The notes: a model not told the origin generated them from the sequence alone. A DNA stretch of 63,099 bases from Clostridia bacterium (GCA_017381715.1 JAFOBR010000010.1:1-63099); one strand, 5' to 3'. Counted from the first letter of the stretch, positions 1 through 63,099 are shown. Translations and numbers: made by a program.

Positions 1-762
1 CGTAACTCCTTCGGTAATTTCGGAAATATTGTTGAAATGCAGATGTCCTGCCAGCACTGCCGCAACAAGCGAGGCGTTTTCTTTTATCAGTTCAATAAAC
101 TTTATATTCTCTTCGGGGCAACCGTCGTAATTAAGCTGGAAATACGCGCCTGCCTTTATCAGCGCATCTCTGTTTCCTTCCGTCATAATGGGAATGTGGA
201 AAGCAATAACCACCGCTTTTTGCTTTTTAAACGTATCCGAAAGAGCATTTAACTGTTTTTCGGTTATGATGCGCTTTGAATTGTCGAATCCGATGATAAC
301 GAGATCATCAAATTCTACTGTCTGTATGTCTTTGCCCAAAGCGGAAACAAAGCCTGCTTCGGGAATTTCGTTGGGTTTTTCGTGGTTGCCGCAAACAGAA
401 ACAAAGGGACATTCAAGGCTTGCAAACCCTTTTTCGGCAATACGAAGATTAGCACCGCTTACGTAATCGAGAATATCTCCCGCCATAACTAAGGCGTCAC
501 CTTTTGAAGAAAGCGCAATCAGATTTTCAAAATGCTCTTTTCCGCTTATCTTCTGAGCCTCTTCATAAGGCTCGTTATATGCGGATGCAAAACCGCTTCT
601 TACGTTTTCCCAGGCAGCTGTCTGTTTTATCGCTCTTTCTTTTTCAGCCTCATCGGAAAGAGAATCGTATTCGGTAAGATGGGTATCACTGAAATGATAT
701 ATAACCTTCTTTTTTACACCTTTGAAAGGTATGTTGAACTTATGCAGAATAATATTGTCCAT
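1..762 (-). CDS. Calcineurin-like metallophosphoesterase (3' end runs off the window)
   Basis: Not in the ORF track. Manual minus-strand translation from ATG at 762 (SD GAGGTG upstream): MDNIILHKFN...FSDTHL...MAGDILDY...CGNHE...FHIP...LAGHLH, all five metallophosphoesterase motifs. Confidence 0.85.
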   Translation of the reverse strand, partial: MDNIILHKFNIPFKGVKKKVIYHFSDTHLTEYDSLSDEAEKERAIKQTAAWENVRSGFASAYNEPYEEAQKISGKEHFENLIALSSKGDALVMAGDILDYVSGANLRIAEKGFASLECPFVSVCGNHEKPNEIPEAGFVSALGKDIQTVEFDDLVIIGFDNSKRIITEKQLNALSDTFKKQKAVVIAFHIPIMTEGNRDALIKAGAYFQLNYDGCPEENIKFIELIKENASLVAAVLAGHLHFNNISEITEGVT

Positions 763-789
763 TTTATACACCTCGCTTTAATATGTCAA

Positions 790-818
790 ATTATAACACG
801 GATTTTTTCTTAATACAA
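790..818 (-). promoter_or_regulatory. sigA-type promoter of the metallophosphoesterase gene
   Basis: TTGTAT-N17-TATAAT with extended TG on the minus strand. Confidence 0.55.
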
Positions 819-825
819 GTTAAAA

Positions 826-854
826 TTGACATTTGTTACAATATATGTTATTAT
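826..854 (+). promoter_or_regulatory. sigA-type promoter of the GH26 operon
   Basis: TTGACA-N17-TATTAT with extended TG; GGAGGA SD at 901. Confidence 0.65.
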
Positions 855-910
855 ATATACCGCAATAAAAGTAACGGGGTATAAACCCGTAGTAATATTC
901 GGAGGATATT

Positions 911-2788
911 ATGAAGAAAATTTTCGCTTTGATCTTGCTTGTCTTAATGCTTCTTCCTGCAATATCTGCCTGCACGGAAGGCGGTTCACAGACAAGTGAT
1001 GAAGTATCAAACCTTGAGGAGAGTGAAGTTTTGGTAACAGATAAAAATGCCGCTTCGTTCTGGAATGAAGCTTACGCAGATTCCGAAAAGGGAATAGACA
1101 CTGCAGAAAAGGTTTATTCTCTCGGCGTATTTGCAGACGGTAAGTCTTTGGGCTCGGTTGCAAGTGCAGAGGGCAAGGATCTTCGCTATCTTTTCGGTGG
1201 GGACGGATATACCCGTGCAGTAAACCTTCCCGAAGGATACTGCCTTACTCTTCCCGGCGGTAAAGTTCAGGCTGATTTCAGTATTGGCGCGCTTCGTTCC
1301 CAGTATTTTACCGATGAATATTGCCTTACCCTTACATACGAGGATCAGAACCCTTACGGTGACCACGAAAGCGGTCTTGAGCTTTATCTCCATGAGTGGC
1401 TGACGGAGCAGTTTGCAGACGTTAAGTTTCTTTCCGCTAACAATCTTCGCCGTACAAGACAGCCTATTACCAATGATACGGAAATGTTCCCCGGATATTC
1501 CGTTACTCTTCACAGCATAACCATAAACCTTCCCCTTAAGATAGAGATGCCTTATTATAACATCGCTATTGTCCGTCCTGTTGATACCTACGAATACTTC
1601 TATCTGTTCGTATTCAAATCCGTGGATGAAATGCACGAAGATTTTGATGCTATGCTCAAATCCTTCCGTGAAATAGAAAAAAGCGGTACTCCCGTTAACG
1701 GTCAGGGCAAGTTTGAATGTAATATTCCCGAATTCTGGAACGAGGAAACCAAGGCGTATTACGAAAAGCTTTGTAATCAGGAACACGTGGATTGGGGCGC
1801 ATTTTATCAGGGCAACGATTCCGATTACGTGGATTGGCTTGCAAGCGAAGAAGCTCTTGATTACGATATGGACGTTTATATGACATATCTCCACATGGGC
1901 TGGTATGATTCCGAATCCACCTTTGAAGAAAGCATTAAGCCCCGCGCAGAAAAGCATGCAGGCGGTAACGGCTTTAATGGCAAGCCTGTGCTTATGTTTA
2001 CGTATCAGTGGACATATACCAACAACGCGGCAAACGGATATACTCCCATGTATGATATTCTCCGCGGCAAAATGGACAAAAAGTTCGTTGAACTTGCCCA
2101 GTCTATAAAGGAATACGGCAAGCCCGTTCTCTTCCGTCTTTGCAACGAAATGAACACTGACTGGACTGATTACTGCGGTATGCTTTCACTTGTAGACCCC
2201 GATATCTTCCAGATGTGCTGGGAGCGTATGTACAATATTTTCCGCGAGCAGGGCGTTGATAACTGTATCTGGATATTCAATCCCATTGCTACAAGCTGTC
2301 CTTACTCCAACTGGGGTAATGAGCTTTGCTATGTTCCCGATATCGAATGTGTACAGATGTACGGCGTAACCAATTACGAAATGAACAACGGAAACACCGT
2401 TAAATCCTTTAAGGAAATGTATACTCAGGTTTATAACAACGGTATGCCTTATTTTGATGATTATCCTTGGTGTATCGGCGAATTTGCTTGCGGTGCCGGC
2501 GGTGAATATTACTTCGATTGGGGCACCAACGGATATATCAAATCCGAGCTTGGCAGAAACGAAAATCTGCAGGCTAAATGGATCGAAGAAATGTTCAAAT
2601 GCTTTGAAAAGGACGAAGAGTTCTGCAAGCGTATTAAGGTTGCGGTTTGGTTCTCCGCCAATGACTATGCTACCGTTAACGATACCAGCGTTATAACCAA
2701 TTATCTTAAACTTGATGAAAATCTTCCCAAGACACTTGAAGCGTTCAGAAAAGGTCTTGCGGAAATGAAGAAGGATACGTTAGAATGA
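911..2788 (+). CDS. Lipoprotein with C-terminal glycoside hydrolase family 26-like domain
   Basis: Lipobox ISAC after a hydrophobic signal; RLCNEMNTDW (acid/base Glu) and WCIGEFA (nucleophile) motifs; VWF near the C-terminus. Confidence 0.75.
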   Translation: MKKIFALILLVLMLLPAISACTEGGSQTSDEVSNLEESEVLVTDKNAASFWNEAYADSEKGIDTAEKVYSLGVFADGKSLGSVASAEGKDLRYLFGGDGYTRAVNLPEGYCLTLPGGKVQADFSIGALRSQYFTDEYCLTLTYEDQNPYGDHESGLELYLHEWLTEQFADVKFLSANNLRRTRQPITNDTEMFPGYSVTLHSITINLPLKIEMPYYNIAIVRPVDTYEYFYLFVFKSVDEMHEDFDAMLKSFREIEKSGTPVNGQGKFECNIPEFWNEETKAYYEKLCNQEHVDWGAFYQGNDSDYVDWLASEEALDYDMDVYMTYLHMGWYDSESTFEESIKPRAEKHAGGNGFNGKPVLMFTYQWTYTNNAANGYTPMYDILRGKMDKKFVELAQSIKEYGKPVLFRLCNEMNTDWTDYCGMLSLVDPDIFQMCWERMYNIFREQGVDNCIWIFNPIATSCPYSNWGNELCYVPDIECVQMYGVTNYEMNNGNTVKSFKEMYTQVYNNGMPYFDDYPWCIGEFACGAGGEYYFDWGTNGYIKSELGRNENLQAKWIEEMFKCFEKDEEFCKRIKVAVWFSANDYATVNDTSVITNYLKLDENLPKTLEAFRKGLAEMKKDTLE

Positions 2789-3438
2789 TACTTTATATTA
2801 TAAGACACGCAGACCCCGATTACGCAAACAATACTATTACCGAATTCGGCTGGGAAGAAGCAAATGCTCTCGGCGAATGGATGAAGGATGTTAAAATAGA
2901 CCGTATTTACTCTTCTCCTCTTGGAAGAGCCTTGGATACGGCGGCTCCCACCTGCAAGGAAAAAGGACTTGAGCCCATAATTCTTCCTTGGACGGCAGAG
3001 AGTATGGATTATATGGATTCTCACCGTTTTACTCCCGAAAGCAACTGCTCGTACAGCTTTTCTCTCCAGAAGGGCATTTACGATTTCAAGGATAACTTTG
3101 AAGACAACCGTATGGCAACCGTAGAGAATATGGTAAAGAATTCAGATGAATTCTTAGCTTCATGCGGTTATTCCAGAGAGGGCGCTTTCTACCGCATAAC
3201 AAATCATAACGATGACAGTATTGCAGTATTCTGCCACGGCGGTTTCGGTTGTGCCTGGATTGCACATTTGCTTAACACCGCCCCCGCGGCAATGTACCCC
3301 GGAATTTCTCTTAACACTACCAGCGTTACCACATTTGTTTTCCGTAATTCGGATAACGGTTTCACCCGTCCTTGCCTCAAGCGTCTGGGCGAAATCGACC
3401 ATATCCGCCGTGCGGGACTCAGAATTAATAACAGATAA
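2785..3438 (+). CDS. Histidine phosphatase (phosphoglycerate mutase-like)
   Basis: IRHA, YSSPLGRA and VFCHGG motifs; ATGA overlap with the upstream gene. Confidence 0.85.
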   Translation: MILYIIRHADPDYANNTITEFGWEEANALGEWMKDVKIDRIYSSPLGRALDTAAPTCKEKGLEPIILPWTAESMDYMDSHRFTPESNCSYSFSLQKGIYDFKDNFEDNRMATVENMVKNSDEFLASCGYSREGAFYRITNHNDDSIAVFCHGGFGCAWIAHLLNTAPAAMYPGISLNTTSVTTFVFRNSDNGFTRPCLKRLGEIDHIRRAGLRINNR

Positions 3439-3449
3439 AGGAGCACGCC

Positions 3450-4397
3450 ATGCGTAAATTAGCGGCTGTATTATTAATTATGTTGTTTTTTACAATGCCT
3501 CTTACCGTAAGCGCTGCGGGAAATATAAAGGAAACCGCAGGAAAATTTACTTACACTAACGATACTACTACTCTGCCTTACCGTCTCATTTTGCCCGAAA
3601 ACTATGATGAAAGCAAAGAATATTCCCTTCTTTTCTTCTTCCACGGAGCAGGGGAGAGAGGTAACGATAACGAGAAGCAGTTCTTCCACTGCGTTCAGTA
3701 TCTGGCAGACCATATGCCCGAAACAATTATCGTAGCACCCCAGTGCCCTGAAGGACAACAGTGGGTTGATACACCTTGGTCCTTAGGCGCATATTCTATT
3801 GAAGAAGTACCTGAATCCGACGAAATGATCGCGGTTATGGAGCTTTTGGATGAGCTTAAGGAAAAATATTCCGTTGATACAGACCGTATCTACGCCGCAG
3901 GTATCTCTATGGGCGGATTCGGCACGTGGGATATTATGATGCGCCATAACGATGTGTTTGCCGCAGGTATTCCCGTTTGCGGCGGCGGAGATCCTTCCCA
4001 GGCAGAGAATCTTGTAGATGTTCCCTTGTTTGTCTTCCACGGCGATAAAGACGATGCGGTTCCCGTTTCCGGCTCCCGCGATACCGTTCAGGCAATAAAG
4101 GACGCAGGCGGAACAAAGGTTGAATACGTTGAGTACGCAGGCGCAGGCCACGGCATATGGAATAATGCATTTGCCACCGAAGGACTTTTGGAAAAACTCC
4201 TTCAGCAACGCCTTTCCGACCGTATTCCCGTTGAAGAATCCTCCGAAGAGCCCTCTGCCGAAGTAAGCGAAACTTCTGAAAAATCCGATAGCGGAAACGG
4301 CGGTTTCCTGAATTATGCACACCTCGTTCCCATTATCGCCGCAGTTGTAATCTCTATCGGTCTGGTTATATACACCATAATCAAATATAAAAAGTAA
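3450..4397 (+). CDS. Membrane-anchored alpha/beta hydrolase (esterase / COG4099-like predicted peptidase)
   Basis: Signal peptide, FFHGAGE, GISMGG nucleophile elbow, HGDKDDAV, GAGH; C-terminal TM helix followed by KYKK. Confidence 0.8.
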   Translation: MRKLAAVLLIMLFFTMPLTVSAAGNIKETAGKFTYTNDTTTLPYRLILPENYDESKEYSLLFFFHGAGERGNDNEKQFFHCVQYLADHMPETIIVAPQCPEGQQWVDTPWSLGAYSIEEVPESDEMIAVMELLDELKEKYSVDTDRIYAAGISMGGFGTWDIMMRHNDVFAAGIPVCGGGDPSQAENLVDVPLFVFHGDKDDAVPVSGSRDTVQAIKDAGGTKVEYVEYAGAGHGIWNNAFATEGLLEKLLQQRLSDRIPVEESSEEPSAEVSETSEKSDSGNGGFLNYAHLVPIIAAVVISIGLVIYTIIKYKK

Positions 4398-4403
4398 AGT
4401 ATA

Positions 4404-4449
4404 AAAAACTTACGCCCCGTTTCATACGGGGCGTAAGTTTTGCTTTTTT
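4404..4449. terminator. Bidirectional intrinsic terminator
   Basis: AAAACTTACGCCCCGT-TTCAT-ACGGGGCGTAAGTTTT between convergent genes. Confidence 0.85.
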
Positions 4450-4466
4450 GATGAATTATTAGAAAG

Positions 4467-5012
4467 TTACGATATTATCAAATTTTCCGGATTATTGTAA
4501 CATATATTTTGAACTTCATCCAGTTGAACATAATACATTATATCTTCTTTTGTTGCAAAAAGATAGATAGAAGGAATGTAACTGTTTACAAATGAAACTC
4601 TGTCTTTATTCTTAACGTAAGCGGAAATAAAATCGTTGTTTTTCTTGGTTTGTTCTGCTTTTAATATTTTGTTTTTTTCTGATTGTAAAAACTGTCGTAT
4701 CTGCAAAATTTCTTCGTTGTTTTTTTCTGGAAATTCCTTTTCAAAAAGTTCGTCGTCTTGAAAAATCTCCCAGTCCAATCCGGTTTTTTCTTTAAACTTT
4801 TTTAAAACTAAACTTTCATCTACTCCGCACAGCAATATATTAACGGGAATCAATTCATTATCTTTTGCGCTTTGCATATATTCCCAAAGGGAGCTTTCAA
4901 TCTTCTCGGGACGCACAGTCGTTTTTTCTGCAAGTGTTTGCGTGAACATCGCTGTTGCAAAAAGTGTAGACAAAATAATACATATCCAAAATCTTAAGCT
5001 CTTTGTCTTCAT
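4467..5012 (-). CDS. Secreted hypothetical protein, possibly resembling a subtilase propeptide (I9-like)
   Basis: Start moved to ATG 5012 (AAAGGA SD); signal peptide MKTKSLRFWICII...TLA. Confidence 0.55.
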   Translation of the reverse strand: MKTKSLRFWICIILSTLFATAMFTQTLAEKTTVRPEKIESSLWEYMQSAKDNELIPVNILLCGVDESLVLKKFKEKTGLDWEIFQDDELFEKEFPEKNNEEILQIRQFLQSEKNKILKAEQTKKNNDFISAYVKNKDRVSFVNSYIPSIYLFATKEDIMYYVQLDEVQNICYNNPENLIIS

Positions 5013-5041
5013 AAAAAAGTCCTTTCTTAAATAGTATTTTT

Positions 5042-5572
5042 CTATTCTTTGGCAGCTAATGATAAAATTATTGCCAAATTGTTCGGGCATTTAATTTCTT
5101 TTAGTTGTTTTCGGGTTAGGAAAACAATTCCACTATCAAGATACTCTTCTTTTACTCCGAGCGGTAAAACAAAATCTCTGTAAATTATTTCTTTTGATAA
5201 TCCTGTAGTTTCGGTAACAAAAACAGCAAAAACACATTCATCATCAGCTACCGACGGTTTATTTTGCTCAGACGGTGTCAGTGTGATAACGGCGTTTTGT
5301 AGCGAATCGGTAAAAACAACTTTTCCCATTGAAGCGTGTTTATAGCATTCTTCAATTTCGTGAATATTCGGATTCTCATTCCAAATCACGTTATTCTGCT
5401 TTGATAAAATATTTGCAGTGAATCCGATAGAGATGATCGCTAAAACAGCGCACGCAGAAGCCCATAGGTATATGCGCAGTTTTCTTCGTTTATAGAGATT
5501 CTTTGTGCAACATTCGGTGATAAATTCATCGTTTATATTACCGATTGCTGACATAATCTGTTCTTTGATCAT
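5042..5572 (-). CDS. Putative anti-sigma factor (single TM)
   Basis: N-terminal AIGNINDEFITE motif typical of clostridial ECF-associated proteins; TM helix; overlaps the sigma gene stop. Confidence 0.65.
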   Translation of the reverse strand: MIKEQIMSAIGNINDEFITECCTKNLYKRRKLRIYLWASACAVLAIISIGFTANILSKQNNVIWNENPNIHEIEECYKHASMGKVVFTDSLQNAVITLTPSEQNKPSVADDECVFAVFVTETTGLSKEIIYRDFVLPLGVKEEYLDSGIVFLTRKQLKEIKCPNNLAIILSLAAKE

Positions 5573-6126
5573 ATAACCACTCCTTTGCTTTCCAAATGTT
5601 TTTTTAATTGAGCTTTAACTCTGGTTAACCGTATCCTCACGGCGCCGTTTTTAATCCCAAGGAACTTTGCTATATCTTCATAGGAATCCAAGTACCAAAA
5701 ACGCCGTACAAAAATGTATCTGTTTGTTTTGTTTAATGTGCTTAAAAACTCATCTATATAACTTGCTAATTCCGCTTCCGAAACCGTATCCTCCACCGTT
5801 TCAGGTGAACACAAAAAGTCTTCGATTTCATCAAGGCAAAGCTCGTAATTTCCTTTTCTTTTTTTCGTCGTATTACGTTTGCGTACATTGAGAGCAATAT
5901 TGCGTGTGATACGAAAAACGTAAGAGGATAGAGGGTTCGGTTTGTTTGGCGGTATGGAATTCCAAACGCCCAAAAATGTGTCATTTACGCATTCTTCCGC
6001 TTCTTGATAATCATTGAGCACGTTCATGGCGATCTTCATACAAGTGGTGCGATATTTCTTTTCCATTGCGCCCAATGCAGTTTCACAACGCAGAAATAAA
6101 AGTTCAATTATTTTGCTGTCTTCCAT
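5569..6126 (-). CDS. ECF RNA polymerase sigma-70 factor
   Basis: MEDSKIIEL..AEECVNDTFLGVW (region 2), RRFWYLDSYEDIA..GAVRIRLTR (region 4); AAGGAGG SD before ATG 6126. Confidence 0.9.
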   Translation of the reverse strand: MEDSKIIELLFLRCETALGAMEKKYRTTCMKIAMNVLNDYQEAEECVNDTFLGVWNSIPPNKPNPLSSYVFRITRNIALNVRKRNTTKKRKGNYELCLDEIEDFLCSPETVEDTVSEAELASYIDEFLSTLNKTNRYIFVRRFWYLDSYEDIAKFLGIKNGAVRIRLTRVKAQLKKHLESKGVVI

Positions 6127-6194
6127 TTGCCCCTCCTTTGTATTTGCCTTCATTAATAATCTCAATAAAAAACAAGTTTTGTTACATATATTTT

Positions 6195-6242
6195 AAAAAA
6201 GTGCGTACACCTTTTTGAGTACGCACTTGCTTTTTGTTTTTT
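6195..6242 (-). terminator. Intrinsic terminator after the GNAT gene
   Basis: AAGTGCGTAC...GTACGCACTT stem with flanking A/T tracts. Confidence 0.6.
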
Positions 6243-6828
6243 ATTGCCATCGTCCCTCGCGCTTGTGCAAAAAATACCCGAAATCAAAGCGAATTTCGTG
6301 TCTTTCAACGTCAAGATTGGTATAACAGCAGGTATCGTAGCCTATAAGCTCAAAGCCTTGGCTCAGGTAAAACGCTATCGCTCTTACGTTGCAGGATTGG
6401 GTTTCCAGAATGATAGCTCTTCTGCCTTGGAGCTTTGCCTGTTCCTTGGCGAAATTCATTAATTTCGTGCCTATGCCTTGTCTGTGAAGCTTATCCGCAA
6501 CCCAAAGCTCGGTTACCATAAGACGGTTGCTCCATTCCTCGGGACAAAGCTCAATGCAGGCAAGCAATTCTTTTTTACCGTCCTGCTCGCATACTATTCC
6601 GTAAGCATCTGCTTTTTCCCAATGGTCCTGATACAAACTGTCCGGAAAATCGTATTCTTCGGGTGAATGAGTTACGGGAGATTTAAATTGCTTTTTAACC
6701 ATTTTGACATTAAAACCGTTGCTGTCAACCGTTGTTTCAAGATCATAGTATTCTTCCGTAGTATATCTGATCATTATCGGAGTGCCTTTCCAGTTTTCCT
6801 TGGGAAGGTGAATAATTTCGTAGTTCAT
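6241..6828 (-). CDS. GNAT family N-acetyltransferase
   Basis: LHRQGIGTKLM acetyl-CoA motif, LETQSCNVRAIAFY..GF; start refined to ATG 6828 (GAGGA SD). Confidence 0.85.
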   Translation of the reverse strand: MNYEIIHLPKENWKGTPIMIRYTTEEYYDLETTVDSNGFNVKMVKKQFKSPVTHSPEEYDFPDSLYQDHWEKADAYGIVCEQDGKKELLACIELCPEEWSNRLMVTELWVADKLHRQGIGTKLMNFAKEQAKLQGRRAIILETQSCNVRAIAFYLSQGFELIGYDTCCYTNLDVERHEIRFDFGYFLHKREGRWQ

Positions 6829-6855
6829 AATATTTATCCTCATAAAATATACATA

Positions 6856-6886
6856 AGGCACTGCATATACGCTGCAGTGCCTTTTA
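6856..6886 (-). terminator. Hairpin after tyrS (probable terminator)
   Basis: AAGGCACTGCA-TATACGC-TGCAGTGCCTT. Confidence 0.55.
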
Positions 6887-6921
6887 CGTGTTCTGTCGGT
6901 TATATGCGTTAATTAAAAGTT

Positions 6922-8142
6922 TTAAAAGGTTACCTTGTGGAATACCTTCTTACCCTTTTTGATCTTAACGCTTTCGGAAATAAGAGCAGCGGAAACCTTG
7001 TGGTTTACGTTTGCAACCTTTTCGCCGTTAACGGAGATACCGCCCTGCTCGACAAGACGTCTTGCTTCGCCTCTGCTGGAAGCCAGCTTACATGCCACGA
7101 GAAGGTCTATAATACCGATACCGTCTTCGCCTATCATATCTGCGGTAAGAACGGTAGTGGGCATATTGGAATCATCACCTTCACCGGAGAAAAGCGCAGC
7201 TGCGGTCGCCTTTGCCTTGTCTGCTTCTTCTTTGCCGTGAACGAGCTCGGTAAGGCTGTATGCCAGAACTTCCTTCTTTTCGTTAATACGGCTGTCTTCC
7301 CATTTATCCATTTCCGCGATCTCTTCAACGGGGATAAAGGTGAGCATACGGATACACTTCATAACGTCAGCATCGTCAACGTTACGCCAGTACTGGTAGA
7401 AATCAAAGGGAGTGGTCTTTTCGGGGTCGAGCCATACTGCGCCCTTTGCGGTCTTACCCATCTTCTTGCCCTCGCTGTTAAGGAGCAGGGTAATGGTCAT
7501 TGCAAAAGCGTCCTTGCCCGTCTTTTTACGTATAAGCTCGGTACCTGCCAGCATATTGCTCCACTGGTCATCGCCGCCGAACTGCATATTACAGCCGTAA
7601 TGCTCGTTGAGATAATAGAAGTCATACGCCTGCATTATCATATAGTTGAATTCAAAGAAGCTGAGTCCTTTTTCCATTCTCTGCTTGTAGCATTCTGCGC
7701 GGAGCATATTGTTAACAGAGAAGCAAGCACCTACTTCACGAAGCAGTTCGATATAATTAAGGCTGAGCAGCCAATCTGCATTATTTACAACGATAGCCTT
7801 GTCTTCACCGAATTCAATAAATTTGCCGATCTGCTTTAAAAACTTATCGCAGTTGCTCTTAATGGTTTCAGGAGACATCATCTGGCGCATATCGGTTCTT
7901 CCGGAAGGGTCACCCACAAAGCCGGTGCCGCCGCCAAGCAGTACAACAGGCTTGTTGCCTGCCATCTGAAGGCGCTTCATAAGGCAGAGTGCCATAAAGT
8001 GTCCTACGTGGAGAGAATCCGCGGTAGGGTCAAAGCCAATATAAAATCTCGCGCCGCCGCTGTTTACCAGATCGCGTATTTCTTTTTCATCCGTTACCTG
8101 CGCAATAAGTCCTCTTGCCTGCAGTTCTTCATAAATGTTCAT
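6922..8142 (-). CDS. tyrS: Tyrosine--tRNA ligase
   Basis: YIGFDPTADSLHVGH (HIGH), QFGGDDQW, KMGKT (KMSKS), C-terminal S4 domain; start MNIYEE at 8142 with GGAGGT SD. Confidence 0.97.
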   Translation of the reverse strand: MNIYEELQARGLIAQVTDEKEIRDLVNSGGARFYIGFDPTADSLHVGHFMALCLMKRLQMAGNKPVVLLGGGTGFVGDPSGRTDMRQMMSPETIKSNCDKFLKQIGKFIEFGEDKAIVVNNADWLLSLNYIELLREVGACFSVNNMLRAECYKQRMEKGLSFFEFNYMIMQAYDFYYLNEHYGCNMQFGGDDQWSNMLAGTELIRKKTGKDAFAMTITLLLNSEGKKMGKTAKGAVWLDPEKTTPFDFYQYWRNVDDADVMKCIRMLTFIPVEEIAEMDKWEDSRINEKKEVLAYSLTELVHGKEEADKAKATAAALFSGEGDDSNMPTTVLTADMIGEDGIGIIDLLVACKLASSRGEARRLVEQGGISVNGEKVANVNHKVSAALISESVKIKKGKKVFHKVTF

Positions 8143-8166
8143 AAGTGAGTTACCTCCGATATTAGT

Positions 8167-8194
8167 AAAAAAGCCCGACATAGTGTCGGGCTTT
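8167..8194 (-). terminator. Intrinsic terminator between the SPFH gene and tyrS
   Basis: AAAGCCCGACA-CTA-TGTCGGGCTTT followed by a U-tract on the minus strand. Confidence 0.75.
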
Positions 8195-8215
8195 CTGTTT
8201 AGTCCGATTTGTTTA

Positions 8216-8244
8216 ACTATAACACAACGGACATATTTTGTCAA
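8216..8244 (-). promoter_or_regulatory. sigA promoter upstream of the tyrS leader
   Basis: TTGACA-N17-TATAGT with extended TG. Confidence 0.7.
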
Positions 8245-8248
8245 GTTT

Positions 8249-9184
8249 TTACTGCTTTTGTTCGCTTACGGTTTCAACAACGGATTTAGCAAGTCCCGCA
8301 ACTCCCTGTATTTCGGAAGGTATAATAATTTTCGTAGCGTTTCCGTCTGCTGCTTTAACAAAGGCTTCCAGCTTTTGAATGGTAAGATATCCGTCGCCGG
8401 GATTGGATTGGTTAATAAGCTCAATAGCTTCTGCTTTTGCTTTTTGCACCTGACGTATAGCCTCCGCTTCACCTTCGGCTTCTCTTATCTTTGCCTCTTT
8501 AATCGCTTCAGCTCGCAGGATAGCGGCTTCTTTTTCACCTTGTGCAGCAAGGATCTGGCTTTCTTTCTGACCTTCTGCCACAAGTATTTTACTTGCTTTT
8601 TCACCTTCGGCACGGAGAATGGATTCACGTCTTTGACGTTCTGCTTTCATTTGCTTTTCCATTGCATCCTGAATTTCGTGAGGGGGAATAATGTTTTTAA
8701 GCTCAACGCGGTTAACCTTTATGCCCCAAGGATCGGTGGCTTCATCCAGAATAACTCTTATTTTGGAGTTAATGGTATCTCTTGAAGTAAGTGTGTGGTC
8801 AAGCTCCATTTCGCCGATAATGTTACGAAGGGTTGTAGCCGTAAGGTTTTCAATAGCACTTACGGGACGCTCAACACCGTATGTGAACATTTTCGGGTCA
8901 GTGATAGCGTAGAATACTACCGTGTCGATCTGCATGGTTACGTTATCCTTGGTAATAACAGCCTGCGGTGCAAAATCAACAACCTGTTCCTTAAGGGAAA
9001 CAACCTTTGCTATCTTTTCAAAAAAAGGAATTTTAAAATGTATTCCCGTCTGCCAAGTGGTGTGATAAACGCCCAGACGCTGAATAACGTAAGCCTGAGA
9101 TTGGGGAACTATCTTGATGTTTGCAATTATAACTCCCAAAAAGAATATAACGATTCCTATTCCCAGTAATGCGTAAGGTCCCAT
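8249..9184 (-). CDS. SPFH/Band 7 stomatin-like protein (QmcA family)
   Basis: N-terminal TM, ITKDNV, LRNIIGEMELD, WGIKVNRVE, AERQRRE coiled coil. Confidence 0.93.
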   Translation of the reverse strand: MGPYALLGIGIVIFFLGVIIANIKIVPQSQAYVIQRLGVYHTTWQTGIHFKIPFFEKIAKVVSLKEQVVDFAPQAVITKDNVTMQIDTVVFYAITDPKMFTYGVERPVSAIENLTATTLRNIIGEMELDHTLTSRDTINSKIRVILDEATDPWGIKVNRVELKNIIPPHEIQDAMEKQMKAERQRRESILRAEGEKASKILVAEGQKESQILAAQGEKEAAILRAEAIKEAKIREAEGEAEAIRQVQKAKAEAIELINQSNPGDGYLTIQKLEAFVKAADGNATKIIIPSEIQGVAGLAKSVVETVSEQKQ

Positions 9185-9188
9185 AAAA

Positions 9189-9626
9189 TTAATCCTCCTC
9201 GTTTGTTTTCTTTACAATTAGTTTAACGCCTTCGATGCGTACTGCGGTAACGGTAGCTTCCGCAGGGATTATTGTGCCGTCTTCACTTCTGGCTGTCCAG
9301 ACCATACCGTTAAGCTTTACGGCTCCTTTTGCATCGAGATTATTGATCTCTTCACACACAATTCCTTGCTGTCCGATAGCGGCGTCAGCGTTTGTGGGTT
9401 TCGGTTCAGCTTTTAATACATTTTTGGCAAATTTTCTGGTGAATATAACAAGAATAACCGAAACAGCCAAAAACAGAACCCATTGGAGCCAATTCGGCGC
9501 ATTACAAATGGAAGCTATACCGGCAACAAGGGCGCCTGCCGCAAACCAAATAGTGGTAAGCTGGACGGTAATTGCTTCAACCACAACCAAAACCGCAAAT
9601 AAAGCGATCCAAATGTATACAGACAT
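9189..9626 (-). CDS. NfeD family membrane protein
   Basis: Hydrophobic N-terminus, GAVKLNGMVWTARS, IEGVKLIV; partner of the SPFH gene; start refined to 9626. Confidence 0.9.
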   Translation of the reverse strand: MSVYIWIALFAVLVVVEAITVQLTTIWFAAGALVAGIASICNAPNWLQWVLFLAVSVILVIFTRKFAKNVLKAEPKPTNADAAIGQQGIVCEEINNLDAKGAVKLNGMVWTARSEDGTIIPAEATVTAVRIEGVKLIVKKTNEED

Positions 9627-9662
9627 AACATCATCTCCTTTAACAACATTGTCTGTATCACT

Positions 9663-9745
9663 ATTATACAGCAGTTTTAACGCAGTGTCAATAAATTTAT
9701 ATATGAAATTATTTACTTGACACTTCGTCTTATTGCTGTTAAAAT
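9663..9745. promoter_or_regulatory. Divergent sigA promoters (nfeD and the DUF4855 gene)
   Basis: Minus strand TTGACA-N17-TATAAT (9691-9663); plus strand TTGACA-N17-TAAAAT with extended TG (9717-9745). Confidence 0.7.
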
Positions 9746-9795
9746 ATAAAAGAAACAACTGCGGTGTATGCCGTGATTTTCCGGAGGTATATTTA

Positions 9796-12700
9796 ATGAA
9801 AAAAATAGCGCTTTTACTTGCGTTGGTTATGCTGATTTCCCTGTTTGCGGGGTGCAAAGAACCGAACGATATTTCAGATACTTCGAGCACTTCCGAAGCG
9901 TCCCGCCCCACAACAGACGATTCAACGGACACTTCCAAGCCGGAGGAAGAAAAGATACCCGTTGAAAATCCCGAAAACGCTTCTGTTATAAGCACCGGTA
10001 AGCCTTACACAAATACGGCTACTCCCGGTGAAGCGTATCCCGATTCATACACCACCGAGCTTACCGACGGTCAGTTTGCGTTTGATAGCGCCGGTGATTA
10101 TACCGATGCAAAATATTCGGGATATACCGATTCCACTGTATACGTAACTATTGACCTCGGTCAGGTTTACGATACTATTTACGAATTCCGCTGCAGCTAT
10201 CTTTCTACCAGCGCTGCGGGTATATATCCTCCCAATGGCGTTAAAATATATACTTCGTCAGACGGAGAGAACTTCAAGTTTGCGGGAAGCTGCATTCTTC
10301 CCGAATTTGTATCAGACTGCCGCGCAGAGGCGGTGTTCACATCGGAATATTACATATCCGCCCGTTACGTAAAGTTTGCTGTAGAAAAGGCTGCGGCGTG
10401 GGTGTTTATCGATGAACTTACGGTAATAGCCAACGAAGAGACCGGATCTAAGCTTGACGAAGCTTTTCTTGAACTTATAAAGCAGGCTTATGATACGCTC
10501 GGAACAGTAAAATATCAAGGCGAAAATTCCATAGATAAATCTCTTGCACTTCAGTTGGTAAGTAAAGGCGCGAAATATAAAGCTTCCAAAAACTCCATTT
10601 CCGCTTTTCCCGATGATAATTCCCGCCTTACCGATGGTGTATTTACCGGATTTTTTGAAAGCGGAATCTGGGTCGGCTATGAAGGCGGAGACGCAGTTGC
10701 CATTACTGTTGACCTTGGCAAAAAGCGTGATGATCTCAGTGTGTTCCGCGCAGAATGTTATGCCAATGTTAACATCGGCACATATATGCCGGTGGCGGTG
10801 ACCTACTCTGTAAGTGACGATAATGAAAATTTTACCGATATAGGAAGAGTTTTCGGTGTTGCTTCCGATCAGAATGTTTACGATTTTCCCTTGATACTCA
10901 ACAAAGCCGCATCGGGACGTTATGTAAGATTTACCTTTGAAGCAACCGAAACGAAAATGTATCTTGTTGAAGAGGTAGCTGTCTATGCAAACACCGGCGA
11001 ATCGGATACAGAATCGATGTATCCCGATCTTGTGTTTGATCCTACTGTCAAAAATTGGCCCAATCCTTCTACAGAGGTTGTAAACCTTATAAAAGGTCTT
11101 ACTCAGCAGATCAACTGCCCTGCGGATATAACCGAAGAGCAGGCTGCCAACAACACCTCCGTAAAATCAACTATTATGACCGATGGCAGACATGCCACCG
11201 CAAACAGCATTCATAACGGACAGTTCTTTAAATTCAACGGCGGATCTTCCCGCGACGTAATATACGATCTGGGCGCAACAAGTGCGGTGCGTAAGTTTAC
11301 CGCACAGTTTACCCATCTTGTTGATTGGGCAGTGCTTGCTCCCACCGCAGTTGATATTTACCTTTCTTTGGATGGCGAAAAATGGTACGATGCAGGCACG
11401 ATGCCCGTAAGTGCCGCCAGTGACAACACCTTGGTTTCCGCAGAACTGTCACTTAACACTCCCGTTCAGACAAGATACGTATGCTTCACATTTAATATTA
11501 ACACTTGGTGCGGAGTAGGGGAACTGGAAGTATTCGGTACCACCTCCACGGCAGGCTCCAAGACTCTTTCTTCCGGTGTCATACCCGAGCGTAACTTGTT
11601 CGGAAAAGGCAACCAGGCACCCAACGAGAACGTTCTCGGCGGCGCGTCCGATCTGGTTCTTTTGTACCACGGCACCTCTATTGACGGATACACCGTTGAG
11701 ACTCTTATTCCTTATCTTGCATATGTGGATCAGGAGGGCAACATAAAGGACGTAATGTTCGATAGTTATCTGTTCCTGCTCAGCGGAGGATTCCCCTCCG
11801 GACTTTCCGGTTGGAGCGATTCCAAGGCAAGCGACTGGCTGTGGACAATATCCGATCTGTTTACAGAAAATGAAAACATTCTCGCCCTTGAAGAAGCCGC
11901 CGGCATAGTAAAAGATGCGCTCGGCTTGGACGAGGATTATAAATACGGATTTACCGTTACTCTTTATTACCCCAACTCCAAACGCACCGATTTCGGTGAT
12001 ATCGACGGTGACGGTGTTGTAGACGGTCTTACAACAGACGAAAACAGACTTCGCGCGCTTGAATGGTATATGGAAACATTCGAAGCAAAGCTCGGCGAAT
12101 ATGATTTTGAAAATATCGAATTTGTCGGATATTATTGGTATGATGAATCAATTTATCCTCAGGATAACGCACCTTATATAGTTACGGAGACTTCAAAGAT
12201 CGTGCACGAACGCGGTTACGATTTCTTCTGGATACCTTATTACGTCGCATCCGGCTTCTCTGCTTGGGATTCCTATGGTTTTGACGTTGCCTGCATGCAA
12301 CCCAACTACGTATTCAAAGAAGAAGTTCCTTATTCCAGAATACCTCAGGCGGCATATCTTACACAGCTTTACGGCATGGGTATAGAAATTGAAATATCCG
12401 GAAAGAGCTTTACAAGCGATGTTCTTTACAGAAAATATATGGAATATCTTTCCGGCGGTGTTCTCTACGGATACATGAAGGATTGTGTACATATGTATTA
12501 TCAGGATGTATTCGTGTACTATGATGCCGCTTGCGCCAAGGATCCCAGTGTCAGATTGATATACGATTACACATATCAATTCATAAAGGGCACTCTTGAT
12601 GTATATCCCGAAGCTTTTGAAGAGTATTCGTTCAATACACAAATTGATACCTCAGTTAGCGGTGCTATCCTTGAGGATGCTCCCGGATATATGTATTTTG

Positions 12701-12864
12701 AACTCGTTTCAATGCCCGAATCCGGCACAGTTTCTCTTGCGCAAGACGGTAGCTTTACCTACTATCCCGAAAAAGGATTTACCGGTACGGTTTCTTTCAC
12801 TTACGCTTACTCCGAAGGACTTTGTGAATCCGAACCCTGCACTGTTACTATAGTAATTGAATAA
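9796..12864 (+). CDS. Large lipoprotein: three discoidin (F5/8C)-like domains + DUF4855 domain + C-terminal Ig/cadherin-like (Big_9-type) domain
   Basis: Lipobox FAGC; three LTDG...(I/V/Y)DLG...RYV.F repeats; PYLAYVD..MFDSYLFL, GYYWYDE, WIPY, MQPNY, GIEIE (DUF4855); DGSFTYYPEKGFTGTVSFTY; GGAGGT SD before 9796. Confidence 0.8.
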   Translation: MKKIALLLALVMLISLFAGCKEPNDISDTSSTSEASRPTTDDSTDTSKPEEEKIPVENPENASVISTGKPYTNTATPGEAYPDSYTTELTDGQFAFDSAGDYTDAKYSGYTDSTVYVTIDLGQVYDTIYEFRCSYLSTSAAGIYPPNGVKIYTSSDGENFKFAGSCILPEFVSDCRAEAVFTSEYYISARYVKFAVEKAAAWVFIDELTVIANEETGSKLDEAFLELIKQAYDTLGTVKYQGENSIDKSLALQLVSKGAKYKASKNSISAFPDDNSRLTDGVFTGFFESGIWVGYEGGDAVAITVDLGKKRDDLSVFRAECYANVNIGTYMPVAVTYSVSDDNENFTDIGRVFGVASDQNVYDFPLILNKAASGRYVRFTFEATETKMYLVEEVAVYANTGESDTESMYPDLVFDPTVKNWPNPSTEVVNLIKGLTQQINCPADITEEQAANNTSVKSTIMTDGRHATANSIHNGQFFKFNGGSSRDVIYDLGATSAVRKFTAQFTHLVDWAVLAPTAVDIYLSLDGEKWYDAGTMPVSAASDNTLVSAELSLNTPVQTRYVCFTFNINTWCGVGELEVFGTTSTAGSKTLSSGVIPERNLFGKGNQAPNENVLGGASDLVLLYHGTSIDGYTVETLIPYLAYVDQEGNIKDVMFDSYLFLLSGGFPSGLSGWSDSKASDWLWTISDLFTENENILALEEAAGIVKDALGLDEDYKYGFTVTLYYPNSKRTDFGDIDGDGVVDGLTTDENRLRALEWYMETFEAKLGEYDFENIEFVGYYWYDESIYPQDNAPYIVTETSKIVHERGYDFFWIPYYVASGFSAWDSYGFDVACMQPNYVFKEEVPYSRIPQAAYLTQLYGMGIEIEISGKSFTSDVLYRKYMEYLSGGVLYGYMKDCVHMYYQDVFVYYDAACAKDPSVRLIYDYTYQFIKGTLDVYPEAFEEYSFNTQIDTSVSGAILEDAPGYMYFELVSMPESGTVSLAQDGSFTYYPEKGFTGTVSFTYAYSEGLCESEPCTVTIVIE

Positions 12865-12867
12865 AGA

Positions 12868-12938
12868 AAAAACTGCCGTAATAAAATACGGCAGTTTTTT
12901 GATGTAATAAAAAGTGGCTGAGTTTTCAGCCACTTTAA
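12868..12938. terminator. Tandem terminators between convergent genes
   Basis: AAAAACTGCCGTA..TACGGCAGTTTTT and AAAGTGGCTGA..TCAGCCACTTT. Confidence 0.8.
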
Positions 12939-12955
12939 GTTATTATTGGTGTATT

Positions 12956-13714
12956 TTAGTTCTTTTTCTTCATTACAACAACTGTTACTACAGCCGCAAT
13001 AACTACGATAGCTGCGCCGACAACGATCCAGATAACGGTATTGTTTCCGCCATCGTTTTCTCCTGTGCTGACATCAGAAGAGGAGGGTGTGCTTTCAGTC
13101 TCATCGGATTCATCCTTGCTTTCGCTGGGAGTGACGGATTCTTCGGGAACGGATACTTCTTCGGATACTTCGGGAACGGGAATTGACTCTTCGCTTACGT
13201 CACCGCTAACCTCACCGCTTTCGGAAATACTTACGTTAAGGGAAGTGTTGGGGGTGGTAAGAGAGATCAGGTCTTCGGATTCGGTAAGTTCGGTGTTCTT
13301 TACTTCAACAAGGGTATCTACGCCCTTGGAAAGTATCTTGAAGTTTACGGTACAGGTGATGGGGTTGGTAGTTCCGTGACCTTTTTCGGGGCTGTCAAAA
13401 AGCAGGCAGATAAGCACGTCGCCTTCTGCATAAAGCTTGCTCCAGCTGTCACCCTGTTCGCCCCATTCTTCGGGGAAATCTGCTTCAACGTTTTGGAATT
13501 CCAAAACAGATTTATCGAAATATACGTTAGAAGATACTGCTACAACACCGTCGGGATCTGTAAAATCAGAATATGTAACGGTCAAAGAAAGGATATCCCC
13601 TTCAGCTGCATACTCAAGACTTATTTTGCAAGCGTCTGCTGCAGAAGAAACTACAGTGAATGCGGCGCACATAAGCGCTGCGGAAAGAAGTAATATAAAA
13701 GCTTTTTTAAACAT
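12956..13714 (-). CDS. Cell-surface protein with cohesin-like beta-sandwich, acidic Ser/Glu linker and C-terminal TM anchor
   Basis: Signal peptide; LSLTVTYSDF..GVVAVSSNVYFDKSVLEFQNV..CTVNFKI resembles cohesin; TM followed by KKKN. Confidence 0.6.
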   Translation of the reverse strand: MFKKAFILLLSAALMCAAFTVVSSAADACKISLEYAAEGDILSLTVTYSDFTDPDGVVAVSSNVYFDKSVLEFQNVEADFPEEWGEQGDSWSKLYAEGDVLICLLFDSPEKGHGTTNPITCTVNFKILSKGVDTLVEVKNTELTESEDLISLTTPNTSLNVSISESGEVSGDVSEESIPVPEVSEEVSVPEESVTPSESKDESDETESTPSSSDVSTGENDGGNNTVIWIVVGAAIVVIAAVVTVVVMKKKN

Positions 13715-13776
13715 ATTGTTGTACCTCCGTGTTTAGTATAGTTTATTATATTTGCTTAACTTTGTCAAGTAAAGAA

Positions 13777-13805
13777 TTGCAACAAATAAAAAAATATGCT
13801 ATAAT
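13777..13805 (+). promoter_or_regulatory. sigA promoter of the 13829 gene
   Basis: TTGCAA-N17-TATAAT with extended TG; AAAGGAGG SD downstream. Confidence 0.6.
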
Positions 13806-13828
13806 TTATTTAAAGGAGGCGGCTGTCT

Positions 13829-14167
13829 ATGAAAATTCTGGATGAATTTGAACTTGAAGGCGGTATAGCCATAGAAAATTATTCCGATCTTTGCCAAAAT
13901 GTATCAGCGGGAGATATTCTTGAGGGAACTCCCTGTACCGAGGGAATGGCATTTTGTGCAGAGGGTAAAGTCCTTGGATATTTGTTTGGAGACAGCGCTT
14001 TGCTGGCTGTGTACGCATATAACAACGGCTACGGTATTTTTGCCCGCATCACGTCAGTACGCAGGGTGGAAGCGCTTCCCGTGCTGTTCGCTTCTTTACA
14101 CGCTGTACACCGCGGTACGGTGTGGGGCAGGGAAAAGGATAAAATAGAGAAGGAGAGCAAAGAATAA
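13829..14167 (+). CDS. Hypothetical protein (weak HIRAN-like resemblance)
   Basis: Strong SD and promoter; GKVLGYL...ARITSV pattern. Confidence 0.55.
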   Translation: MKILDEFELEGGIAIENYSDLCQNVSAGDILEGTPCTEGMAFCAEGKVLGYLFGDSALLAVYAYNNGYGIFARITSVRRVEALPVLFASLHAVHRGTVWGREKDKIEKESKE

Positions 14168-14172
14168 CGTAT

Positions 14173-14541
14173 ATGATTACGGAAACTATTATATATGACC
14201 ATCAGATACGCGAAGTTAACCGTAAAACCAAAGAAATTTCTTTCGGTCATGTTATATACGAAGACAATGACGGACTTCATAAGATCAATCTTGATGTTTG
14301 TTCGGAAAACTTCAATGAAGAGTACGGAAAGAGTTCCGGTACTTGTGTAGGCGTAAGAAACATCGAGAAAAGTTGGTTTGTTTTGTACACAAGCGGTGTT
14401 AAGACAAAGATAATTTTTAAAAGATCCTTTGTTTTCGGTTTTTCCGCACGTGTTTTATTATATGGAACAAAAACAAGCAGGTTTTTACAGTTCAAACAAA
14501 AACTTTTAGATGCAAACTATACCACGTTAGACATAACATGA
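14173..14541 (+). CDS. Hypothetical protein
   Basis: 122-aa ORF starting 5 bp after the upstream stop; AT-rich. Confidence 0.6.
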   Translation: MITETIIYDHQIREVNRKTKEISFGHVIYEDNDGLHKINLDVCSENFNEEYGKSSGTCVGVRNIEKSWFVLYTSGVKTKIIFKRSFVFGFSARVLLYGTKTSRFLQFKQKLLDANYTTLDIT

Positions 14542-14550
14542 ATTTAACAC

Positions 14551-14730
14551 GGCAGGGATTAATCTGCCTTCAGTCGATGCTTTGCGAAGCAAAGTTACCT
14601 TTCCTTTTATCTCTTCTCTCTTATCTTTTCTCCGGAAACGACAATTTGAGAGAAGAGAGAAGACCGAAAAGAGAAAAGTGAAAAGAACAAAAAAACGACA
14701 ATCTTCTAAAAGAAAATTGTCGTTTATTTT
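14551..14730. repeat. Structured intergenic element: GCGAAGC mini-hairpin, inverted 7-nt pyrimidine/purine repeats and terminal hairpin
   Basis: GCTTTGC-GAA-GCAAAGT; TTTTATC/TCTTCTC/TCTTATC/TTTTCTC opposite GAGAGAA/GAGAGAA/GACCGAA/AAGAGAA/AAGTGAA; AAACGACAAT...ATTGTCGTTT. Confidence 0.65.
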
Positions 14731-14786
14731 GCGAAAGACTACCTAAACGGAGCAGAATTGAGGTAAGAAAGCCTAAAAGTACACCA

Positions 14787-15251
14787 CTATTTCTTATAGA
14801 AATTGATGTGCAAATGCTCCTCAAGACCAAACCGTTCCATAATATAGTGATTAACAATATAATTTGATGTATGCCACTGTTCGCAGGGGTGTCCTCCAAT
14901 CGAGGCGGAGGTAGTTATTAAGGGCTTGCCGTATTGTTTTCTTAATATACCAGATAATTGTGCAAACGATTCGTTAATATCATAGGAATCAGATAAGTAA
15001 TACTCTTGTGGACGGAATATTTCAATAAACTCAATCTTTAACGCGTTGAAATGAACTCCAAACATGAGAGGTATATTACAACCAAACGCTCTGCCTTCGA
15101 ATGTAATATATCCATCTGTAACAAGTGTATATTCAATAGTTGATGCTTTTAGTAAATCAATAAAGGAGTGCGTGTCAGGTGAAATAGCAATTTGCGGAAA
15201 GTCGATCACAAAAGTAGGATTTGTATTATTCTTTTTCAAAAAGGAGAACAT
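14787..15251 (-). CDS. Hypothetical AT-rich protein
   Basis: 154-aa ORF with AAGGTGGTG SD and its own promoter. Confidence 0.7.
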   Translation of the reverse strand: MFSFLKKNNTNPTFVIDFPQIAISPDTHSFIDLLKASTIEYTLVTDGYITFEGRAFGCNIPLMFGVHFNALKIEFIEIFRPQEYYLSDSYDINESFAQLSGILRKQYGKPLITTSASIGGHPCEQWHTSNYIVNHYIMERFGLEEHLHINFYKK

Positions 15252-15271
15252 AGTATCACCACCTTGTAAAA

Positions 15272-15299
15272 ATTATATCATAGAAATGCTACATTTCAA
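15272..15299 (-). promoter_or_regulatory. sigA promoter of the 14787-15251 gene, containing a GAAATG-N3-CATTTC palindrome
   Basis: TTGAAA-N16-TATAAT with extended TG. Confidence 0.55.
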
Positions 15300-15302
15300 T
15301 GA

Positions 15303-15493
15303 TATATCGCTGACGCGATATGATAAGTGAAGTTTGGCTGCGCCAAGTGAAGTTATGCCTTACGGCATAGTGAAGTATTGTGCTTTCGCACAAAGTGAAG
15401 TTAAGTGTGCCACCCACGCCCGCAGGCACTTCACTGCGCAGCAACTTCACGATGCGTTAGCATCGCTTATCGTGCCGCAAGGCACACTTAGTT
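15303..15493. repeat. REP/BIME-like array of ACTTCAC heptamers alternating with GNA/GNNA-loop mini-hairpins
   Basis: GTGAAGT at 15327, 15347, 15370 and 15395; ACTTCAC at 15428 and 15444; short hairpins between them. Confidence 0.8.
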
Positions 15494-15538
15494 GAAAAGA
15501 AACACCCTTTGTCCGGTAGACAAAGGGTGTTTCTTTTC
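15494..15538 (-). terminator. 20-bp perfect hairpin directly after the tRNA CCA
   Basis: GAAAAGAAACACCCTTTGTC-CGGTA-GACAAAGGGTGTTTCTTTTC. Confidence 0.8.
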
Positions 15539-15621
15539 TGGTGCGGCTGATGGGACTTGAACCCATACGGTTGCCCACACGCCCCTCAAACGTGCGCGTC
15601 TGCCTGTTCCGCCACAGCCGC
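15539..15621 (-). tRNA. tRNA-Leu(GAG)
   Basis: GCGGCTG acceptor stem, TGGCGGAACAGG D-arm, CACGT-TTGAGGG-GCGTG anticodon arm, variable arm, GTTCAAG T-loop, encoded CCA. Confidence 0.95.
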
Positions 15622-15634
15622 GTGAACATTCACT

Positions 15635-15662
15635 ATTATACTCACAAAATCAAATTTGTCAA
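15635..15662 (-). promoter_or_regulatory. tRNA promoter
   Basis: Consensus TTGACA-N16-TATAAT with an A-rich UP element. Confidence 0.85.
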
Positions 15663-15721
15663 TACTTTTTTTGATTTTATTTTATATAATATTTTCGTGC
15701 CTGATTTTGTACGATTATATC

Positions 15722-15763
15722 GAAAAAAATACGGGATGCGCATTTTAGAAATGCACATTCCCG
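15722..15763 (-). terminator. Terminator after mazF
   Basis: CGGGATGCGCATTT..AAATGCACATTCCCG imperfect stem followed by TATTTTTTT on the minus strand. Confidence 0.55.
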
Positions 15764-15770
15764 AACCGAT

Positions 15771-16148
15771 TTACAGTCCAAAACTGACGTTTAACGCTTC
15801 GTTCACCTGCTGCATGGTGGTGTCATCAAGATGCCCCATTTTATCTTTAAGCCGTTTTTTATCCAGAGTACGTATTTGCTCAAGCAGTATTATGGAATTT
15901 TTTGCCAGACCGCATCCCGGCGCTTTTCCGCCACCGATACTGTCACCGGTAACCTCAATATGTGTTGGCAGACGCGCTTTTCCGGTCTGCGACGTTATTG
16001 CTGCGGCAATAACCGTGGGACTGTGTCTGTTTCCCACATCGTTCTGAACGATCAGAACGGGTCTTACACCGCCTTGCTCCGATCCCACTACGGGTGAAAG
16101 ATCGGCATAATATATATCTCCGCGCCGTATTACAGTTTGTTCGTTCAC
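15771..16148 (-). CDS. mazF: PemK/MazF family endoribonuclease (NdoA/EndoA-like), with no adjacent antitoxin
   Basis: [55 protein letters not shown]. Confidence 0.95.
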
Positions 16149-16188
16149 TTTTGATCATCGCCCCGTTTTCAGTTTATTCCGGCAGATA

Positions 16189-16218
16189 TATTTTTGCCCG
16201 CAGGGGAGGCGATTATGC
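16189..16218 (-). promoter_or_regulatory. Putative sigF(/sigG) forespore promoter for mazF
   Basis: GCATA-N15-GGCAAAAATA matches the sigF consensus GYWTA-N15-GGNRANANTW. Confidence 0.55.
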
Positions 16219-16221
16219 AAA

Positions 16222-16257
16222 GCAAAAAAATAAAGGGCTTACATTAACGTAAGCCCG
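16222..16257 (-). terminator. pepF operon terminator
   Basis: GGGCTTAC-GTTAAT-GTAAGCCC followed by TTTATTTTTTT. Confidence 0.75.
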
Positions 16258-16267
16258 TGATGTTTTA

Positions 16268-18049
16268 TTATATTTCGGAAAGAAGCTCTTTAAGCTCGGT
16301 TACTGTATCGTCAAACACCTTCATTGCACTGCTTACAGCTTCGGGCTTTGTAAGATCGATACCTGCGATCTTCAGCTCGTTAAGGGGATAATCACTGCCG
16401 CCGGTGGTAAGAAATTCAAGGTAACCTGAAGCATCGCCGGTTTCAAGAATGTTTCTTGCAATAGCAACCGCACTGGAAAAACCGGTAGCGTACTGGTATA
16501 CATAATATGCCGTGTAGAAGTGGGGGATATACGCCCATTCATACTGCATAATATCGTTTATACCTGCGCCCTCATAGTAAAGAGAGATAAGGCCGTGGTA
16601 AATTTCGCACAGAGCTTTGGGGGTAAGAGGTATGCCGGCCTGGGCCATATCGTGGGCTTTACGCTCAAATTCAGCAAATAATGTCTGTCTGAAGACGGTT
16701 GTGCGGAATCCTTCAAGGAAATGATTAAGAATATATGCCTTGCGCTTCTTATCTGTTTCGTTTTTAAGAAGGTACATTGTAAGCAGCACCTCGTTAACGG
16801 TGGATGCTACCTCTGCAACCATTATGCGGTAATCGTGGTTAACATAATCTTGTTTTTCGGAGGAGAGATATGAGTGCATTGCGTGTCCCAGCTCGTGTGC
16901 CATAGTGAAGGCATCGTCAAGGCTGTCGGTATAGTTAAGCAATACGTAGGGGTGAACTCCGTATACGCCGCAGGAGAATGCGCCGGAGCGTTTGCCCTTG
17001 TTTTCATAAACGTCCATCCAATGCTCGGAATAAGCCTTTTCGAGCAGTTCCTGATATCTTTCACCCAGAGGAAGCAGCGCCTTTTTAACCATTTCCTTTG
17101 CCTGCTCGTAGGTTACGGTGTAGTCAACGTCTTCTACCATAGGGGTGTAAAGATCGAACATATCGATGCTTTCAAGTCCCAGCGTTTCCTTGCGGAGGTT
17201 AATGTATCTCTTCATAGTGGGAAGCGCGCCGTGTACCGCTTCAATAAGAGAATCGTAAACGGAAACGGGAATGTTTCCGCCGAACAGAGCCTTGTGGCAG
17301 GCGCTTTCGTATCCGCGTACAGATGCATAATAGTTGTCTATCTTTACGCTGCCGGCATACATAGCCGCAACGGTATTTACGTATTTTTTGTAGGTGCCGA
17401 AATAACCTTCAAAGGTTTCTTCACGTACACGTCTGTCCTTGCTTTCACGGTAAACGCCCATATTTCCGTTCGTGAGCTGAACCTTTTCGCCCTTTTCATC
17501 GGTTATGCAGGGAAGCTCCATATCAACGTTGGAGAACATAGTAAAGCAATCGTCCGGAACACGGGTAATATCACCCATTTTTGCAAGGAGCATTTCGCTT
17601 TTTTCATCAAGTACGTGGGCTCTTCCTCTCGAAATATCCTCAAGCATATGGCGGTAGGTTGCGAGTCCTTCATACTCCATATACTGCTTTAAGGTTTCTT
17701 CGGGGATTGCCAGTATCTCGGGCTCGATAAAGGAACAAACGGTGCCCAGCTTTACAAGCAGAGTCATTGCTTTTGCTTCCATTTCCTGCGCTTCGTTGTC
17801 GCCGTTATCGGCGCTCTTGTATAGCATTGCGTAGATGTAGGGAAGCTCTGCCGCCTGATTAGCTTTTGCAAGAAGGTCCATCGCATTTTTAAGGCTTTCC
17901 GCACTTTCGCCCAATGTGCCTTTAAGTGCGGGAATCGTATCCGCTATCTTATCAGCTTCCGCAAGGGCTGCTTCCCAAGCCTTGTTATCGGCATAAATGT
18001 GGGTGAAATCCCAAGTAAATTCGGGGTTCATTTCTTTTCTGCTCTTCAT
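16268..18049 (-). CDS. pepF: Oligoendopeptidase F (M3B)
   Basis: AHELGHAMH zinc motif, GKRSGAF, AEVAST, IPHFY. Confidence 0.95.
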   Translation of the reverse strand: MKSRKEMNPEFTWDFTHIYADNKAWEAALAEADKIADTIPALKGTLGESAESLKNAMDLLAKANQAAELPYIYAMLYKSADNGDNEAQEMEAKAMTLLVKLGTVCSFIEPEILAIPEETLKQYMEYEGLATYRHMLEDISRGRAHVLDEKSEMLLAKMGDITRVPDDCFTMFSNVDMELPCITDEKGEKVQLTNGNMGVYRESKDRRVREETFEGYFGTYKKYVNTVAAMYAGSVKIDNYYASVRGYESACHKALFGGNIPVSVYDSLIEAVHGALPTMKRYINLRKETLGLESIDMFDLYTPMVEDVDYTVTYEQAKEMVKKALLPLGERYQELLEKAYSEHWMDVYENKGKRSGAFSCGVYGVHPYVLLNYTDSLDDAFTMAHELGHAMHSYLSSEKQDYVNHDYRIMVAEVASTVNEVLLTMYLLKNETDKKRKAYILNHFLEGFRTTVFRQTLFAEFERKAHDMAQAGIPLTPKALCEIYHGLISLYYEGAGINDIMQYEWAYIPHFYTAYYVYQYATGFSSAVAIARNILETGDASGYLEFLTTGGSDYPLNELKIAGIDLTKPEAVSSAMKVFDDTVTELKELLSEI

Positions 18050-18061
18050 TTTTAACTCCTT

Positions 18062-19084
18062 TTAGTTATATAAGAAATTGTCTTTTATAAAATGCTTGTC
18101 AAGATTATCCTGCCTGCGGTCAAATACGTTTCCGCAGTTGTATTTAACTTTTGCCTGGCAGAACGGTGTATCGGCATATACTTCCTGCATAGGGTAAAGC
18201 CCCCAACCGCCGCCTCTGAAAATAATTTTGTCTGTGTCGATACCTGCGTTTTTCAAAGCTTTTCTGTATTCGCTGCAGGTTTTTAAAAATCCTTCGGAGT
18301 CAGTAAGCGCCCCCAGATATACGGAAAACACCATATCTTCGCTTCTGTCGGTATTATCGGGGTAGGTGATAGCCGTCCCGTTGGGATAACAGTTGATCCG
18401 TTCGGAAACTACGGTAAAAGATCCGTCGGGAAATGCTTTTCGTAAAATTCCCGCAACCCTTGCTCTTTCTTCGTCCATAAGAAGATATTCCGTCTTTTTT
18501 GCGTATCCGTCAAACACAACCTTATCGCAAACTGTCAGCATTCCGCGTGCTTCGGCATAGGATTTTGAAACAATTTCTCTCTGCCATGTGCGGGTAAGAA
18601 AATCGTATTCCAATTTTCCGATTATCTCGTTTTCGCTGTTTGCGTAGTTGTTTTCAATGTAATTATCGGAAACGTTTACTGCGTTGAAATATGTAACAAG
18701 ATTTCCGCCGAACACGAGCTGCAGGGCTACCGCCGCACCGAGAGGAAATACAGCGCAAAAACGCACTTTTTCCTTTTTAAAAAGACATATACCGTAATCA
18801 CATAAAAATGCCGTGGCGCCGCATATAACTCCGTATATGATGATATTCGGCACCTCTGCCGCATATCCTGCGGAAATAAGCATTCCGCATACCGCAAAAA
18901 ACGCTGTCTTAACGCCTCTTTTAGGGAACAGGAGACCTGCGCATATTCCGCACAGAGGTAAAATGGGAAGGGCGGTAAGCACACCTGCGGAGGGCACTAT
19001 GCACGCCGCACCGATAAACCCCAGCAATGCGCAAATCACGGGCCCGCCCAAGGTTTTGTAAAGCTTTTTCAGTTTGTCTTTCAT
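18062..19084 (-). CDS. Membrane protein with C-terminal extracellular domain (YfjL-like)
   Basis: About five N-terminal TM helices; translationally coupled to the RNHCP gene. Confidence 0.6.
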   Translation of the reverse strand: MKDKLKKLYKTLGGPVICALLGFIGAACIVPSAGVLTALPILPLCGICAGLLFPKRGVKTAFFAVCGMLISAGYAAEVPNIIIYGVICGATAFLCDYGICLFKKEKVRFCAVFPLGAAVALQLVFGGNLVTYFNAVNVSDNYIENNYANSENEIIGKLEYDFLTRTWQREIVSKSYAEARGMLTVCDKVVFDGYAKKTEYLLMDEERARVAGILRKAFPDGSFTVVSERINCYPNGTAITYPDNTDRSEDMVFSVYLGALTDSEGFLKTCSEYRKALKNAGIDTDKIIFRGGGWGLYPMQEVYADTPFCQAKVKYNCGNVFDRRQDNLDKHFIKDNFLYN

Positions 19085-19416
19085 CTTTTTCCTCCGCGGG
19101 GTATATTATATGGGTTTGTATATTCGATAAGCAATCGCATATCATCGTCATTCTGTTTGCCGTTTACACGCTCAAAACCGCATTTACGGCACTTGTGCTT
19201 TATAACGAATCCACGTTTTGCTTCTGTGCGTACTTCTATCGGGTCCATAACAGCACCGCATTCGCTGGCTCTGTCGCCGGGATTAACGTCCACATGTCTG
19301 GAACACAAGCAAAAAGGGCAATGATTGCGTGAAGAATATCCCAAAGGCGGAACTTCTTTTCCACAGTTTAAGCAAATAAAACCGCTGTCATTCTTTGCAA
19401 ACAATGTGTTTTCCAT
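19081..19416 (-). CDS. RNHCP domain zinc-ribbon protein
   Basis: CLNC..SRNHCPFCLCSRHVD..PGDRASEC..HKCRKC. Confidence 0.9.
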   Translation of the reverse strand: MENTLFAKNDSGFICLNCGKEVPPLGYSSRNHCPFCLCSRHVDVNPGDRASECGAVMDPIEVRTEAKRGFVIKHKCRKCGFERVNGKQNDDDMRLLIEYTNPYNIPRGGKR

Positions 19417-19512
19417 CTAAACCTCCAATTTGTTTACAAAATACTGTTTACTTTTTCTTTTCTTTCTATTATAATAGCAAAATGTTAATATTTCAAGACG
19501 GGAGTCAAAATA

Positions 19513-20574
19513 ATGTCAAATAAATCCCATAATATATCCTGCCGTTTGGGCAGAGTAGGCGGAAGCGCTCTTATGGAGGGCGTAATGATGAAAAGCGGTC
19601 CGGACGTTGCTATGGCAGTACGCCGTACCGATAACGGAAAAATCACCGTACGTAAAAAGAAATACAAGTCCATTAAAGAAAAGTGCGTACTTTTAAGACT
19701 GCCCATCATAAGAGGTATAGTCAATTTTGTGGAAACTATGGTGCTTTCCATGGGAACCATGACCGAAGCTACCGAGCTTCTGGGACTTGACGAAGCAGAG
19801 CCCGAAGGAAAGTTCGATAAATGGCTGACAGAGAAAATGGGCGATAAGATGATGCAGATCGTGTCTGCTGTCTCCGTTGTGCTGGGCGTTGCACTTGCTC
19901 TGGTTCTCTTTATGTGGCTGCCTTCGTTTATAACCGACCTTATATTCAACGTGGATGCGGATGAATTCAATTTCGCCGCCCGCTGTGTTGACGGCGGATT
20001 GAAGATACTTATCTTTATCGGTTATATAGGATTCACATCGCTTATTCCCGATATAAAGCGTGTATATATGTATCACGGCGCAGAGCACAAGAGTATTGCC
20101 TGCTATGAATCCGGCGATGAGCTTACCGTTGAAAATGTGCGCAAGCACACCCGTTTTCATCCACGTTGCGGCACTTCTTTTATGTTTTTGGTAATTATAG
20201 TTTCCATACTGGTAAACTCTCTGCTTCTGTGGGGCATAAGCGCTCTGTTTCCCATGGCACCCGTAGGGGAGAGATGGTTTATCGTGCTTGCAAAGCTTAT
20301 AGCCCTTCCTTTGGTTGTAGGTATAGATTACGAATACGTAATGTACGCCGGAAAGCACGAAAACTTTTTCACAAAGATCTTTTCCGCACCCGGCTTGTGG
20401 ATGCAGAGGATCACCACCCGTGAGCCTGAGGACGATATGATGGAAGTGGCTATTTGCTCCATTAAATCCGCACTTCCCGAAGAATTCCCCGAATTCGAAG
20501 TTCCCACCGAAGAAGCTTTAAACGCTTCCGAGGAAGCAGAAAATCAACCCGAAACCACGGAGGAAACCGTATGA
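19513..20574 (+). CDS. DUF1385 (YqhQ) membrane protein
   Basis: GGSALMEGVMM, YHGAEHK, HPRCGTSF, QRITTREP. Confidence 0.92.
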   Translation: MSNKSHNISCRLGRVGGSALMEGVMMKSGPDVAMAVRRTDNGKITVRKKKYKSIKEKCVLLRLPIIRGIVNFVETMVLSMGTMTEATELLGLDEAEPEGKFDKWLTEKMGDKMMQIVSAVSVVLGVALALVLFMWLPSFITDLIFNVDADEFNFAARCVDGGLKILIFIGYIGFTSLIPDIKRVYMYHGAEHKSIACYESGDELTVENVRKHTRFHPRCGTSFMFLVIIVSILVNSLLLWGISALFPMAPVGERWFIVLAKLIALPLVVGIDYEYVMYAGKHENFFTKIFSAPGLWMQRITTREPEDDMMEVAICSIKSALPEEFPEFEVPTEEALNASEEAENQPETTEETV

Positions 20575-21431
20575 ATATAGGCGAATACAGATACGAGCTT
20601 AAAAAAACTCTAACCGAAGGCTGTTCCGAAGACAGCGCAAGAGAGATAACGGAAATAATCGATATTTTGCTTTGCCACCATCTCGATATACCCAGAAACC
20701 GTTTGTATCTTAAGTTGGAGGAAAACGTGCCCTCAACTTTGCCCGCAAATATGTCGGACAGTCTGGGACAGATCGCCATGGGCGTGCCCGTTCAGTACGT
20801 TATGGGAAGCTGTTGGTTTTACGGCAGAGAGATAAAGGTCGGCCCCGGTGTGTTTATTCCCCGTGCAGATACGGAAATTCTTGCACAGGCGGCAATTAAA
20901 GCTATTCCCAAGGACGGATGTTTTGCGGATATCTGTTCGGGAAGCGGATGTATTTCCGCCGCTGTTGCTTCCGAAAGACCTGACGTGCGCGGCTTTGCGC
21001 TGGAGCTTTCAAGAAAAGCGATTCCTTATACAGAGGAAAACCTTAAAGATCTTCCCAACGTAACCGTAAAGAGATTTGACGCTCTGGATACCGAAGATTA
21101 CGAAGCGTTGGTAACCGCAAACGGAAAACAGTTTGATCTTGTTTTGAGCAATCCTCCCTACATACCTACAGACGATATTTCTTCTCTGGATGCAAACGTG
21201 CTTTCCGAGCCCGAGACTGCTCTTGACGGAGGCGAGGACGGATTGCGTTTTTACAGAGAGATAACCAGACATCTGCCCATTATTCTTTCTCCCGAAGGTG
21301 TAATTTGCTATGAGGTTGGTATCGGTCAGGCAGAGGATGTTTCCGCAATTCTTAAGGCTGCAGGCTTCTCTGTAGCGGTGCTCAGAGATCTCCACGGTAT
21401 CGACCGTGTAGTTTTAGGAAAAAAGTCTTAA
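20571..21431 (+). CDS. prmC: Release factor glutamine methyltransferase
   Basis: PVQYV.G, FIPRADTE, DICSGSG, SNPPY, ALDGGEDGL. Confidence 0.93.
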   Translation: MNIGEYRYELKKTLTEGCSEDSAREITEIIDILLCHHLDIPRNRLYLKLEENVPSTLPANMSDSLGQIAMGVPVQYVMGSCWFYGREIKVGPGVFIPRADTEILAQAAIKAIPKDGCFADICSGSGCISAAVASERPDVRGFALELSRKAIPYTEENLKDLPNVTVKRFDALDTEDYEALVTANGKQFDLVLSNPPYIPTDDISSLDANVLSEPETALDGGEDGLRFYREITRHLPIILSPEGVICYEVGIGQAEDVSAILKAAGFSVAVLRDLHGIDRVVLGKKS

Positions 21432-21439
21432 TAAAAGTG

Positions 21440-21468
21440 TTGACAATAAAAAAAGAATGTACTATTAT
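21440..21468 (+). promoter_or_regulatory. sigA promoter
   Basis: TTGACA-N17-TATTAT in an AT-rich spacer. Confidence 0.55.
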
Positions 21469-21513
21469 TTATATTAATAATAGTATATTTTTTTGTTTTG
21501 GATAGGAGTGCAA

Positions 21514-22296
21514 ATGAAGGTCATAACCTCCAGAAACAATGAACGGATAAAAGATGTGGTTCGCCTGCGGGACCGTAAGGCGCGCACGGAAAGCGGTCTG
21601 TTTTTCATAGAGGGCATTCATCTCGCGGAAGAGTATATACGTCATTGCGGTTTTCCTCTTGAAGTTTATTTTACCGAGAAAGCGTATAACTCCTACAGAG
21701 ATTTTTTTGCGTCTTTACCCGAAGACATTCTGTATTCTGTAAGTGACAGCGTTTTTGATAAGATATCAACCGAATCTTCACCCCAAGGGATAATATGCGT
21801 TTGCAAAGCTTGTTCTTTTTCACAATCGCTTCCCGAAAAAGGTTCGTTTTTGTTTTTGGAATCCGTAAGAGATACGGGAAATCTGGGCACCATAATCCGT
21901 ACCGCCGTTTCTTTGGGGGTAGAGGGGATAGTTCTCTCGCCCGATTGTGCGGATATATATAATCCCAAGACGCTCCGCGCCTCCATGGGCGCGGTGTTTG
22001 CCGCAGATATATTTATGCCCGCCGAATTCTCTGCCGCAGTAACAGCGGCAAAAAAATACGGTAAGGTTTATGCAACTGCGCTTTACGATAATTCCCTTGA
22101 GCTTGGCAAGTTTAAGGTTTGTAAAAACGATAGCTTTATTATCGGTAACGAGGGGCAGGGGATAACCGAAGAAATAAGAAGCCTTGCCGACAACACGGTT
22201 ATCATTCCCATGACGGGAAAAACCGAAAGCTTAAATGCCGCCGCTGCCGCCGCTATCATCATCTGGGAAATGACACGGAGTTATAATGGACGTTAG
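21514..22296 (+). CDS. TrmH/SpoU family RNA methyltransferase
   Basis: DTGNLGTIIRTA, IIGNEGQG, IPM..ESLNAA; AGGAG SD before ATG 21514. Confidence 0.92.
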   Translation: MKVITSRNNERIKDVVRLRDRKARTESGLFFIEGIHLAEEYIRHCGFPLEVYFTEKAYNSYRDFFASLPEDILYSVSDSVFDKISTESSPQGIICVCKACSFSQSLPEKGSFLFLESVRDTGNLGTIIRTAVSLGVEGIVLSPDCADIYNPKTLRASMGAVFAADIFMPAEFSAAVTAAKKYGKVYATALYDNSLELGKFKVCKNDSFIIGNEGQGITEEIRSLADNTVIIPMTGKTESLNAAAAAAIIIWEMTRSYNGR

Positions 22297-23398
22297 ATTG
22301 TATTATATCTGGCTCCAGCGAGTATGCGGAGCCGCCAACAGACTTACGGACCTGTTGTTTGATAAATTTCCCTCCGCTGCGGAAATATACGAATGCAGAG
22401 ATTTTTCCTTTTTGCCCAAGGGCTATGCCCGTTACGAGAGCAGACTTTGCAATAAAGATCTTTCCGAATCCTTTGAAATATATAAATCCTGCATAAACAG
22501 AGGGATACGGTTTGTTACGTATCACGACGAGGATTTTCCCGAAGCATTGCGTAACATACCCGATCCTCCCGTTATGCTGTTTTACTACGGGGATATTTCC
22601 CGTCTCAAAAACAAGCAATCGGTAGCAATGGTCGGCACTCGTACCTGCACAGAAGCGGGTATGGAATATGCCAAAACCTATGCGGAAAGCTTTTCCAAAG
22701 CGGGAGTTACCGTTATAAGCGGTCTTGCAAAGGGAATAGACAGTATCGCAAACAACGCTGCTTTGTTAAACGGCGGAGTTTCCGTGGGTGTTTTGGGCAC
22801 CCCCATAGATAAAGTATACCCTCCCGAAAACGTGCGGCTGTTTCACGCTATGTATAAAAACGGCGTAGTCATAAGCGAGTATTCGCCGGGTGCGGATGTC
22901 GGCAGATTTTCCTTCCCCGCACGTAACCGCATAATAAGCGCACTTTCGGATTGTACTCTTGTGGTTGAAGCCGCAGAAGGAAGCGGAGCGCTTATTACCG
23001 CGAAGCGGGCTATACAGCAGGGAAAACCGGTATATTTTATAGCCGGCAGGGTAACCGCAATGCTTGAGGGTGCGGTTTCCGTTTCTTCCCCCGCAGAAGT
23101 GATGGAGCGTTTGCAGTTAAACGATCCCACATTAAGGATCCCTACCACTGCATACACCGTAACCAAGACTAAAAGTTACGGGCGTAAAATCACACAGCCC
23201 CGTGAGATAAAAAATAACGAAACGGATGAATTGGGTCTGCTTAAGATCATAAGCGAAGGACCCGTTACCGCATCCGAACTTTCGGATAAAACCGGAGTTT
23301 CTATAGACAGAATTTACGAACTGCTTACCATGCTGGAGCTTGACGGCGCAATAATCTCCGCCGCAGGCGGCAGATACGTTAAAGCAGGTAAGCAATAA
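22286..23398 (+). CDS. dprA: DNA-processing protein DprA
   Basis: AMVGTR, SGLAKGID, FPARNRIISAL, VVEA..SGALITA; C-terminal winged helix. Confidence 0.95.
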   Translation: MDVRLYYIWLQRVCGAANRLTDLLFDKFPSAAEIYECRDFSFLPKGYARYESRLCNKDLSESFEIYKSCINRGIRFVTYHDEDFPEALRNIPDPPVMLFYYGDISRLKNKQSVAMVGTRTCTEAGMEYAKTYAESFSKAGVTVISGLAKGIDSIANNAALLNGGVSVGVLGTPIDKVYPPENVRLFHAMYKNGVVISEYSPGADVGRFSFPARNRIISALSDCTLVVEAAEGSGALITAKRAIQQGKPVYFIAGRVTAMLEGAVSVSSPAEVMERLQLNDPTLRIPTTAYTVTKTKSYGRKITQPREIKNNETDELGLLKIISEGPVTASELSDKTGVSIDRIYELLTMLELDGAIISAAGGRYVKAGKQ

Positions 23399-23407
23399 GG
23401 AGAATAT

Positions 23408-25630
23408 ATGAGCACACTTGTAATACTTGAGTCGCCTACCAAGGCGCATACTGTCAAAGGCTTTTTGGGAAAAGGCTATAAAGTAGTGGCTTCCAACGGC
23501 CACGTACGCGATCTTCCCAAAAGCAAACTCGGAATTGACGTAGAAAACAACTTTGCCCCCCAGTATATTAATATCAGAGGCAAGGGTGAACTTATAAGCG
23601 ATCTTAAAAAAGAAGCAAAGAATGCAGATAAAGTTTTGCTTGCAGCCGACCCTGACCGTGAGGGTGAAGCAATAAGCTGGCATCTTGCCGCTGTTTTGGG
23701 TATTCCCGAAGAAAAGATAAAGCGTATCACTTTTAACTCCGTTACAAAGGCGGCTGTTAAAGAGGCTATTAAGAATCCCAGAAGCATCGATATGGCTTTG
23801 GTCAATTCCCAGCAGACCCGCCGCATACTTGACCGTCTTGTGGGTTATAAAATAAGTCCTTTTCTTTGGAGAAAGATCAAAAACGGTCTTTCTGCAGGAA
23901 GAGTTCAGTCTGTTGCCACGAGACTTATTGTTGAAAGAGAACGGGAAATACAGGCGTTTGTGCCCGAAGAATACTGGACAGTAACCGTTAAGCTTTCCAA
24001 TGCGGAGGGTGATACCTTTACCGCAAAATATTTTGGTGATAAAAACGGCAAAAAAGAGCTTGGTAACGAAGCAGATGCTTACGGCGTTGTAAACTCCGTA
24101 AAGGATGCGGCGTTCACCGTGGCTTCCGTAAAGCGTTCCGTAAAGCACCGCCGTCCTCAGCCTCCTTTTACCACAAGCACACTTCAGCAGGAAGCCAACA
24201 GAAGATTATCACTTCCCACTCAGCGCACTATGATGATCGCACAGGAACTTTACGAAGGTATTAATATCGGCGAGCGAGGCACCCACGGTCTTATCACCTA
24301 TATGCGTACCGACTCTCTGCGTGTTTCTGACGAGGCAAAGGCCGCTGCTAAGGAATATATCGTCGGTAAATACGGCGAAAAGTATTATCCTGCGGTTCCC
24401 AATACCTATAAGGTTAAAAAAGGCTCGCAGGATGCACACGAAGCTATCCGTCCTTCCGATCCCTCCCTTGCTCCCGATATGATCAAAAACCGTCTTACGG
24501 CGGATCAGTATAAGGTTTACAAGCTTATATACGATCGTTTTATTGCAAGCCAGATGAAGCCTGCGGAAATAGATACAGTTTCTGTGGATCTTGATGCTTC
24601 AGGAAACATTTTCCGCGCTACCGGCGCCACTGTAAGATTCCCCGGATATCTCGTTATCTGCGATGATTCGGACAGCGGTGATGACGAGATCGCAAAGGAT
24701 AAGCTTCCTCTTCTCTGCGAAAACGAGGTATGTAATTGCTCCGGCATTCTTCCCGAACAGCATTTTACAGCACCTCCTTTCAGATACACCGAAGGTTCTC
24801 TCGTTAAGATGCTGGAGGAAAAGGGCATAGGCCGTCCCTCCACTATCGTAACCACCATAACCACCATAATCTCCAGAGGATACGTTGTAAGAGAGGGAAA
24901 ATCCCTTGTTCCCACAGAATTGGGATTTGTTACCACCGATCTTATGCTTAACGCATTTTCCGGAATTGTCGATTATAATTTCACAGCTCAGATGGAAGAA
25001 GATCTGGATGAGATAGAATCCGGAAACAAGGATTATATAAAGGTGCTTGAAAACTTTTATAAAGACCTTGAAACCGAATTAAAATCAGCAGAAGCTATAA
25101 TCGGCAAAGATAAAATCGCAGTAGAACCCGAAAAAACAGATATTATCTGTGAAAAATGCGGTTCTGTCATGGTGGTTCGCAACGGACGTTTCGGCAAATT
25201 TGCCGCTTGTCCCAATTACCCTAAATGTAAAAACACCAAGCCTCTTGAGCCCGAAAAGAAGCCTTTGGAGGCAAAAGAGATAATAAGCGATGAAAAATGT
25301 CCCGCTTGCGGCGGCGAAATGGTATTGCGCAAGGGCAGATACGGAAGCTTCTTTGCCTGCCGTTCTTACCCCGAGTGCAAGACTACGCTTCCCGTCATCA
25401 AAGACAGCGGCGTGGTATGTCCCAATTGCGGAAAACGCATTGTGGTACGTCAGAGCAAAAAGAAGACCACGTATTACGTTTGCGAGGATGCATCCTGCGG
25501 ATTTATTTCCTGGGATATTCCCCAGACAAGAAAATGTCCCAAGTGCGGAGATATCGTTTTAAAGAAAAAGAACAGAGATCAGTATTATTGCCGCAGTAAC
25601 TGTGGCTGGACAGAGGAAAATAAGAAATGA
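23408..25630 (+). CDS. topA: DNA topoisomerase I with four C-terminal Zn ribbons
   Basis: ESPTK, DPDREGE, SAGRVQS, ITYMRTD, DAHEAIRP, GIGRPST. Confidence 0.98.
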   Translation: MSTLVILESPTKAHTVKGFLGKGYKVVASNGHVRDLPKSKLGIDVENNFAPQYINIRGKGELISDLKKEAKNADKVLLAADPDREGEAISWHLAAVLGIPEEKIKRITFNSVTKAAVKEAIKNPRSIDMALVNSQQTRRILDRLVGYKISPFLWRKIKNGLSAGRVQSVATRLIVEREREIQAFVPEEYWTVTVKLSNAEGDTFTAKYFGDKNGKKELGNEADAYGVVNSVKDAAFTVASVKRSVKHRRPQPPFTTSTLQQEANRRLSLPTQRTMMIAQELYEGINIGERGTHGLITYMRTDSLRVSDEAKAAAKEYIVGKYGEKYYPAVPNTYKVKKGSQDAHEAIRPSDPSLAPDMIKNRLTADQYKVYKLIYDRFIASQMKPAEIDTVSVDLDASGNIFRATGATVRFPGYLVICDDSDSGDDEIAKDKLPLLCENEVCNCSGILPEQHFTAPPFRYTEGSLVKMLEEKGIGRPSTIVTTITTIISRGYVVREGKSLVPTELGFVTTDLMLNAFSGIVDYNFTAQMEEDLDEIESGNKDYIKVLENFYKDLETELKSAEAIIGKDKIAVEPEKTDIICEKCGSVMVVRNGRFGKFAACPNYPKCKNTKPLEPEKKPLEAKEIISDEKCPACGGEMVLRKGRYGSFFACRSYPECKTTLPVIKDSGVVCPNCGKRIVVRQSKKKTTYYVCEDASCGFISWDIPQTRKCPKCGDIVLKKKNRDQYYCRSNCGWTEENKK

Positions 25631-26631
25631 GAACTACCATAGCAGTTGACGCAATGGGCGGCGACAAAGCTCCTCAGGCTGTTGTAGGAGGCGCATTGCT
25701 CGCAGCTTCCCAGTTGCCTATAGATATAATTCTCGTTGGTGACAGCGATGCCATTTATACCGAGATAAATAACAGAGGCGCTATGCCTTCAAATATATCC
25801 GTTGTTCACGCCCACAGCGTTATAACGATGGAGGATGCGCCCGGAGCGGTATTAAAGGAAAAATCCGATTGCTCTATGGCGGTAGCGGCAGAGCTTGTAA
25901 AGAACGGAAAAGCAGATGCTTTGGTTTCTGCAGGAAATACCGGGGCTCTTTTTACCGTATCTTCTCTTAAAATACGCCGTCTCCCCGGTATACGCCGTGC
26001 GGCATTGGGCGCGGTCGTGCCTCTTGAAAATCCCGTGCTTATCGTAGATTCCGGCGCAAATACAGATGCTACGCCCGAGCTGTTGCGCACCTTCGCCCAC
26101 ATGGGCAGTCTGTACGCACAGCTTGTAATGGGTATCGAAAATCCCCGTATAGGCCTTGTGAACAACGGAAGCGAATCCACAAAGGGAACCCCCTTATATG
26201 CGGAATCCAATGCACTGCTTTCAAAAGAAAAAAACATAAACTTTGTGGGCAATGTAGAGGGAAGAGACATCCCCTGCAACACCTGCGACGTTGTTGTGTG
26301 CGATGGATTTACGGGTAATATTTTGCTCAAGACAATCGAAGGTATGGGTTTATTTATGAAGAGCAAGTTAAAGAGCATTTTCTATGCAAACCGTATTACC
26401 AAGGTTGCGGGCGCTCTTACCAGAAGACAGATTTCCGATCTTAAAAAGCAGATAGACCACCGTGAGCACGGCGGAGCGCCTTTTCTGGGACTTGCCAAGC
26501 CTGTTGTAAAGGCTCACGGAAGTTCGGATGAAAAGAGCATTTTTACAGCTATTCGTCAGGCGAAGACCTTCCACGAAAGCGGACTTATATCAAAACTTAA
26601 GGAGGCGATACAGAGTGAATCATCAGATTGA
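25627..26631 (+). CDS. plsX: Phosphate acyltransferase
   Basis: AVDAMGGD, SAGNTGA, DGFTGN, KAHGSS. Confidence 0.96.
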   Translation: MRTTIAVDAMGGDKAPQAVVGGALLAASQLPIDIILVGDSDAIYTEINNRGAMPSNISVVHAHSVITMEDAPGAVLKEKSDCSMAVAAELVKNGKADALVSAGNTGALFTVSSLKIRRLPGIRRAALGAVVPLENPVLIVDSGANTDATPELLRTFAHMGSLYAQLVMGIENPRIGLVNNGSESTKGTPLYAESNALLSKEKNINFVGNVEGRDIPCNTCDVVVCDGFTGNILLKTIEGMGLFMKSKLKSIFYANRITKVAGALTRRQISDLKKQIDHREHGGAPFLGLAKPVVKAHGSSDEKSIFTAIRQAKTFHESGLISKLKEAIQSESSD

Positions 26632-27340
26632 GCCGTTGCCTTATATTGAACTTGAAAAGAAGATAGGCTACGTGTTCCGCAACAAAGAATTCCTTCTTAC
26701 CGCGCTCACCCATTCTTCTTTCGTTAACGAAACAAAACAAAAAACCTCCCTTCGCTCCAACGAACGGTTAGAGTTTTTGGGAGATTCCATTCTTTCTGTA
26801 ATCGTTTCCGAGCATATATACCGTTCTTCTCCCGAGCTGGACGAAGGATATCTTACAAGAATCAGAGCCAATATAGTATGTGAAAATTCATTAAGCGAAT
26901 TTGCCCGTGAAATAGAATTGGGAAGCTACCTCCGCATGGGACACGGTGAAGCCGTAACCAACGGAAGAGACCGTAAAAGTACGGTTGCCGATGCTTTTGA
27001 AGCTTTGCTTGCCGCAATTTATCTTGATGGCGGTATGGATCAGGCAAGACGTTTTCTTATGCCCCGTGTAAAAACGGCTCTTTCCAAGCTTTCAAAGGGT
27101 GGTAACGAGGATTATAAATCCCGTTTGCAAAAGATCGTTCAGCAAACACCGGAGGAAATTCTCGAATACGTTCTTGTAAGCGAAGAAGGTCCTCCTCACG
27201 ACAGAGTATTTACCTTCCGTGTAATGCTCAATTCCAACTGTCTGGGCGAAGGCGTGGGCAGAACAAAGCGTGAAGCGGAGCAAAGCGCCGCCAAAGAAGC
27301 ACTTTCCGTTCTCGGTGAACTTGATGAAGACCCATCGTAA
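26615..27340 (+). CDS. rnc: Ribonuclease III
   Basis: NERLEFLGDS, ADAFEA, dsRBD; GTG start at 26615 with AAGGAGG SD. Confidence 0.96.
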   Translation: MNHQIEPLPYIELEKKIGYVFRNKEFLLTALTHSSFVNETKQKTSLRSNERLEFLGDSILSVIVSEHIYRSSPELDEGYLTRIRANIVCENSLSEFAREIELGSYLRMGHGEAVTNGRDRKSTVADAFEALLAAIYLDGGMDQARRFLMPRVKTALSKLSKGGNEDYKSRLQKIVQQTPEEILEYVLVSEEGPPHDRVFTFRVMLNSNCLGEGVGRTKREAEQSAAKEALSVLGELDEDPS

Positions 27341-28319
27341 CATACCTGTTTTTATTCCCCAGGAGGGGTGCCCAAACGCCTGCGTGTTTTGCTCCCAGAA
27401 AAAGATTACGGGAATAGATCGCCGTGCAGAATTGAATACCTTGAAGGATACCGTTGAGAAAGCTTTGGAAAACGAGTGGCAGGAAAGCGAGATCGCCTTT
27501 TTCGGCGGAAGCTTTACGGCTATTGATAAAGCGCGTATGATATCTCTTCTCGATACGGCGTACGAATACGTGTGTGCAGGAAAAATTAACGGAATACGCA
27601 TTTCCACCCGTCCGGATTACATAGACGAAACCGTGCTGGAGATTTTAAAAAGCAGGGGAGTAACCGCTATCGAATTGGGTATTCAGAGCGTTTCGGATAA
27701 AGTGTTAACAGCTTCCGGAAGAGGTCACACAAGTAAACACAGCGAAAACGCTTGTAAATTGATAAAAAAATACGGCTTCCGTCTGGGCGGACAAATGATG
27801 GTCGGTTTGCCTTTGTCAACCGCAAAGGATGAACTAGCCACCGCTCAAGCCATTTGTGATTGGGGCGCGGACGAAACCCGTATTTATCCTACCGTTGTCT
27901 TTGAGGATACGGCGCTTTATAATATGACCTTACAAGGTGCATACGAGCCTCTGTCCTTGGAGGATGCGGTTTCCCGCTGTGCAGACTGTATGGATGTGTT
28001 TTTGACCCGCGGCGTAAAGGTCCTTCGCGTTGGACTTCACGCTTCGGAGCAGCTCGTTTCCGCTCCTTACGGAGCTACCCATCCCGCTATGGGAGAGCTT
28101 GTGGAAAGCGAATTGTACCGCAGAAAAATAGACAGTCGTATACAAGGCGCCCGTGGGAAAAAGCTTTTGGTTTACGTTCCCTTTTCCGCTTGTTCAAAGG
28201 CGGCGGGGCAGCACAGAAAAAACACGGAATATTTTAAAAACACTTACGGTTTTTCTCAGGTATCCGTATACGGAACCGATATGCCGGAGTATACGGTAAG
28301 AATACATATAGAGGATTGA
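27324..28319 (+). CDS. Radical SAM protein (Elp3-like, no acetyltransferase domain)
   Basis: CPNACVFC, FFGGSF, STRPD, IELGIQS. Confidence 0.88.
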   Translation: MKTHRNIPVFIPQEGCPNACVFCSQKKITGIDRRAELNTLKDTVEKALENEWQESEIAFFGGSFTAIDKARMISLLDTAYEYVCAGKINGIRISTRPDYIDETVLEILKSRGVTAIELGIQSVSDKVLTASGRGHTSKHSENACKLIKKYGFRLGGQMMVGLPLSTAKDELATAQAICDWGADETRIYPTVVFEDTALYNMTLQGAYEPLSLEDAVSRCADCMDVFLTRGVKVLRVGLHASEQLVSAPYGATHPAMGELVESELYRRKIDSRIQGARGKKLLVYVPFSACSKAAGQHRKNTEYFKNTYGFSQVSVYGTDMPEYTVRIHIED

Positions 28320-28323
28320 TTTT

Positions 28324-31300
28324 TTGAAACTTAAAAGTATAGAAATGCAGGGGTTCAAATCGTTCCCCGATAAAACACGAATAGCTTTTGACGACGGTGT
28401 TACCGCCATTATCGGCCCCAACGGAAGCGGTAAATCCAACATTTCCGATGCGGTGCGCTGGGTACTTGGCGAAATGTCAATGAAAAGTCTTCGCGGTAGC
28501 AAGATGGAGGATGTTATCTTTAACGGAACGCCCACCCGTCCTGCCGCAAACTTTTCTGCCGTTTCTCTTACTCTTGATACCACCGCAGAGTACGACCGTC
28601 ACGCACAGACATTTATGTCTCTTTCCGAGGAAGAGAAAAATGCCGATGATAAAAAGGACGAATACAAGCTTCACGACGGAACCGAGGTAACCATAACCAG
28701 AAAATATTACCGCAGCGGAGAAAGCGAGTATTATATCAACAAAAAGCAGGTGCGCTTAAAGGATATCTACGAGCTGTTCTATGATACCGGTATCGGCAGA
28801 GAGGGTTATTCGGTTATTTCTCAGGGTAAGATATCCGAGGTTCTCTCCCAAAAGGGACACGAGAGAAGAGATATCTTTGAAGAAGCTGCGGGAATTTCCA
28901 AATTCCGCTACAAAAAAGCGGAAGCGGAAAGAAAGCTTGCCGAAACAGAAAATAATCTTGTAAGAATAAACGATATTTTAAGCGAGGTCTCCTCCCGTAT
29001 CGGTCCTTTGGAAAAGGAAGCGGAAAACGCAAAGAAATATCTTGTGCTTTCCGAAGAGAAGAAGGGATTGGAGATCACTCTCTGGCTTGATAAGATAGAT
29101 AAGCTTCGCGGCGATCTGGAGCGCAACGCAACCGAAACCGCGGGTGCCCGTCTTGCTTTGGATAACAGCGAAAACGACGTGAGAACCCTGGATTATAAGC
29201 TGGATAACGCTCTTCGTGAAGGATATGATGTCGGACGAGAGCTTTCCGAAACAGAGCGTCTTATCTCCGAAAGCGAAAAAAATATAGCTTCCATCGAATC
29301 CGAAAAAGCACTTCGTTTAAACGATGCGGAGCATTACCGCCGTATGGCACGTCAATACGGTGAAGATATTTCCGTAAACAAAAGAGAACTTTCTTTGGCT
29401 GTGGATATGCTTTCCGCCGCTATTGAAGTGGGGAAGGAACTTGAAAGCGAGCACGCAAAGGTAAAAGAAGAATTTGCCCTTGCGGAAGAAGCTTATGCAA
29501 AATACCGCGACACAGCTGTTTTGTGCGCCGAAAAGGAACAAAACGCTCTTTCTGAGCAGACTAAGGCATACGAAACAGTTTCCCGTTTAAGAGAAAGCTA
29601 TGCCGCTATTAAGGCTAAATCCGAAGAATCAGTCCGTGCCCGTGATGAAGCGGAAGCACAGCTTTCCGCCTCAGCCGCAAGAATGGCAGAGCTCAAATCT
29701 GCTTTGGAGAGAGCCGCTTCGGCGCTCAATTCAGCGGAATTACAAGTTAATGAAACTGCGGAAAAATATGCCGAAGCAACCAAAAAGTGCGATGAAAACA
29801 GAGCTTTGCGCAATCAGCTTAACGAAAAACTGTCTACTGTAAATCTTGAAATTTCGGCTTTGGAGCACAGACGTGAAAACCTGCGCCGTATGGAAGCGCT
29901 GTTTGAGGGATATTCGGATGGCGTTAAAAACGTAATGAACTCCTCCGAGCTTAAGGGCATTGTAGGTACCGTTTCTTCCGTTGTTTCCACGGACGAAAAG
30001 TACGTTCTCGCTCTGGAGACAGCATTGGGTGCATCCGCACAGTTTATTATTACGGAAAAAGAAGAAGATGCAAAAAATGCCGTAAAGTACCTTAAAAAGA
30101 CTTCCGGCGGCAGAGCAACATTCCTTCCCATTGATACCGTAACCGGCAATCGCGTAAATGAAGAGCCTTTCAAAAATGTAAAAGGCTATATCGGTATCGC
30201 ATCCGATATGGTAAAGAGCGATAAAAGATTCCGTACGGTTATAGATGACCTTTTGGGCAGAACCGTTCTTACAGAAAATATGGATTCCGCTACTTCTGCC
30301 GCATCCGCTTGCGGATATAAGGTAAAGGTTGTTACCCTTGACGGTCAGGTGGTAAACCCCGGAGGAAGTATTACCGGCGGCAGCGCCCACAAAAAAGCGG
30401 GTCTGTTTACAAGAGCTATGGATATCGATCGTCTTACCGCCGATATCAAAACAAAGCGCACCGAAACGGAAAAGCTGGAAGAGAATATTGCAGATACCGA
30501 TTCGGCTTACAACACTCTTTGTACAGTAAAAAAAGAGGCGGAAGATTCGTATAATTCCGCATTGTCGTTGCGCGGCGATTGTCAGCGTGAATGCGACGGT
30601 GCAGGGGTAAGACTTGAAGAGGAAAACAAACATAACGAGGCGATCAAGCTTCAGGCTTCCCGTCAGGTTTTGGATGCGGAAACATCCCTTGCGGAATCCG
30701 AAAAGCAGCTTGCGGAAGCGGAAGAAACCCTGAATATTCTCCGCGCCGCTTGTGAAAAGTGCAATTCTGACAGTGCTTTGGCAAAAGCCAACGAACAAAG
30801 TGCTTTTGATGAATGTAACCGTATGCGTGTTTCTCTTTATGAGAAAGCATCTTCTTATGACAGACAGAACGCGCACATACGTGCTCTTTCCGATAAGAAG
30901 GAGGGCATTCAGAACAGAATAAACGATATTACCGCTTCTATCCGTCAGGCAGAGGAAAGCGCCGCCGAATCCGAGGCGTTGCTTGCTGAATTCGACGTTA
31001 AAAAGCTGCGTTTTGAAGAAGAAACCGCAAAATACCGTGAAAAGCTTAAAGAGCTTCTTGCTTCCCGTGATGAATCCGAAAAGAATGCTGTAAACATTCG
31101 CAGTCTCGTTAAGGAGGCTCAGATCAAAAAGGAAGAAGCTTTGCGCAGATTTACTGAGCTTGAATCAAAAGGTCAGAATCTTAATACCGATTACGATACG
31201 GTTTCCGCAAAGCTTTGGGATGAATATGAGCTTACCTATACCAACGCCTGCGCATACAGATTGCCTGCGGAGCAGATGACATCTGCAGCAACCCGTGTGG

Positions 31301-31956
31301 CATCTCTCCGTGCAAAGATCCGTGCTATGGGTCACATAAACGTAAATGCCGTTGAGGAATACAAAACCGAAAAAGAGAGATTTGATTTCCTTACCGCGCA
31401 GACCGATGACCTTAATAAGACACGACGCCAGTTGGATTCCACCATTGAGAAGCTGTCCCGCACTATGAAGGATACCTTTATAGATTGCTTTGAGCGTATC
31501 AACTCCGCTTTCGGCAGAACCTTCGCCGCATTGTTCGGCGGCGGCTCCGGTAAGGTTGAGCTTGAAGACCCCAACAACCCTCTGGAATGCGGAATAGATA
31601 TTATTTTAAGACCTCCCGGAAAGAGCGTAAAGAGTATTTCTCTTCTTTCCGGCGGCGAACAGTCCTTTGCCGCAATTGCATTGTATCTTGCTTTGCAGGA
31701 GATCAATCCTTCGCCCTTCTGTATTTTCGACGAAATCGAATCTGCGCTGGATGATGTTAACCTTGCAAAATTTGCGGATTACGTGCGTGAGCACAGCGAA
31801 TCCACCCAGTATATTCTTATTACCCACCGCCGCGGCACCATGGAGCGCGCCGACGTGCTGTACGGTGTAACAATGTACGAAAGAGGTGTTTCCAATTATC
31901 TCCGTCTTAACGTAGATATGATGGAAGAAAATATCAAAAAATACAGTCATTCATAA
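28324..31956 (+). CDS. smc: Chromosome segregation protein SMC
   Basis: GPNGSGKSN Walker A, hinge GRATFLP/GGSITGG, LSGGE signature, FDEIESALD; TTG start. Confidence 0.97.
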   Translation: MKLKSIEMQGFKSFPDKTRIAFDDGVTAIIGPNGSGKSNISDAVRWVLGEMSMKSLRGSKMEDVIFNGTPTRPAANFSAVSLTLDTTAEYDRHAQTFMSLSEEEKNADDKKDEYKLHDGTEVTITRKYYRSGESEYYINKKQVRLKDIYELFYDTGIGREGYSVISQGKISEVLSQKGHERRDIFEEAAGISKFRYKKAEAERKLAETENNLVRINDILSEVSSRIGPLEKEAENAKKYLVLSEEKKGLEITLWLDKIDKLRGDLERNATETAGARLALDNSENDVRTLDYKLDNALREGYDVGRELSETERLISESEKNIASIESEKALRLNDAEHYRRMARQYGEDISVNKRELSLAVDMLSAAIEVGKELESEHAKVKEEFALAEEAYAKYRDTAVLCAEKEQNALSEQTKAYETVSRLRESYAAIKAKSEESVRARDEAEAQLSASAARMAELKSALERAASALNSAELQVNETAEKYAEATKKCDENRALRNQLNEKLSTVNLEISALEHRRENLRRMEALFEGYSDGVKNVMNSSELKGIVGTVSSVVSTDEKYVLALETALGASAQFIITEKEEDAKNAVKYLKKTSGGRATFLPIDTVTGNRVNEEPFKNVKGYIGIASDMVKSDKRFRTVIDDLLGRTVLTENMDSATSAASACGYKVKVVTLDGQVVNPGGSITGGSAHKKAGLFTRAMDIDRLTADIKTKRTETEKLEENIADTDSAYNTLCTVKKEAEDSYNSALSLRGDCQRECDGAGVRLEEENKHNEAIKLQASRQVLDAETSLAESEKQLAEAEETLNILRAACEKCNSDSALAKANEQSAFDECNRMRVSLYEKASSYDRQNAHIRALSDKKEGIQNRINDITASIRQAEESAAESEALLAEFDVKKLRFEEETAKYREKLKELLASRDESEKNAVNIRSLVKEAQIKKEEALRRFTELESKGQNLNTDYDTVSAKLWDEYELTYTNACAYRLPAEQMTSAATRVASLRAKIRAMGHINVNAVEEYKTEKERFDFLTAQTDDLNKTRRQLDSTIEKLSRTMKDTFIDCFERINSAFGRTFAALFGGGSGKVELEDPNNPLECGIDIILRPPGKSVKSISLLSGGEQSFAAIALYLALQEINPSPFCIFDEIESALDDVNLAKFADYVREHSESTQYILITHRRGTMERADVLYGVTMYERGVSNYLRLNVDMMEENIKKYSHS

Positions 31957-31968
31957 AAAGGAGCAACA

Positions 31969-32877
31969 ATGGGCTTTTTTGATAAATTAAAACAAGGTCT
32001 TGCAAAGACAAAAGCCGCCTTTATCACTCCGCTTGAAAAGCTCTTTTCATCTGCGGAAAAGGTGGACGATGATTTTTTTGATGAGCTTTTGGACGTGCTT
32101 ATAATGGCAGACGTGGGAGTGGAAACATCCGATTATATCGTTGAAACTCTCCGTGCCGAATTAAAATCCAAAAATATATGGGAGGCAGATAAAGCCCGTG
32201 TGGAGCTTCGCCGAGTTATGTGTGAAACCATCGGCGAGTATAAGCCCCTTGAGATCAAAGAAGGTCTCAACGTAATTTTGGTTATCGGAGTTAACGGCGC
32301 AGGCAAGACCACCTCTATCGGCAAATTGGCATCAATGTACAAAGCCGATGGAAAAAAGGTCATTCTTGCCGCCGCAGATACCTTCCGTGCTGCAGCCATC
32401 GACCAGCTCGGTGTCTGGGCGGACAGAGCAGGGGTACAGATGATACGTCAGTCCGAGGGTGCAGACCCTGCAGCTGTTGTATTTGACGCTGCTGCCGCCG
32501 CCCGCAAGCAAAAAGCCGACGTGCTTATCGTAGATACTGCGGGAAGATTGCACAACAAGAAAAATCTTCTTGATGAGCTTGCAAAAATTAACCGTGTTTT
32601 AGACCGTGAGCTTCCCGAAGCCCACAAGGAAACTCTTATAGTTCTGGATGCAACTACCGGTCAGAACGCTATTCTGCAGACACAGGAATTCGGTAAAGCC
32701 GCAGGAATTTCCGGTCTTGTTCTTACAAAGCTGGACGGAACCGCAAAGGGCGGATTTGTGCTTGCAATAAAACATACCTTGGATATTCCCGTGCGCTTTA
32801 TAGGCGTAGGCGAGGGTGTGGACGATCTCCGTCCCTTTAACCCCGATGATTTTGTAAAAGCTATGTTCGGAGATTAA
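31969..32877 (+). CDS. ftsY: SRP receptor FtsY
   Basis: GVNGAGKTT, DTFRAAA, DTAGR, TKLDGTAKGG. Confidence 0.97.
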   Translation: MGFFDKLKQGLAKTKAAFITPLEKLFSSAEKVDDDFFDELLDVLIMADVGVETSDYIVETLRAELKSKNIWEADKARVELRRVMCETIGEYKPLEIKEGLNVILVIGVNGAGKTTSIGKLASMYKADGKKVILAAADTFRAAAIDQLGVWADRAGVQMIRQSEGADPAAVVFDAAAAARKQKADVLIVDTAGRLHNKKNLLDELAKINRVLDRELPEAHKETLIVLDATTGQNAILQTQEFGKAAGISGLVLTKLDGTAKGGFVLAIKHTLDIPVRFIGVGEGVDDLRPFNPDDFVKAMFGD

Positions 32878-32880
32878 AAA

Positions 32881-33495
32881 ATGGAACTTGTTTTTGCCAC
32901 CAATAATAAACACAAAGTAAGCGAACTTCGTGAGCTTTTTCACGGATATTTCGGCGATAAAGTAAATATACTTACTCTTAAAGACGTAGGCTTTGAGGGG
33001 GATATTATCGAGGATGCCGATACTTTTGCGGGAAATGCCTTTATAAAAGCCGATACGGTATGCCGTTTTTGCGGAAAACCTGCCGTAGCGGACGATTCGG
33101 GCCTTGTTGTAGACGCATTGGGAGGAGCTCCCGGTGTTATGTCCGCCCGCTATTCCGGTGCAGATGCCGACGATATAAGAAATATTCAAAAGCTTTTAAA
33201 AGAGCTTGATGGTGTGGAGTACGAAAACCGTACTGCCCGTTTTGTTTGCCACATCTGCTGTGTTTTCCCTGATGGAAAACGTATTGACTGTGAAGAAAAC
33301 AGCGAAGGCAGAATTATCTTCGAATGTAAGGGTGACGGAGACTTCGGTTACGACCCTGTCTTCCTTAACGAAGAGTACGGACTTACCTTTGCCCAAATGG
33401 ATATGGAAACAAAAAACAAGGTAAGCCACAGAGGAAAAGCAGTAAGAACTTTTGCAGACATATTTGCTTCAACAAATGTTGACATAATACAGTAA
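32881..33495 (+). CDS. rdgB: dITP/XTP pyrophosphatase (Ham1 family)
   Basis: ATNNKHK, ADDSGL, FGYDPVF, SHRGKA. Confidence 0.95.
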   Translation: MELVFATNNKHKVSELRELFHGYFGDKVNILTLKDVGFEGDIIEDADTFAGNAFIKADTVCRFCGKPAVADDSGLVVDALGGAPGVMSARYSGADADDIRNIQKLLKELDGVEYENRTARFVCHICCVFPDGKRIDCEENSEGRIIFECKGDGDFGYDPVFLNEEYGLTFAQMDMETKNKVSHRGKAVRTFADIFASTNVDIIQ

Positions 33496-33507
33496 ATGTG
33501 TTATCAT
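33479..33507 (+). promoter_or_regulatory. sigA promoter of cdaA, overlapping the rdgB end
   Basis: TTGACA-N17-TATCAT with extended TG. Confidence 0.65.
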
Positions 33508-33547
33508 ATTTTATTGGAATAAGTATACTTTACCGGGAGGGAACAGC

Positions 33548-34426
33548 GTGAGCGATTTTCTTTATTATGTTAAGGAAACTCTGTTTAATATTACAGTAAT
33601 AGATGTTATAGATATCATCATAGTATCTTTTCTGCTGTACTATACTTTTAAGTTTATACAAGAGCGTCGCGCTGCAAAACTCGCCATCGGTCTTATTCTG
33701 CTTTTGGCACTTTTGCTTATCAGCGAAGTGCTTAATATGCACGCTCTGAATTTTATTCTTTCGAATCTGTTCAGCGTCGGAATAATTGCTTTGGTTATCG
33801 TTTTCCAACCGGAATTGCGAAGTGCTCTGGAAAAGGTTGGCGGTGAATCTCTCAGAAGCATACGGGGTAAAATGGATGACGAAACAGTTGCTGTTTACAC
33901 CGAATGTATTACCGAGGTTGCGGTTGCAGCAGAACAGCTTTCCCAATCCAAAACAGGTGCTTTGATGGTGTTCGAGCGTTCCACAAAGCTGGGCGACGTT
34001 ATCCGTACCGGTACCGTCCTTGATGCAAAGCCTACGTCGTTCCTTATCGGAAACATCTTTTTCAACAAAGCGCCTCTGCACGACGGTGCGGTTATATTCC
34101 GTGATGGACGTATTCACGCCGCAGGATGCTTTTTGCCTCTTTCCGATAACAACGAAATCGTTAAAGATCTCGGCACACGTCACCGTGCAGGTATCGGTAT
34201 GAGCGAAAACAGCGATGCTATAGTTCTTATCGTTTCCGAAGAAACGGGTATAATTTCCGTCGCTTGCGATGGTGTGCTTAAAAGAGGTTTTTCCCGCAAG
34301 AAGCTGGAAACTTATCTCGAATCCCAGCTTATTGTTAAGGAAAACTCCTTAAAGAGCAAGGTAAAGAGTCAGTTAACACGTATTACAAAGATCAAAAAGG
34401 GGGATGACAATATTGATAAAGAATAA
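33548..34426 (+). CDS. cdaA: Membrane diadenylate cyclase
   Basis: Three TMs, FQPELRSALE, PLHDGA, GTRHRA. Confidence 0.96.
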   Translation: MSDFLYYVKETLFNITVIDVIDIIIVSFLLYYTFKFIQERRAAKLAIGLILLLALLLISEVLNMHALNFILSNLFSVGIIALVIVFQPELRSALEKVGGESLRSIRGKMDDETVAVYTECITEVAVAAEQLSQSKTGALMVFERSTKLGDVIRTGTVLDAKPTSFLIGNIFFNKAPLHDGAVIFRDGRIHAAGCFLPLSDNNEIVKDLGTRHRAGIGMSENSDAIVLIVSEETGIISVACDGVLKRGFSRKKLETYLESQLIVKENSLKSKVKSQLTRITKIKKGDDNIDKE

Positions 34427-35684
34427 CCAAAATCCCGCCAAACAAATCCCTTATGCCAACAAAGGTAAAATATTCACCTTTTTAACCGCTCTTCTTGCTT
34501 TTATATCTGCTATTGTTTTGTGGTTTTTTGCCATAGATTACGATAGCCCCGATTACACTAAAACTTTTTCCAATATAAAGGTTGAAGTTACCGGACTTGC
34601 CGAGCTCCGCCAGACTATGGGATACACTTTGCTGGAGGAACCTGATCTTACGGTTGATGTTACTATTGCCGGAAAGCGTACCGACGTTAATCAGGTTCGT
34701 TCTTCCGAGATAACCGCATCCATAGATCTTTCCGCGGTTGCGGCAGCAGGTGAAAATAAATTTGAGGTACAAATTACTTCTCCCAACGGCACCACGGTTG
34801 CTTCTCAAAGCGTTAATGAAGTAAGATTGTATGTTGATAACTTTATTTCAAAGCAGTATACCGTAAAGGTTCGCAAAATGAATTACGTTCTCGCGGAAAA
34901 CCTTTATATCGATACTGTGACATGCAGTCCTGCTACAGTCACCGTTTGGGGACCGGAAAATGAGCTTGAAAAAATATCCGGCGCATACGTTGATCTTGAA
35001 ATGGGCGAATTAGTGAATTCCATTAAGGTTACGTCTACCGCAAAGCTTTTGGATATAAACAACGCAGAAGTGGATAATCCTTATATTTATATTGCCAACA
35101 GTTCCGTTACCTCTTCGGTTTCCGTTTATATGGAAAAAGAAGTTCCTGTCAGAGTAAAGCTTACCGGCGGATTATATTCCGAGCTTACAGCGGATATACG
35201 ATGTGATATGGATACAGTGCTTCTCCGTGGTACTGTTGAGCGTATGGCAAATATCAAGGAATACGTTATAGAAATAGACGAAACCGATACACAGTTCGAT
35301 TCTCCCATTAAAGTTCTTGTTTCTCCTCCCAATGGCGTTGTTAATTCGGGAGAAGAGCAATATGCGACCGTTCTTCTTTCTATACCCGATATAGGCAAGA
35401 GGGAAATGGTGTTGGAATCGAATAAAGTAGAATTTGTCAATATGCCGGAAGAAATCGATGCAAAAGCATTGGAAGATATAACTGTAGAGCTTCGCGGCCT
35501 GCAGGATGTGTTGGATCTGCTTACAGAAGAAGATATATCCGTAACTGTAGATATGTCTATGCTGGGTGAGCTTTCCGAAGGCACAGCTACCGTTCCGGTA
35601 ACAGTAAGTATTTCAAACGAAGACGTTTCCGGTGTATTCGTTTATAATAGAAACGCATATACCGTTCAAATAATTATAAAATAA
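34404..35684 (+). CDS. cdaR: YbbR-domain CdaA regulator
   Basis: N-terminal TM with LW, repeated V.V.G...A.IDLS YbbR units; directly follows cdaA. Confidence 0.85.
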   Translation: MTILIKNNQNPAKQIPYANKGKIFTFLTALLAFISAIVLWFFAIDYDSPDYTKTFSNIKVEVTGLAELRQTMGYTLLEEPDLTVDVTIAGKRTDVNQVRSSEITASIDLSAVAAAGENKFEVQITSPNGTTVASQSVNEVRLYVDNFISKQYTVKVRKMNYVLAENLYIDTVTCSPATVTVWGPENELEKISGAYVDLEMGELVNSIKVTSTAKLLDINNAEVDNPYIYIANSSVTSSVSVYMEKEVPVRVKLTGGLYSELTADIRCDMDTVLLRGTVERMANIKEYVIEIDETDTQFDSPIKVLVSPPNGVVNSGEEQYATVLLSIPDIGKREMVLESNKVEFVNMPEEIDAKALEDITVELRGLQDVLDLLTEEDISVTVDMSMLGELSEGTATVPVTVSISNEDVSGVFVYNRNAYTVQIIIK

Positions 35685-35695
35685 ATTTTTAGGAG

Positions 35696-37783
35696 ATGAA
35701 GGCCTTGACTTCAAGGAAGTGGGTCATAAACGGTGCAGATACCGCCGCAGCTACGGCATTGCGGGCGGAAAGCGGATATTTGCCTCTTACTGCAAGATTA
35801 CTTTGCTCCAGAGGCTTGGATACCGCAGAAAAAGTTGCCGAATTTTACGATACATCAAAACTTTCTTTTTACGATCCATATCTGCTTAAGGATATGGATA
35901 AAGCGGTAGCCCGCATTAAAAAAGCTATAGAGAATAAAGAACGTGTATGTATTTACGGAGATTACGATGTAGACGGAGTTACCTCTACAACAATGCTGTA
36001 TACATATCTCCGTTCTCTTGGTGTGGAGACTACCTATTTTATTCCCGAGCGAATGAACGAAGGATACGGTCTCAGCCGTACTGCTATCGAGCGTTTTGCC
36101 GGAAATGTGGATCTGCTTATTACCGTTGATACGGGTATAACGGCAGTTTCGGAAACCGAGTATGCAAAGCAGTTCGGAATGGATATGATAATAACCGACC
36201 ATCATAGCTGTAGGGATATCCTTCCCGATGCCGTGGCGGTTGTTAACCCTCACAGAGAAGACTGCGAATACCCCTTCAAAAAGCTTGCGGGGGTAGGAGT
36301 GGTGTTCAAGCTTCTTTGCGCCCTTCACGGCAACAGCGAGGATATCTGTAAGAGGTACGGAGAGATAGTGGCTATCGGTACTATCGCAGATGTTATGCCG
36401 ATTGTTGGCGAAAACCGTCTTATTGCCGCTATAGGTATCGAAAATCTTTCCAATACAACGTATCTTGGACTTCGTGCTCTTATGGAGCAGGTAGGTATTT
36501 TCAAAAACGGCAAGAAGGTTAAAAAGATAACATCTTCTACAATCGGTTACGTGCTTGCGCCCCGTATAAACGCTGCAGGAAGAATAACCAGCGCAGTTCG
36601 CGCAGTAGAGCTTTTGCTGGCTGATAATGAATGTGATGCAAACCGTATTGCCGCTGAACTTTGCGAGATAAACAAGCTGCGCCAGTCTACCGAGCTTGAT
36701 ATTTATACTCAGGCGCTTACCCAAATATCGGAGCGTCATTCCGAGAACACCGCATACGTCCTTTCTTCCGATGGATGGCATCAAGGTGTTATCGGTGTCG
36801 TCGCTTCCCGCATAACCGAAAAATACTCCCTTCCCAGCGTGCTTTTCTCTTTTGACGGAGATATAGGCAAGGGAAGCGGAAGAAGCATCAAGGGCTTTTC
36901 TTTGATGGATGCTCTTGCCGAATGCTCCGATCTTTTGCTTGAATACGGCGGACACGAGCTTGCGGCAGGATTATCTATAGAGCGTAAGAATCTGGAGGCG
37001 TTTTCCGCCAGATTGAACGATTACGCAGAGAAGCATATAAAGAAAAACGAACTTGTTATTCCTTTGGAAATAGACTGCGAAGCTTCATTTTCTGAGCTTA
37101 CTTTACGTCAGGCAGAGGATATTCAGCGTCTTGAGCCTTTCGGTCTTTCCAATCCCGTTCCCGTTTTTATTGTTAAGGGTGCGGTTATAAAGAATCTTAC
37201 ACCCCTTTCCGGCGGCAAGCATATGAAGATAAGGGTATCCGACGGAAGCAGAAACGATCTTACCGCAGTTTATTTCGGTATGAGTGCGGAAAACTTTTCC
37301 TTCTGCGAAGGGGACAAGTGCGATATAGCATTTTCTCTTGAAATCAACGAATTTTTAGGTAATGCAACACCCCAGCTTCTCATAAAAGGAATCAGACTTG
37401 CAGAGGGCGAAAAAAATCTGCTCGAGCTCGAATACGAAACATATCTGAGCGCTGTAGATTTCGATAATACACAGCCCGTTTCTTCGGATTGCATTCCCAC
37501 CCTTGCAGATTTCAGAGAGGTTTTCCGTTATTTGCGCCGCAGTCTGGACGGAAGCAAGCCCATTTCACTGCGCCGCCTTGTAAGCAGTATCCGTGAAGAT
37601 ACCGATACTGATATAAGTGCGTGTAAAATATTGATTATAAGCGATGTTTTGCAAGAACAAGGCATTGCCGACGTGGAACATTTTCCCGGCATGCTCATAC
37701 GCATCAATCTTAAGCCGTTTAGCGGAAAGATCAATCTTGACAATTCCGAACTGCTTGGAAGGATAAAGGCAAAACACGCATAA
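35696..37783 (+). CDS. recJ: ssDNA exonuclease RecJ
   Basis: GDYDVDG, TVDTG, TDHH, APRINAAGR, GGHELAAG. Confidence 0.96.
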   Translation: MKALTSRKWVINGADTAAATALRAESGYLPLTARLLCSRGLDTAEKVAEFYDTSKLSFYDPYLLKDMDKAVARIKKAIENKERVCIYGDYDVDGVTSTTMLYTYLRSLGVETTYFIPERMNEGYGLSRTAIERFAGNVDLLITVDTGITAVSETEYAKQFGMDMIITDHHSCRDILPDAVAVVNPHREDCEYPFKKLAGVGVVFKLLCALHGNSEDICKRYGEIVAIGTIADVMPIVGENRLIAAIGIENLSNTTYLGLRALMEQVGIFKNGKKVKKITSSTIGYVLAPRINAAGRITSAVRAVELLLADNECDANRIAAELCEINKLRQSTELDIYTQALTQISERHSENTAYVLSSDGWHQGVIGVVASRITEKYSLPSVLFSFDGDIGKGSGRSIKGFSLMDALAECSDLLLEYGGHELAAGLSIERKNLEAFSARLNDYAEKHIKKNELVIPLEIDCEASFSELTLRQAEDIQRLEPFGLSNPVPVFIVKGAVIKNLTPLSGGKHMKIRVSDGSRNDLTAVYFGMSAENFSFCEGDKCDIAFSLEINEFLGNATPQLLIKGIRLAEGEKNLLELEYETYLSAVDFDNTQPVSSDCIPTLADFREVFRYLRRSLDGSKPISLRRLVSSIREDTDTDISACKILIISDVLQEQGIADVEHFPGMLIRINLKPFSGKINLDNSELLGRIKAKHA

Positions 37784-37796
37784 AGTACGGTGTTAT

Positions 37797-40004
37797 ATGT
37801 CTGTTAATTTTGAAAGCTTTATAGAAAAATTAAAGCAAAGCGGCGGCTACGATATAGCCAAAATAACAAAAGCGTATGAATTTGCTTTCAGGATGCATGA
37901 AGGACAAACCCGCATTTCGGGTGAACCCTATATCATACACCCTCTTTCCGTTGCGGATATCGTTGCAGATCTTCAGTTGGATACGGATTCAATATGCGCC
38001 GCTTTTCTTCACGATACGGTGGAGGATTGCGGGGAAAAGGTAACTTTAAACGTTATAAAAAAAGAGTTTGGAAGCGACGTTGCAGATCTTGTTGACGGTG
38101 TTACAAAGCTTGTTCACATCCGCTTTGAAACCAAGCAGGACGAAAGTATAGAAAACCTGCGTAAGATGTTTCTTGCAATGAGCAAGGACCTCCGCGTTAT
38201 ATTTATCAAGCTTGCAGACAGACTTCATAATATGCGCACCCTCGACGTACGCCGTGAGGAAAAACAGCGCTCCGTTGCGTTGGAGACAATGCACGTTTAC
38301 GCTCCTTTGGCTCACCGCTTGGGTATTCAGAAGATAAAGCAGGAGCTTGAAATGCTGGCGCTCAAATATCTGGATCCTATCGGCTTCAGAGAAGTAGAGA
38401 TCGACGTTGAAAAACGCTACGGTGAAAACAAAGGATTTTTGGATCATTATAAATCTCTTGTAGGCGAAAAGCTTGACGAAAACCATATCAAATACCGTCT
38501 TGAGGGACGTATCAAGTCCATTTATTCCATATACAAAAAAATGTATTCCGGTAGTAAAAACTTTGAGGAAATCTACGATTTTTACGCTATCCGTATTATC
38601 GTGGATACCGAACTGGATTGTTATACCGCCCTTGGTATAATTCACGAAGCCTTTAACTTCATTCCCGGTAGATTCAAAGACTACATTTCCACTCCCAAGC
38701 CCAACCTTTACCGTTCTCTTCATACCACGGTTATAGGTAAAGAGGGAATTCCCGTTGAGGTGCAGATACGCACCTGGGATATGCATCGTGAAGCGGAATA
38801 CGGTCTTGCCGCTCACTGGAAGTATAAATCCGGCGAGCAGGCTCAAAAGATAGTTGATCAGAAGCTTCAGTGGATCCGCACTCTGTTGGAAACAGAAAAG
38901 GATACGGATGATCCCGATGAATTCTACCGTCCCCTTAAGATTGATCTTTTTGAAGATGAAATATTCGTATTCACTCCCAAAGGCGACGTTATAAACCTTC
39001 CCACAAATGCAACTCCCATAGATTTTGCATACGCCATCCACTCTGCTGTCGGTAATAAAATGGTAGGTGCCCGTGTAAACGGCAGTATCGTTCCCATAGA
39101 TTCAATACTGGAAAACGGACAGATAGTGGAGGTCATTACTTCCTCCGCATCCAAGGGACCCAGCAGAGATTGGCTTAAAATCGTGCGCTCCGGCGAAGCA
39201 CGAAATAAAATACGCCAGTATTTCAAAAAAGAAATGCGGGCAGAAAACATTATTGTCGGCAAGACAGAGGTAGACCGTGAGCTGAAGCGTTACGGCAGAA
39301 GTTATTCCGAAGCTCAAAAGAACGAGATAGTTGCAAACGTTGCCGCCCGTATCAGCTTGCCGGACCCCGAGGATTTGTACAACAATATCGGTTACGGCGG
39401 TCTTTCCATAAGCAAGATTGCCGCAAAGCTTAAAGATGAATTTACCCGTGTGGTTTGTCCTCCCGAACCGGAGGAGGAAGCTTCCGCTCCCGAAAAGCCC
39501 GCTGCTCCCAGAGGAAGAATTACCAATTCTCAGTCTGTAATCATAGACAGCGTTTCCGGATGTGAGGTTAAGTTTGCTAAATGCTGCAACCCTCTGCCCG
39601 GTGACAGTATTATCGGCTTTATAACCAAGGGCTACGGCGTTTCTATCCACAAATATGATTGTCCCAACGCACAGGCAGGCTTACAAAAGCCCGAGGATAA
39701 GGACAGATGGGTAGTAGCATCCTGGTCTACTCAGGTTGAAAAGAGGGAAGTAGGCAAGTTTGATGCGGTTTTGAACGTGTACGCAGAGTATTCTTCCGCA
39801 TTGTTTGCAGACGTTTCCGTTCAGCTTAAGAATATGTCCGTTGACGTTGTATCTATGTCTGCAAGAGAAAATATAGGCAACTGCTTGCTTACTGTTGTTA
39901 TTAAGTGTAGCAGTATCGACCATTTGCACAGTATAATGGCGCAGTTGCGTAAGGTTCCCAACGTACGTGACGTTACCCGTGGCAGCGAAGGAAGAGGAGT
40001 ATAA
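37797..40004 (+). CDS. relA: Bifunctional (p)ppGpp synthetase/hydrolase
   Basis: HDTVED hydrolase motif, ADRLHNMRT, YRSLHT, EVQIRT, TGS and ACT domains. Confidence 0.97.
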   Translation: MSVNFESFIEKLKQSGGYDIAKITKAYEFAFRMHEGQTRISGEPYIIHPLSVADIVADLQLDTDSICAAFLHDTVEDCGEKVTLNVIKKEFGSDVADLVDGVTKLVHIRFETKQDESIENLRKMFLAMSKDLRVIFIKLADRLHNMRTLDVRREEKQRSVALETMHVYAPLAHRLGIQKIKQELEMLALKYLDPIGFREVEIDVEKRYGENKGFLDHYKSLVGEKLDENHIKYRLEGRIKSIYSIYKKMYSGSKNFEEIYDFYAIRIIVDTELDCYTALGIIHEAFNFIPGRFKDYISTPKPNLYRSLHTTVIGKEGIPVEVQIRTWDMHREAEYGLAAHWKYKSGEQAQKIVDQKLQWIRTLLETEKDTDDPDEFYRPLKIDLFEDEIFVFTPKGDVINLPTNATPIDFAYAIHSAVGNKMVGARVNGSIVPIDSILENGQIVEVITSSASKGPSRDWLKIVRSGEARNKIRQYFKKEMRAENIIVGKTEVDRELKRYGRSYSEAQKNEIVANVAARISLPDPEDLYNNIGYGGLSISKIAAKLKDEFTRVVCPPEPEEEASAPEKPAAPRGRITNSQSVIIDSVSGCEVKFAKCCNPLPGDSIIGFITKGYGVSIHKYDCPNAQAGLQKPEDKDRWVVASWSTQVEKREVGKFDAVLNVYAEYSSALFADVSVQLKNMSVDVVSMSARENIGNCLLTVVIKCSSIDHLHSIMAQLRKVPNVRDVTRGSEGRGV

Positions 40005-40448
40005 ATGAAGATAGTAATTCAGCGCGTGCTTTCCGCTTCCTGCACCGTAGAAGGGGAGAGTGTTTCCCATATAGGTTTGGGACTTTTGGTTTTCTGCGGC
40101 GTTACCGCAACAGATACCGAAGAAGATATAAAAAAAGCTGCAAAGAAGATTTCGGGAATGCGTATTTTCCGTAACGATGCAGGCAAAATGTCGCTATCTG
40201 TAGGCGACGTTGGCGGTTCTGTAATGCTTATTTCCAATTTCACTCTTTGCGCAGATTGCTCTCACGGCAGACGACCCGAATTCCTTTCTGCGGCTCCTGC
40301 TGCTAAGGCAGAAGAATATTATAAAAAATTAGCCGATATGATCGGGGAAAATCTTCCCGTTGTACGCGGCGTTTTTGGAGGAGATATGCGTATCAGTGCG
40401 GAAAACTTCGGTCCCGTTACTGTATACCTTGATACCGCTTCTTTATGA
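40005..40448 (+). CDS. dtd: D-aminoacyl-tRNA deacylase
   Basis: VIQRV, SNFTL, GRRP, GPVT. Confidence 0.93.
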   Translation: MKIVIQRVLSASCTVEGESVSHIGLGLLVFCGVTATDTEEDIKKAAKKISGMRIFRNDAGKMSLSVGDVGGSVMLISNFTLCADCSHGRRPEFLSAAPAAKAEEYYKKLADMIGENLPVVRGVFGGDMRISAENFGPVTVYLDTASL

Positions 40449-41932
40449 AACTTACAATAAATAACACTACGGGTCTGTTAAACGATTATTATTTTCAGAC
40501 CCTTTCTCTCCTTTATTTTCCCGGTGAAAAATTCCCTACGGGTGTTGATCTCAGCCCCAACAGTGCGGAATATTTTTTGGAAAAACGCGGAAACGGATAT
40601 TACGGCAAAGCCGTATTACATGCAGGTTCCCGCTATGAGCAAGGGGAATTTTCTACTGACGGATACGAATTTTCCGTTCCGGTTCACGATGAACTGAACG
40701 CGCAGTGCGCCATTGGCAAAGCCTTTCTTATTGCCGGTGAAAAGCTGTTCGGTTTTTCTTTGCCTTGGGGTTATATTACGGGATTACGTCCCGTAAAAAG
40801 GGCAAGATTTTATCTTGATAAAGGATATGACGATGAAACCGTTACCCGTCTTTTTGTAACCGACCACAATATTTCCAAGGAAAAGACAGAGCTTTCCATA
40901 CGTACAGCACACAATGAGATACGTATGCTGAAGGACGTAGGCGAAAAGACTGCGGGATTGTATATTTCCATCCCGTTTTGTCCTACAAGGTGTCAATACT
41001 GCTCCTTTGTTTCTTATTCAACGCCACGCCTTTTGAAGATGCTTCCCGATTACGTTGAGCTTTTGATAAAGGATATAAAAGCAACCGCTTGCGTAATGAA
41101 GGAACTGGGAATCAAGCTTTCCGCCATATATGTGGGAGGCGGCACGCCTTCTATTCTTTCTCCCGAGCAGACACGTAAAGTTTTGGGTACGGTTACCGAA
41201 AACTTTGATCTTTCGGCGTTGCGCGAATTCACCTTTGAAGCGGGCAGACCGGATACGATTACCAAAGATAAACTTATTTCTGCAAAAGAGAGCGGAGTTA
41301 CCCGTGTCAGCATCAACCCTCAGAGCCTTAATGAAAACGTATTGCGCGCTATCGGCAGACAGCACACCACACAGCAGTTTTTTGAAGCGTACGATATTGC
41401 CCGCAATATCGGATTTGACAGTATAAACGCAGATCTTATTGCAGGACTTCCCGAAGACACCTTCGAAACCTTCTGCTCTAGCTTTGAAAAAGTGCTTTCA
41501 ATGGGATTTGAGAATATAACCTTACATACCTTAAGCATTAAAAATGCCGCCGCTTTGCGTTTTTCAAAGGAAAACGTATACGATCCTTCGGGCAGGCTTG
41601 CGGTTTCTTGCGTGCAATACGTGTATGACCGTATGCTCCAGAGCGGTATGGAGCCTTATTATCTTTACAGACAAAAGAATACTGTCGGTAATGCGGAAAA
41701 TACTGGTTATTCCGTTCCCGGCAAGGAAAATCTGTATAATATTCTTATGATGGAGGAGCATTCCAGCGTGTTCGCTTGCGGCGCAGGTGCTATCACCAAG
41801 CTTGTTTCTCCCGATGAAGAGATAATCGACCGTATCGCCCACCAGAAATATCCTTATGAGTATCTTGATACTCCCAAAGGAATTGGTGAAGATAGGATCA
41901 AAAAGTTTTACAAGCAGTATTTTGGCTGCTGA
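40445..41932 (+). CDS. hemZ: HemZ-like radical SAM protein
   Basis: WG.ITGLRP, IPFCPTRCQYC, EAGRPD, PYYLYRQK. Confidence 0.92.
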   Translation: MKLTINNTTGLLNDYYFQTLSLLYFPGEKFPTGVDLSPNSAEYFLEKRGNGYYGKAVLHAGSRYEQGEFSTDGYEFSVPVHDELNAQCAIGKAFLIAGEKLFGFSLPWGYITGLRPVKRARFYLDKGYDDETVTRLFVTDHNISKEKTELSIRTAHNEIRMLKDVGEKTAGLYISIPFCPTRCQYCSFVSYSTPRLLKMLPDYVELLIKDIKATACVMKELGIKLSAIYVGGGTPSILSPEQTRKVLGTVTENFDLSALREFTFEAGRPDTITKDKLISAKESGVTRVSINPQSLNENVLRAIGRQHTTQQFFEAYDIARNIGFDSINADLIAGLPEDTFETFCSSFEKVLSMGFENITLHTLSIKNAAALRFSKENVYDPSGRLAVSCVQYVYDRMLQSGMEPYYLYRQKNTVGNAENTGYSVPGKENLYNILMMEEHSSVFACGAGAITKLVSPDEEIIDRIAHQKYPYEYLDTPKGIGEDRIKKFYKQYFGC

Positions 41933-41957
41933 AACGATTTATTATTGAAGGTACATT

Positions 41958-43637
41958 ATGAGTAATATAGATAAGTCTTCAAAAAGCTTTGTTGCGGAAG
42001 CCGCTATAATATCTGTTTCTAATTTTGCCGTCAAGCTTGTAGGCGTGCTGTTTAAAATTCCTCTTGCCAATCAGCTTGGGGAGTTTATGGGCGTGTTTAA
42101 TGCGGCGTATTCAATATATGCAATGCTGTTTATGATTTCCACTTCGGGTCTTCCTGTTGCTGTGTCTCGTTTGGTGGCAATAGCAAAAGAAAAGGGAAGA
42201 CGTGCAGAGGCTTCACAGATCTTCCGTACATGCGCTCTTACCTTTGGAGCTATCGGATTTATATGCTCGTTGATAATGTTTATTGGCGCAGACTATATTT
42301 GTGAAATAACTGCCCATCCCGGCGCAGAGCTTCCTATGCGTGTTATCTCTCCCACGCTGTTTATAATCTGCATAACCGCTTCCATACGCGGATATTTTCA
42401 GGGACTCAGAAAAATGGTTCCCACTGCAGTTTCCAATTTTATCGAAGCCGTGCTTAAGCTTATTCTTGGCTTGGGCGGTGCTGCGTTTGCCGCTTCCCAA
42501 GGATGGAGTGGTCCTGTGCAGGCGGCGTTTGCGGTTTCCGGCATCTCTATCGGCGTTATAGTAGGTACGGTTTATCTTGCCATAACCTTTTACCTTAGTC
42601 GAAATTTCAACATTCCGGATACAGATCGTACCGTTTCCCCTCGCTCCGCTATTGCGAAAAACGCACTCCGAGTTGCCGTTCCCGTAACTCTTGCAGGCTC
42701 TGCTTTGTATTTTTCCACGTTTTTTGATACCGTGGTTATAAATAACCGTCTTATCTTTTCCGGATTTTCGGAAGAAATGGCGGACAGGCTGTATACTGCA
42801 TATACTACCCTTGCCATATCTATTTCAGATCTGGTTCCCTCAACTTTGGTGTATCCCATTGCTCTCAGCATACTTCCCGCAATGTCTGCGGCTTTGGCAG
42901 GAGAGCGTCAGAGAGAAGTAAGAGGCTATATCCATTCTTCTATCCGCATTTCCGGTATTATTGCTATTCCCAGTGCGTTTGGTCTGGCAGTGCTTGCCCG
43001 TCCCGTAATACAGATGATATATTTCGGTTCTCTTTCAAAAGAGATAACTTTGCTTGACGGAAGCACCGTAATGCCTATAGACGTGGGCGCCGCTTCTCTC
43101 GCCATTCTTTCGGCGGGCATCGTCTTTCTTTCCCTGATGTCCACTACCAACGCATTGCTTCATTCATACGGTAAAAATTTCCTTCCGGTTATCTCTATAA
43201 CCGTGGGAATTGTACTTTTAATAATTTCGGAAACACTGCTTATCGGAATTCCTTCTATCGGAATATACGGCGCTCCCATAGCATCGCTTGTTTGCTATTC
43301 CGCTGCCACCGTTTTAAACATGAGGGCGGTACGCAAGGTTTCGGGAATGCGTCTTAATCCTATCAAGCTTTTCGGCAAGCCGGTTATCTGTTCTGTTTTG
43401 TGTGCTGTTGCGGCTTTCGGCGGATACTCGCTTTCCAAGCTGTTTGTAAGCGAAGCCACCCGTATGGGCAATGTTGTTATGTTTATTTTCGGTGTAGTTC
43501 CCGGTGTAGCGGTTTACGTTATAACCATGCTTGCCTTTAAGGGAATTTCCGCAACGGAAGTAAGACTTTTGCCTTTTGGCCACAGACTTGCCGCAGTTTT
43601 GATCAGATTGGGATTATTGAAAGAGAGTAAAGCATGA
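41958..43637 (+). CDS. MOP-superfamily flippase (YabM/SpoVB/MurJ-like)
   Basis: About 14 TMs, GLPVAVSR, RGYFQG; positioned before mazG as in the yabMNOPQ cluster. Confidence 0.85.
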   Translation: MSNIDKSSKSFVAEAAIISVSNFAVKLVGVLFKIPLANQLGEFMGVFNAAYSIYAMLFMISTSGLPVAVSRLVAIAKEKGRRAEASQIFRTCALTFGAIGFICSLIMFIGADYICEITAHPGAELPMRVISPTLFIICITASIRGYFQGLRKMVPTAVSNFIEAVLKLILGLGGAAFAASQGWSGPVQAAFAVSGISIGVIVGTVYLAITFYLSRNFNIPDTDRTVSPRSAIAKNALRVAVPVTLAGSALYFSTFFDTVVINNRLIFSGFSEEMADRLYTAYTTLAISISDLVPSTLVYPIALSILPAMSAALAGERQREVRGYIHSSIRISGIIAIPSAFGLAVLARPVIQMIYFGSLSKEITLLDGSTVMPIDVGAASLAILSAGIVFLSLMSTTNALLHSYGKNFLPVISITVGIVLLIISETLLIGIPSIGIYGAPIASLVCYSAATVLNMRAVRKVSGMRLNPIKLFGKPVICSVLCAVAAFGGYSLSKLFVSEATRMGNVVMFIFGVVPGVAVYVITMLAFKGISATEVRLLPFGHRLAAVLIRLGLLKESKA

Positions 43638-44443
43638 ACGAAAATGCAAAAAAATATGTAAATAAAGAATGTTATACCGTAGAGGATCTTTATGATATTG
43701 TGAGAATTCTCCGTGGTAAGGATGGATGTCCTTGGGACAGAGAGCAAACCCATAAAAGCATCCGCAGAGATCTTATCGAAGAATGCTATGAGGTTATCGA
43801 AGGTATAGATAACGACGATCCTACTCTTATGTGCGAGGAATTGGGAGACCTTCTTTTGCAAGTGGTTTTCCATGCACAGATTGGTGCAGAAGACGGTCAG
43901 TTTGATATGAGCGACGTGGCAGACGGAATTTGCCGTAAGTTAGTTTTGCGTCATCCCCACGTGTTTGCGGATGTTGATGCCGATACCTCAGAAAAGGTGC
44001 TCGAAAACTGGGATAAAATTAAAAAAGAGGAAAAACAGCGTCTTTCATTATCAGACGAAATGTATGCTATCCCGCCGTCACTTCCTGCGCTTATGAGGGC
44101 GAATAAGGTAGGTAAAAAATCCGGAAAAGCAAATTTTGATTTTCCTACGGATAAAGAGGCTTTTGATAAAGTAACTGAAGAACTTTCAGAGCTTTACGAA
44201 GCTCATTTGCAGGGAGACAAAGAACATATCGCAGATGAAATGGGAGATTTGCTGTTTTCCGTTGTCAACGTTTCAAGAAAGGTAGGCGTAGAACCCGAAG
44301 AAGCTTTGACAAGAGCTACAGAGAAGTTTATGAAGAGATTCAAGAAACTTGAAGACGAAGCTGCAAGGTCCGGCAAAAAACTTGCTGATATGTCTCCGGA
44401 AGAAGCTGATCTTCTGTGGGAGCGCATAAAAAACCACGATTAA
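43634..44443 (+). CDS. mazG: Nucleoside triphosphate pyrophosphohydrolase MazG
   Basis: GCPWDREQTH, EELGDLLLQV, RHPHVF, EMGDLLF. Confidence 0.93.
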   Translation: MNENAKKYVNKECYTVEDLYDIVRILRGKDGCPWDREQTHKSIRRDLIEECYEVIEGIDNDDPTLMCEELGDLLLQVVFHAQIGAEDGQFDMSDVADGICRKLVLRHPHVFADVDADTSEKVLENWDKIKKEEKQRLSLSDEMYAIPPSLPALMRANKVGKKSGKANFDFPTDKEAFDKVTEELSELYEAHLQGDKEHIADEMGDLLFSVVNVSRKVGVEPEEALTRATEKFMKRFKKLEDEAARSGKKLADMSPEEADLLWERIKNHD

Positions 44444-44478
44444 AAGAACTTTTTTTCGAAAAAAGTCTAAAATAATAC

Positions 44479-44507
44479 TTGAAAAATATAAAAATTAATG
44501 ATATACT
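44479..44507 (+). promoter_or_regulatory. sigA promoter of hup
   Basis: TTGAAA-N17-TATACT with extended TG. Confidence 0.65.
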
Positions 44508-44549
44508 GTCACAAGCGAAAGCAAGGACAATATGAAAGGAGTTCATTTT

Positions 44550-44825
44550 ATGAACAAGATTACACTGGCAGATGTTGCAGCTAATGCAGCAGGTATCAAA
44601 AAGAAGGACGCTGAAGTAGCAGTTAATGCAATCTTCGCAGCTATGGCTAATGAATTGGCAGCAGGCGGCAAGGTTCAGATCGCTGGCTTCGGTAACTTCA
44701 AGATGAAGGAAAGAGTAGAGCGCGTAGGCAGAAACCCCAAGTCTCACGAGCCTATCGTTATCCCTTCTGCTAAGGTAGTTAACTTCACCGCAGGTAAGCA
44801 GCTTAAAGAGCTTCTCAACAAGTAA
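44550..44825 (+). CDS. hup: DNA-binding protein HU
   Basis: GFGNF..R.GRNPK..F.AGK.LK; AAAGGAG SD. Confidence 0.95.
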   Translation: MNKITLADVAANAAGIKKKDAEVAVNAIFAAMANELAAGGKVQIAGFGNFKMKERVERVGRNPKSHEPIVIPSAKVVNFTAGKQLKELLNK

Positions 44826-44851
44826 TCGGTGTTTATGAGGTAAGAGGTCTT

Positions 44852-45094
44852 ATGCGGTTAGATAAGTTTTTAAAGGTTTCTCGTATAATAAAGCGCAGGA
44901 CGGTCGCCAACGAAGCGTGCGACAGCAGCTATGTAGCTGTTAACGGTCTCCCCGCTAAGGCCTCCTACAATGTTAAGATAGGGGATGTTATTACCGTTTC
45001 ATTCGGTAACAGAACGACTTCCTTCCGCGTCCTCAGTCTTAACGAGCATACCACAAAAGCGGAAGCGAGCTCAATGTACGAAATAACGGAATGA
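44852..45094 (+). CDS. yabO: S4-domain RNA-binding protein (YabO/RqcP)
   Basis: MRLDKFLKVSRIIKRRTVA. Confidence 0.93.
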   Translation: MRLDKFLKVSRIIKRRTVANEACDSSYVAVNGLPAKASYNVKIGDVITVSFGNRTTSFRVLSLNEHTTKAEASSMYEITE

Positions 45095-45117
45095 TATTCC
45101 TTTTTGCTTCATATATA
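45089..45117 (+). promoter_or_regulatory. Putative sigE promoter for yabPQ
   Basis: GAATG-N16-CATATAT; yabPQ is sigE-dependent in B. subtilis. Confidence 0.45.
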
Positions 45118-45139
45118 GTAATATGGAGCGTGAGAGAAT

Positions 45140-45400
45140 TTGAACGAAAAAAAACATTCCGTTACTTCCACCGGACGTGATATAACTTTAGTCACCGCGG
45201 TGTACGATATTATCAGTTTTGATGATACGCAGGTCAGCCTTTCCCTGGGGGAGGATACAATACTTTCCGTAAGCGGCACGGGGCTGACACTTCGCCGCCT
45301 TTCTCTTGAAACGGGAGAGGTGGATATTTCCGGCAGGATAGACGCCATCGTTTATCTTGATAGCGGCGCAAAACAGAAAAAGCGCCGTCTTTTCGGCTGA
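45140..45400 (+). CDS. yabP: Sporulation protein YabP
   Basis: V.DIISFDD..L.V.G..L....L.LE.G.V.I.G.I..I.Y pattern; synteny. Confidence 0.8.
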   Translation: MNEKKHSVTSTGRDITLVTAVYDIISFDDTQVSLSLGEDTILSVSGTGLTLRRLSLETGEVDISGRIDAIVYLDSGAKQKKRRLFG

Positions 45401-45840
45401 TGGAGGTGGATTACCGAGGACAGCTTCTTTTGGCGCTGTACTCGTTTCCCACAGGCCTGCTTCTTGGTGCGGTATACGATATATTAAGATTATTTCGTTT
45501 ACCCTTCGGGAAAATCGGCGTTTTTATAACCGATATTCTGCAAACATTCCTGTGCTTTATATCGGTTCAGATTTTGCTTTACAATTGCTGGAACGGAAAA
45601 ATACGTGTTTATCCGTTTTTCATTTGTTTTATAGGCTTTGTTTTGTACAGAGCAACACTTGGCAGATTATTTACTGCTGTATTTATAAAATTAAGTTCGT
45701 ATATAAAACCTCGTGTTCTTTACAGAATAGCGATGGTTAGAGGATATATTTATAAAAAGCGCCTGCTTCGTAAAGCGGCGCACGGATTCGGGATAAAACT
45801 CCCGCGGAGGAAAAGAAGTGGCAAAAAGAACAAGACCTAA
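45400..45840 (+). CDS. yabQ: Spore cortex protein YabQ
   Basis: G..LGAVYDILRLFR, DIL, NGKIR.Y; synteny. Confidence 0.82.
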   Translation: MEVDYRGQLLLALYSFPTGLLLGAVYDILRLFRLPFGKIGVFITDILQTFLCFISVQILLYNCWNGKIRVYPFFICFIGFVLYRATLGRLFTAVFIKLSSYIKPRVLYRIAMVRGYIYKKRLLRKAAHGFGIKLPRRKRSGKKNKT

Positions 45841-46099
45841 TATGGTAATGAAGCTTGCCTTCATTTGCGTTCTGGGCTTTCTTGTTATCTCTGTTATTCA
45901 GCTTCAGGTGGAGCTTAAAGAGCTTCGCAACCTTAAAGCAGAACAGCAGGCGCAGGTACAGATGCTTGAGGACGATATAGCAGAGCTTACTATCAGACTC
46001 AATACTCCTATATCCGATGAATATATAGAGCGTGTAGCCCGTGCACACGGCTACCGTATGCCAAACGAAATTATTTTTTATAACGATATTGCGGATTAG
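45818..46099 (+). CDS. divIC: Septum formation initiator (DivIC/FtsB)
   Basis: TM + coiled coil + EYIERVAR..GY..PNE. Confidence 0.88.
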   Translation: MAKRTRPNMVMKLAFICVLGFLVISVIQLQVELKELRNLKAEQQAQVQMLEDDIAELTIRLNTPISDEYIERVARAHGYRMPNEIIFYNDIAD

Positions 46100-46112
46100 A
46101 GGTTGATGCTCG

Positions 46113-46511
46113 GTGGTACTTGAAGAAATTGTGAAAGGCAAAGTTACGGGAATTACCAAATTCGGCGCTTTTGTTTCAATCGAAGGCGGCAAAAACGGTA
46201 TGGTACACATTTCCGAAAGAGCAGAAGGTTTTGTTAAGGATATAAATGACCATTTACATATCGGTGACGAAGTAGAGGCAATGGTCGTAAGTATTGATGA
46301 AAACGGCAGGATCGGTCTGTCTATCAAAAAGTGTCTGGCTTTAAAAGCACGCACCGCACCTCCGCCCATGTTTGACGAAGGTATGCCCGCACCGGATACT
46401 GATTTTGAGAATATGATGAAACGGTTCAAGGCGGTCAGCAACGATAAGCAGGCAGATATCAAGCGCGGATTCGAATCCAAGCGCGGTACCGGAAAAAGAG
46501 GAAGAAAATAA
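46113..46511 (+). CDS. S1 RNA-binding protein (YabR-like)
   Basis: GKVTGITKFGAFV..GMVHISE..IGLSIK. Confidence 0.88.
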   Translation: MVLEEIVKGKVTGITKFGAFVSIEGGKNGMVHISERAEGFVKDINDHLHIGDEVEAMVVSIDENGRIGLSIKKCLALKARTAPPPMFDEGMPAPDTDFENMMKRFKAVSNDKQADIKRGFESKRGTGKRGRK

Positions 46512-46515
46512 TTTA

Positions 46516-46545
46516 AATCCCGCTTTGGCGGGATTTTTTGTTTTT
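46516..46545 (+). terminator. Intrinsic terminator
   Basis: AAATCCCGC-TTTG-GCGGGATTTTTTG. Confidence 0.85.
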
Positions 46546-46604
46546 GATAACAACTTGATAACATCTGTGCGTTATTATAAAAGAGTAAAAGGGAGTGTAT
46601 TACT

Positions 46605-47252
46605 ATGGCAAATATACTTATTGCAGAAGACGAAATGAGTATAAGCAACTTAATAAAAATGAATCTCGCTTTGGTGGGTCACACCTGCGCGCAAGCTTTC
46701 GATGGGAATTCTGCCTTGAATATGGCAAATTCTTTTCATTTTGATCTTATTATACTGGACGTAATGCTTCCCGGCATATCCGGATTTGATCTTATACCTC
46801 ATCTTAACAACGTCCCCGTTATCTTTGTAACCGCAAAGTGTGGTTTGGAAGACCGAATCAGAGGGTTGCGGTTAGGAGCAGATGATTATATTACAAAGCC
46901 TTTTGAAACACTCGAGCTTGTTACAAGGGTTGATGTAGTGCTCAGAAGAACAAAGGCGGTTTCTCATTCCTTTGAATTTGATGATATAAAAATAGATTTT
47001 GATTGTAAAAAGGTATTTAAGCAGGGGACAGAAGTGAATTTAAGGCCAAAGGAATTCGACCTTCTATGTGCACTTGTAAAGAACCGAAATCTTGCTCTTT
47101 CAAGAGAAAAGCTACTTGAAATCGTTTGGGATTACGATTACGAGGGCGATACCCGAACCGTTGATGTACATATTCAGAAGCTTCGGAAAAAGCTGGATAT
47201 AGAAGAAAGGCTTAAGACCGTATATAAGACCGGCTACAGATTGGAGGTATGA
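46605..47252 (+). CDS. OmpR/PhoB family response regulator
   Basis: AEDE, LDVMLP, GADDYITKPF, RTVDVHIQKLRKK. Confidence 0.95.
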   Translation: MANILIAEDEMSISNLIKMNLALVGHTCAQAFDGNSALNMANSFHFDLIILDVMLPGISGFDLIPHLNNVPVIFVTAKCGLEDRIRGLRLGADDYITKPFETLELVTRVDVVLRRTKAVSHSFEFDDIKIDFDCKKVFKQGTEVNLRPKEFDLLCALVKNRNLALSREKLLEIVWDYDYEGDTRTVDVHIQKLRKKLDIEERLKTVYKTGYRLEV

Positions 47253-47256
47253 TATA

Positions 47257-48606
47257 ATGCGTTTTTGGCATAAAACCTATATATTGACTCTGATTTTGTT
47301 TTTACTTTGTCTTAATACGGGAATTATGACACTTGCGGTTTATACTTATCAAAAAAACGTAGAAACCATAGAAGCATCAGCCACCGCAGAACAGCATTAC
47401 ATAACCCGTTCCTTTGAAAACGATTACCAATCTATGCTGAATGCGGGAGGTATGGCAAATCCTTCGCTTTTGATGCAATCATACGGAAATCATTACGAAA
47501 GCAAAGGAATCTCCCTCTGTTTTGAAAAAGATGAAAAAACAGTATTTTCAAACATAAAATTTGAATATTCCTTAAGTAAAAACTCATTGATGCAAAAAAA
47601 GATTGACGATGTACGGTATATCTTTATCTCAACCGAAATATGCAACGGAGAATACGACCTTGTTTACGTAAAAAACGTATCGGAACTGGACAGCGAGTTT
47701 AAAACTCTTATGACGGTGTATGTGTTGACCGCCCTTACAGTTTCTGTTTTCCTTGCTTTGTGCTTATTTTTTGTGCTTAAACGGTTGTCCGTACCCTTGG
47801 ATAAGCTCCGCTTAACCACCGAAAAGATAGAAAAAGGCGATTTTTCCGTAAGAGCAGAAGAAAAGGGGAAGGACGAATTCTCGTTGCTTGCAAGAAGCTT
47901 TAACGCAATGCTTATAAAAATAGACGAGCAAATGAGATCTCTGGAAATAGATGCGGAAAAAAAGCAAATGCTTGTAGAAAACATGGCGCACGAATTACGC
48001 ACTCCTCTTACAAGTATTTACGGCTATGGGGAATATCTTGAAAAGGCCGCTTCAACCGAAGAAGAACGCATAATTGCGGCAAAGTATATAGTTGCCGAAA
48101 CCGCCAGACTTAAAAAAATATCCGACATTTTATTGGATACAGCTTACGTGAGAGAAAATCGCTTTGAATATACCGAAGTTTCCTTGGGAGATTTGGTTTC
48201 TGACACGGTATATAGACTTTCCCGAAAAGCGGAGGAAAACGGCGTAACATTAGTGGAAAATGTTACGGAAAGCAGCGTCAGCGGAGACAAGACCTTGCTC
48301 TCCATGCTGCTTTACAATCTGACGGAAAACGCCATAAAAGCTTGTAAAAAGGGCGGTAAAGTCAAGATATCCTGCGCACATTACCAATTGGTGGTGGAGG
48401 ATGACGGAAAAGGTATGACACCTGAACAGCTTACCCATATAACCGAGCCTTTTTACCGTACCGATAAATCCCGTTCCCGTTCCGAAGGCGGTGCCGGTCT
48501 GGGACTTGCACTTTGCAAGCAGATAGCGGAAGCGCATAACGCTGTTATCAGCTTTGAATCGGTTCCCGAAAAAGGAACAAAAATTACAGTTGATTTTACA
48601 AGTTGA
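47257..48606 (+). CDS. HAMP-domain sensor histidine kinase
   Basis: Two TMs, HAMP, HELRTPL, NAIK, DDGKG, GAGLGL. Confidence 0.95.
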   Translation: MRFWHKTYILTLILFLLCLNTGIMTLAVYTYQKNVETIEASATAEQHYITRSFENDYQSMLNAGGMANPSLLMQSYGNHYESKGISLCFEKDEKTVFSNIKFEYSLSKNSLMQKKIDDVRYIFISTEICNGEYDLVYVKNVSELDSEFKTLMTVYVLTALTVSVFLALCLFFVLKRLSVPLDKLRLTTEKIEKGDFSVRAEEKGKDEFSLLARSFNAMLIKIDEQMRSLEIDAEKKQMLVENMAHELRTPLTSIYGYGEYLEKAASTEEERIIAAKYIVAETARLKKISDILLDTAYVRENRFEYTEVSLGDLVSDTVYRLSRKAEENGVTLVENVTESSVSGDKTLLSMLLYNLTENAIKACKKGGKVKISCAHYQLVVEDDGKGMTPEQLTHITEPFYRTDKSRSRSEGGAGLGLALCKQIAEAHNAVISFESVPEKGTKITVDFTS

Positions 48607-48648
48607 TTACAACTCGAAAACAACTTAAATACAAAAGGGCTTTAATAT
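48595..48648 (+). promoter_or_regulatory. Four direct-repeat half-sites at 11-bp period (OmpR-type operator) and a -10 element
   Basis: ACAA cores at 48598, 48609, 48620 and 48631, followed by TAATAT. Confidence 0.65.
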
Positions 48649-48700
48649 ATATTTGCAGCTTGAAAAACTGCAAATATATTCCGAAACGGAGGAAACTATT

Positions 48701-50281
48701 TTGAAAAGCAACCAAAGAACCGTAATTGTTGCATTGTGTCTTGTTTTAGCTTCTGTATTGGCTCTCACCGGCTGTATGTACGCTCTTGCGGCAGAGACGG
48801 GCGATGAAAAGCCTTACACATCCGAAGATTTAGAAAACAGCTTTGGGGATGCGGTAATAGAAGACGCACCCGTATCTCAGGATTCAATGCAGGAAAAGCA
48901 CGCAAAGTATCTGCACTACTCAGAAGACGGCAAAGAAATTACCGTTTTTACTGAAGAACAGTTGAGCGAATTACTTGCCGTAAGAGCAAACGGCAAAAGA
49001 AATGCCGTTACCTATGATGAAATACTTTATATCATCAATGATTCTGTACGTATCTACTTTGCCTACGACACCGTGGTGTTGGACGCAGCGCTTGCAAAAC
49101 AGCTGGATCTTAACGTATTTACTTGTAATGACACAGGTGTTATCACCACCTGCGAGCCCGATTCCGATATTAACTACAGCAAGATGGTAAGAGATATATA
49201 TTCTATAATTATTTACCGTCTGTATGCCCTTGATTCCGGATTGACACATATGTATTTCGGCGTCCTTTCTCATCCCGAAACTATGGAGTTTGAGCATATG
49301 TACAGCTATGAGGGCGACGGTATTAATGATCAGGAAAATTTCTTTAAGACCAAAAACTGGTTTGTACTTTCTCTTGACGGCGGCACGGAGATCGGCGCAG
49401 AATACAATCAAAGATTGTCTGCCGAGTACGGTGCTGTTGCAGATGAGCATATGGCAATGATGAATCCCGATCCCGATATCGTATTCGATTTTGAAGGTAA
49501 TTCCATTTCCGCACCCTATTTTATAATCGAAGCGCCGCTTGTGGAGGATTCATATAACTACAGATACGTTGATTCATATAAAATGTATCATATCGGCGAA
49601 GACGCTTCTACCTATACTACTTTGTATCCCACCGCAGAAATCAATTCTTTCAAGCGCGTAGGTTATTTTGACAAAGTATTCAATTTCCCTGTTGAAAGCG
49701 TAACCATTCACGCAGGAGATTACTCTGAATATCAGGTATGCTCCGAGCTTTCCGAAGAAGACAAGGCTGCCCTTATCGCCATCCTCAATTGCGATACACC
49801 TTGGGAAAGCGGACTTTCTCTCGATCCCGTTATATGCAGATTCAATCTGGACGGAGCAGGCTTCAATTACAGAGACGGAATTATTTATTCTACCTCCCGT
49901 ACTTATCTGCCCCTTACTGCCGAACAGAATGAGATAGTCGCCGCTATCGTGGAAAAATATGATAATTATTTTGAAATTTACCACGGCGATATCAAAGAGA
50001 TCAAATTTTATCCATTTAATCCCTTTGTTCAGGAAGAGTTGGTTTGGGCAACTGAGATCACCGAAGAAGAGTTTGACAGAATATGCGAAATTCTTAACCG
50101 TGATGAGCCTTGGCAAAAGCGTGATTATGATTCCCACGAGATCACCGCACGGCTTGATATAAACGGACGTGGCTTCAATTACAGCGTAGACAGAATCTAC
50201 GATACCGCAGGCGGTATGCTTATCCTTACCGAAGAAGAATGTGCGTTCTTTGATTCTCTCATTGAAAAATATAATAACTGA
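48701..50281 (+). CDS. Secreted acidic hypothetical protein with a duplicated C-terminal domain
   Basis: TTG start at 48701 with GGAGGA SD; signal peptide; two ~95-aa related units. Confidence 0.75.
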   Translation: MKSNQRTVIVALCLVLASVLALTGCMYALAAETGDEKPYTSEDLENSFGDAVIEDAPVSQDSMQEKHAKYLHYSEDGKEITVFTEEQLSELLAVRANGKRNAVTYDEILYIINDSVRIYFAYDTVVLDAALAKQLDLNVFTCNDTGVITTCEPDSDINYSKMVRDIYSIIIYRLYALDSGLTHMYFGVLSHPETMEFEHMYSYEGDGINDQENFFKTKNWFVLSLDGGTEIGAEYNQRLSAEYGAVADEHMAMMNPDPDIVFDFEGNSISAPYFIIEAPLVEDSYNYRYVDSYKMYHIGEDASTYTTLYPTAEINSFKRVGYFDKVFNFPVESVTIHAGDYSEYQVCSELSEEDKAALIAILNCDTPWESGLSLDPVICRFNLDGAGFNYRDGIIYSTSRTYLPLTAEQNEIVAAIVEKYDNYFEIYHGDIKEIKFYPFNPFVQEELVWATEITEEEFDRICEILNRDEPWQKRDYDSHEITARLDINGRGFNYSVDRIYDTAGGMLILTEEECAFFDSLIEKYNN

Positions 50282-50317
50282 TTTTACCTTAAATCCTTTT
50301 TGAATTCACCCAAAATC

Positions 50318-50365
50318 AACAACGCCTCCCAAAGACATTTTTTGTCAGAGGGAGGCGTTGTTTTT
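50318..50365 (+). terminator. Intrinsic terminator
   Basis: AACAACGCCTCCC...GGGAGGCGTTGTTTTT. Confidence 0.75.
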
Positions 50366-50378
50366 ATAAAAAACGGTA

Positions 50379-50407
50379 TTGAAAGTATATAAAAATAATG
50401 GTATACT
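50379..50407 (+). promoter_or_regulatory. sigA promoter
   Basis: TTGAAA-N17-TATACT with extended TG. Confidence 0.6.
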
Positions 50408-50437
50408 GCAGAAAGTATAATATTAAAGGGATTTTTT

Positions 50438-51154
50438 ATGCGTAACAACCTTTCGGAATTAAAGATAACAGAATATAAAATATCCGCACGCGTTAAAGAA
50501 AAGATATGTTTTGCATTTGTTTCCGATCTTCACCATTGCGAAAACCAACCCGTTTTGCGTTCAATACAAAAGATTTCGCCGGATGCGATTTTGGTTGGCG
50601 GCGATTTTATGCATAATATGTCTTTTTACACAAGAGGATTTGAATTTTTAAAGATGTGCTCTAAAAATTATCCCGTATTTTGTTCGCTGGGCAACCACGA
50701 GGGAAGATATGAAGGAGACATTCATAAAGCCATAGCGGAAACAGGCGCAATTCTTTTGGATAATACGTACACGTGTTTTAAATCCCTGCTTATCGGCGGT
50801 CTTACCTCCGGCTTTTTAACAGACGGTATACCCGAAGTGTCTTGGCTGGACGGTTTTTCAAGCCAGACAGAATATAAAATTCTTTTATCCCATCATCCCG
50901 AGTATTATAAAAAGTATATCCGCCTGCTTTCCGTTGACCTTGTGCTTTCCGGACACGCCCACGGCGGTCAATGGCGGTTCTTCGGCAGAGGCGTATACGC
51001 CCCGGGGCAGGGGATATTCCCAAAATATTCAGGCGGTGTCTACGAAAACCGTCTTATCGTCGGAAGAGGCATCGGCAATGCCCACAGAATACCCCGTATA
51101 AATAATGCGCCGGAAGTAATTAAACTCGTTTTAAACCCAAAGGGAGACAAATAA
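50438..51154 (+). CDS. Metallophosphoesterase (YkuE-like)
   Basis: SDLH, GGD, GNHE, LSHHP, SGHAHGGQ. Confidence 0.9.
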   Translation: MRNNLSELKITEYKISARVKEKICFAFVSDLHHCENQPVLRSIQKISPDAILVGGDFMHNMSFYTRGFEFLKMCSKNYPVFCSLGNHEGRYEGDIHKAIAETGAILLDNTYTCFKSLLIGGLTSGFLTDGIPEVSWLDGFSSQTEYKILLSHHPEYYKKYIRLLSVDLVLSGHAHGGQWRFFGRGVYAPGQGIFPKYSGGVYENRLIVGRGIGNAHRIPRINNAPEVIKLVLNPKGDK

Positions 51155-51155
51155 T

Positions 51156-51704
51156 ATGAACACGGTTGAAATAATCGCCCAGACCGTAAGTATTTTCGGT
51201 ATGGCTTGCAATGTTCTTTCTTTTCAGCAGAAAACACAAAAGCGTGTAATAGCCTGCCAGCTTGCAGGTGCATCATTGTTTACGGTAAGCTATCTTTTGC
51301 TTGGTGCGTATGTTGGTGCGCTTCTCAATTTCGTGGCAATAATACGTGCTATTGTATATATGTATAAGGAAAAATTCCGTTCCGAAAAGCTTTCCTGGTT
51401 AATTGGCTTTACTGCGGTATATCTCCTTTCTTACCTTTTAACGTTTACCGTGTTCGGCAAGGATTTCACGCTTCTTAACGCCGTTATAGAGTTTTTACCC
51501 ATTATAGGTATGTTCGCCACTACCGTAAGCTTTCGTTTAAAGGACGCCGCTTCAGTGCGTAAGCTGGGACTTACCTACAGCGTACCCTCTTGGCTTATTT
51601 ATAACATATTCAATTTCTCTATCGGCGGAATTATCTGCGAAATCTTTTGCGGCTGTTCCATACTTATCGGAATGATACGTCTTGACAGAAAGAAAAAGGA
51701 TTAA
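51156..51704 (+). CDS. YgjV family inner membrane protein
   Basis: SFQ.K, multiple TMs, WLIYN..SIGG. Confidence 0.75.
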   Translation: MNTVEIIAQTVSIFGMACNVLSFQQKTQKRVIACQLAGASLFTVSYLLLGAYVGALLNFVAIIRAIVYMYKEKFRSEKLSWLIGFTAVYLLSYLLTFTVFGKDFTLLNAVIEFLPIIGMFATTVSFRLKDAASVRKLGLTYSVPSWLIYNIFNFSIGGIICEIFCGCSILIGMIRLDRKKKD

Positions 51705-51709
51705 GAGTA

Positions 51710-52018
51710 ATGGAATTCGTACTTGAGCTTTTATTGGAACTCTTTAATGCACTGTTCGGAACATTTATAGATAAGTTTTGCTGTTATACGGCAAAAGGAT
51801 ATTTGCCAAAAAGCATTGTCCTTGAAAACTCAAAAGATGCAAAGGCACTGATGATTGTTATGAGTGTAGCAGACTGTATTTTGATGATCGCTTCAATATC
51901 CATGCTTGTATCGAACCGAGGAAACAGCGTGCTCGGATGGATTTTAATTGCAATATCAATATTATATTTTGTTTTTGGGTTTATACTGGCGCGTTTAAGA
52001 AAAATATCATACAAATAA
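51710..52018 (+). CDS. Small membrane hypothetical protein
   Basis: MEFVLELLLELF N-terminus, two TMs. Confidence 0.6.
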   Translation: MEFVLELLLELFNALFGTFIDKFCCYTAKGYLPKSIVLENSKDAKALMIVMSVADCILMIASISMLVSNRGNSVLGWILIAISILYFVFGFILARLRKISYK

Positions 52019-52024
52019 AAACTT

Positions 52025-52049
52025 AAAGCTGTCCTTTTCAGACAGCTTT
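52025..52049. terminator. Terminator between convergent operons
   Basis: AAAGCTGTC-CTTTTCA-GACAGCTTT. Confidence 0.65.
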
Positions 52050-52059
52050 CGTGCTTTTA

Positions 52060-52707
52060 TCAGGTCATTTTTTCTTGTTTTACCTTATGGTCGATAACGT
52101 GGCGGGATGCAAGCTCGTTTTTGATATCGTCTACGGTTATACCCATTTGGGTCATCAAAACCATTACGTGGTATGCAAGGTCTGCGATCTCGTATACTGT
52201 GTCCCGCTTATCGTCTGCCTTGGCGGCGATAATAACTTCGGTAGTTTCTTCGCCAACCTTTTTTAGTATCTTATCAATTCCTTTTTGGAAGAGATAAGTG
52301 GTGTATGAACCTTCGGGAAGCTTTGCCTTTCTGTCAAGCAATAATTCGTACAATCCTTCCATAGAAAAAGGCGCCGCTTCCTCCGAAACAAGCAGGGGAG
52401 TATTGAAGCAGGATTCCGTTCCCGTGTGGCAGGCGGGACCGTCTTTGTTTACACGTACTACCAGAGCGTCTTTATCGCAATCTGCTGTTATGGAAACAAT
52501 GTGTTGGTAGTTTCCGCTGGTTTCACCTTTAAGCCACAGACATTGTCTGGAACGGCTGTAAAAGCAGGTAAGCTTCTTTTCCAAAGATATTTCCAGACTT
52601 TCTTTGTTCATATATGCAAGGGTAAGCACGTCACCGCTTGTATTATCAACTATAATTGCGGGAATAAGTCCGTCTTTATCAAATTTAAGTTCGTTTACGT
52701 TTATCAT
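52060..52707 (-). CDS. hisIE: Bifunctional phosphoribosyl-AMP cyclohydrolase / phosphoribosyl-ATP pyrophosphatase
   Basis: WLKGETSG, DCDKD, CHTG..SCF, KKVGEE. Confidence 0.96.
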   Translation of the reverse strand: MINVNELKFDKDGLIPAIIVDNTSGDVLTLAYMNKESLEISLEKKLTCFYSRSRQCLWLKGETSGNYQHIVSITADCDKDALVVRVNKDGPACHTGTESCFNTPLLVSEEAAPFSMEGLYELLLDRKAKLPEGSYTTYLFQKGIDKILKKVGEETTEVIIAAKADDKRDTVYEIADLAYHVMVLMTQMGITVDDIKNELASRHVIDHKVKQEKMT

Positions 52708-53465
52708 TATAATCTTACCTCAATATCGTTTTCTCTCAAAGTTTGTTTAAGGTCTTGTATTTTTACTTCTCCAAAATGGAAAATAGATGCCGCCAAGCCT
52801 GCGTCAACTCCGGGAAGTGTCTTAAAAAGCTTAATAAAATCTTCCTTTTTACCCGCACCGCCGGATGCGATAACGGGAACCGAAACAGCGTTGCATACTG
52901 CATCAAGCATTTCAAGGTCAAAACCTTTTTTAACACCGTCAGTATCGATTGAGTTTACCACAACCTCACCCGCACCGCTTGCAACACATTTTTTGATCCA
53001 GCTTATAGCTTCCATTCCCGTGTTTTCTCTGCCGCCCTTGGCAAAAACACGGAATACACCGTCAACACGTTTTATATCGACAGATAAAACCACGCATTGA
53101 TCACCGTATTTTCTTGCGGCTGCGGAAACCAGACTCGGGTCTTTTATTGCACCTGAATTAACGCTTACTTTATCTGCACCGCATTTTAGCACACGGTCAA
53201 AATCATCGGTGGTATTAATACCGCCGCCAACCGTAAGAGGGATAAAGATGGTGCTTGCAACTTCGGTAAGTATATCTGTAAAAAGCCGTCTTCCTTCGGC
53301 AGATGCGGTAATATCGTAAAATACCAGTTCATCCGCCATATTGTCGCTGTAATATTTCGCTAACTCCACAGGACTAGAAACGTCCGAAAGACCTTCGAAG
53401 TTAACGCCCTTTACAACACGTCCGTTTTTAACGTCAAGGCAGGGAATAATACGTTTTGTTATCAT
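52707..53465 (-). CDS. hisF: Imidazole glycerol phosphate synthase cyclase subunit
   Basis: RIIPCLDV..VVKG, ASGGAG, AASIFH. Confidence 0.97.
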   Translation of the reverse strand: MITKRIIPCLDVKNGRVVKGVNFEGLSDVSSPVELAKYYSDNMADELVFYDITASAEGRRLFTDILTEVASTIFIPLTVGGGINTTDDFDRVLKCGADKVSVNSGAIKDPSLVSAAARKYGDQCVVLSVDIKRVDGVFRVFAKGGRENTGMEAISWIKKCVASGAGEVVVNSIDTDGVKKGFDLEMLDAVCNAVSVPVIASGGAGKKEDFIKLFKTLPGVDAGLAASIFHFGEVKIQDLKQTLRENDIEVRL

Positions 53466-54175
53466 TTCGCCACCTCAACAGCTTCTTTAAGATCAATAGC
53501 ACCGGTATAATACGCTTTTCCTATTATAGCACCGTAAATACCCATCTCTTTAAGGGCACGTACGTCTTCAATGCTCGAAACACCGCCGGATGCGATAATA
53601 TCGATATCAAACATACCTGAAAGTTCTTTATACAATTCACGGTTGGTGCCCTGCATGGCGCCGTCCTTGGAAATGTCGGTACATATAACCGCAGTTACGC
53701 CTAAGGCTGTCATCTCTTCAAAGAAATCCTTTGCGGTTATATTTGAAACCTCTGTCCAGCCTTTAATGGCAACGTAACCGTCTTTAAGGTCAACGCCTAC
53801 GGCTATTTTGTTTCCGTGCTTTGCAATGGCATTTTTCAAAAACGCCTTGTCCGTTACTGCGGCAGTGCCCAAAATAACTCTGTCAACGCCTGCATCTATA
53901 TAAGCATCAACAGTGTCCATATTTCTTATACCGCCGCCAACTTCAACAAAACCGCCGAAGGAGGCACATATTTTTTTAATGGTTTCTTGGTTAGCGGGAA
54001 CACCGCTTTTTGCACCTTCAAGGTCTACTAAATGTATGTGCTGGGCACCGCAGGCTTTAAAATCTTCGGCAACGGAAACGGGGTTATCGTTGTAAACTGT
54101 CATTTGTGCGTAATCGCCTTTAAACAAACGAACTGCTTTACCTCCAAACAGGTCTATTGCAGGGAAAATATTCAT
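53462..54175 (-). CDS. hisA: ProFAR isomerase
   Basis: FPAIDL, HLVDL, GGGIR, TDISKDG. Confidence 0.96.
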   Translation of the reverse strand: MNIFPAIDLFGGKAVRLFKGDYAQMTVYNDNPVSVAEDFKACGAQHIHLVDLEGAKSGVPANQETIKKICASFGGFVEVGGGIRNMDTVDAYIDAGVDRVILGTAAVTDKAFLKNAIAKHGNKIAVGVDLKDGYVAIKGWTEVSNITAKDFFEEMTALGVTAVICTDISKDGAMQGTNRELYKELSGMFDIDIIASGGVSSIEDVRALKEMGIYGAIIGKAYYTGAIDLKEAVEVAK

Positions 54176-54798
54176 TTAGTTACAACCTGCCCTTCTTTGC
54201 AAAATGCTTTTAGTATTTTCAGCCCTGCTTCACCGCTTTTTTCGGGGTGGAACTGGCAACCGTATATGTTTCCTTTTTCCACGGAGGCAGTTACGTTAAA
54301 GCCGTATTCCGAAACTGCGGCAAGGGAATCTTCGCATCCTATCGCGCAAAAGGAATGGACGAAATATACATATTCGCCTTCCGAAGTGTATTTCATCAAT
54401 CTGCTGTTTTCGTTTGTGATATGAAGCTTGTTCCAACCCATGTGAGGAAGCTTGAGCGTCTGTGTATATTTACTCATAGGCATTACGGCGCCCTTTAAAA
54501 GACCGAGTCCATCGTGTTCGCCGTATTCAAAGCTTTTTTCAAAAAGAAGCTGCATACCCAGACAAATTCCCAAAAGGGGAGTGCCGGATGCGGCTTTTTC
54601 TTTTACAAATTCATCCAGCCCGCTGTCTTTTAATTTTCTTATCGCATCGCCGAAAGCCCCCACACCGGGAAGTATCAGCTTATCAGCTTTATTAAGCACA
54701 TCTTTATCGGCGGAAACAAACACCTCTTCACCGATAGCGGTAAAGGAAGATGAAAGAGAAAAAAGATTTCCCACGCCGTAATCAATTATACCGATCAT
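54172..54798 (-). CDS. hisH: Imidazole glycerol phosphate synthase glutaminase subunit
   Basis: PGVG, GICLGMQ, QFHPEKS. Confidence 0.96.
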   Translation of the reverse strand: MIGIIDYGVGNLFSLSSSFTAIGEEVFVSADKDVLNKADKLILPGVGAFGDAIRKLKDSGLDEFVKEKAASGTPLLGICLGMQLLFEKSFEYGEHDGLGLLKGAVMPMSKYTQTLKLPHMGWNKLHITNENSRLMKYTSEGEYVYFVHSFCAIGCEDSLAAVSEYGFNVTASVEKGNIYGCQFHPEKSGEAGLKILKAFCKEGQVVTK

Positions 54799-55385
54799 TA
54801 TAAAACTCCCTTTGTGGAAGGTATTTCGTCCTTGGTTTCGGGATTTATCGCCACTGCGGCTTTCAGGGTTCTGGCAACGGATTTAAAGGCACCTTCAACT
54901 ATATGGTGGGAATTCTTGCCGTCAAGCTTGCGAATATGCAGACTCATCTGACAGTTTCTTACGAAAGCATAGAAAAATTCCTCAACCAATTCGGTATCAA
55001 AAGAGCCGATCTTTTGAGTTGGGATATCAAGATCATAGCATAAACAGCATCTTCCGCTGATGTCAGCTGCCGTAAGAATAAGGGTTTCATCCATAGGAAG
55101 AATAAAGCTGCCGTAACGTGTAATGCCTTTTTTGTCCCCAAGGGCTTTTTCAAACGCCTGACCGAGACAAATACCGATATCCTCTGCGGAATGGTGGAAA
55201 TCAACGTCGATATCACCTATGCAGGTAACGTCCAAATCGAATCTGCCGTGAGAAGCAAACAAGGTAAGCATATGGTTTAAAAAACCGCATCCCGTGTTTA
55301 TATTGCTTTTTCCATTTCCGTCAAGGTTGAGGGAAAGGGAAATATCTGTTTCTTTTGTCTTTCTGTTAATCGTTACGCTTCTCAT
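54798..55385 (-). CDS. hisB: Imidazoleglycerol-phosphate dehydratase
   Basis: DFHHSAED, PMDE, NSHHIVE, PSTKG. Confidence 0.96.
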   Translation of the reverse strand: MRSVTINRKTKETDISLSLNLDGNGKSNINTGCGFLNHMLTLFASHGRFDLDVTCIGDIDVDFHHSAEDIGICLGQAFEKALGDKKGITRYGSFILPMDETLILTAADISGRCCLCYDLDIPTQKIGSFDTELVEEFFYAFVRNCQMSLHIRKLDGKNSHHIVEGAFKSVARTLKAAVAINPETKDEIPSTKGVL

Positions 55386-56449
55386 TGCTTTCCTCCGGAA
55401 AGTATTTCTTTTACCGCTTTAATAAAGCTTTCCATTTCTACAGGTGTTCCGATTGTAATGCGGTTGAAATCCTTTATTCTTTCATTACCGAAATGGCGCA
55501 CCAGAATTCCTCGCTTTTTAAGTTCGAGATAAAGAGTCTCACCGCTTATATTACAGCTTTTTGCAAACAAAAAGTTGGTATCGCTGTTCAATACGGTAAA
55601 TCCCAAGTTTTCCAGAGCTTCTTTTACCGCTTTGCGTGTTTGGATTATTTCACCGCATTTTTGTTGGTAATAGCCGTCATTATCAACGGTGGCTTCACCC
55701 AAAGTCAAGGTAAGTCTGTTTATGTTGTAAGGATTGGTGGAATACTTTATCTTCTCTATATCTTCTATCAGCTCTTTGCAGCCGAAAGCGTATCCCAAAC
55801 GACCGCCGGCAAGACAGCGAGATTTTGAGAAGGTGCGTACCACCAACAGATTATCGTATTTTTCCGTCAATCTATAACAGCTTTCACCGCCGAAATCCAC
55901 GTAAGCTTCATCAATAAGTACCACGTTTTCGGGATTGCTTTTAACAATTTCTTCAATCTGCCAAAGGGGGAGAGAAATTCCCGTGGGAGCGTTGGGATTT
56001 GCAATGGCGATAAATTTATTTATTCCAAGGTAATCCTTGTAATCCACGGTAAAATCTTCTTTTAATGGTATCTCCGTGTATTCCGCACCGTGAAGCTGTG
56101 CAAACACCGAATAAAAACCGTAGGTTATATCGGGAAAAACAGCACCGTTTTCTCTTCCGAATGCTAAAAAGGCGAAATTAAGTATATCGTCCGAACCGTT
56201 GGAAACAAATACGTTTTGCGGCGTCACGCCGTAAAGACCCGCCAGCTTTTCTTTCAGCACCTTGCAGGTAGGGTCGGAGTAAAGACGTAAGTTTGCTATA
56301 TCCTCTTCGCTTACCGCCTTCAATACCTGTGGTGCGGGCGGGTAAGGAGATTCGTTTGTATTCAGTTTAATATATTGAATATCTCGCGGCTGTTCGCCGG
56401 GGGTATAAGCGTCCGTCTTTTGCAGACGCTTATCAAGAAATTTGCTCAT
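55382..56449 (-). CDS. hisC: Histidinol-phosphate aminotransferase
   Basis: KLNTNESPY, NPNAPTG, DEAY, RTFSK. Confidence 0.95.
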   Translation of the reverse strand: MSKFLDKRLQKTDAYTPGEQPRDIQYIKLNTNESPYPPAPQVLKAVSEEDIANLRLYSDPTCKVLKEKLAGLYGVTPQNVFVSNGSDDILNFAFLAFGRENGAVFPDITYGFYSVFAQLHGAEYTEIPLKEDFTVDYKDYLGINKFIAIANPNAPTGISLPLWQIEEIVKSNPENVVLIDEAYVDFGGESCYRLTEKYDNLLVVRTFSKSRCLAGGRLGYAFGCKELIEDIEKIKYSTNPYNINRLTLTLGEATVDNDGYYQQKCGEIIQTRKAVKEALENLGFTVLNSDTNFLFAKSCNISGETLYLELKKRGILVRHFGNERIKDFNRITIGTPVEMESFIKAVKEILSGGKQ

Positions 56450-56451
56450 AA

Positions 56452-57726
56452 TTATTCCTCAATGCGTATGGTTACACTTCTTGCGTGGGCGTCAAGACCT
56501 TCGGCGTTCGCAAAGAAGGCTACCTTTTTGCCGATGTTTTTAAGTGCATCCTTTGTATAATAGGTAAACTGTGATTTTTTAACGAAATCGTCTACAGACA
56601 AGGGGCTTGAAAATCTTGCGGTGCCGCCGGTGGGCAACGTGTGGTTGGGGCCTGCAAAATAATCTCCCAAAGCTTCGGGGCAGTTTCTTCCCATAAATAC
56701 GGAGCCGGCGTTGGTGATCTTATCAAGAATATCAAAGGGCTGGTCAACCATAAGCTCAAGATGCTCGGGTGCAATGTGGTTGGAAACCTCGATCGCATCA
56801 AGCAAATTGTCTGTTACGATGATCTTGCCGTAGTTGTCGATGGATTTTCTTGCTATCTCCTGTCTGGGAAGGAGCGCAAGCTGTTTTTCGATTTCTGCTT
56901 GGGTTGCTTTTGCAAGCTCCATGCTGTCTGTTACAAGAACGGCGCTGGCATTAGCATCATGCTCTGCTTGGGAAAGCAGGTCTGCCGCCACGTGTGCGGG
57001 AACGCTGTTTTTGTCTGCAATAATAAGAATTTCACTGGGGCCTGCGATCATATCAATGGAAACCTGACCGTATACCTGCTTTTTTGCCTCTGCAACAAAT
57101 GCGTTGCCGGGACCTACTATTTTGTCTACCTTGGGAATTGTTTCGGTACCGTATGCAAGGGAAGCAATGGCTTGCGCTCCGCCTACCTTAAAAATGCGGT
57201 CAACTCCGGCGGTCTTTGCGGCGGCAAGAATAACGGGGTTAACCTTACCGTCTTTACCGGGAGGAGTAGTCATAACTATTACGGGACAGCCTGCGATCTT
57301 TGCGGGAATACTGTCCATAAGTACGGTGGAGGGGTAAGCTGCCGTTCCGCCGGGAACGTAAAGCCCAACCTTTTCTATGGGTGTTACCTTCTGACCTATA
57401 ACCACACCGTCTTTTTCGCTTATAACAAAGCTGTTGCGAACCTGCTTTTGGTGAAATGCTCTTATATTTTCTGCGGCTTCTTTAAGAATTTCAAGAAATT
57501 CTTTATCAACGGAAGCGAAGGCTTCTTCGATTTCCGCTTCGCTTACTTCCAAGGAAGAAAGGGCAGCTTTATCAAACTTTTCGGTATATTCGAAAACAGC
57601 TTTATCTCCGCTTTGTCTTACGTTTGCAATAATTTCTTTAACCGGCTCGGTTACTCCGGTAATATATTCCTGCCGTTCAAATATTCTGTCTGCAGGAATT
57701 TTTCCGTATTCATATATGCGTATCAT
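56452..57726 (-). CDS. hisD: Histidinol dehydrogenase
   Basis: YVPGG, GPGN, AGPSE, QAEH, PEHL, GPNHTLPT. Confidence 0.97.
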   Translation of the reverse strand: MIRIYEYGKIPADRIFERQEYITGVTEPVKEIIANVRQSGDKAVFEYTEKFDKAALSSLEVSEAEIEEAFASVDKEFLEILKEAAENIRAFHQKQVRNSFVISEKDGVVIGQKVTPIEKVGLYVPGGTAAYPSTVLMDSIPAKIAGCPVIVMTTPPGKDGKVNPVILAAAKTAGVDRIFKVGGAQAIASLAYGTETIPKVDKIVGPGNAFVAEAKKQVYGQVSIDMIAGPSEILIIADKNSVPAHVAADLLSQAEHDANASAVLVTDSMELAKATQAEIEKQLALLPRQEIARKSIDNYGKIIVTDNLLDAIEVSNHIAPEHLELMVDQPFDILDKITNAGSVFMGRNCPEALGDYFAGPNHTLPTGGTARFSSPLSVDDFVKKSQFTYYTKDALKNIGKKVAFFANAEGLDAHARSVTIRIEE

Positions 57727-58358
57727 TTGTTTTCCACCTGCTTTGCCATTTCGGATACAATGGCGTCGATTTCATTGTTTTTAAATTTATAGCTGACCTT
57801 ATTTACGATAAGCCGTGCGCTTATGGGAACTACGTCTTCTATTACCTCAAGGTTATTCTCTCTCAAGGTACTGCCGGTTTCGACAATATCCACGATAACA
57901 TCGGAAAGATCCAAAATAGGCGCCAGCTCTATAGAACCGTTAAGGTTAATAATATCTATATCACGGCATTTTTTATCATAAAAGCACTGTGCTATATAAG
58001 GGAATTTGGTTGCCACCCGCAATGTGGATGTTTTGGAATCGGTAAAGCCTTTTTTTGCGGCAACCGCCATTCTGCATTTTCCCATATTAAGATCCAAAAG
58101 CTCGTACACATCCGGTCTGTATTCAAGAATAATATCTTTGCCCGCAACACCGATATCGGCGGCGCCTCTTTCAACGTAAATTGAAACGTCGGAAGGCTTT
58201 ACCCAAAAATAACGTATACACTTTTCTTCATTTTCGAAAAGAAGCTTTCTGTTTGTTTCTTCGATAGAAGGACATTCGTAGCCTGCGGCTTTGAACATAT
58301 TGTAGACCTTTTCACCCAGTCTGCCTTTGGGTAATGCTATATTAACAGTTTTCTTCAA
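57723..58358 (-). CDS. hisG: ATP phosphoribosyltransferase, short form
   Basis: ALPKGR, ATKF, GSIELAP, DIVETG.TL. Confidence 0.96.
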   Translation of the reverse strand: MKKTVNIALPKGRLGEKVYNMFKAAGYECPSIEETNRKLLFENEEKCIRYFWVKPSDVSIYVERGAADIGVAGKDIILEYRPDVYELLDLNMGKCRMAVAAKKGFTDSKTSTLRVATKFPYIAQCFYDKKCRDIDIINLNGSIELAPILDLSDVIVDIVETGSTLRENNLEVIEDVVPISARLIVNKVSYKFKNNEIDAIVSEMAKQVENK

Positions 58359-59448
58359 TTAAATTCACCTTTCCGTTCTCTGCCTTGTACAACCTCTTCC
58401 ACATTTTTCCTTCGGGCAGGGAAGCGGTTACCAATAATTTTTCATCTTCGGGAAGAGATTTTATAAAGTTCACAAGCTGGCAAATATTCGTGTTTTCACC
58501 GCGAAGTACTACGGTGTCTATCATCGGAAGCGTATCGGTATTTTCCAATCTGCTTAAAAGATCGGTGTATACCGCAAAGCCAATAGCTTTGCTTTTTCTT
58601 CCCATTTTTTTAAGGAGCTTATCGTACTGACCGCCGGACAAAATACCGGCAGGAATACCTTCTATATACCCCTTGAAAACCACACCGCTGTAATATTTGA
58701 GGTCGTTTCCTACGGAAAGATCAATGTTTATCTTGCCTTCATAACCCCAACCTTCAAGTAGCTTGCAAAGTGAGAAAAGCTCGTTAAGCGCTTCTTTTTC
58801 GTTTTCTTCGGTAAGTGCTTCAAATAAATTTTTATAAACTGTTTCGGGTGCACCGGCGCAGATTATAAGGGAATTAAGCTTGTTTGCTTTCTCTTCGTCA
58901 AGCTCTAAGCCCTTGCAAAGGGATAAAAGCTCGTGGGCGTTTTTGTTTTGCAGGCATTTAACTACCTTATCTTTATCCTTTTTTGAAAGTGCGCAGTTTT
59001 CCAAAACAGAGCTTATAAGCCCCATGTGAGAAATATCGAGAATAAAATCTTCGGAAATCGCAGATAAGCTTTGTGCCGCAAGCAATACCACCTCGGCAAT
59101 CTCGTAATCGCTTAAATCACCTACACACTCAAGCCCCGTCTGCATAATTTCACGGAAAGAGTGTGTTCCGCCGCTTACACGGTACACGTTTTCATTGTAG
59201 TACACCTTTTGTACTTCGCCGCTGATATCGGGGGCATTTTTTATAATGGAAAGGGTAACGTCCGGCTTCATTGCAAGAAGCCTGCCGCTTCTGTCTGTAA
59301 AGGTTATAACCTCATCGGAAATAAGGAAATCTTTGTTTGCAACGTATAGATCGTATTCCTCAAATCTGCTCATTTTATAACGGGTATATCCGTATTTTTC
59401 AAATAATTCTCTTAAAGCGAATACCGCTTTTTCGTCACGGCGCATCAT
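58342..59448 (-). CDS. hisZ: ATP phosphoribosyltransferase regulatory subunit
   Basis: HisRS-like fold motifs: KPDVTLSI, Q.GLE, YYSG, GGQYD, AIGF. Confidence 0.92.
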   Translation of the reverse strand: MMRRDEKAVFALRELFEKYGYTRYKMSRFEEYDLYVANKDFLISDEVITFTDRSGRLLAMKPDVTLSIIKNAPDISGEVQKVYYNENVYRVSGGTHSFREIMQTGLECVGDLSDYEIAEVVLLAAQSLSAISEDFILDISHMGLISSVLENCALSKKDKDKVVKCLQNKNAHELLSLCKGLELDEEKANKLNSLIICAGAPETVYKNLFEALTEENEKEALNELFSLCKLLEGWGYEGKINIDLSVGNDLKYYSGVVFKGYIEGIPAGILSGGQYDKLLKKMGRKSKAIGFAVYTDLLSRLENTDTLPMIDTVVLRGENTNICQLVNFIKSLPEDEKLLVTASLPEGKMWKRLYKAENGKVNLIEENC

Positions 59449-59744
59449 TATATTTCATCTCCGCTTTCTTTAAGTCTGTCAAGTACTATACGGTATCCGT
59501 CGCTGTAATTTATGCATTTGTTTACTCTGCTTATGGTAGCGGAGCTTGCGCCGGTATCCCGTGAAACGTCATTGTAATTTTTCCCTTTATCAAGCTGTTG
59601 CGCCACGAGAAATCTGAGGGAAAGAGCCTCAAGCTCTTTTATGGTGCAAATATCCTTAAAAAACTTTTCGCATTCCTCGGTAGTCTTTAAAGAAAGTATG
59701 GCTTTATACAAAGCTTCTGTTTCTTGATTATGCATTGATTTCAT
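59448..59744 (-). CDS. YerC/YecD TrpR-like regulator (HisR)
   Basis: FFKDICT..E...R..VA..L..G..Y......TGASSATISRV; first gene of the his operon. Confidence 0.9.
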   Translation of the reverse strand: MKSMHNQETEALYKAILSLKTTEECEKFFKDICTIKELEALSLRFLVAQQLDKGKNYNDVSRDTGASSATISRVNKCINYSDGYRIVLDRLKESGDEI

Positions 59745-59777
59745 TACGCTTCACACCTTAAAAAAAGAATTTTTGCT

Positions 59778-59806
59778 ATTTTAACACTTTAGCGCGCTAA
59801 AGTCAA
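59778..59806 (-). promoter_or_regulatory. his operon promoter overlapped by a HisR operator palindrome
   Basis: TTGACT-N17-TAAAAT; perfect 18-bp palindrome ACTTTAGCGCGCTAAAGT at 59786-59803. Confidence 0.85.
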
Positions 59807-59941
59807 TACTAAAATAACATTATTGTGGTTTTAAAGAATAATATTTTTAAAAAACAGTAAATAAAGTGGATTAAACATCTTGATTTTTTTCTGCATAAGA
59901 AATATAATAAGATGAAAAATTATTCAACGGACGGAAATATT

Positions 59942-60709
59942 ATGCGAATAGTTATTAAAATAGGAACGAGCACATTGGCTCATCCCACGGGCCATCTTAA
60001 CATACGCAGAGTAGAGGAAATGTGCAAAATAATAAGTGATATGAAAAACGCCGGCAATGAAGTTATACTTGTGTCTTCAGGTGCTATCGGAATGGGCGTA
60101 GGTAAATTGGGACTTTCCTCCCGTCCTTCGGATATTCCCACAAAGCAGGCTGCGGCATCGGTGGGACAATGCGAGCTTATGTATACTTATGACAGAATCT
60201 TCAGCCAGTATCATCATACGGTTGCACAGCTTTTGATTACGGGTGAAGACGTAAAGAACGAAACACGGCATAATAATTTTAACAATACATTGGAAAGATT
60301 GCTGGAACTCAATGCAATTCCGGTAATTAACGAAAACGATACCGTTGCCACAGAGGAAATCGTTATCGGAGATAACGATACCCTTGCCGCTATTGTTGCA
60401 AGCTCTGTCAAGGCAGATAAGCTGATTTTACTTTCGGATATCGACGGTCTGTATACCGCAGATCCCCACACGGATCCCCATGCAAAGCTTATTCCTTTTG
60501 TTCATTGTATAGACGATAAGCTTTCCGCCCTTGCAGGCGGTACCGCATCGGGTCAGGGTACGGGCGGTATGGTAACCAAGCTTCAGGCGGCAAAGATATG
60601 TATGGATTGCGGTTGTGAAATGATAATCACAAACGGTAACAACCCGGAAAATCTCTATGATATTCTGGACGGAAAGACCGTAGGCACCACTTTTACGGAG
60701 AGAAAATAA
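59942..60709 (+). CDS. proB: Glutamate 5-kinase (no PUA domain)
   Basis: VIKIGTS, VSSGA, NEND, GDND, GTGGM.TK. Confidence 0.96.
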
Positions 60710-61959
60710 TGTTAAATTTATTCATTTCGGCAAAGGAAGCAAAACCTCTTGTTTCCGCCTTGACCGAAGAGCAAAAAAATACAGCACTTAAAGAAATGGC
60801 GTTTGCTTTAAGAGAAAACGCAAAAGATATTCTTTTTGCAAACGAAGCGGATATAAAGGCGGCGGAGGGCAAGATTCCCAAGGTTATGCTTGACCGCCTT
60901 ATGCTGGATAATTCCCGTATAGAAGGAATGGCAAAGGGCATAGAAGAGGTAGCCTTGCTTCCCGATCCCGTGGGGCATATTCTTGATACTTATACAAGAC
61001 AGGACGGTCTGCAGATCCAAAAAGTTTCCGTGCCTGTGGGAGTTATAGCAATAATTTACGAAAGCCGTCCCAATGTTACCAGTGATGCCGCCGCGCTTGC
61101 GTTAAAGAGCGGCAACGTATGCATACTTCGTTCGGGAAAAGAAGCGTACAATTCAGCGAAAGCAATAGTAAATGCTTTGAAAAAAGGTCTTGCAAAGGCA
61201 GGCGTAACGGAAAATGCAGTTAACCTTGTTTCCGATCCTTCAAGAGAAAGCGCCAACGCACTTATGACAGCCAACGGATATGTTGATATGCTTATCCCCA
61301 GAGGAGGCGCGGGACTTATTAACGCCTGCGTACGTCAGGCTACCGTTCCCTGCATCGCCACCGGTACGGGAATATGCCATATTTACGTTGAGAAAAGCGC
61401 AGATGCTGACAAGGCTTTAAAGATAATTGAAAACGCAAAAACAAGCCGTCCCAGTGTTTGCAATGCAATGGAGGTCTTGCTGGTGGATGCGGATGTCGCT
61501 CCTGAATTTTTGCCCCGTTTACGCAAGGTTTTGGTAGATGACAGAGCTGCCGCAGGCCTTGTTCCCGTCGAACTCAGGCTGTGCGAAAAGTCAATTAATA
61601 TCATAGGCGGCACGCCTGCGGGAGAAAATGATTTTGACACCGAATTTCTGGATTATATTCTGGCGGTCAAGGTAGTAGAAAACGCAAAAGAAGCTGTTAG
61701 GCACATATCTGCCCATTCTACCGGCCATAGTGAAGCTATTGTATCCGAAGATAAGCAGGCGCAGACGTTTTTCGTCGGTTCTGTTGATAGCGCTGCGGTC
61801 TACGTAAACGCTTCCACCCGCTTTACAGATGGCGGTGAGTTTGGCTTGGGGTGCGAAATGGGAATTTCTACCCAAAAGCTCCACGCAAGAGGTCCTATGG
61901 GGCTTAAAGAGCTTACCACGTATAAATATATAATTCGTGGAGAAGGACACGTAAGATAA
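60709..61959 (+). CDS. proA: Gamma-glutamyl phosphate reductase
   Basis: [35 protein letters not shown]. Confidence 0.97.
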
Positions 61960-61970
61960 AGGAGAACAGT

Positions 61971-62762
61971 ATGAAGTACGGTTTTATCGGTTGCGGTAAT
62001 ATGGGAAGCGCCGTTGCGCTGGCGCTTTCAAAGACCACGAAGGATTTTGCGGTTACCGACCGTTCGGGAAAAGCAAATGCCACTGCGCAAAGCATTGGCT
62101 GTAAGTATACGGATATAAACACGATTGCTCGTGAGTGCGAAAATATATTTCTTTGCGTAAAACCCCAGATGATGGGAGGTATGCTTACAGGAATTTCTGA
62201 GATACTTAAAGAAAAAAAGCCGGTTCTGATCACAATGGCGGCAGGTCTTACCACCGAAAAAATATGTGAAATGGCAGGAGTACAGTTGCCTGTTATCCGT
62301 ATAATGCCCAACACCCCCGTGCTGCTGGGGAAAGGAATAGTTCTGTATTGTGGAAACCAATTGGTTTCGGAGGAACAATTAAAGGGTTTCGTTTCCGACT
62401 TAAGCCATGCGGGACAGCTCGACTATTTGCCGGAAACACTTTTTGATGCGGCTACCTCCTTAACGGGATGTGGTCCCGCTTATGCTTATATGTTTATAGA
62501 TGCTCTTGCGGATGGCGCGGTTTCCTGCGGAGTTCCCAGAACCAAAGCAATTGAATACGCCGCAAACGTACTTATAGGTGCGGCGGAAATGGTTTTATCC
62601 ACAGGAGAGCATCCTGCCAAATTAAAGGACAACGTGTGTTCTCCCGGCGGCAGCACCATAGCAGGTGTAAGAACACTGGAACAGCAAGGATTCAGAGGTG
62701 CTGTTGTGGATTGCATTATAGCGGCAAATGAAAAAAACAAAGAATTAGGTAAAATCAACTGA
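61971..62762 (+). CDS. proC: Pyrroline-5-carboxylate reductase
   Basis: GCGNMG, VKP, RIMPNTP, VCSPGGSTI. Confidence 0.96.
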   Translation: MKYGFIGCGNMGSAVALALSKTTKDFAVTDRSGKANATAQSIGCKYTDINTIARECENIFLCVKPQMMGGMLTGISEILKEKKPVLITMAAGLTTEKICEMAGVQLPVIRIMPNTPVLLGKGIVLYCGNQLVSEEQLKGFVSDLSHAGQLDYLPETLFDAATSLTGCGPAYAYMFIDALADGAVSCGVPRTKAIEYAANVLIGAAEMVLSTGEHPAKLKDNVCSPGGSTIAGVRTLEQQGFRGAVVDCIIAANEKNKELGKIN

Positions 62763-62776
62763 GGAGTTTATAATAT

Positions 62777-63099
62777 ATGAAAAACATAGATTGGTCCAAT
62801 ATAGGATTCGGATATATCAAAACAGATCTTCGTTATGTATCAAATTATAAAAACGGTGAATGGGATAACGGCTGTCTTACAGAAGACGCCAATATTACCA
62901 TGAGCGAATGTGCCTGCGTGCTTCAGTACGCTCAGACCTGTTTTGAAGGACTTAAAGCATATACCACCGCAGATGGAAAGATAGTCTGCTTCCGTCCCGC
63001 TCTTAATGCTGCAAGAATGGCAGATTCCTGCCGCCGAATGAAGATGCCCGTGTTCCCCGAGGAAAGATTTGTAGAAGCTGTTGTAAAAACTGTTGAAGC
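62777..63099 (+). CDS. ilvE: Branched-chain amino acid aminotransferase (5' part, runs off the window)
   Basis: Not in the ORF track. Manual translation MKNIDWSNIGFGY...LQYAQTCFEGLKAY...FRP.LNA.RM; GAGGAG SD. Confidence 0.9.
   Translation, partial: MKNIDWSNIGFGYIKTDLRYVSNYKNGEWDNGCLTEDANITMSECACVLQYAQTCFEGLKAYTTADGKIVCFRPALNAARMADSCRRMKMPVFPEERFVEAVVKTVE

What the first reader, a model, noticed from the sequence alone, without database searches (positions are those of the whole stretch)
15303..15538. tRNA-Leu-abutting array of ACTTCAC heptamers alternating with GNA/GNNA mini-hairpins, in two divergent halves
Seen in sequence: the minus strand reads ACTTCAC-TTTGTGC(GAAA)GCACAAT-ACTTCAC-TATGCC(GTAA)GGCATA-ACTTCAC-TTGGC(GCA)GCCAA-ACTTCAC-..ATATCGC(GTCA)GCGATAT. 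The plus strand reads ACTTCAC-TGC(GCA)GCA-ACTTCAC-GATGC(GTTA)GCATC..GTGCC(GCAA)GGCAC. The stems differ in sequence but keep their pairing, and the G-N(N)-A loops closed by C-G lie on the strand carrying ACTTCAC. A long-range pair TAAGTGTGCC/GGCACACTTA (15402/15481) is also possible, and a 20-bp perfect hairpin touches the tRNA CCA. Established: C(GNA)G loops are exceptionally stable in ssDNA, and motif-plus-hairpin units in inverted arrangement define REP/BIME elements handled by HUH (RAYT/IS200-type) nucleases. Inference: this is a non-autonomous ssDNA-processed element, a recombination-site array or a structured ncRNA that targets tRNA 3' ends, with any enzyme encoded elsewhere.
Basis: partly seen in the sequence, partly recalled or inferred. 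Interest (0 to 1): 0.75.

Follow-up and report, generated by a model that had tools for sequence, protein, structure and literature searches.

The report
Heptamer-hairpin repeat behind a tRNA gene
This is a diverged copy of a known but unexplained repeat family (Gut-1), built of seven-letter words separated by tiny hairpins, which marks small gene cassettes parked just behind tRNA genes in gut Clostridia.

Summary

The array has a name. It is a sub-threshold match to Rfam Gut-1 (RF01706; 35.2 bits against a cut-off of 50). Paralogues in the same genome pass the cut-off, and relatives reach 83-91 bits.

Gut-1 as curated is only one arm. The real unit is a 165-190 bp element with two inverted arms, of three and four heptamers, plus a covarying long-range helix. 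My model found it in 60 of 151 genomes of the order, in many copies.

It lies immediately after a tRNA or tmRNA gene plus a terminator hairpin in 20 of 54 cases. It lies just upstream of small cargo genes, most often a PF05635 four-helix-bundle (Avd/IVS-like) gene.

The window copy belongs to an ~806-bp cassette (hairpin, element, promoter, ORF154) that a same-genus genome lacks.

PF05635 genes without this element carry contiguous 7-bp repeats instead (11 of 12 sampled). I therefore read the heptamers as protein-binding words and the hairpins as foldable spacers.

The REP/RAYT reading is not supported: the genome has no Y1 transposase, reverse transcriptase or serine recombinase. The function is inferred, not shown.

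The parts
15539..15621 (-). tRNA-Leu(gag); its CCA end touches the hairpin below
   Evidence: ARAGORN; Rfam tRNA 49.5 bits; perfect sigma-70 promoter at 15662..15635
15494..15538 (.). Perfect 20-bp hairpin flanked by A- and T-runs (terminator-like). It is the first part of the inserted cassette. A similar hairpin precedes nearly every family member.
   Evidence: I1; absent at the same site in same-genus genome G008; a hairpin abuts the element's left end in all rows
15327..15493 (-). Two-armed heptamer/hairpin element (Gut-1 family), read 5'-3' on the minus strand: end word AACTAAGT, then a degenerate three-unit arm, a centre, then the four-unit arm
   Evidence: my covariance model R1: 114.7 bits, E 1.6e-25; Rfam Gut-1 35.2 bits on 15297-15381
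15428..15493 (-). Three-unit arm. It holds the end word 15486-15493, terminal hairpin 15472-15485, a decayed heptamer 15465-15471, hairpin 15451-15464, heptamer 15444-15450, hairpin 15435-15443 and heptamer 15428-15434.
   Evidence: alignment A1
15402..15427 (-). Centre: a small hairpin 15418-15427, plus the 10-nt segment 15402-15411 that pairs with 15481-15490
   Evidence: I8; family-wide, 98.0% of 749 cells pair and 8 of 10 pairs have compensatory changes, in a helix that was not part of the model
15327..15401 (-). Four-unit arm: heptamers at 15395, 15370, 15347 and 15327, with hairpins 15377-15394, 15354-15369 and 15334-15346
15272..15326 (-). Junction to the cargo gene: a further hairpin 15304-15321 flanked by a second heptamer type, then the promoter TTGAAA-16-TATAAT (TG-extended) at 15299..15272
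   Evidence: the same promoter design follows the last heptamer in many relatives
14787..15251 (-). ORF154, the cargo gene of this cassette. It is a hypothetical protein with no family. A paralogue (78% DNA identity) sits in a second cassette on contig C101.
14732..14786 (-). Conserved cassette tail ending in CA. Past it, the sequence rejoins what follows the tRNA directly in G008.
   Evidence: the same tail type ends cassettes with other cargo (C101, L283)

Best explanation
The array is a diverged member of the Gut-1 family. A full Gut-1 element is a 165-190 bp unit of two inverted arms, each a run of one 7-nt word alternating with short hairpins whose sequence is free but whose pairing is kept. 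A long-range helix ties the outer end to the centre. These elements are the conserved front module of small gene cassettes: a long hairpin, the element, a promoter fused to the last heptamer, one small gene, and a short tail ending in CA. The cassettes accumulate directly behind tRNA and tmRNA genes in gut Oscillospirales-type Clostridia. The prototype cargo is a PF05635 four-helix-bundle (Avd / 23S-IVS-protein-like) gene. I read the heptamers as the working parts, namely binding words for a cognate protein, most likely the PF05635 protein of the cassette lineage. I read the mini-hairpins as foldable spacers. When folded (as single strands, or extruded from supercoiled DNA) they bring the heptamers side by side, reproducing the contiguous heptad arrays found in front of other PF05635 genes. 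The window copy is an orphan site. It sits between the tRNA-Leu terminator hairpin and the ORF154 promoter, inside an ~806-bp cassette that a same-genus genome lacks. Shown here: family identity, architecture, covariation, position, the insertion/deletion difference, and the linkage to PF05635 and to heptad arrays. Inferred: protein binding, the folding state, and how cassettes are inserted.
For: Identity. Gut-1 matches the window copy at 35.2 bits, E 1.8e-5. It matches paralogues at 56.2 and 50.7 bits and relatives at 83-91 bits, with the other arm matching on the opposite strand. Architecture. 24 elements align end to end. Model R1 finds 10 full copies in this genome (115-166 bits) and hits 60 of 151 genomes. 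Structure. 93.1% of 4400 cells pair (shuffles 69.9%, slid partners 35-46%), and 45 of 60 pairs change on both sides. The unmodelled long-range helix pairs in 98.0% of cells. Position. 20 of 54 elements lie 32-45 nt behind a same-strand tRNA of many identities, and others lie behind tmRNA. Arrays of 2-3 units follow tRNA-Ala, tRNA-Tyr and tmRNA. Cassette. G008 has the tRNA CCA joined directly to what lies at window 14731. G003 lacks ~1 kb of the C101 locus. The same tail ends cassettes with different cargo. PF05635. The gene lies 27-75 nt downstream of the element in at least 18 places, by my reading. Four of these were confirmed by Pfam. Three of the 4 PF05635 loci in this genome are preceded by an element. 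Of the 60 element-bearing genomes 53 have PF05635, against 18 of 91 others. Heptads. Of 12 PF05635 genes from genomes without an R1 match, 11 carry contiguous period-7 arrays just upstream and 1 carries a hairpin-spaced array. The word differs from gene to gene. Protein subfamily tracks heptamer type.
Against: No binding was tested. The element-PF05635 association is partly trivial, because the two are neighbours inherited together and kin are not independent. The window copy and most GTGAAGT-type copies in this genome have no PF05635 gene next to them. The only such gene beside a GTGAAGT-type copy (C51:6098-6412) carries an internal stop. Some family members run straight into a ribosome-binding site with no room for a promoter (C76 and C51; L002, L288). 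In those the element must be transcribed, which favours an RNA role there. The predicted heptamer-to-heptamer pairing between arms is not confirmed by fine-scale covariation: mixed elements give G-T or A-C at the predicted partners. No recombinase can be tied to the cassettes. The cassette ends rest on two pairwise comparisons.
Confidence: 0.45

Rival explanations
1. It acts as RNA, which is the original Gut-1 reading. This could be a structured non-coding RNA, a 5' leader of the cargo mRNA, or a tRNA 3' trailer. In this model the long-range helix closes a multi-stem junction whose single-stranded joints are the heptamers, perhaps bound by the PF05635 protein for autoregulation or processing.
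For: Weinberg et al. 2010 list Gut-1 as an RNA candidate (table passages and supplement search). Hairpins and the long-range helix covary strongly. Some copies abut a ribosome-binding site with no promoter in between. Metatranscriptome contigs cover parts of the element (15346-15408, 15419-15495).
Against: In the window the element lies after a terminator-like hairpin and before the next promoter, and no plus-strand promoter was found. Many cassettes place the promoter after the last heptamer. Both strands carry equivalent features. G-T and A-C mismatches are equally rare (39 against 39 outside the central hairpin), and G..A loops sit on opposite strands in the two arms. The RNA contigs are low-depth, unstranded, and may be DNA carry-over.
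Confidence: 0.25
2. The heptamers are arm-type sites of an attachment site used by a tyrosine integrase. The cassettes would then be integrase-less mini integrative elements that accrete in tandem at tRNA and tmRNA 3' ends.
For: The elements show exact placement behind CCA, tandem units, and duplicated tRNA or tmRNA 3' fragments in front of some units (L277, L279, L297, L300). The only recombinase-type hits in this genome are two Phage_integrase matches.
Against: No integrase lies in or beside the cassettes examined. Arm-type sites do not explain seven covarying hairpins. Both arms lie on the same side of the junction. The two integrase genes were not examined further.
Confidence: 0.12
3. This is the first reader's model: a REP/BIME- or PATE-like element handled as single-stranded DNA by an HUH (RAYT / IS200-type) nuclease encoded elsewhere.
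For: The unit is a motif plus a hairpin in inverted arrangement. It is multi-copy and intergenic. C(GNA)G-type loops predominate on the motif-carrying strand. Insertion is next to a fixed short end (CA) with no target duplication seen.
Against: Y1_Tnp was not found in this genome. It was not found in 38 of 60 element-bearing genomes, and it shows no association with the element (odds ratio 1.6, p 0.21). Hairpin sequences are not conserved, as they are in REPs. Only PF01797 was tested, so other HUH families were not searched.
Confidence: 0.08

Closest known systems
Gut-1 RNA motif (Rfam RF01706; Weinberg et al. 2010, PMC2864571; I saw table passages and the Stockholm alignment in the supplement)
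   Same: Both have three hairpins of free sequence separated by a conserved GUGAAAU-like heptamer. Paralogues and relatives of the window copy score above the family cut-off.
   Different: The window copy uses GTGAAGT and scores only 35.2 bits. The curated 77-nt motif is one arm of a two-armed element. It was known only from human-gut metagenomes, listed as a likely non-coding RNA with no function. Here it is placed in genomes, behind tRNA genes and in front of PF05635 genes.
REP/BIME elements with RAYT transposases (recalled knowledge)
   Same: Both are short motif-plus-hairpin units in inverted arrangement, multi-copy, intergenic and near terminators.
   Different: REP palindromes are conserved in sequence and go with a Y1 HUH gene. 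Here the stems vary freely, and no Y1 gene is present or associated.
Heptad-repeat parS/operator arrays of plasmid pSM19035 bound by the omega (ParB) dimer (PMC9499535, passages read)
   Same: Both are 7-bp words in direct and inverted order that work as an array. That paper finds at least four contiguous repeats are needed. Contiguous heptads stand in front of 11 of 12 PF05635 genes sampled.
   Different: In the Gut-1 type the heptads are separated by hairpins. The candidate binding protein is a four-helix bundle, not a ribbon-helix-helix protein. No partition ATPase is involved.
23S rRNA intervening sequences and DGR Avd (PF05635 relatives; PMC4990558 abstract in a search listing, PMC10053308 passage)
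   Same: In all three a PF05635-type gene rides in a small selfish insert tied to a stable-RNA gene or a retroelement.
   Different: Here the insert lies behind tRNA or tmRNA genes, not inside rRNA. No reverse transcriptase was found in this genome.
Integron attC sites and pneumococcal BOX elements (recalled knowledge)
   Same: In both, structure is conserved more than sequence. They are modular repeats, and attC sites flank arrays of single-gene cassettes.
   Different: Core-site boxes and an integron integrase were not looked for. The cassettes here bring their own promoters and sit behind tRNA genes.

Membership tests
Rfam Gut-1 (RF01706) | Score at or above the curated gathering cut-off (50 bits) | tested here: not met
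   The window copy scores 35.2 bits, E 1.8e-5. Two paralogues in the same genome score 56.2 and 50.7. Relatives score 83-91 bits.
Rfam Gut-1 (RF01706) | Hairpins of variable sequence separated by a conserved GUGAAAU-like heptamer | tested here: met
   The cmscan alignment covers the full model 1-77. Model R1, built from 24 family members (the window copy itself among them, so its score is partly by construction), scores the window copy 114.7 bits.
REP/BIME with RAYT | A Y1 HUH transposase (PF01797) in the same genome | tested here: not met
   There were 0 matches in G000, which is 95% complete. PF01797 is present in 22 of 60 element-bearing genomes against 24 of 91 others.
REP/BIME with RAYT | A palindrome conserved in sequence, with a fixed flanking tetranucleotide | tested here: not met
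   Stem columns show up to four pair types each. Only the heptamers are fixed.
Heptad-array operator / centromere (omega type) | Contiguous 7-bp repeats without gaps | tested here: not met
   The window heptamers are 9-18 nt apart. Contiguous arrays do occur before 11 of 12 other PF05635 genes.
Heptad-array operator / centromere (omega type) | A cognate DNA-binding protein that binds the heptads | not testable with these tools
   Only adjacency and co-occurrence with PF05635 were shown.
Integrase attachment site at a tRNA gene | An integrase gene within or beside the inserted element | tested here: not met
   The window cassette holds only ORF154. The two Phage_integrase hits lie on other contigs.
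Integron attC / cassette array | Conserved core sites and an integron integrase | not tested
   Arrays of element-plus-gene units were seen. Core boxes and IntI were not searched.

The most novel reading that the evidence does not exclude
PF05635 four-helix-bundle proteins (the Avd / 23S-IVS-protein family, function unknown outside DGRs) are sequence-specific readers of 7-nt words. Together with their heptad arrays they form a widespread class of tiny selfish cassettes that home to the 3' ends of stable-RNA genes. The Gut-1 motif would be their landing or control site, read in a folded (hairpin-extruded) state. This would explain at one stroke an orphan Rfam family, the orphan PF05635 genes, and the hypervariable DNA behind tRNA genes in gut Clostridia.
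Probability: 0.2. Interest if true: 0.8.

Novelty: new variant of a known kind. Interest (0 to 1): 0.6.

Why it matters
Gut-1 has sat in Rfam since 2010 as a gut-only motif with no organism, context or function. This window, with its relatives, gives it three things. First, host genomes. Second, a full two-armed architecture with an independent covarying helix. Third, a fixed address, behind tRNA/tmRNA genes and in front of small cargo genes.

It also supplies a concrete candidate partner, the PF05635 (Avd-like) protein, whose genes are generally preceded by 7-nt repeat arrays.

That turns two function-unknown families into one hypothesis that can be tested by a gel-shift experiment. It also points to a source of strain-level variation next to tRNA genes in abundant gut bacteria.

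My paper searches for Gut-1, PF05635 and its names, and tRNA-linked repeats returned nothing on this link by title or listing; I opened five papers. Most subscription journals are not covered.

Tried and rejected
RNA evidence. One run search and one read-laying gave only unstranded Logan contigs at low depth over parts of the element. This says nothing on strand, ends or true transcription.

Strand from wobble pairs. G-T and A-C mismatches are equal, 39 against 39 outside the central hairpin. The control is equally clean: the upstream terminator-like hairpins give 746 Watson-Crick, 9 G-T and 5 A-C. Scarcity of G-U therefore does not discriminate DNA from RNA here.

Rod model. Energy folding and RNAalifold pair the heptamers of the two arms. 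Elements with mixed heptamers do not compensate at the predicted partners. I do not claim that pairing.

Enzymes in this genome. There was no Y1_Tnp, no RVT_1 and no Resolvase. There were two Phage_integrase hits that I did not follow.

Other collections. The phage collection gave one weak partial hit, and the plasmid collection gave none. The loose pattern scan of viral contigs gave mostly chance hits and one true element, L144.

Other dead ends. ORF154 has no Pfam family and only 'hypothetical' look-alikes. An NCBIfam scan failed on a wrong coordinate and was not repeated.

Full report
OBSERVATION. GTGAAGT stands four times on the plus strand (15327, 15347, 15370, 15395). Its complement ACTTCAC stands twice (15428, 15444). 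Every spacer between them is a small palindrome. The segment 15402-15411 pairs perfectly with 15481-15490. A perfect 20-bp hairpin (15494-15538) abuts tRNA-Leu(gag) at 15539-15621 on the minus strand. Six of the ten exact heptamer matches in 63 kb lie within 124 bases, whereas shuffles give 5.3 for the whole window. Either strand folds as DNA with z about -8, and 0 of 200 shuffles do as well.

IT HAS A NAME. A permissive Rfam scan gives Gut-1 (RF01706) on 15297-15381 at 35.2 bits, below the cut-off of 50, E 1.8e-5, over the whole model. The Gut-1 consensus is exactly this design: hairpins of free sequence separated by GUGAAAU. In the window's own genome (G000: 1.8 Mb, 102 contigs, 95% complete) the same model gives 21 matches at E<=10, two of them above the cut-off (56.2 and 50.7 bits). 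In relatives it reaches 83-91 bits. Weinberg et al. 2010 list Gut-1 as a likely RNA, not cis-regulatory, seen in human-gut metagenomes only, with 43 representatives. I saw the table passages and the Stockholm file but no discussion of function. The only other paper in the library that mentions it uses it as a folding benchmark.

THE REAL UNIT IS LARGER. A heptamer-cluster scan of the genome found about eleven loci, all with a run of GTGAAGT followed by a run of ACTTCAC. Variants with other heptamers also turned up.
- Read on the strand that Rfam models, the unit runs in this order: an end word (AACTAAGT), a terminal hairpin, three heptamer-hairpin units, a central hairpin, a 10-nt segment complementary to the outer end, then four units of the complementary heptamer.
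- Twenty-four elements from this and other genomes align end to end.
- A covariance model built from them (R1: 176 positions, 60 pairs) finds ten full copies in G000 at 115-166 bits, plus four weaker ones.
- R1 matches at E<=1e-6 in 60 of 151 genomes sampled from the order. The distribution by family is patchy: 5/5, 6/7 and 4/4 in some, 0/7 in five others. Many matches lie at contig ends.
- The curated Gut-1 motif corresponds to the three-unit arm. The four-unit arm matches Gut-1 on the opposite strand.

STRUCTURE IS UNDER SELECTION. On 75 elements aligned to R1, 93.1% of 4400 cells form standard pairs, against 69.9% in shuffles and 35-46% with slid partners. Forty-five of 60 pairs change on both sides. 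That alignment is fitted to the model, so the cleanest test is the long-range helix, which the model did not contain. There, 98.0% of 749 cells pair (shuffles 75.2%, slides 20-54%), and 8 of 10 pairs are compensatory with up to four pair types. The window copy itself shows such a compensated variant. This helix competes with the terminal hairpin for the same bases, so two alternative pairings are both conserved.

WHICH STRAND, DNA OR RNA?
G..A loops of 3-5 nt sit on one strand in the three-unit arm (54/75, 51/75, 61/75) and on the other strand in the four-unit arm (37/74, 43/75, 42/74), with 0-1 on the wrong strand.
- G-A mismatches follow the same rule.
- Because the arms are inverted, each strand carries one arm of each kind. 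The rule shows selection on the loops in both arms, but it does not by itself pick a strand.
- G-T and A-C mismatches are equally rare, 39 each outside the central hairpin. The neighbouring terminator-like hairpins are just as clean (746 Watson-Crick, 9 G-T, 5 A-C). Scarcity of G-U is therefore not diagnostic.
- Energy folding pairs the heptamers of the two arms into a rod with branching hairpins. Elements with mixed heptamers do not compensate at the predicted partners. I do not rely on that fold.
- In the window the element lies after a terminator-like hairpin and before the next promoter (TTGAAA-16-TATAAT with TG, 15299..15272), and no plus-strand promoter was found. RNA-library contigs touch parts of it but are unstranded and thin.

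ADDRESS. Of 54 elements with enough upstream sequence, 20 have a same-strand tRNA gene ending 32-45 nt upstream. The tRNAs are of many kinds: Gln, Leu, Tyr, Pro, Arg, Asn, Ser, Ala, Lys and Val. Others follow tmRNA, or a duplicated tRNA/tmRNA 3' fragment. Several of these sites are the same locus in related genomes, so the count is not of independent events.
- In every case a long hairpin, usually with A- and T-runs, lies between the ...CA end and the element's first base.
- Arrays occur. Three units with small genes between them follow tRNA-Ala in one genome. Two units follow tRNA-Tyr in another, and two follow tmRNA in a third.
- In G000, 35 tRNA/tmRNA genes were found, and ten are followed within 280 nt by four or more copies of one 7-mer. 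Six of those ten (behind tRNA-Tyr on C11, tRNA-Leu on C22, tRNA-Val on C51, tRNA-Arg on C62, tRNA-Val on C76 and tRNA-Leu on C101) I read as arrays of this superfamily. The same 7-mer test flags 273 of 5000 random windows.

IT IS PART OF A CASSETTE.
- In same-genus genome G008 the tRNA-Leu CCA is followed at once by the sequence that in the window starts at 14731 and runs downward. So 14732-15538 is present in one genome and absent in the other. This ~806-bp stretch holds the hairpin, element, promoter, ORF154 and a tail ending in CA.
- A paralogous ORF154 (78% DNA identity) lies on contig C101. It is preceded by tRNA-Leu(caa), a terminator and an element of a second heptamer type, and followed by a terminator and a GTGAAGT-type element.
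- Genome G003 lacks about 1 kb there and keeps only the first small hairpin.
- At the window's tRNA-Leu site other relatives carry other elements and other genes.
- Cassettes with different cargo end in the same tail types.
- In many cassettes the -35 box of a good promoter is fused to the last heptamer. In some a ribosome-binding site follows directly.

THE PF05635 LINK. The most frequent gene right behind the element is a four-helix-bundle protein of Pfam PF05635, the 23S rRNA-intervening-sequence protein family.
- Eight of the 55 elements listed have it as the first downstream gene (a ninth row reaches the same gene across the next unit). Four of these were confirmed at 71-90 bits.
- Comparing the coordinate tables, I count at least 18 places where the gene starts 27-75 nt after an element on the same strand.
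- In G000, three of four PF05635 loci are preceded by an element, and one of them carries an internal stop.
- Across the 151-genome sample the counts are: both 53, element only 7, gene only 18, neither 73 (odds ratio 31). All 19 genomes with ten or more R1 matches have the gene. This is partly a consequence of adjacency, and kin are not independent.
- The closest solved relative is an uncharacterised protein, 2RLD, with five chains. A review passage notes that PF05635 resembles the DGR accessory protein Avd.

HEPTADS ARE THE COMMON DENOMINATOR. I took twelve PF05635 genes from twelve genomes that had no R1 match. Eleven have contiguous period-7 tandem arrays directly upstream, of 4 to about 10 copies. 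Several have a second, inverted block, and two stand behind a tRNA plus terminator. The twelfth has a hairpin-spaced array that R1 had missed. The 7-nt word differs from gene to gene. Among hairpin-spaced elements the protein subfamily tracks the heptamer type. So a 7-nt word repeated in direct and inverted order is the general companion of PF05635 genes, and the Gut-1 type is the version in which the words are separated by mini-hairpins.

MECHANISM, AS INFERENCE. I read the words as binding sites for the cognate PF05635 protein. The closest worked example is the pSM19035 heptad array, where at least four contiguous 7-bp repeats in direct or inverted order are needed for the bound protein to act (passages of PMC9499535). 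Hairpin spacers of variable length (9-18 nt in the window) would scatter the words on B-DNA. Folded in a single strand, or extruded from supercoiled duplex, they would bring the words side by side. That would explain why pairing is conserved while stem sequence and length are not. Whether the complex controls the cassette promoter, helps insertion behind ...CA ends, or both, is open. In the window the site looks orphaned.

RIVALS. An RNA role keeps real weight, about 0.25, because some copies must be transcribed. An integrase attachment-arm reading (0.12) fits the duplicated tRNA ends but not the hairpins. The REP/RAYT reading (0.08) fails its tests. This genome has no Y1 transposase, reverse transcriptase or serine recombinase. 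Across the order Y1_Tnp shows no association: 22/60 against 24/91.

LIMITS. No binding, folding or transcription was measured. The organism names I can cite come only from MAG record titles (Clostridia, Oscillospiraceae, Acutalibacteraceae, Christensenellaceae, Ruminococcus and others from animal and human guts). R1 misses other heptamer types, so 60 of 151 is a lower bound. One planned check, for inverted heptads downstream of PF05635 genes, was not completed.

Noticed in passing
window 14600-14731: A second, unrelated multi-copy repeat: a long CT-rich/GA-rich imperfect hairpin just after the resident terminator. This stretch alone matches many places in related genomes (query positions 1-131) and draws many weak hairpin-type Rfam hits.
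   Followed up: no
window 15771-16148 (-): A PemK/MazF-type toxin gene (Pfam, 122.5 bits) lies just upstream of the tRNA-Leu promoter. No antitoxin partner was looked for.
   Followed up: no
L277, L279, L297:5787-6002, L300:2690-2838: Between a tRNA/tmRNA terminator and the next unit lies a 95-130-nt GC-rich spacer. It ends in a 20-25-nt copy of that tRNA's own 3' end including CCA. The spacer's 5' part pairs with that copy. Rfam has no match for it. It may be an attachment-site remnant or a tRNA-end mimic.
   Followed up: partly
downstream of elements in L271, L272, L273, L274, L278, L290, L299, L300, L301: A conserved ~75-nt tail follows gene-less units. It contains a T-arm-like GTTCGAAT motif and ends in ...ACA, directly before the next unit's hairpin.
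   Followed up: partly
G000 C101:9100-9290, C76:1530-1730, C51 after tRNA-Val, C62 after tRNA-Arg: A second element type uses TATATCAT / ATGATATA words and has the two arms in swapped order: the arm with G..A loops comes first. In this genome it is the main type behind tRNA genes, and R1 does not detect it.
   Followed up: partly
L144 (viral contig), about 1176-1400: This is the one clear element found on an IMG/VR contig. It is followed at once by four tandem copies of an 11-nt repeat.
   Followed up: no
L323, L326, L327: Here the heptad array and PF05635 gene start right at the stop codon of an upstream gene whose 3' ends look alike in the three genomes. The cassette seems inserted within an operon rather than behind a tRNA.
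   Followed up: no
window 15274-15306: A 15-nt inverted repeat (93% complementary) overlaps the ORF154 promoter and may be an operator (I2).
   Followed up: no
L283:650-1100 (-): In one cassette the PF05635 gene is followed in the same direction by a second small gene that looks MazG-like to my eye (not scanned). The same tail type as in the window cassette comes after it.
   Followed up: no
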